NCBI GenBank assembly: GCA_964645485.1
Contig: CAZXZO010000023.1
Span: forward strand, 9,831-25,165
Source of the DNA: an uncultured Candidatus Poseidoniales archaeon
GTDB lineage: Archaea > Thermoplasmatota > Poseidoniia > Poseidoniales > Thalassarchaeaceae
Direction of reading: 5' to 3'
Length of the DNA stretch: 15,335 nucleotides
The notes below the pieces were generated by a model. It worked only from the letters and a program-made list of their open reading frames with translations. It searched no databases and had not been told where the DNA came from. Below, piece by piece: positions 1-15,335 of the stretch (positions are counted from its first letter, which is position 1; every line of letters starts with the position of its first letter). The position numbers were made by a program, and so were the translations under genes.

Positions 1-41
1 GGCAAGCTCTCGGCACGACTAAAATCAATGTATAAACAAAG

Positions 42-170
42 TGCCGGGAGCGGGGCTTGAACCCGCGACCTTCGGATGTCTCAGACACCTTTTGGGAGTT
101 TAGCGCTCACCGTTCTGCCATTTCTGGCTACCCTATGAGTCCGACGCGCCACCAACTACGCCACCCCGGC
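42..170 (-). tRNA. tRNA-Met(CAT), elongator type, intron-containing (exons 170..134 and 77..42)
   Basis: After removing 78-133, the reverse complement folds as a cloverleaf: GCCGGGG-TG-GCGT-AGTTGGTG-GCGC-G-TCGGA-CT-CAT-A|A-TCCGA-AGGTC-GCGGG-TTCAAGC-CCCGC-TCCCGGC-A. G1-C72 argues against the initiator, which has A1-U72 in archaea. A GCCGGGG start plus a 37/38 intron is typical of archaeal elongator Met; Ile2 is less likely. CCA is not fully encoded. Confidence 0.95.
78..133 (-). other. 56-nt tRNA intron at canonical position 37/38 with bulge-helix-bulge splice motif
   Basis: Central 4-bp helix CUCA/UGAG is flanked by 3-nt bulges UA|G and AC|A, and both cut sites restore the anticodon loop. 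The outer helix is GGUA/UGUC with wobble pairs. An internal hairpin GCCA-GAAA-UGGC lies at 128..117. Confidence 0.9.
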
Positions 171-255
171 AATGAACCGCCCGACCGGCAGAGGCTCTTT
201 GAACGATTCGGGAGAATTAATTGAAACCACACAGCACTGATTAGTACCTAAACAA

Positions 256-266
256 GCGAACTAATG
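256..266 (+). promoter_or_regulatory. possible BRE/TATA-like promoter (GCGAA-CTAATG) of the downstream membrane protein gene
   Basis: The motif ends 24 nt before ATG 291, a spacing compatible with a leaderless archaeal transcript. It resembles the motif at 2519-2534. Confidence 0.3.
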
Positions 267-290
267 ATATGTTGCTCGCGCTCGGCAGTA

Positions 291-1175
291 ATGAAGCACA
301 TGGTTGACATCAACACAGCGATGCAAGCAGCGAGGGCTGAAAACCGCCGAAACAAAGGAGGAGGTGGTGACAGAAAGGGAAAGCCCGGAGGGAAACTTGG
401 AGTTGAGAACTTTGACCCTAAGGACCATGTTGAGAAAGAAGTGGCAGACACAATCTCAATGTGGTTAGTCCTAACTTTTGGTGTATTAATTGCGGCTATC
501 ATGAGATATGTTATGATGCCCGGAATGGAGGGGCCGAAATCAGTTCTGTGGTTTCTTCCCCTAACACTGGTGGTAATCCTTCCATCACTACACAGAGTCC
601 TAGTTCCAGAACCATACAAATCACGCTACACCTTTGGTAATTGGTTTCGAGCAGGGATGCTTTTTATCTTCACTTGGTTAGCACTTTCATTCATTCTAGT
701 AAACCCGCCAATCGGCGATATCGGTGCACCGGATATCGCAGGGAAGATGACGGTTGTAATTGTTGATGGTGAAGATATCTTGATTGACAGCGAAAATCTA
801 ACCAGTAGCAAGAATTCTTTCATTCTTGATAGGAATGGCAGTAGCGCAGAAGCATGGATGGTATTCTATGTCAACGACAATACTGACCCTAGCCTTGCAA
901 CCCTTAATTTGACTTCCCTTTACAATGCACCAAATCAAACGCCAACAGAGTTGGCAGGGGCAACTGTTGGTGACTATAGTAACTGCACCGCAATTACCAA
1001 TGGTTTGCGTGAATCTCAACAAAATGCACTTCAAAAACATGAGTACGATGTTTGTGCTGCAATCAACCTCGGAGTATTAGATGCTGGAGAATACGAGATT
1101 ACCATCACACTGAGTGAAGATGGAGATCCTTGGTTCAACACTCGAACCATCAAGTATGATTTGACAGTTGTTTGA
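291..1175 (+). CDS. membrane protein (~294 aa): basic Gly-rich N-terminus, three TM helices, C-terminal extracellular beta-rich domain; TM core possibly archaeal EMC6-like
   Basis: ORF track gives 264..1175; the start is more likely ATG 291 or 300. Three hydrophobic segments lie in 453-710 (ISMWLVLTFGVLIAAIMRYVMM; VLWFLPLTLVVILPSL; WFRAGMLFIFTWLALSFILV-NPP). The C-terminal domain has N-x-S/T sequons (NLT, NGS, NLT, NQT, NCT) and one Cys pair. The EMC6-like assignment is from pattern recollection only. Confidence 0.85.
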   Translation: MKHMVDINTAMQAARAENRRNKGGGGDRKGKPGGKLGVENFDPKDHVEKEVADTISMWLVLTFGVLIAAIMRYVMMPGMEGPKSVLWFLPLTLVVILPSLHRVLVPEPYKSRYTFGNWFRAGMLFIFTWLALSFILVNPPIGDIGAPDIAGKMTVVIVDGEDILIDSENLTSSKNSFILDRNGSSAEAWMVFYVNDNTDPSLATLNLTSLYNAPNQTPTELAGATVGDYSNCTAITNGLRESQQNALQKHEYDVCAAINLGVLDAGEYEITITLSEDGDPWFNTRTIKYDLTVV

Positions 1176-1176
1176 A

Positions 1177-1371
1177 TTAGCACCATGCAGGATGAAGTAA
1201 ATCTCCGTGTAACGACTTGATTTCATCAAAAATCGGTTTTAGCTTCTTGCATATTAGTTGTGAGCGTGTTCTCTCATCTATTCTAATATCTCTCCATTTT
1301 CTAATCGCTGGTGCAACTACAGTGCAAGCGACCAAATCACCCAACCAAAACAAGTCACGATATTGTGCCAT
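1177..1371 (-). CDS. small hypothetical protein (64 aa, MAQYRDLFWLGDLVAC...LLHPAWC)
   Basis: It fills the gap between rfcS and the convergent membrane protein gene. Its TAA ends 1 bp from the other gene's TGA, which is typical tight packing. The composition looks protein-like. An alternative GTG start lies at 1398. No family recognised. Confidence 0.5.
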   Translation of the reverse strand: MAQYRDLFWLGDLVACTVVAPAIRKWRDIRIDERTRSQLICKKLKPIFDEIKSLHGDLLHPAWC

Positions 1372-1452
1372 GATGTTGGGTAATCTGTCCCGATACACCT
1401 TTGTTCCGAAGAGAGAGTACTCGCTAAACTGAAAGTGAAAGGGCAGTACTCC

Positions 1453-2409
1453 TCAATCACTCAGTAAACGACAAACATTTGAGCACATTGCATCTAATTG
1501 CAGTGCTTCGCCGCCACCTTCTACCAACCTAAAATCAACTTGAGCCAGCATTTCTGTTAATTCTAATTTCTGTAATTCTTCAAGGAATTCTGTATCGTAC
1601 ATGGCTCTGTGAAGTTGATTTATAAAATCGGTTCCTGCCAATCCATATTTGTCTAAAATTGTTTGAAGGCGCCTGCGCGCTGGGTGAAATCCATCCCTCT
1701 TACAAGCCAAAAGAAAATCATGTAATTGTTCTGGCGGGGCTGTTGCCGTGGTTTCATAAATCAGGGTGCGAGTCACATGTTTATCGAGTGAAGCAGCAAC
1801 TTGAAGGGCAGTTATTGCTTTTCTTAAATCACCTTGACTCACATTGATTATCGCATTCTTCGCGTCATCATCTAGAGTTACATCTTCTGAATCTGAAATA
1901 TCTGTAATTTGCTTCGCTATCTGGTCATTGGCCAGAGGCCTAAACCGAAACACCGCACAACGTGATTGAATTGGCTCGATTACTTTGCTGGAATAATTAC
2001 AGGAGAGTATGAATCTACAGGTCTCAGAATATTGCTCCATTATTCTTCTCAAGGCACCCTGTGCATCAGAGGTCAGAGCATCTGCTTCATCGAGGAAAAT
2101 AACCTTGAATGTCGCCCCGCCCAATGGGCTTGTCTTGGCAAATTGCTTGACTTTGTTTCTGATGCTATCTAAACCACGCTCATCACTGGCATTCATCTCT
2201 AGAATATTGTCTCTAAAAGAATCCTGAAATACGTCACGAGTCAAGGCTATCGCCGCGGTGGTCTTACCAGTCCCAGGTGGGCCTGCAAAGAGTAAATGTG
2301 GGAATGTTCCTTGTTCTGAATAGGCTTTCAGTCTATTGATTACAGCAGGTTGGCCACGAATATCCCCAACCGTTTGAGGGCGATGTTTTTCAACCCACAT
2401 CTTGACCAT
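1453..2409 (-). CDS. rfcS: replication factor C small subunit (clamp loader, AAA+ ATPase)
   Basis: N-terminal WVEKHRP box, Walker A GPPGTGKT, ILEMNASDERG, Walker B IFLDEAD, SRC motif (IQSRC) and GDLRKAI sensor-2 are all present. Length is ~315-323 aa and there is no intein. The start is ambiguous (ATG 2424, 2409 or 2400). The ORF-track extension to 2736 overlaps the next gene and is unlikely to be translated. Confidence 0.97.
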   Translation of the reverse strand: MVKMWVEKHRPQTVGDIRGQPAVINRLKAYSEQGTFPHLLFAGPPGTGKTTAAIALTRDVFQDSFRDNILEMNASDERGLDSIRNKVKQFAKTSPLGGATFKVIFLDEADALTSDAQGALRRIMEQYSETCRFILSCNYSSKVIEPIQSRCAVFRFRPLANDQIAKQITDISDSEDVTLDDDAKNAIINVSQGDLRKAITALQVAASLDKHVTRTLIYETTATAPPEQLHDFLLACKRDGFHPARRRLQTILDKYGLAGTDFINQLHRAMYDTEFLEELQKLELTEMLAQVDFRLVEGGGEALQLDAMCSNVCRLLSD

Positions 2410-2423
2410 AAGAGCCCGTCCCA

Positions 2424-2452
2424 TCACCTCCTTTACTTGACCATCAATAACC
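2424..2452 (-). promoter_or_regulatory. TATA-like GGTTATTG (2452..2445) and Shine-Dalgarno-like GGAGGTGA (2431..2424) upstream of rfcS
   Basis: GGAGGTGA is complementary to the archaeal 16S 3' end, but it sits 14 nt from ATG 2409, which is rather long. The TATA-like motif mirrors GGTTAATG on the opposite strand at 2527-2534. Confidence 0.4.
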
Positions 2453-2518
2453 ATTGTGACTGAAGCCAAAAAAAACACTTCATGTGAAACGGGACCTATG
2501 CGTAGCATAGTCCCGGCG

Positions 2519-2534
2519 CCGAAAGCGGTTAATG
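2519..2534 (+). promoter_or_regulatory. probable BRE + TATA-like promoter of P1 (CCGAAAG-C-GGTTAATG)
   Basis: A purine-rich CGAAAG directly precedes TTAAT, ending 29 nt before ATG 2564. A GGTGA ribosome-binding-like motif (2566-2570) lies 8 nt before ATG 2579. Confidence 0.45.
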
Positions 2535-2578
2535 CAGGCACCGTCTCCCCGTCATGGATTGTCATGGTGATGAGGCAA

Positions 2579-5500
2579 ATGAAGAACAAGACATTGACTG
2601 CTATAATTTTAGTTTTAGTAATGATTCTAGTACCTTGGACAAGCATGCTGAATGGAACTGAATTGGATGGGGATTTAGGGCCTGCTTGGGCTACTGGTTC
2701 TTCAACGGCTTCTGCAGATACTGGATTGAATTTCACAAGTCCGAATGCAACTCATGGAAGTGATGCAAATCTCAACTTGACCAATGTCAGCGGTATGGAA
2801 AGCGTACTCTTGTTTAGTTTCCCAATGACAACACCCGGTGGCCCTGTCCCCTCGGCTGGTTCAATCCGAAGTGCGACTCTCACCCTATACATCACCGGTG
2901 GGAATTCACAAGGTTCGATGTATGCTTTCGCTGCACCACTAAAGGCTGATTTTGATGAAGGAAATGCAACATGGTTCAACAACACTCACAACACCACTTG
3001 GCAAGTTGGCGGGGCAAATGGAACTAACGATAGAGGTTCATGGGAGCCACGTAGTAGCTCGTTTTCATCGAGTTCGTCATCATTTTCAATCAATGTGACT
3101 TCTATCGCTCAAAATGCATTATCAAACAACTTCAATGATGTTAATATCACTGTATCCTCAGTTGGTCTTGGAATCCTAACTGTTGCTAGCCGTGAACACC
3201 CAACCACCTCAAAACGTCCAAGTTTGTCATTTGATTACGATAGTACTCCACCTACCTCAGGGTCGGCAATTGTTCGTGGCGCACCGAGTAATGACAGTGT
3301 TCCAATCACTGGTTCATTTTTGCTAACTGCAGACACCACCCCAACTATCGGGTGGAGTGGATTGAACGGTTCTGGGGTTGAATTACATATTTCACAATCG
3401 AGTGATTTTCGAAGCATTGACGATGGTTCTTGGCTATTCTCATCTTGGGGAAATAGTGGTTTTACGATGTCTGGTGGAAATGGAACTTTCACAATTCCAA
3501 GTGCCTCAAGCCTTGAATTAGGAATGGCGGCTTACTGGAGAATAAGGGCATCAAAGGGGGACCAACTCTCAGAATGGCAAACAGGACAATTCCTCCTCCC
3601 CTTCATCAATGCGACAAATAACGGAAACAATTCAGCAACTTTTGAACTTCTCAGAGATTCGTTAGGGGTTGATGGCGGAACTGTTCATGATGCTTGGCTT
3701 AGATCAGGAAGTTCTAATTTGAGCGCTGGGCACAACGAGAACATTTGGGTTGGAAATTCAAATAACACATCACGAAATGATATGGCGGGCTTAATCCACG
3801 TTGACCTTGACCATACAGGTTTGCACTCAAACGCAACGATTCTAAGCGCATACATGCAGATGAGAAGAACAGACAGGCAGGGTAATGCATGGATTAGCAT
3901 TCACGAGTTTAGTCAAACAAATTGGAGCGAAGATACAGCATCATGGGACAATTATTCAGGCAACCAATCATGGATGAATGGTGGACTTTCAAACAATATT
4001 GGCTCCTCTTTGGATATCATAAATGGTGGTAAATCTGGAAATATCTTCAACTTCGATGTGACATATGCGGTCCAGGAATACATGAGAGGCGTTCACCAAA
4101 GTGGGACCGGAGATGGAATATCTCTAATTCTACAATCAAAGGGTGCGAACAATGAATGGGCAAGATTTGGAGGGAGCGAAGAAAACGCGTATACCCTGCG
4201 CCCAAAGATGGTGATTACCTATGCTTGGGGGGACGGTACTGGCCCAACAGACACGGTTACTGTACAATCTCCTCTTGATGGACGAGGTGTTTGGTCGGTC
4301 GTGAACAACAATATGACTGCTGATTTAACCCCCACCCTAAATTGGTCGACAACAGGTCACACAAATGACGAGGTCCGAATAGAATTAGCCGGTAATGAGG
4401 ATTTTACCGAAGGTCCATTCCTTCGTGTTGATAGCAGAGATTTCAGTAGTGGAATAAACACTACAGCAGGAACATTCACTGTTCCTTCAGGCTGGGGCCT
4501 TGATTACGGCGAAGATTACTATTGGCGCGTTCGTTGGATTGAAGATGGCGATTGGGGTGGTTATTCATCGACCCCAGGATTTTTCCTATCAACAATAAAT
4601 TCAACTTGGGTTTCAAACAATACTTGGCAATTCAGACTTAGGCATTCCAATGCATCGAACACTATGGCAACGCCATTTTGTGCTGATACCTACATCGATA
4701 GTCTAGGGCCAAGTTCAACCAATGATGCAGGCGAATTATCAATCTCAAATAGCCAATATACTGTCTTTGGTTGCGACATACGTAGTCACATTTTGCCCCC
4801 AGGACTCGCTGTGACAGATGTTGAATTACGATTGAAATCATCATTCATTTCTGGCACAATGTCAGCATCCGCATATGAACTGATTAATCACCGATGGGAA
4901 GAGGGAAGCGCAACTTGGGAGAATTACGAAGGAGCAAATAACTGGTCTGGCGTTGGGGCATCTGGTTCCGACCGAGGACAACTGCTTGATTCTACTACGA
5001 TTTCTGGAACCAGTTCAACATGGTTCACATGGAATGTCACAGTTGCAGTACAGAACTCAATGCGATGGGACGTACCTGTTGACTTCCTGATAACAGGTAC
5101 TGGCTCAGGAGCCGTAGCAATGTATGACAAAGAAAATGCTGGAAGTGCTGCTGAATACCCTGAACTTGTCATCAATTACAGTCCAGGGTCAATGGCTGTC
5201 CCAGACCCACCTCAACCCGCATCCCCAATCAATGGAGTTTGGTCTGTCACCACCGGGTTACTAATCGCCCCAGAAAAGACTCCTGAACTAACTTGGAATC
5301 ATACTGGAAGTATATCTGCAAACGGTTGGGTTGTCGAAATGGACACCACTAACACCTTCAACAGTAATGACTTGAGAGTTGCTCGTTCATGGGTACAAAT
5401 CAATGATTTTGACGTATTGAATCGCACGTACACCCCATCTTCTAATCTCAGCACAAGCTCTGTTTGGTATTGGAGAGTAAGAGGGTCTTCCCTCACAAAT

Positions 5501-8500
5501 CAACTTGGAAACTGGAGTAATGTGGCTGATTTTGTTGTCCCGAATATTGAGAGTGGTTCTCTTGATTCAGATAACTCATACATTGTCATCAGGCCTGGTG
5601 CTGCGGTGGCAACTCAAGGGATTCCAAGTGTACCCGACACATGGATAGATGCCAACACCAATAGAAACGCGTCGCATCACGGAGCAGGACATTTAGTGGT
5701 TGGATGCAATACAGCCGATTGTCCGAAATCGTCAATGCTGTCATTCCCATTGAGTGAACTTCCTCAACCGAATAATGCAAGAATTGTGAGTGCAGAACTG
5801 CATCTTTGGCCGTTCTCAGTTAATTCAACAACAAGTGGAGATGCACCCCGAATCTCAGTTCACAGAACTCTGCGTAATTGGGATGTAAATGCTACTGGTG
5901 CATCTTGGACAGGAGATGCCAGCAATAATTCCACCACCCTGTGGAGTCAGGCTGGAGGAATAGGCTCGGGCGATGTAGGTCCGTTAATCGATATCTCTAG
6001 CCCGGTCGCATCGAGTTGGTTCAAACTCAATGTGACAGAATTAGTTCACGGTGCGGTCACCGACGGTGAAAACAGAGTGAACATGACTTTACGCTCAAAC
6101 ACAAATGAGTATGCTGAAGCAACGTTCTACAGCGCAGACTACACATGGGCTTCTTCCCGACCATACCTGAAACTCTGGTATCGAAATGGAACTGGCTCGG
6201 CGTCAGTTGGAACACCTACACTAACTGAACCAGCAAATGGGAACATTACTTGGGATATCTCTGGACACGCGCTAGGAACTGACCAATCACCATTACTAAC
6301 ATGGACTCACCCTACATCATCCAGTGTAGATGGTTGGAGACTTTTCATCTACAATGATAGTAATGACGTAAGAGATGGATATCAGATATACGATAGCCGG
6401 ATGGATACTGGTTTTGACCTAGTAAATATGACATGGACTCCTGGTTCTAACTTTGCGACTGATTCACATCAGCGGTGGTTTGTGCAAACAATCAAGGATG
6501 ATATCTATGGAAACAGAAGTAGTAGTTTCACGTTTGATGTACCAAATGCATTAGGGTCTGAAATTAATTCTACAGATGCTCGTTTGAGGGTCCTTGAAGG
6601 TGGTGCATTAACTCGATTATCTCTACCCTTGTCATTTGGGGACACTACTCTTGATTCGTATTCACCAAACAGCAATACAGGAACCAGTCAGACACTTTCT
6701 GTTGGCAGAAGTCCATCCACATTCAGTACTAATCATAATTCTTGGAGTGCAATGAGAATTGACCTTTCCTCATTACCAATTTCTGAACCTTGGGAAGTAA
6801 TCACTGCTGATGTTGAGTTGTATTGTAACGGTTGTTCAACTTCTTCCTCAAATTCGATGACTATGACTGTACATCCTCTACTGACTAATTTCACCGAAAA
6901 TTCAGCCACATACAACAACCATAATTCGACAACCTCCTGGCCAACTGCAACAATTGGTGGAGTAGTTGACTCGGCGACCGTTTATGGGGCAGGGTGGTAT
7001 TCATGGAATGTTACCCAACTAATGCAAGCAGCCCGTTTGCGTGGTGACGACACTCTCCTCTTGGCTTTTACAGGAAGTAGTACTTCAAACACCATCGTAA
7101 AACAATTCCACAGTTCAGAATATAATGGAAATAGAGACCTCAGACCGGTTCTCAATATCACACACCGAATCGGAACTCAGTGGTTGCCTGCTGATGCAAC
7201 AAACCCTGTTCCTGCAATTACCTCAACCTTGTGGGAAATAGGTGCAGTACGACCCTCTGAAAGAGATCCTGTGACCCTCCAATGGTCACACCCAGCCCCT
7301 TCAAATGTGAGCGCATGGCAAGTTCAATTGAGTTCACAAACTAGTTTTGTCGAGAGCGTAACAAACACCCTAGACTCGAGTGATTCCCTAAGTTATGATG
7401 GGAGTTTTGGTACTAACCCACTTTCGTACACAATTGATGTTCAAGGAGACTTACCATCAGGTTGGAGCGGCTGGATGGATGCTTGGTTACATTGGAGAGT
7501 GCGACCGATAATAGGCGATTACGTTGGTAATTGGACAGATGGCGGCGAATTCAGAGTCCCTGCTGACCAAGGAAGCGATGATGGACTAGGAAACCATACT
7601 CTGACAATGAGCCGTGGTTCTGTATTCTACTCAAGTGGATATTTGCCAACAGTGCCCGATACCTGGATTGACTCCACACCAAATGCAGGAACCAACACCG
7701 CACAGGGGAGTAACTCTACTTTGGCAGTTGGAAACTCTCCATTCCAGTCAGGTCAAGAGTCGGTAGCCTTAGTGCAGTTTGACCTCGGTGAATTGCCATT
7801 CCCACCAAATATGCTAGCAACGACTGTATCTTTGAAGATGTACAGATCAGGCTACTCAACATCTGGAACTGCAACAGTTGGTATACACGAGTGTAATTCC
7901 TTCTCGGAAACAGATACATGGAATTCGTATTCACTGTCAACTAATTGTAATGCCACAGCGGCATCAACACTCAGTAAATCAGTTGGCGGATTTGGTGGCG
8001 TATGGTACGATTGGGATGTTACCACTTTGGTACAAGCAGCAGGCCACAATGGCACTGTTTCAATGGCAATAAAAGCCCCCAATTATGCAGGATATCTACA
8101 ATTCACATCCTCTGAAGCAAGTTCAAGCACATATCGACCACAACTAGTGATTGGATATGTTGACAACCAAAATGGCACAACTCCTCCTGCAACTCCGGTT
8201 TTGTCGTGGCCAAATGACCAAGAGGTAATTTACTCAGTTTCAGATTATGATGACTTCCTGTTAGATGCAACAGTGAGGCCAAACCTAACATGGAACAATG
8301 CTGGTGACACAACCGGTTATATCGTTAGGATGTGGAATTCAACTGATTCCAATATGTTCTATTCATGGAACGCAACGAGCAATCAGGGATTGTTCTCCAC
8401 AACATCAAGTCTTGCAACTTTCGCACCAGGATGGGACTTGGAAGAAGGTGGTGTTTATTATTGGAATATTCAAGGAATTAACGGCTCTATTTTGGGGCCA

Positions 8501-11500
8501 CGCTCTTCAACATGGGCGTTTGGAATTGGAGACCCGAATACTCAGTTACTCGGAACTAATCTGTGGACCATGGATTATCAAGAAGGAAACGATGTTGAGG
8601 AATTCAACCATCCAACAGTGGATGACACCTATATCAGCGAAGGAAACCCATCTTCGAATTACCAAACCGATGCACTGAAGATTGGTGAAGGTTGTACAGG
8701 TGGGCCATCGAGTAGTGAGAAATGTATTGGAATTTTCCAAGTAGACCTCAGTCAAGTACCACTCACTGGAGATGCAAGAGCACACTCTGGTCAGTTGGCA
8801 ATTTGGCTTGAATCGGTATCCGCTCCAACCTCAGGTTGGCTGGATATTACTGCATATGCTTTGCTGAATAATAACTTCCAAGAGGGACAAGCAACTTGGA
8901 ATCAAGCGTCGCTTGGTAACAATTGGTCCACAGCGGGAATTGGTGCTGGAACTGATAGAAGTACAATTGCTCTGAACACCGTCAGAATTACTGCAACCTC
9001 TCAAGCAGGTTGGTTCTATATCGATATCAGTGGCGCTCTAGCCGCAAATGTCAATGGAACATTCTCAGTTGTTTTGGTCGGTACACCTCAACCCGTAACC
9101 CAGGGCACTGCACAAATAACTGCAACTTTTTCACACAGTGAATCGCCATCAGTTTCCCAACGGCCTACTCTGACCTTCAATTACACCAATGTCTTTGATA
9201 TTTCACTAACAGGTTCAGCAACTACCACCTCAGATACTCCTGTACAAATGTCTGCGACTTTACTCGATGTTGATAATCAAGTGATTAGCGGAAATGTCGA
9301 ATGGACTACCTCAAACGGTGTCATCGATAGTACCGGATTATTTACCCCAGACCAAGTTGGAAATGTGACAATCTCTGCACGCTTTGGTCGTGTAATAGTA
9401 ACTCACACAATTGTCGTGCAACCAGGAATTCCAACCACACTTATCGGAGGGCCAATGGCTTCCACGATTACCAGTGATGAAACTGTTTCAATGTGGTTCA
9501 ATGTACTTGATGCAAATAGCAATTTAGTCCCTGGAGTCTCTCTTTCATTTGCCGTAACCAACGGCTCCATCGCTGAAGGGAATTCGCATACAACCCCGTT
9601 AGGAGCAATTACCTACATGCCTTGGAACACCGGTATTCAGTGGGTCAATGTTACTTGGAGTGGCGGCTCGTTATCTTTGCAAATCACTGTTACTGAAGGC
9701 CTGCCTGATTACATCGTGATGACTGGATTCCCTTCGATTCCTGCTGGTGAATCTAGAGATTTCAATTGGACTGCCTATGATGCCCATCATAATCCGGTCA
9801 CCCCAAGTCGACTATTGTCGGTGAATTGGACTGTCGAGGATGGGAATGTAACTCAAGTTGGTGAATACACCGCTGATAAAGTTGGATTTTGGAATTTGAC
9901 TTTGACAACAGGTTACGGATTATCAATCGTTCAGAATGTTGAAACAACACACGGTGCTATATTGGACCTAGAAGTAACACCAACTTCCTATTCATTGACA
10001 GCAGATGAAGACTTGACAATCAATACTGTACGAATTGATATTCGTGGAAATCGCTTGAATGTAACTCTACCATCAAGTGCTTGGGTGATATCAAATGGTA
10101 CTCTGTTTGAAGAAGACCCCGTACGTTGGAGTCCAATTGGTGCTGCTACGCAGACTATTGATGCAACTCTAGAAGGAGTCACAACTCGAGTAATTATTTC
10201 GGTTACTCACGGAGAAGCAGTTGGAATCGATATCAGAATTAGCGGTAGCGAAATTGTAATGTCGGGTGATTCTGTGTCAATTGATGCATATAATTATGAC
10301 CAGTTTGGCAACGAATGGATTGCCGAAATTGATGTTTGGGAAATAGATGAATCGATGTCTGACCAGAGTTGGTTGACTGGCTCGCTCTCATATGCCGACT
10401 TTGAAGCAGTGACAGTTGGCACATGGACAGTTACTGCAACTTACATGCATAACGGAGTGACGGCAATGACGGATTCTCAATCCTTTACAGTTGAGGAGGG
10501 GCCACTAGCGAGTATTGTCCTTTCAGGACATGGCACTCAGATAACTGCAGATGAGACGTTAGCATTGAATCCAATTACTAGAGATCAAAATGCTAACCTA
10601 TTGCAATCAGATGGTTTGATGTGGTTTATTTGGGATGCTGACAGCCCTACTACACAACCTCCTTCCTGTATTAATTGGGGCAATGACTTGACTGACACAT
10701 TACAAAACAATGGCTACAACTGGGAAGCGTCAGTAGAAGGTACATGGCGAATATGTGCTATCTCTGGACCTTATCAAACTGTGATTGAGGTAAGTGTAAG
10801 CCATGGAGAGGCTGCGGTACTTTACCAGAATCCAAGTGCTAACACATTGGTTGCAGGCGCTACAATTTCAATCGAACTAACTGCTGCAGACTCAGATGGA
10901 AACGTCTTTGCAATTGACGTAGATTGGTCGGGAAGCGCACCAACTGACTTCACCGACGAAGAAGAGGTCGGGAAATATTCGTGGCACGGAACTACAATGG
11001 GTAACTACAGTCTAGAGTATTCATATGCAGATCTAAGTGGAACATGGGATGTATCGGTTACTCCGTCCATTCTTGAAACTCTAGAGATGACAATCAGCCC
11101 AAGCACAGATGTTCTCCAACAAGAGACCATCACTATTGATGTGAGGGCCTTTGATGCATTTGGAAATGAAATCGACGTCCCAGTCGAGGCAACTGTCTAT
11201 CATGGGGGAGACCTTCATGTCACCACTAAGGTTTCAAATTCTCAGTGGCAAATTTACATGCTTGATGAAGGGCAGTCAAAAATTACTGTTGTGGCAGACG
11301 AAAAGTATGATGAGGAGTATGTCCAAGTTTCTCAAACGATGATGGGATTCTTTGAGGCTGGTGGAACTCTATACTATATTGGCGCTGGGCTTCTTGCATT
11401 GATAGTTCTTGGAGTAATTGCCACTCTAGTTGTTCTCCTAAGGAGAGCAGGAGCTGATGATGAAGATGATGATGATTTCTATGACGAATATGACGATTAT

Positions 11501-11707
11501 GAGGAAATAGGTGACGGCGAGTACGACGAACCGGAGTCAATTTCTGATGATTATGTTGAGCAGGGCGACACAGGAGAATCTGAAAGCGGTGGTACTGATG
11601 CGAACATTTCCGTAGATGAGGACGGCACAGAATGGTGGGAAGATGAAGAAGGTGTCTGGTGGTACCGTTCTGTCGACATGGACGACTGGGAAATCTGGGA
11701 AGATTAA
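2579..11707 (+). CDS. P1: giant (~3042 aa) single-pass surface glycoprotein with 7 DNRLRE/CBM96-like modules, 6 FN3-like spacers, 8 Ig-like repeats, TM helix and acidic Trp-rich tail
   Basis: Uninterrupted ORF (track 2456..11707). The start is placed at ATG 2579 (MKNKTLTAIILVLVMILVPWT, signal-peptide-like, GGTGA 8 nt upstream). Repeat motifs are listed in the repeat features. TM segment LYYIGAGLLALIVLGVIATLVVLL (11369-11440) is followed by RR. The protein is rich in Ser/Thr/Asn/Gly/Trp with dense N-x-S/T sequons. Confidence 0.95.
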   Translation: MKNKTLTAIILVLVMILVPWTSMLNGTELDGDLGPAWATGSSTASADTGLNFTSPNATHGSDANLNLTNVSGMESVLLFSFPMTTPGGPVPSAGSIRSATLTLYITGGNSQGSMYAFAAPLKADFDEGNATWFNNTHNTTWQVGGANGTNDRGSWEPRSSSFSSSSSSFSINVTSIAQNALSNNFNDVNITVSSVGLGILTVASREHPTTSKRPSLSFDYDSTPPTSGSAIVRGAPSNDSVPITGSFLLTADTTPTIGWSGLNGSGVELHISQSSDFRSIDDGSWLFSSWGNSGFTMSGGNGTFTIPSASSLELGMAAYWRIRASKGDQLSEWQTGQFLLPFINATNNGNNSATFELLRDSLGVDGGTVHDAWLRSGSSNLSAGHNENIWVGNSNNTSRNDMAGLIHVDLDHTGLHSNATILSAYMQMRRTDRQGNAWISIHEFSQTNWSEDTASWDNYSGNQSWMNGGLSNNIGSSLDIINGGKSGNIFNFDVTYAVQEYMRGVHQSGTGDGISLILQSKGANNEWARFGGSEENAYTLRPKMVITYAWGDGTGPTDTVTVQSPLDGRGVWSVVNNNMTADLTPTLNWSTTGHTNDEVRIELAGNEDFTEGPFLRVDSRDFSSGINTTAGTFTVPSGWGLDYGEDYYWRVRWIEDGDWGGYSSTPGFFLSTINSTWVSNNTWQFRLRHSNASNTMATPFCADTYIDSLGPSSTNDAGELSISNSQYTVFGCDIRSHILPPGLAVTDVELRLKSSFISGTMSASAYELINHRWEEGSATWENYEGANNWSGVGASGSDRGQLLDSTTISGTSSTWFTWNVTVAVQNSMRWDVPVDFLITGTGSGAVAMYDKENAGSAAEYPELVINYSPGSMAVPDPPQPASPINGVWSVTTGLLIAPEKTPELTWNHTGSISANGWVVEMDTTNTFNSNDLRVARSWVQINDFDVLNRTYTPSSNLSTSSVWYWRVRGSSLTNQLGNWSNVADFVVPNIESGSLDSDNSYIVIRPGAAVATQGIPSVPDTWIDANTNRNASHHGAGHLVVGCNTADCPKSSMLSFPLSELPQPNNARIVSAELHLWPFSVNSTTSGDAPRISVHRTLRNWDVNATGASWTGDASNNSTTLWSQAGGIGSGDVGPLIDISSPVASSWFKLNVTELVHGAVTDGENRVNMTLRSNTNEYAEATFYSADYTWASSRPYLKLWYRNGTGSASVGTPTLTEPANGNITWDISGHALGTDQSPLLTWTHPTSSSVDGWRLFIYNDSNDVRDGYQIYDSRMDTGFDLVNMTWTPGSNFATDSHQRWFVQTIKDDIYGNRSSSFTFDVPNALGSEINSTDARLRVLEGGALTRLSLPLSFGDTTLDSYSPNSNTGTSQTLSVGRSPSTFSTNHNSWSAMRIDLSSLPISEPWEVITADVELYCNGCSTSSSNSMTMTVHPLLTNFTENSATYNNHNSTTSWPTATIGGVVDSATVYGAGWYSWNVTQLMQAARLRGDDTLLLAFTGSSTSNTIVKQFHSSEYNGNRDLRPVLNITHRIGTQWLPADATNPVPAITSTLWEIGAVRPSERDPVTLQWSHPAPSNVSAWQVQLSSQTSFVESVTNTLDSSDSLSYDGSFGTNPLSYTIDVQGDLPSGWSGWMDAWLHWRVRPIIGDYVGNWTDGGEFRVPADQGSDDGLGNHTLTMSRGSVFYSSGYLPTVPDTWIDSTPNAGTNTAQGSNSTLAVGNSPFQSGQESVALVQFDLGELPFPPNMLATTVSLKMYRSGYSTSGTATVGIHECNSFSETDTWNSYSLSTNCNATAASTLSKSVGGFGGVWYDWDVTTLVQAAGHNGTVSMAIKAPNYAGYLQFTSSEASSSTYRPQLVIGYVDNQNGTTPPATPVLSWPNDQEVIYSVSDYDDFLLDATVRPNLTWNNAGDTTGYIVRMWNSTDSNMFYSWNATSNQGLFSTTSSLATFAPGWDLEEGGVYYWNIQGINGSILGPRSSTWAFGIGDPNTQLLGTNLWTMDYQEGNDVEEFNHPTVDDTYISEGNPSSNYQTDALKIGEGCTGGPSSSEKCIGIFQVDLSQVPLTGDARAHSGQLAIWLESVSAPTSGWLDITAYALLNNNFQEGQATWNQASLGNNWSTAGIGAGTDRSTIALNTVRITATSQAGWFYIDISGALAANVNGTFSVVLVGTPQPVTQGTAQITATFSHSESPSVSQRPTLTFNYTNVFDISLTGSATTTSDTPVQMSATLLDVDNQVISGNVEWTTSNGVIDSTGLFTPDQVGNVTISARFGRVIVTHTIVVQPGIPTTLIGGPMASTITSDETVSMWFNVLDANSNLVPGVSLSFAVTNGSIAEGNSHTTPLGAITYMPWNTGIQWVNVTWSGGSLSLQITVTEGLPDYIVMTGFPSIPAGESRDFNWTAYDAHHNPVTPSRLLSVNWTVEDGNVTQVGEYTADKVGFWNLTLTTGYGLSIVQNVETTHGAILDLEVTPTSYSLTADEDLTINTVRIDIRGNRLNVTLPSSAWVISNGTLFEEDPVRWSPIGAATQTIDATLEGVTTRVIISVTHGEAVGIDIRISGSEIVMSGDSVSIDAYNYDQFGNEWIAEIDVWEIDESMSDQSWLTGSLSYADFEAVTVGTWTVTATYMHNGVTAMTDSQSFTVEEGPLASIVLSGHGTQITADETLALNPITRDQNANLLQSDGLMWFIWDADSPTTQPPSCINWGNDLTDTLQNNGYNWEASVEGTWRICAISGPYQTVIEVSVSHGEAAVLYQNPSANTLVAGATISIELTAADSDGNVFAIDVDWSGSAPTDFTDEEEVGKYSWHGTTMGNYSLEYSYADLSGTWDVSVTPSILETLEMTISPSTDVLQQETITIDVRAFDAFGNEIDVPVEATVYHGGDLHVTTKVSNSQWQIYMLDEGQSKITVVADEKYDEEYVQVSQTMMGFFEAGGTLYYIGAGLLALIVLGVIATLVVLLRRAGADDEDDDDFYDEYDDYEEIGDGEYDEPESISDDYVEQGDTGESESGGTDANISVDEDGTEWWEDEEGVWWYRSVDMDDWEIWED
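2711..9184 (+). repeat. protein-level tandem array: seven DNRLRE/CBM96-like modules with a period of ~320-340 aa
   Basis: Modules are at 2711-3238, 3686-4222, 4682-5179, 5633-6181, 6638-7165, 7655-8158 and 8621-9184. Each starts with D-[TA]-x-[IL] (ADTGL, HDAWL, ADTYI, PDTWI, GDTTL, PDTWI, DDTYI). Most carry [WF]-x-E-x(2-3)-[AT]-[TS]-W and [WF]-x-x-x-[ND]-V-T. Each ends in an S-x-E...R-P-x-L-x-x-x-Y-type motif (RPSLSFDY, RPKMVITY, YPELVINY, RPYLKLWY, RPVLNITH, RPQLVIGY, RPTLTFNY). Spacers contain P-x-[LI]-x-W and aromatic-W-R-V-R-type motifs (YWRIR, YWRVR, YWRVR, RWFVQ, HWRVR, YWNIQ). The family name comes from motif recognition, not an HMM run. Confidence 0.85.
9197..11338 (+). repeat. protein-level array of eight Ig-like (Big-type) stalk repeats in P1
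   Basis: Beta-rich units of ~80-100 aa, mostly ending in V/T-x-x-G, with a D-x-x-G-N-like turn: DVDNQ, DANSN, DAHHN, DIRGN, DQFGN, DQNAN, DSDGN, DAFGN. Confidence 0.75.
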
Positions 11708-11738
11708 TCATTTAATTGACTAATTTCAAGTACCAAAC

Positions 11739-11764
11739 AAGGTGTCTCCTTTAGGAGACACCTT
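11739..11764. terminator. perfect 12-bp inverted repeat (AAGGTGTCTCCT-TT-AGGAGACACCTT); terminator-like or RNA-processing hairpin
   Basis: Read directly from the sequence, 31 nt after the P1 stop. The stem is followed by a short T run on the plus strand (CACC-TTTT) and by TTGTTT on the minus strand. Function is inferred. Confidence 0.6.
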
Positions 11765-11810
11765 TTGCAACAATACGGGGGATAATTGATGAATGAAGGC
11801 GTGCCTCATA

Positions 11811-11817
11811 GGTGAGG
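11811..11817 (+). promoter_or_regulatory. ribosome-binding site GGTGAGG of P2
   Basis: GGTGA lies 9 nt before ATG 11825, matching the motif and spacing seen before P1. Confidence 0.55.
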
Positions 11818-11824
11818 CGATGCC

Positions 11825-14800
11825 ATGTTCCGCAACCCTCTGATATCTCTGATGATTGCAATCATCGTGGTTAGTCCTTGGACAATTGCTTTACAAAATC
11901 GAGATTTCATTGATAATACTGAGGTTTTCAATTCTTCAACACCTCCTTCCCCCAACGATGATGACTACACAGATTATGGCAACGGCTCTGCTGCAAATTC
12001 TTACTGGGTAGGCGCCTCAGGAAATCCTGGCATCCAAGACACTTGGTTGAGTGCGGCTCAACCAACCAGCAACTACGGAAGTGACACCGAATTGAAGGCA
12101 GGCTTCTCAGCAAATGCAAGCAGTCGCTGGAATACTCTATTCGGAATCGAATTATCTCAAGCAGGGATGTTTACCAATGTGACAATACAATCAGCAACTT
12201 TGGCATTGAATGTCAAACAACTTAGTGGTCAGCCTGAAATTCGTAGTTGGGTAGTATATGATGAGGACTGGGACGCAGACACAACAGATTGGAACTCTTG
12301 GAGTGTTGGAGGAGCACTTGGAAATGATGACTCTGGCGGCCTAATGGATGAGGTGACAATAACATCTAGAGGATGGATTGAAGTCGATGTTACAAGGTCT
12401 GTAGAAGTAGCATATGATCGCTACATCAATGGGAATGACCCTTCCGCATCTGTACTCTTGACTGGCCCAGCATGGGGTGAAGAATGGGCAACTTTCCACT
12501 CAAGTGAATATGTCTTCTCATCTGAAAGGCCTCACCTAAATGTCACATACGACTGGGGAGTAACCGGGCTACCTATCACCACACAATGGGTGGATGTCTT
12601 TCCAAAACCACCACACCGTATTGATGCTGATAACCTTCTCAATTTAGCAGCGCAGGCTAGAAGTGGCACAGGATATCCTACCACAGGTATGGCTTCATGG
12701 TCTTCAAGCACGGGTTCAGTTGACTCGGGTGGACTGTTCACTCCTGATTTATCTGGCACGACACAAATTACTGCAACTATTGGGGGAGTACAGGGCTCTT
12801 TAGAACTACAAGTTGACCCAGGGACTCCTGTCAATCTAGATTTAGAAACGAAATCGGTTGAGTTGACAATAGATGACTATTTCCAATTTAATTCAACATT
12901 TGTTGACGCTAATGGAAATTCTGTTGATAGTGCTACTTTGACTTGGTATTCAGACTATGGTACCGTAAATGAAACCGGATACTATCAACCCACAACTGTT
13001 GGTTCGGACCAAGTTACAGTAACTTGGCAGTCACTATTTGCTACCGCTGATATCACTGTTTCAGCCGGTGCGCCTGCGAATATTTTGATTGAATCAAATT
13101 TGTCAGTTGCCTCCGGGGAACAAGTTGCAATAATCTACACGGTTGCAGACAGACTTGGGAATTTACTTCCAAATCAAGCAGCAGGCTCAATTAATTGGGA
13201 AGTTGAAAGTGGCCAAGTTGATGGAGTCGGTATCTTTACAGGCGGCGAAGTTGGAACTTGGCGAATCAATGCTACAAGTACCAGTGGTGCTAGTGGGCAC
13301 ACCTATGTGGAAGTAACACCCGGTGCACTGTCCTCTATCGAATTAATTCCCCCTAACGGCTCCCAGCCCGCTGACCAACCGGTTCTTCTTATCGTGAATT
13401 GGCAAGACGTCATGGGTAATGTAGTGCCGGTAAGAATACCACTTTCAAATTGGACTGCAGAAGATGGGAATTTCAGGATGACACCTGCTGGTGTTGAATG
13501 GCTTCCGCGTAGAGAAGGTGTTTGGCAAGTTGGAGTCCATGTTGAGGAAGAATGGTCAAACATCACAATAAATGTCACACACGGGTCGGTAGACCGGCTT
13601 TTGATTGCCACTGAAACAGAAGTGATGAGTGCTGATGCAATTCTCCCTCTGACTCTTTCAGCAGAAGATTCCAAAGGAAACCGATGGCAAGTAGATGGTT
13701 CTTGGTCTATTTTAGAACCTGAAGGGGCACCGTGGTTAAGCCCGGTTGAAAACGGTGCTCAATTTGAGGGCGTTCTAATTGGAAATTGGACAATAAAAGC
13801 CGAGTATAGCGACGGGAATAACGTCTTTTCCACCTTGTTAGTTTTGCAAGTTATTCCCGGGTCTTTAGCGCAAATCATTCTCCAAGGTGAAGGCTCCAAA
13901 GTATCAGCAGATAGTTGGATTGATTTTGAACCTACATTCTTTGATGAAGATGGAAATCAATTAAGTGATATACAATTGAACTGGAGTTTTGTCCACCAAG
14001 GCTCACAAACAGATAGAACAGAAGAGATGCGGACAAATAATGCAATCTGGTATCCAGTCCTCTCTGGACATCATGAAATCGAAGTTGAAGCAGCGGGAGT
14101 GTTTGCATCATTAGGTATTGATATTGACCCAGGTATTGCCCACACAATTAGAGCCTTAGAAACTCATGGAGTAGTGGTAGAAAGTGGCAACATAACTAGC
14201 ATTCAAATTAACGCAACCGACCTCGATGGAAATGACTTCGGTAGCGATGTAACATGGTCTATCCCTCACAGCAGTGTGGATTTGGCTAATGGTACTAGAG
14301 CAGGAGAATATCTTCTCAGAGGAATTCGAGCCGGCACTCATAATTTACAGTTCCAATCAGGTCTAGCAGATGGTACAGTAACAGTAACTGTCCTTTCTGG
14401 TGATGTTGTCAAAATAGAGGTTAATATTGCCAAGGAGAATGTTAAGACGGGTGATATTGTTGATGTTGAAGTAAATGCATTCGACTATGGTGGAAACAAA
14501 ATCCCACTGAATCCAGACTCCGTTCAATTGTCAAGCAGCGCCGGTAATTTTGGCCATTCAACTGGCGACTTTTGGCAGATGGCCATTCAGAATTCGGGGT
14601 CTCAGCAAAGAATTAATGTTGTTTACGGAACTGCTCAAGGAGAGGCTTACATTGATGTCTCACCAGACCCTTTTAGGGCATTTGGCGATTCAAATTTAGC
14701 GACTAGCCTGTGGGCTGGGATTGGTCTGATTGTGGTTTTATTTGCCCTGTTAATCGTTAGACTACGAAATAAAAGCAGAGAAGAAGAAGATGCACTTGAC

Positions 14801-15335
14801 CATCATTTTGGAGTTACTGAAGCACCAAAGGTGGTTGACCCGATGGCTGGATACAAGCCTTCTAAGAAAGCAAGAGCTGCTGCGCGCCAAGCATTCACTA
14901 AAATGCAACCACAAATGCCTCCCCAACAACAGACTGGATATCAGCAAGTGCCACAAATGGCGAGCCCTGGCTATCCTCAATCACCTACAGCACCAGCAGC
15001 GTCGGCAATTGAAAACCCTCCTCAACAAGTTGAACAAGCAGCACCTGAAGTATGGACAAATTCCACATCAGACACCCAAGTCAGTCAAGAATCTGGTTTA
15101 GATGAATCAACATGGACAACTGAACAAGTTTGGCAATGGGGAAGAACTCAAGGCTGGAACGATGAGCAAATTGCTGCCTACGAACTGGTGTATGACCAAA
15201 GTGTTCGAAACCCAGTACCACAATCTAGTGAACCTGTGGCAGTCTCTAAAACAGTACAGCAAGAAGTTGTAACTATTGAGGAAAATGTTGAGACAGCACC
15301 TCTCTCACCAGCACAAACCGTGGAGGAGGAATTAC
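11825..15335 (+). CDS. P2: single-pass surface protein paralogous to P1, 3'-partial (at least 1170 aa): signal peptide, 1 DNRLRE/CBM96-like module, 8 Ig-like repeats, TM helix, Pro/Gln-rich tail
   Basis: Translated by hand: MFRNPLISLMIAIIVVSPWTIALQNRDF... stays open to the window end (1170 codons + 1 nt), so the ORF track omits it. The module spans 12035-12550 (QDTWL...GWIEVDVT...FHSSE...RPHLNVTY). TM segment LWAGIGLIVVLFALLIV (14708-14758) is followed by RLRNKSR. Confidence 0.95.
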   Translation, partial: MFRNPLISLMIAIIVVSPWTIALQNRDFIDNTEVFNSSTPPSPNDDDYTDYGNGSAANSYWVGASGNPGIQDTWLSAAQPTSNYGSDTELKAGFSANASSRWNTLFGIELSQAGMFTNVTIQSATLALNVKQLSGQPEIRSWVVYDEDWDADTTDWNSWSVGGALGNDDSGGLMDEVTITSRGWIEVDVTRSVEVAYDRYINGNDPSASVLLTGPAWGEEWATFHSSEYVFSSERPHLNVTYDWGVTGLPITTQWVDVFPKPPHRIDADNLLNLAAQARSGTGYPTTGMASWSSSTGSVDSGGLFTPDLSGTTQITATIGGVQGSLELQVDPGTPVNLDLETKSVELTIDDYFQFNSTFVDANGNSVDSATLTWYSDYGTVNETGYYQPTTVGSDQVTVTWQSLFATADITVSAGAPANILIESNLSVASGEQVAIIYTVADRLGNLLPNQAAGSINWEVESGQVDGVGIFTGGEVGTWRINATSTSGASGHTYVEVTPGALSSIELIPPNGSQPADQPVLLIVNWQDVMGNVVPVRIPLSNWTAEDGNFRMTPAGVEWLPRREGVWQVGVHVEEEWSNITINVTHGSVDRLLIATETEVMSADAILPLTLSAEDSKGNRWQVDGSWSILEPEGAPWLSPVENGAQFEGVLIGNWTIKAEYSDGNNVFSTLLVLQVIPGSLAQIILQGEGSKVSADSWIDFEPTFFDEDGNQLSDIQLNWSFVHQGSQTDRTEEMRTNNAIWYPVLSGHHEIEVEAAGVFASLGIDIDPGIAHTIRALETHGVVVESGNITSIQINATDLDGNDFGSDVTWSIPHSSVDLANGTRAGEYLLRGIRAGTHNLQFQSGLADGTVTVTVLSGDVVKIEVNIAKENVKTGDIVDVEVNAFDYGGNKIPLNPDSVQLSSSAGNFGHSTGDFWQMAIQNSGSQQRINVVYGTAQGEAYIDVSPDPFRAFGDSNLATSLWAGIGLIVVLFALLIVRLRNKSREEEDALDHHFGVTEAPKVVDPMAGYKPSKKARAAARQAFTKMQPQMPPQQQTGYQQVPQMASPGYPQSPTAPAASAIENPPQQVEQAAPEVWTNSTSDTQVSQESGLDESTWTTEQVWQWGRTQGWNDEQIAAYELVYDQSVRNPVPQSSEPVAVSKTVQQEVVTIEENVETAPLSPAQTVEEEL
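12587..14668 (+). repeat. protein-level array of eight Ig-like stalk repeats in P2, collinear with those of P1
   Basis: Units end in VDPG, VSAG, VTPG, VTHG, VIPG, IDPG, VLSG and VSPD. Turn motifs in repeats 2-8 are DANGN, DRLGN, DVMGN, DSKGN, DEDGN, DLDGN and DYGGN. Confidence 0.75.

What the first reader, a model, noticed from the sequence alone, without database searches (positions are those of the whole stretch)
2579..15335. Candidate two-component surface system: long (7-head) and short (1-head) putative glycan-binding proteins on matched 8-Ig stalks with different cytoplasmic tails
Seen in sequence: two adjacent, co-oriented genes follow the same plan (signal peptide, DNRLRE/CBM96-like head or heads, eight Ig-like repeats, TM helix, tail). 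They differ in head number (7 plus 6 spacers versus 1) and have unrelated tails. I recognised no catalytic domain in either. Established: DNRLRE domains occur in Methanosarcina disaggregatase and large prokaryotic surface proteins, and the related CBM96 family binds alginate as an accessory module of a lyase. Inference: an enzyme-free, membrane-anchored multi-CBM array with a short partner could be an adhesion or polysaccharide-capture apparatus for particles, algal surfaces or self-aggregation. The tails could couple it to cytoplasmic partners. I know of no description of this paired architecture.
Basis: partly seen in the sequence, partly recalled or inferred. Interest (0 to 1): 0.8.

Follow-up and report, generated by a model that had tools for sequence, protein, structure and literature searches.

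The report
Marine archaeal surface fibril gene family
Marine Group II archaea (Poseidoniales) carry a conserved set of enzyme-free, membrane-anchored surface proteins, one of which always displays exactly seven sugar-binding-type modules on a long stalk. The set probably serves attachment to polysaccharides or particles, and all members share a previously undescribed tryptophan-rich tag on their cytoplasmic ends.

Summary
P1 (window 2579-11707) has 7 DNRLRE/CBM96-type heads, 6 FN3 spacers, 8 Ig-like domains, a TM helix and an acidic tail. P2 (11825 to the contig end) has 1 head, 8 Ig-like domains, a TM helix and a tail. Neither has a catalytic domain.

Three points need correcting:
- It is a three-gene family. 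A headless 6-Ig paralog, P3, follows on the next contig.
- The tails are related. All three end in a shared Trp-rich module of about 30 residues. P2's copy is hidden in the window because the contig ends first.
- Head number does not vary. Every P1 examined has 7 heads and 6 spacers, and each head position forms its own clade across two families.

The heads fold like the alginate- and chondroitin-binding modules 7VBO and 8WAB, but they lack the basic alginate-binding groove of 7VBO.

In 201 Poseidoniales genomes the family is all-or-none by genus. It was found in 99/99 genomes of one family and in all 27 genomes of six Thalassarchaeaceae genera. It was not found in 72 genomes of seven small-genome genera, so it is dispensable.

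An unlinked 232-aa soluble protein with the same Trp-rich ending occurs in the same 17 genera.

Best reading: lectin-like adhesion or capture fibrils tied to one cytoplasmic partner. Glycan binding, co-assembly and expression remain untested. I class it as a new variant of a known kind.

The parts
2579..11707 (+). P1 gene: about 3040-aa type-I membrane surface protein. The ORF is open from the GTG at 2456; the likely start is the ATG at 2579.
   Evidence: Orthologs of 3018-3166 aa start at the equivalent Met.
2579..2659 (+). P1 N-terminal hydrophobic signal segment
   Evidence: Hydropathy scan, aa 45-68 of the ORF.
2717..3229 (+). P1 head H1 (DNRLRE/CBM96-type beta-sandwich)
3230..3688 (+). 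Spacer S1: an FN3-like domain plus the leading strand of the next head
   Evidence: and homology to S5/S6, which are modelled as FN3.
3689..4219 (+). P1 head H2
4220..4681 (+). Spacer S2 (FN3-like)
4682..5173 (+). P1 head H3
5174..5635 (+). Spacer S3 (FN3-like)
5636..6178 (+). P1 head H4
6179..6640 (+). Spacer S4 (FN3-like)
6641..7162 (+). P1 head H5
   Evidence: Modelled.
7163..7657 (+). Spacer S5 (FN3)
7658..8152 (+). P1 head H6
8153..8620 (+). Spacer S6 (FN3)
8621..9178 (+). P1 head H7
9197..11329 (+). P1 stalk: eight Ig-like domains (aa 2248-2958)
   Evidence: HMM built from the P2 Ig domains finds 8. Colinear with the P2 stalk.
11330..11455 (+). P1 conserved juxtamembrane motif (GFFEAGGTLYYxGAG) and TM helix
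   Evidence: This is the best-conserved segment between families.
11456..11704 (+). P1 cytoplasmic tail: acidic linker ending in the Trp-rich module (about 11612-11704)
11741..11766 (+). Stem-loop (9-11 bp stem) plus a U-run between P1 and P2
   Evidence: The stem sequence is conserved in two same-genus loci; the U-run is not.
11825..15335 (+). P2 gene, cut by the contig end. Full length in close relatives is about 1230 aa.
   Evidence: The missing end lies at G000:C33:3-218.
12035..12547 (+). P2 single DNRLRE-type head
12581..14662 (+). P2 stalk: eight Ig-like domains (aa 253-946)
   Evidence: AlphaFold model, Foldseek hits to Ig strings, HMM count.
14663..14770 (+). P2 juxtamembrane motif (DPxRAFGDSNLATSLW) and TM helix
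14771..15335 (+). P2 cytoplasmic tail (Pro/Gln-rich), truncated before its Trp-rich terminal module

Best explanation
P1, P2 and P3 (P3 lies on the next contig) are paralogous, non-enzymatic type-I membrane glycoproteins. Together they form a lineage-specific surface fibril system of Poseidoniales.

Each protein is exported through an N-terminal signal. Each stands on a rod of Ig-like domains (8, 8 and 6) and is held by one C-terminal TM helix with a paralog-specific conserved juxtamembrane motif. In the cytoplasm each has an acidic or Pro-rich linker and ends in a shared Trp-rich module of about 30 residues.

P1 adds a fixed array of seven mutually diverged CBM96/DNRLRE-type beta-sandwich modules alternating with six FN3 domains. 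From typical domain sizes I estimate a reach of about 80 nm if extended. P2 shows one such module at the stalk tip.

Most likely the modules are lectin-like sites with different specificities rather than seven copies of one site. They would bind polysaccharides or glycoconjugates on particles, on phytoplankton exopolymers or in the cell's own glycocalyx, giving adhesion or capture. The common tail module would dock all family members to one cytoplasmic partner.

Shown: architecture, homology, fold, positional orthology, synteny and phyletic pattern.
Inferred: glycan binding, the ligand, co-assembly and the role of the tail.
For: - Domain hits: DNRLRE in 7 stretches (P1) and 1 stretch (P2); CBM96 in P1.
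- A profile of the eight heads hits 7vbo (E 3e-9) and 8wab (E 2e-5) over their full length.
- The model of H5-S5-H6-S6 has pLDDT 81. Its top folds are 8wab and 7vbo for the heads and FN3 tandems for the spacers.
- The P2 model has pLDDT 82 and 8 Ig-like domains.
- The P1 ectodomain has 77 N-x-S/T sequons, 26 per 1000 aa against a genome median of 4.3.
- No catalytic family was detected.
- Exactly 7 heads and 6 spacers are present in 15 genomes of two families. Each head position is monophyletic, with support 0.93-1.0.
- The cluster sits beside the RFC small-subunit gene in both families.
- The family is all-or-none by genus. It is present in 129 of 201 genomes and was not found in 72 genomes of seven small-genome genera, including a one-contig genome.
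- All paralogs share the tail module. It also ends a thrombospondin-repeat surface protein and the soluble protein P0033.
- P0033 occurs in exactly the same 17 genera as the stalk family. Archaellin does not follow that pattern.
Against: - No binding has been measured.
- The 7VBO alginate-binding residues (K10, K22, K25, K27, K31, R36, Y159) are replaced by small or polar residues in all heads. Those positions are at or below average conservation within each orthologous head.
- The heads are acidic (pI 4.1-5.6) and the ectodomain has only 24 Lys in 2910 aa. Direct binding of polyanions is therefore doubtful unless a metal mediates it.
- A fixed domain count with diverged repeats is typical of structural proteins, not of classical repeat adhesins.
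- Expression could not be checked. The gene is not named among highly transcribed MGII genes in PMC9723583.
- The co-distribution evidence may rest on very few independent loss events.
Confidence: 0.45

Rival explanations
1. Purely structural envelope component. P1/P2/P3 form the glycoprotein coat (an S-layer-like or brush-like glycocalyx) of these cells. The beta-sandwich heads would be building blocks or spacers with no ligand-binding role, and the three lengths would set layer thickness.
For: - Fixed architecture, and positional orthology of every domain.
- Constant locus next to a housekeeping gene.
- Very high N-glycosylation sequon density and an acidic ectodomain.
- C-terminal TM anchoring, as in several archaeal S-layer glycoproteins (my knowledge).
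- Foldseek hits of the stalk include the bacterial S-layer proteins Sap, SbsC, SbsB and EA1.
- The CBM96 groove is not conserved.
Against: - The whole family was not found in 72 genomes of seven genera, several over 90% complete and one a single contig. It is therefore not an essential wall.
- It is not listed among the top-transcribed MGII genes in PMC9723583; this is weak evidence.
- The Foldseek matches are generic Ig strings.
Confidence: 0.25
2. A two-component long/short glycan-capture apparatus that binds alginate-type algal polysaccharides as CBM96 does, with different tails coupling to different cytoplasmic partners.
For: - CBM96/DNRLRE membership and fold.
- A 2026 paper notes CBM96 as enriched in MGII and reads it as alginate binding (PMC13753752).
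- In Thalassarchaeaceae a PfkB-type sugar kinase, a KDPG aldolase and an enolase-family dehydratase lie a few kb downstream.
Against: - There are three paralogs, not two.
- The tails share one terminal module.
- The alginate-binding residues are absent and the heads are acidic.
- The downstream sugar-acid genes lie beyond an oppositely oriented panB (ketopantoate hydroxymethyltransferase) gene and are not linked in the other family.
- The only lyase-like gene found is a heparinase II/III-type protein inside a glycan-synthesis cluster.
Confidence: 0.1
3. Self-directed lectin scaffold or cell-cell adhesion. The heads bind the cell's own exported polysaccharide or the N-glycans of neighbouring fibrils. 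This would organise a capsule or drive aggregation, by analogy with DNRLRE domains in Methanosarcina proteins that act on the cell's own methanochondroitin.
For: - The genome encodes a surface-glycan synthesis and export cluster: GT4 transferases, UDP-GlcNAc 2-epimerase, an ABC-2 exporter and a heparinase II/III-like protein.
- The two characterised relatives bind uronic-acid polymers: 7VBO (PMC9971899) and 8wab (entry title).
- P1 itself is probably heavily glycosylated.
Against: There is no linkage or co-distribution test between that cluster and P1. No evidence was found that MGII cells aggregate. The ligand is unknown.
Confidence: 0.1

Closest known systems
CBM96 founder module TM6-N4 of alginate lyase Dp0100, Defluviitalea phaphyphila (PDB 7VBO; PMC9971899)
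   Same: Same domain family by HMM (Pfam CBM96 E 3e-46 for P1; head profile against 7vbo E 3e-9) and the same beta-sandwich fold (target-normalised TM 0.72).
   Different: 7VBO is a single accessory module of an enzyme and has a basic groove (K10, K22, K25, K27, K31, R36, Y159). Here seven modules sit in an enzyme-free membrane protein. The groove residues are absent and their positions poorly conserved, and the modules are acidic.
Chondroitin-sulfate-binding CBM of a chondroitinase (PDB 8WAB, deposited as 'DNRLRE domain-containing protein')
   Same: Best structural match of the heads (target-normalised TM 0.77-0.78; profile E 2e-5).
   Different: 8WAB is also an enzyme appendage. I could not map its binding residues, so ligand transfer is untested.
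DNRLRE-domain cell-surface proteins and disaggregatase of Methanosarcina (PMC2447325; Pfam Disaggr_repeat)
   Same: Archaeal surface proteins carrying DNRLRE domains. NF033679 also matches in the Methanosarcina acetivorans control genome.
   Different: Disaggr_repeat is only sub-threshold here (30.5 bits against a cut-off of 33.9). There is no beta-helix or catalytic part. The alternating FN3 array, the 8-Ig stalk, the TM anchor and the Trp-rich tail were found only in Poseidoniales and unclassified Thermoplasmatota records.
C-terminally membrane-anchored archaeal S-layer glycoproteins (for example haloarchaeal csg); from my own knowledge
   Same: Signal peptide, large acidic N-glycosylated ectodomain, and a single C-terminal TM anchor.
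   Different: The family is missing from whole genera. It has long cytoplasmic tails with a conserved terminal module. No lattice-forming evidence exists.
Eukaryotic Ig/FN3 type-I adhesion receptors (DSCAM, contactins, LAR): a functional analogy only
   Same: Fixed number of diverged Ig and FN3 domains, one TM helix, and a cytoplasmic tail bearing a short conserved docking motif. Foldseek ranks these proteins high.
   Different: No homology beyond the generic folds. The distal modules here are CBM-type, not Ig.

Membership tests
DNRLRE domain (NCBIfam NF033679) | HMM score above the curated cut-off (34 bits) | tested here: met
   P1 scores 320 bits in 7 stretches; P2 scores 68.7 bits in 1 stretch. 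All 8 places are over the cut-off in the genome scan.
CBM96 (Pfam PF24517 / CAZy) | HMM score above the Pfam gathering score (26 bits) | tested here: met
   P1 scores 157.6 bits in 5 stretches. P2 alone gives no Pfam hit at E <= 0.01.
CBM96 (Pfam PF24517 / CAZy) | Two-sheet beta-sandwich fold like 7VBO | tested here: met
   Foldseek: 7vbo target-normalised TM 0.72 and 8wab 0.77, probability 1.00, on a model with pLDDT 81.
CBM96 (Pfam PF24517 / CAZy) | Basic alginate-binding groove (K10, K22, K25, K27, K31, R36, Y159 of 7VBO) | tested here: not met
   K/R occupancy at the six basic positions is 0-17% in every head clade. Groove positions fall at the 0-40th percentile of conservation in the P1 heads.
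CBM96 (Pfam PF24517 / CAZy) | Module appended to a carbohydrate-active catalytic domain (the CAZy definition of a CBM) | tested here: not met
   No catalytic family was found in P1, P2 or P3.
CBM96 (Pfam PF24517 / CAZy) | Demonstrated carbohydrate binding | not testable with these tools
   Needs recombinant modules and glycan arrays or ITC.
Disaggregatase-related repeat (Pfam PF06848) | HMM score above the gathering score (33.9 bits) | tested here: not met
   30.5 bits, one stretch over head H4.
Archaeal S-layer glycoprotein (functional class) | Present in all members of the lineage as the main wall protein | tested here: not met
   Not found in 72 of 99 sampled genomes of the same family, covering seven whole genera.
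Archaeal S-layer glycoprotein (functional class) | Very high expression and lattice formation | not tested
No structural data exist.
Giant tandem-repeat adhesins (Bap/SiiE/LapA/MpIBP type) | Variable number of near-identical tandem repeats | tested here: not met
   The heads are 22-32% identical to each other. The count is fixed at 7+6 in 15 genomes, and each position is its own clade.
WW domain / DUF2510 (PF10708), for the C-terminal Trp-rich module | Match to the family HMM or to solved WW domains | tested here: not met
   No Pfam hit on the tails at E <= 10. No WW chain appears in the PDB profile search. PF10708 gives no hit on these genes in the genome. The resemblance is by eye only.

The most novel reading that the evidence does not exclude
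The shared Trp-rich C-terminal module is a new archaeal cytoplasmic docking tag. It would tie a whole set of otherwise unrelated surface proteins (P1, P2, P3 and thrombospondin-repeat proteins) to one intracellular partner or scaffold, possibly the co-distributed soluble protein P0033 or the Pro-rich tails themselves. That would give Marine Group II cells an integrin- or cadherin-like transmembrane adhesion apparatus. P1 would be its long multi-specific lectin arm.
Probability: 0.15. Interest if true: 0.85.

Novelty: new variant of a known kind. Interest (0 to 1): 0.6.

Why it matters
Marine Group II archaea are among the most abundant archaea of the surface ocean. They are uncultured and nothing is known about their cell surface. 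How they associate with particles and phytoplankton blooms is an open question, argued so far from archaella, thrombospondin and flotillin genes (PMC6461757).

This family offers a concrete and testable candidate. It is a large, enzyme-free, heavily glycosylated fibril with seven individually conserved CBM-type modules. It was found in every sampled Poseidoniaceae-type genome and in a defined subset of Thalassarchaeaceae genera, and it was not found in the small-genome genera. That gives a genomic marker for comparing lifestyles.

The result also warns against reading 'CBM96 in MGII' as alginate binding, because the binding groove is not conserved.

The shared cytoplasmic Trp-rich tag, with its co-distributed soluble protein, points to an undescribed way of anchoring or sorting archaeal surface proteins.

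Tried and rejected
No result exists either way.
- A single head searched against PDB sequences gave only chance hits to antibody light chains. The profile of eight heads was needed.
- Pfam calls the stalk only weakly (Big_1/Big_2, below threshold). Structure prediction was needed.
- Tail module: no Pfam hit, no PDB sequence hit and no DUF2510 hit. A profile search of 1.84 billion proteins found 157 proteins at E <= 0.001. Most carry the motif at the very C-terminus. The multi-copy hits I scanned gave only sub-threshold or unrelated Pfam matches.
- I tested whether the family travels with the archaellum, the 'adhesion' marker of the literature. It does not. Three genera have P1 without archaellin and two have archaellin without P1.
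- Search for alginate and GAG lyases in this genome: PF08787 and PF02278 gave nothing. The one PF05426/PF07940 hit is a heparinase II/III-like protein inside a glycan-synthesis cluster, not a degradative locus.
- Literature: I found no paper describing this architecture. One paper mentions CBM96 in MGII in passing.
- The protein atlas returned only 'hypothetical protein' clusters for P0033.


Full report
**What is in the window.** The window is G000:C23:9831-25165 and ends at the contig end. Two long co-oriented ORFs fill 2456-11707 (P1, 3083 aa from a GTG) and 11825-15334 (P2, 1170 aa, open at its 3' end). Upstream and divergent lies the replication factor C (RFC) small-subunit gene (NCBIfam equivalog, E 1.6e-127). 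The likely P1 start is the ATG at 2579, which opens a hydrophobic signal segment. Orthologs begin there. Close relatives are labelled Candidatus Poseidoniales / Thalassarchaeaceae MAGs.

**Checking the architecture.**
- NCBIfam DNRLRE_dom matches seven stretches of P1 (E 3e-96) and one of P2 (E 6e-19). Pfam CBM96 matches P1 (E 3e-46, five stretches).
- The heads recur every 325-340 aa. Between them lie spacers of about 155 aa with a conserved YWRVR-type motif.
- An AlphaFold model of H5-S5-H6-S6, built on 17 sequences, has mean pLDDT 81 and is all-beta. Foldseek puts 8wab (chondroitin-sulfate-binding CBM, target-normalised TM 0.77) and 7vbo (alginate-binding CBM96, 0.72) on top for the heads, and fibronectin type III tandems for the spacers.
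- A profile of the eight heads hits 7vbo (E 3e-9) and 8wab (E 2e-5) over their full length.
- A model of P2 residues 1-1011 (pLDDT 82) shows a signal helix, one head (48-244), eight Ig-like domains (253-946) and a TM helix. Foldseek finds strings of Ig domains.
- An HMM built from these Ig domains counts 8 in P1, 8 in P2 and 6 in P3.
- P2 residues 50-994 align colinearly with P1 residues 2040-3009 (27% identity, E 4e-85).
- No catalytic family is detected anywhere.

- *There is a third gene.* In relatives P2 is followed by P3 (about 910-1150 aa): signal, six Ig domains, TM helix and a long Pro-rich and acidic tail. In this genome contig C33 begins with the missing end of P2, then P3, then panB (the ketopantoate hydroxymethyltransferase gene), exactly as in the longer relatives.
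- *The tails are related.* P1, P2, P3 and the short paralogs of other families all end in a module of about 30 residues with invariant tryptophans. P1 ends in the type '...DEDGTEWWEDEEGVWWYRS.DMDDWEIWE'. P2 and P3 end in the type '...PGT..GE.GWY.D..G.PS.W.....G.W...'. The same ending closes a 1168-aa thrombospondin-repeat surface protein on C22 and an unlinked 232-aa soluble acidic protein, P0033, on C1. It matches no Pfam family, no solved structure by sequence and not DUF2510. A profile search of 1.84 billion proteins finds 157 proteins at E <= 0.001, mostly with the motif at the extreme C-terminus.
- *Head number does not vary.* All 15 complete P1 orthologs examined (3018-3166 aa, two families) have 7 heads and 6 spacers. 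Database relatives with 31-100% identity are all 2936-3108 aa, apart from one partial record. Each head and spacer finds its best match at the same position in the ortholog. In a tree of 114 heads each position H1-H7 is a separate clade (support 0.93-1.0). The array was therefore fixed before the families split, and there is no repeat turnover.
- *P1 evolves quickly.* It is 32% identical between families, against 68% for the neighbouring RFC gene, and the divergence is even along its length. The juxtamembrane/TM segment is the best-kept part.

**Distribution.**
- In 201 genomes sampled across the order, the P1 two-unit profile is found in 126: 98/99 of family f3 and 27/99 of the window's own family f1.
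- The stalk/TM profile, which also detects the short paralogs, is found in 129. That is every genome of 17 genera and none of 72 genomes in seven f1 genera with genomes of 1.2-1.6 Mb, including a one-contig genome.
- Family f2 has only a P3-like gene beside RFC and no DNRLRE domain.
- A stalk tree gives three clades: P1; P2 together with the headless 8-Ig gene of f3; and P3 together with the f2 gene.
- Archaellin has a different genus pattern.
- The soluble protein P0033 occurs in exactly the same 17 genera as the stalk family.
- Related genomes are not independent, so this may reflect only one or two loss events.

**Do the heads bind glycans as CBM96 does?** The 7VBO residues shown by mutagenesis to bind alginate (PMC9971899) map to small or polar residues in all eight head clades. 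K/R occupancy at the six basic positions is 0-17%, and these positions are at or below average conservation within each P1 head. The heads are acidic (pI 4.1-5.6). The P1 ectodomain has 24 Lys in 2910 aa and 77 N-glycosylation sequons, 26 per 1000 aa against a genome median of 4.3. Family and fold membership holds, but the alginate mechanism does not transfer. Binding of some other ligand is possible and untested.

**Interpretation.** Four features argue for outward-projecting glycoprotein fibrils:
- a type-I topology with a long rod;
- no enzyme domain;
- distal modules whose only characterised relatives bind polysaccharides;
- heavy predicted glycosylation.

The family is missing from whole genera, which argues against an essential wall and for an ecological trait. 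The seven heads are mutually diverged (22-32% identity) yet individually conserved. That suits seven different sites, or a fixed structural ruler, better than multivalency for one ligand.

I rate lectin-like adhesion or capture fibrils with a common cytoplasmic docking tag at 0.45. A purely structural coat gets 0.25, the original alginate-type two-component reading 0.1, and a self-glycan or cell-cell scaffold 0.1.

**Limits.** Expression could not be examined. The complex predictor was closed. No paper I could search describes the architecture. One 2026 paper notes CBM96 in MGII and assumes alginate binding. NCBI records call the protein 'DNRLRE domain-containing' or hypothetical.

Noticed in passing
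G000:C1:36729-37424 (L048:2730-3428, protein P0033): A 232-aa acidic soluble protein with no Pfam family ends in the same Trp-rich module as P1. It occurs in exactly the same 17 genera as the P1/P2/P3 stalk family (126/201 genomes) and was not found in the 72 genomes of the seven genera that lack the family. It is a candidate partner or competitor for whatever reads the tag.
   Followed up: partly
G000:C22:19612-23136 (L047:2613-6116, minus strand) and the neighbouring ORF L047:2-2497: Surface proteins with thrombospondin type 3 repeats and beta-propeller repeats. The 1168-aa one ends in the P1-type Trp-rich module. These are probably the 'thrombospondin' genes cited as adhesion evidence for MGII in PMC6461757.
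   Followed up: partly
window 11741-11766 and 11775-11824; L024:9885-10000; L025:9885-10000; L035:10648-10779: The P1-P2 intergenic region holds a strong stem-loop (z-score -4.8 for the whole spacer). Its stem sequence is conserved within the genus while the flanks vary. A second conserved element lies just before the P2 start. Another genus has a different strong hairpin at the same place. It could terminate or stabilise the P1 transcript and so set the P1:P2 ratio.
   Followed up: partly
L024:18171-20936; same genes at L044:5375-8092 (G000:C33): Downstream of P3 and an oppositely oriented panB (ketopantoate hydroxymethyltransferase) gene lie a PfkB-family sugar kinase, a KDPG/KHG aldolase and an enolase-superfamily dehydratase. 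This is a sugar-acid catabolic set. It neighbours the cluster in the Thalassarchaeaceae loci I examined but not in the family f3 loci.
   Followed up: no
G000:C8:16360-26160 (L049:7361-17159): A heparinase II/III-like protein (650 aa) sits in a glycan synthesis and export cluster with GT4 glycosyltransferases, UDP-GlcNAc 2-epimerase, a nucleotidyl transferase and an ABC-2 exporter. This suggests that the cell makes a surface polysaccharide.
   Followed up: partly
window 264-1175 (+): A 303-aa ORF with no Pfam or NCBIfam hit lies beyond the RFC gene. ORFs of about 300 aa (300-308) sit at the same place in several related loci (L033, L036, L039, L042, L043, L045, L046).
   Followed up: no
G000:C33:203-3600 (L044): The P3 gene of this genome carries a run of N (a scaffold gap) inside its acidic Ser/Glu/Thr-rich tail repeat, and the frame changes across it. 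Contigs C23 and C33 are adjacent in the real genome.
   Followed up: yes
window 2456-2620: The database copy of P1 (3028 aa, P0003) starts at the Met inside the hydrophobic segment, which cuts the signal peptide. The ATG at 2579 is the more likely start.
   Followed up: partly
G000, position not determined: The crude ORF scan found another ORF of about 2988 aa with 32 N-x-S/T sequons per 1000 aa, and several smaller ORFs with up to 48 per 1000. These may be further heavily glycosylated surface proteins.
   Followed up: no
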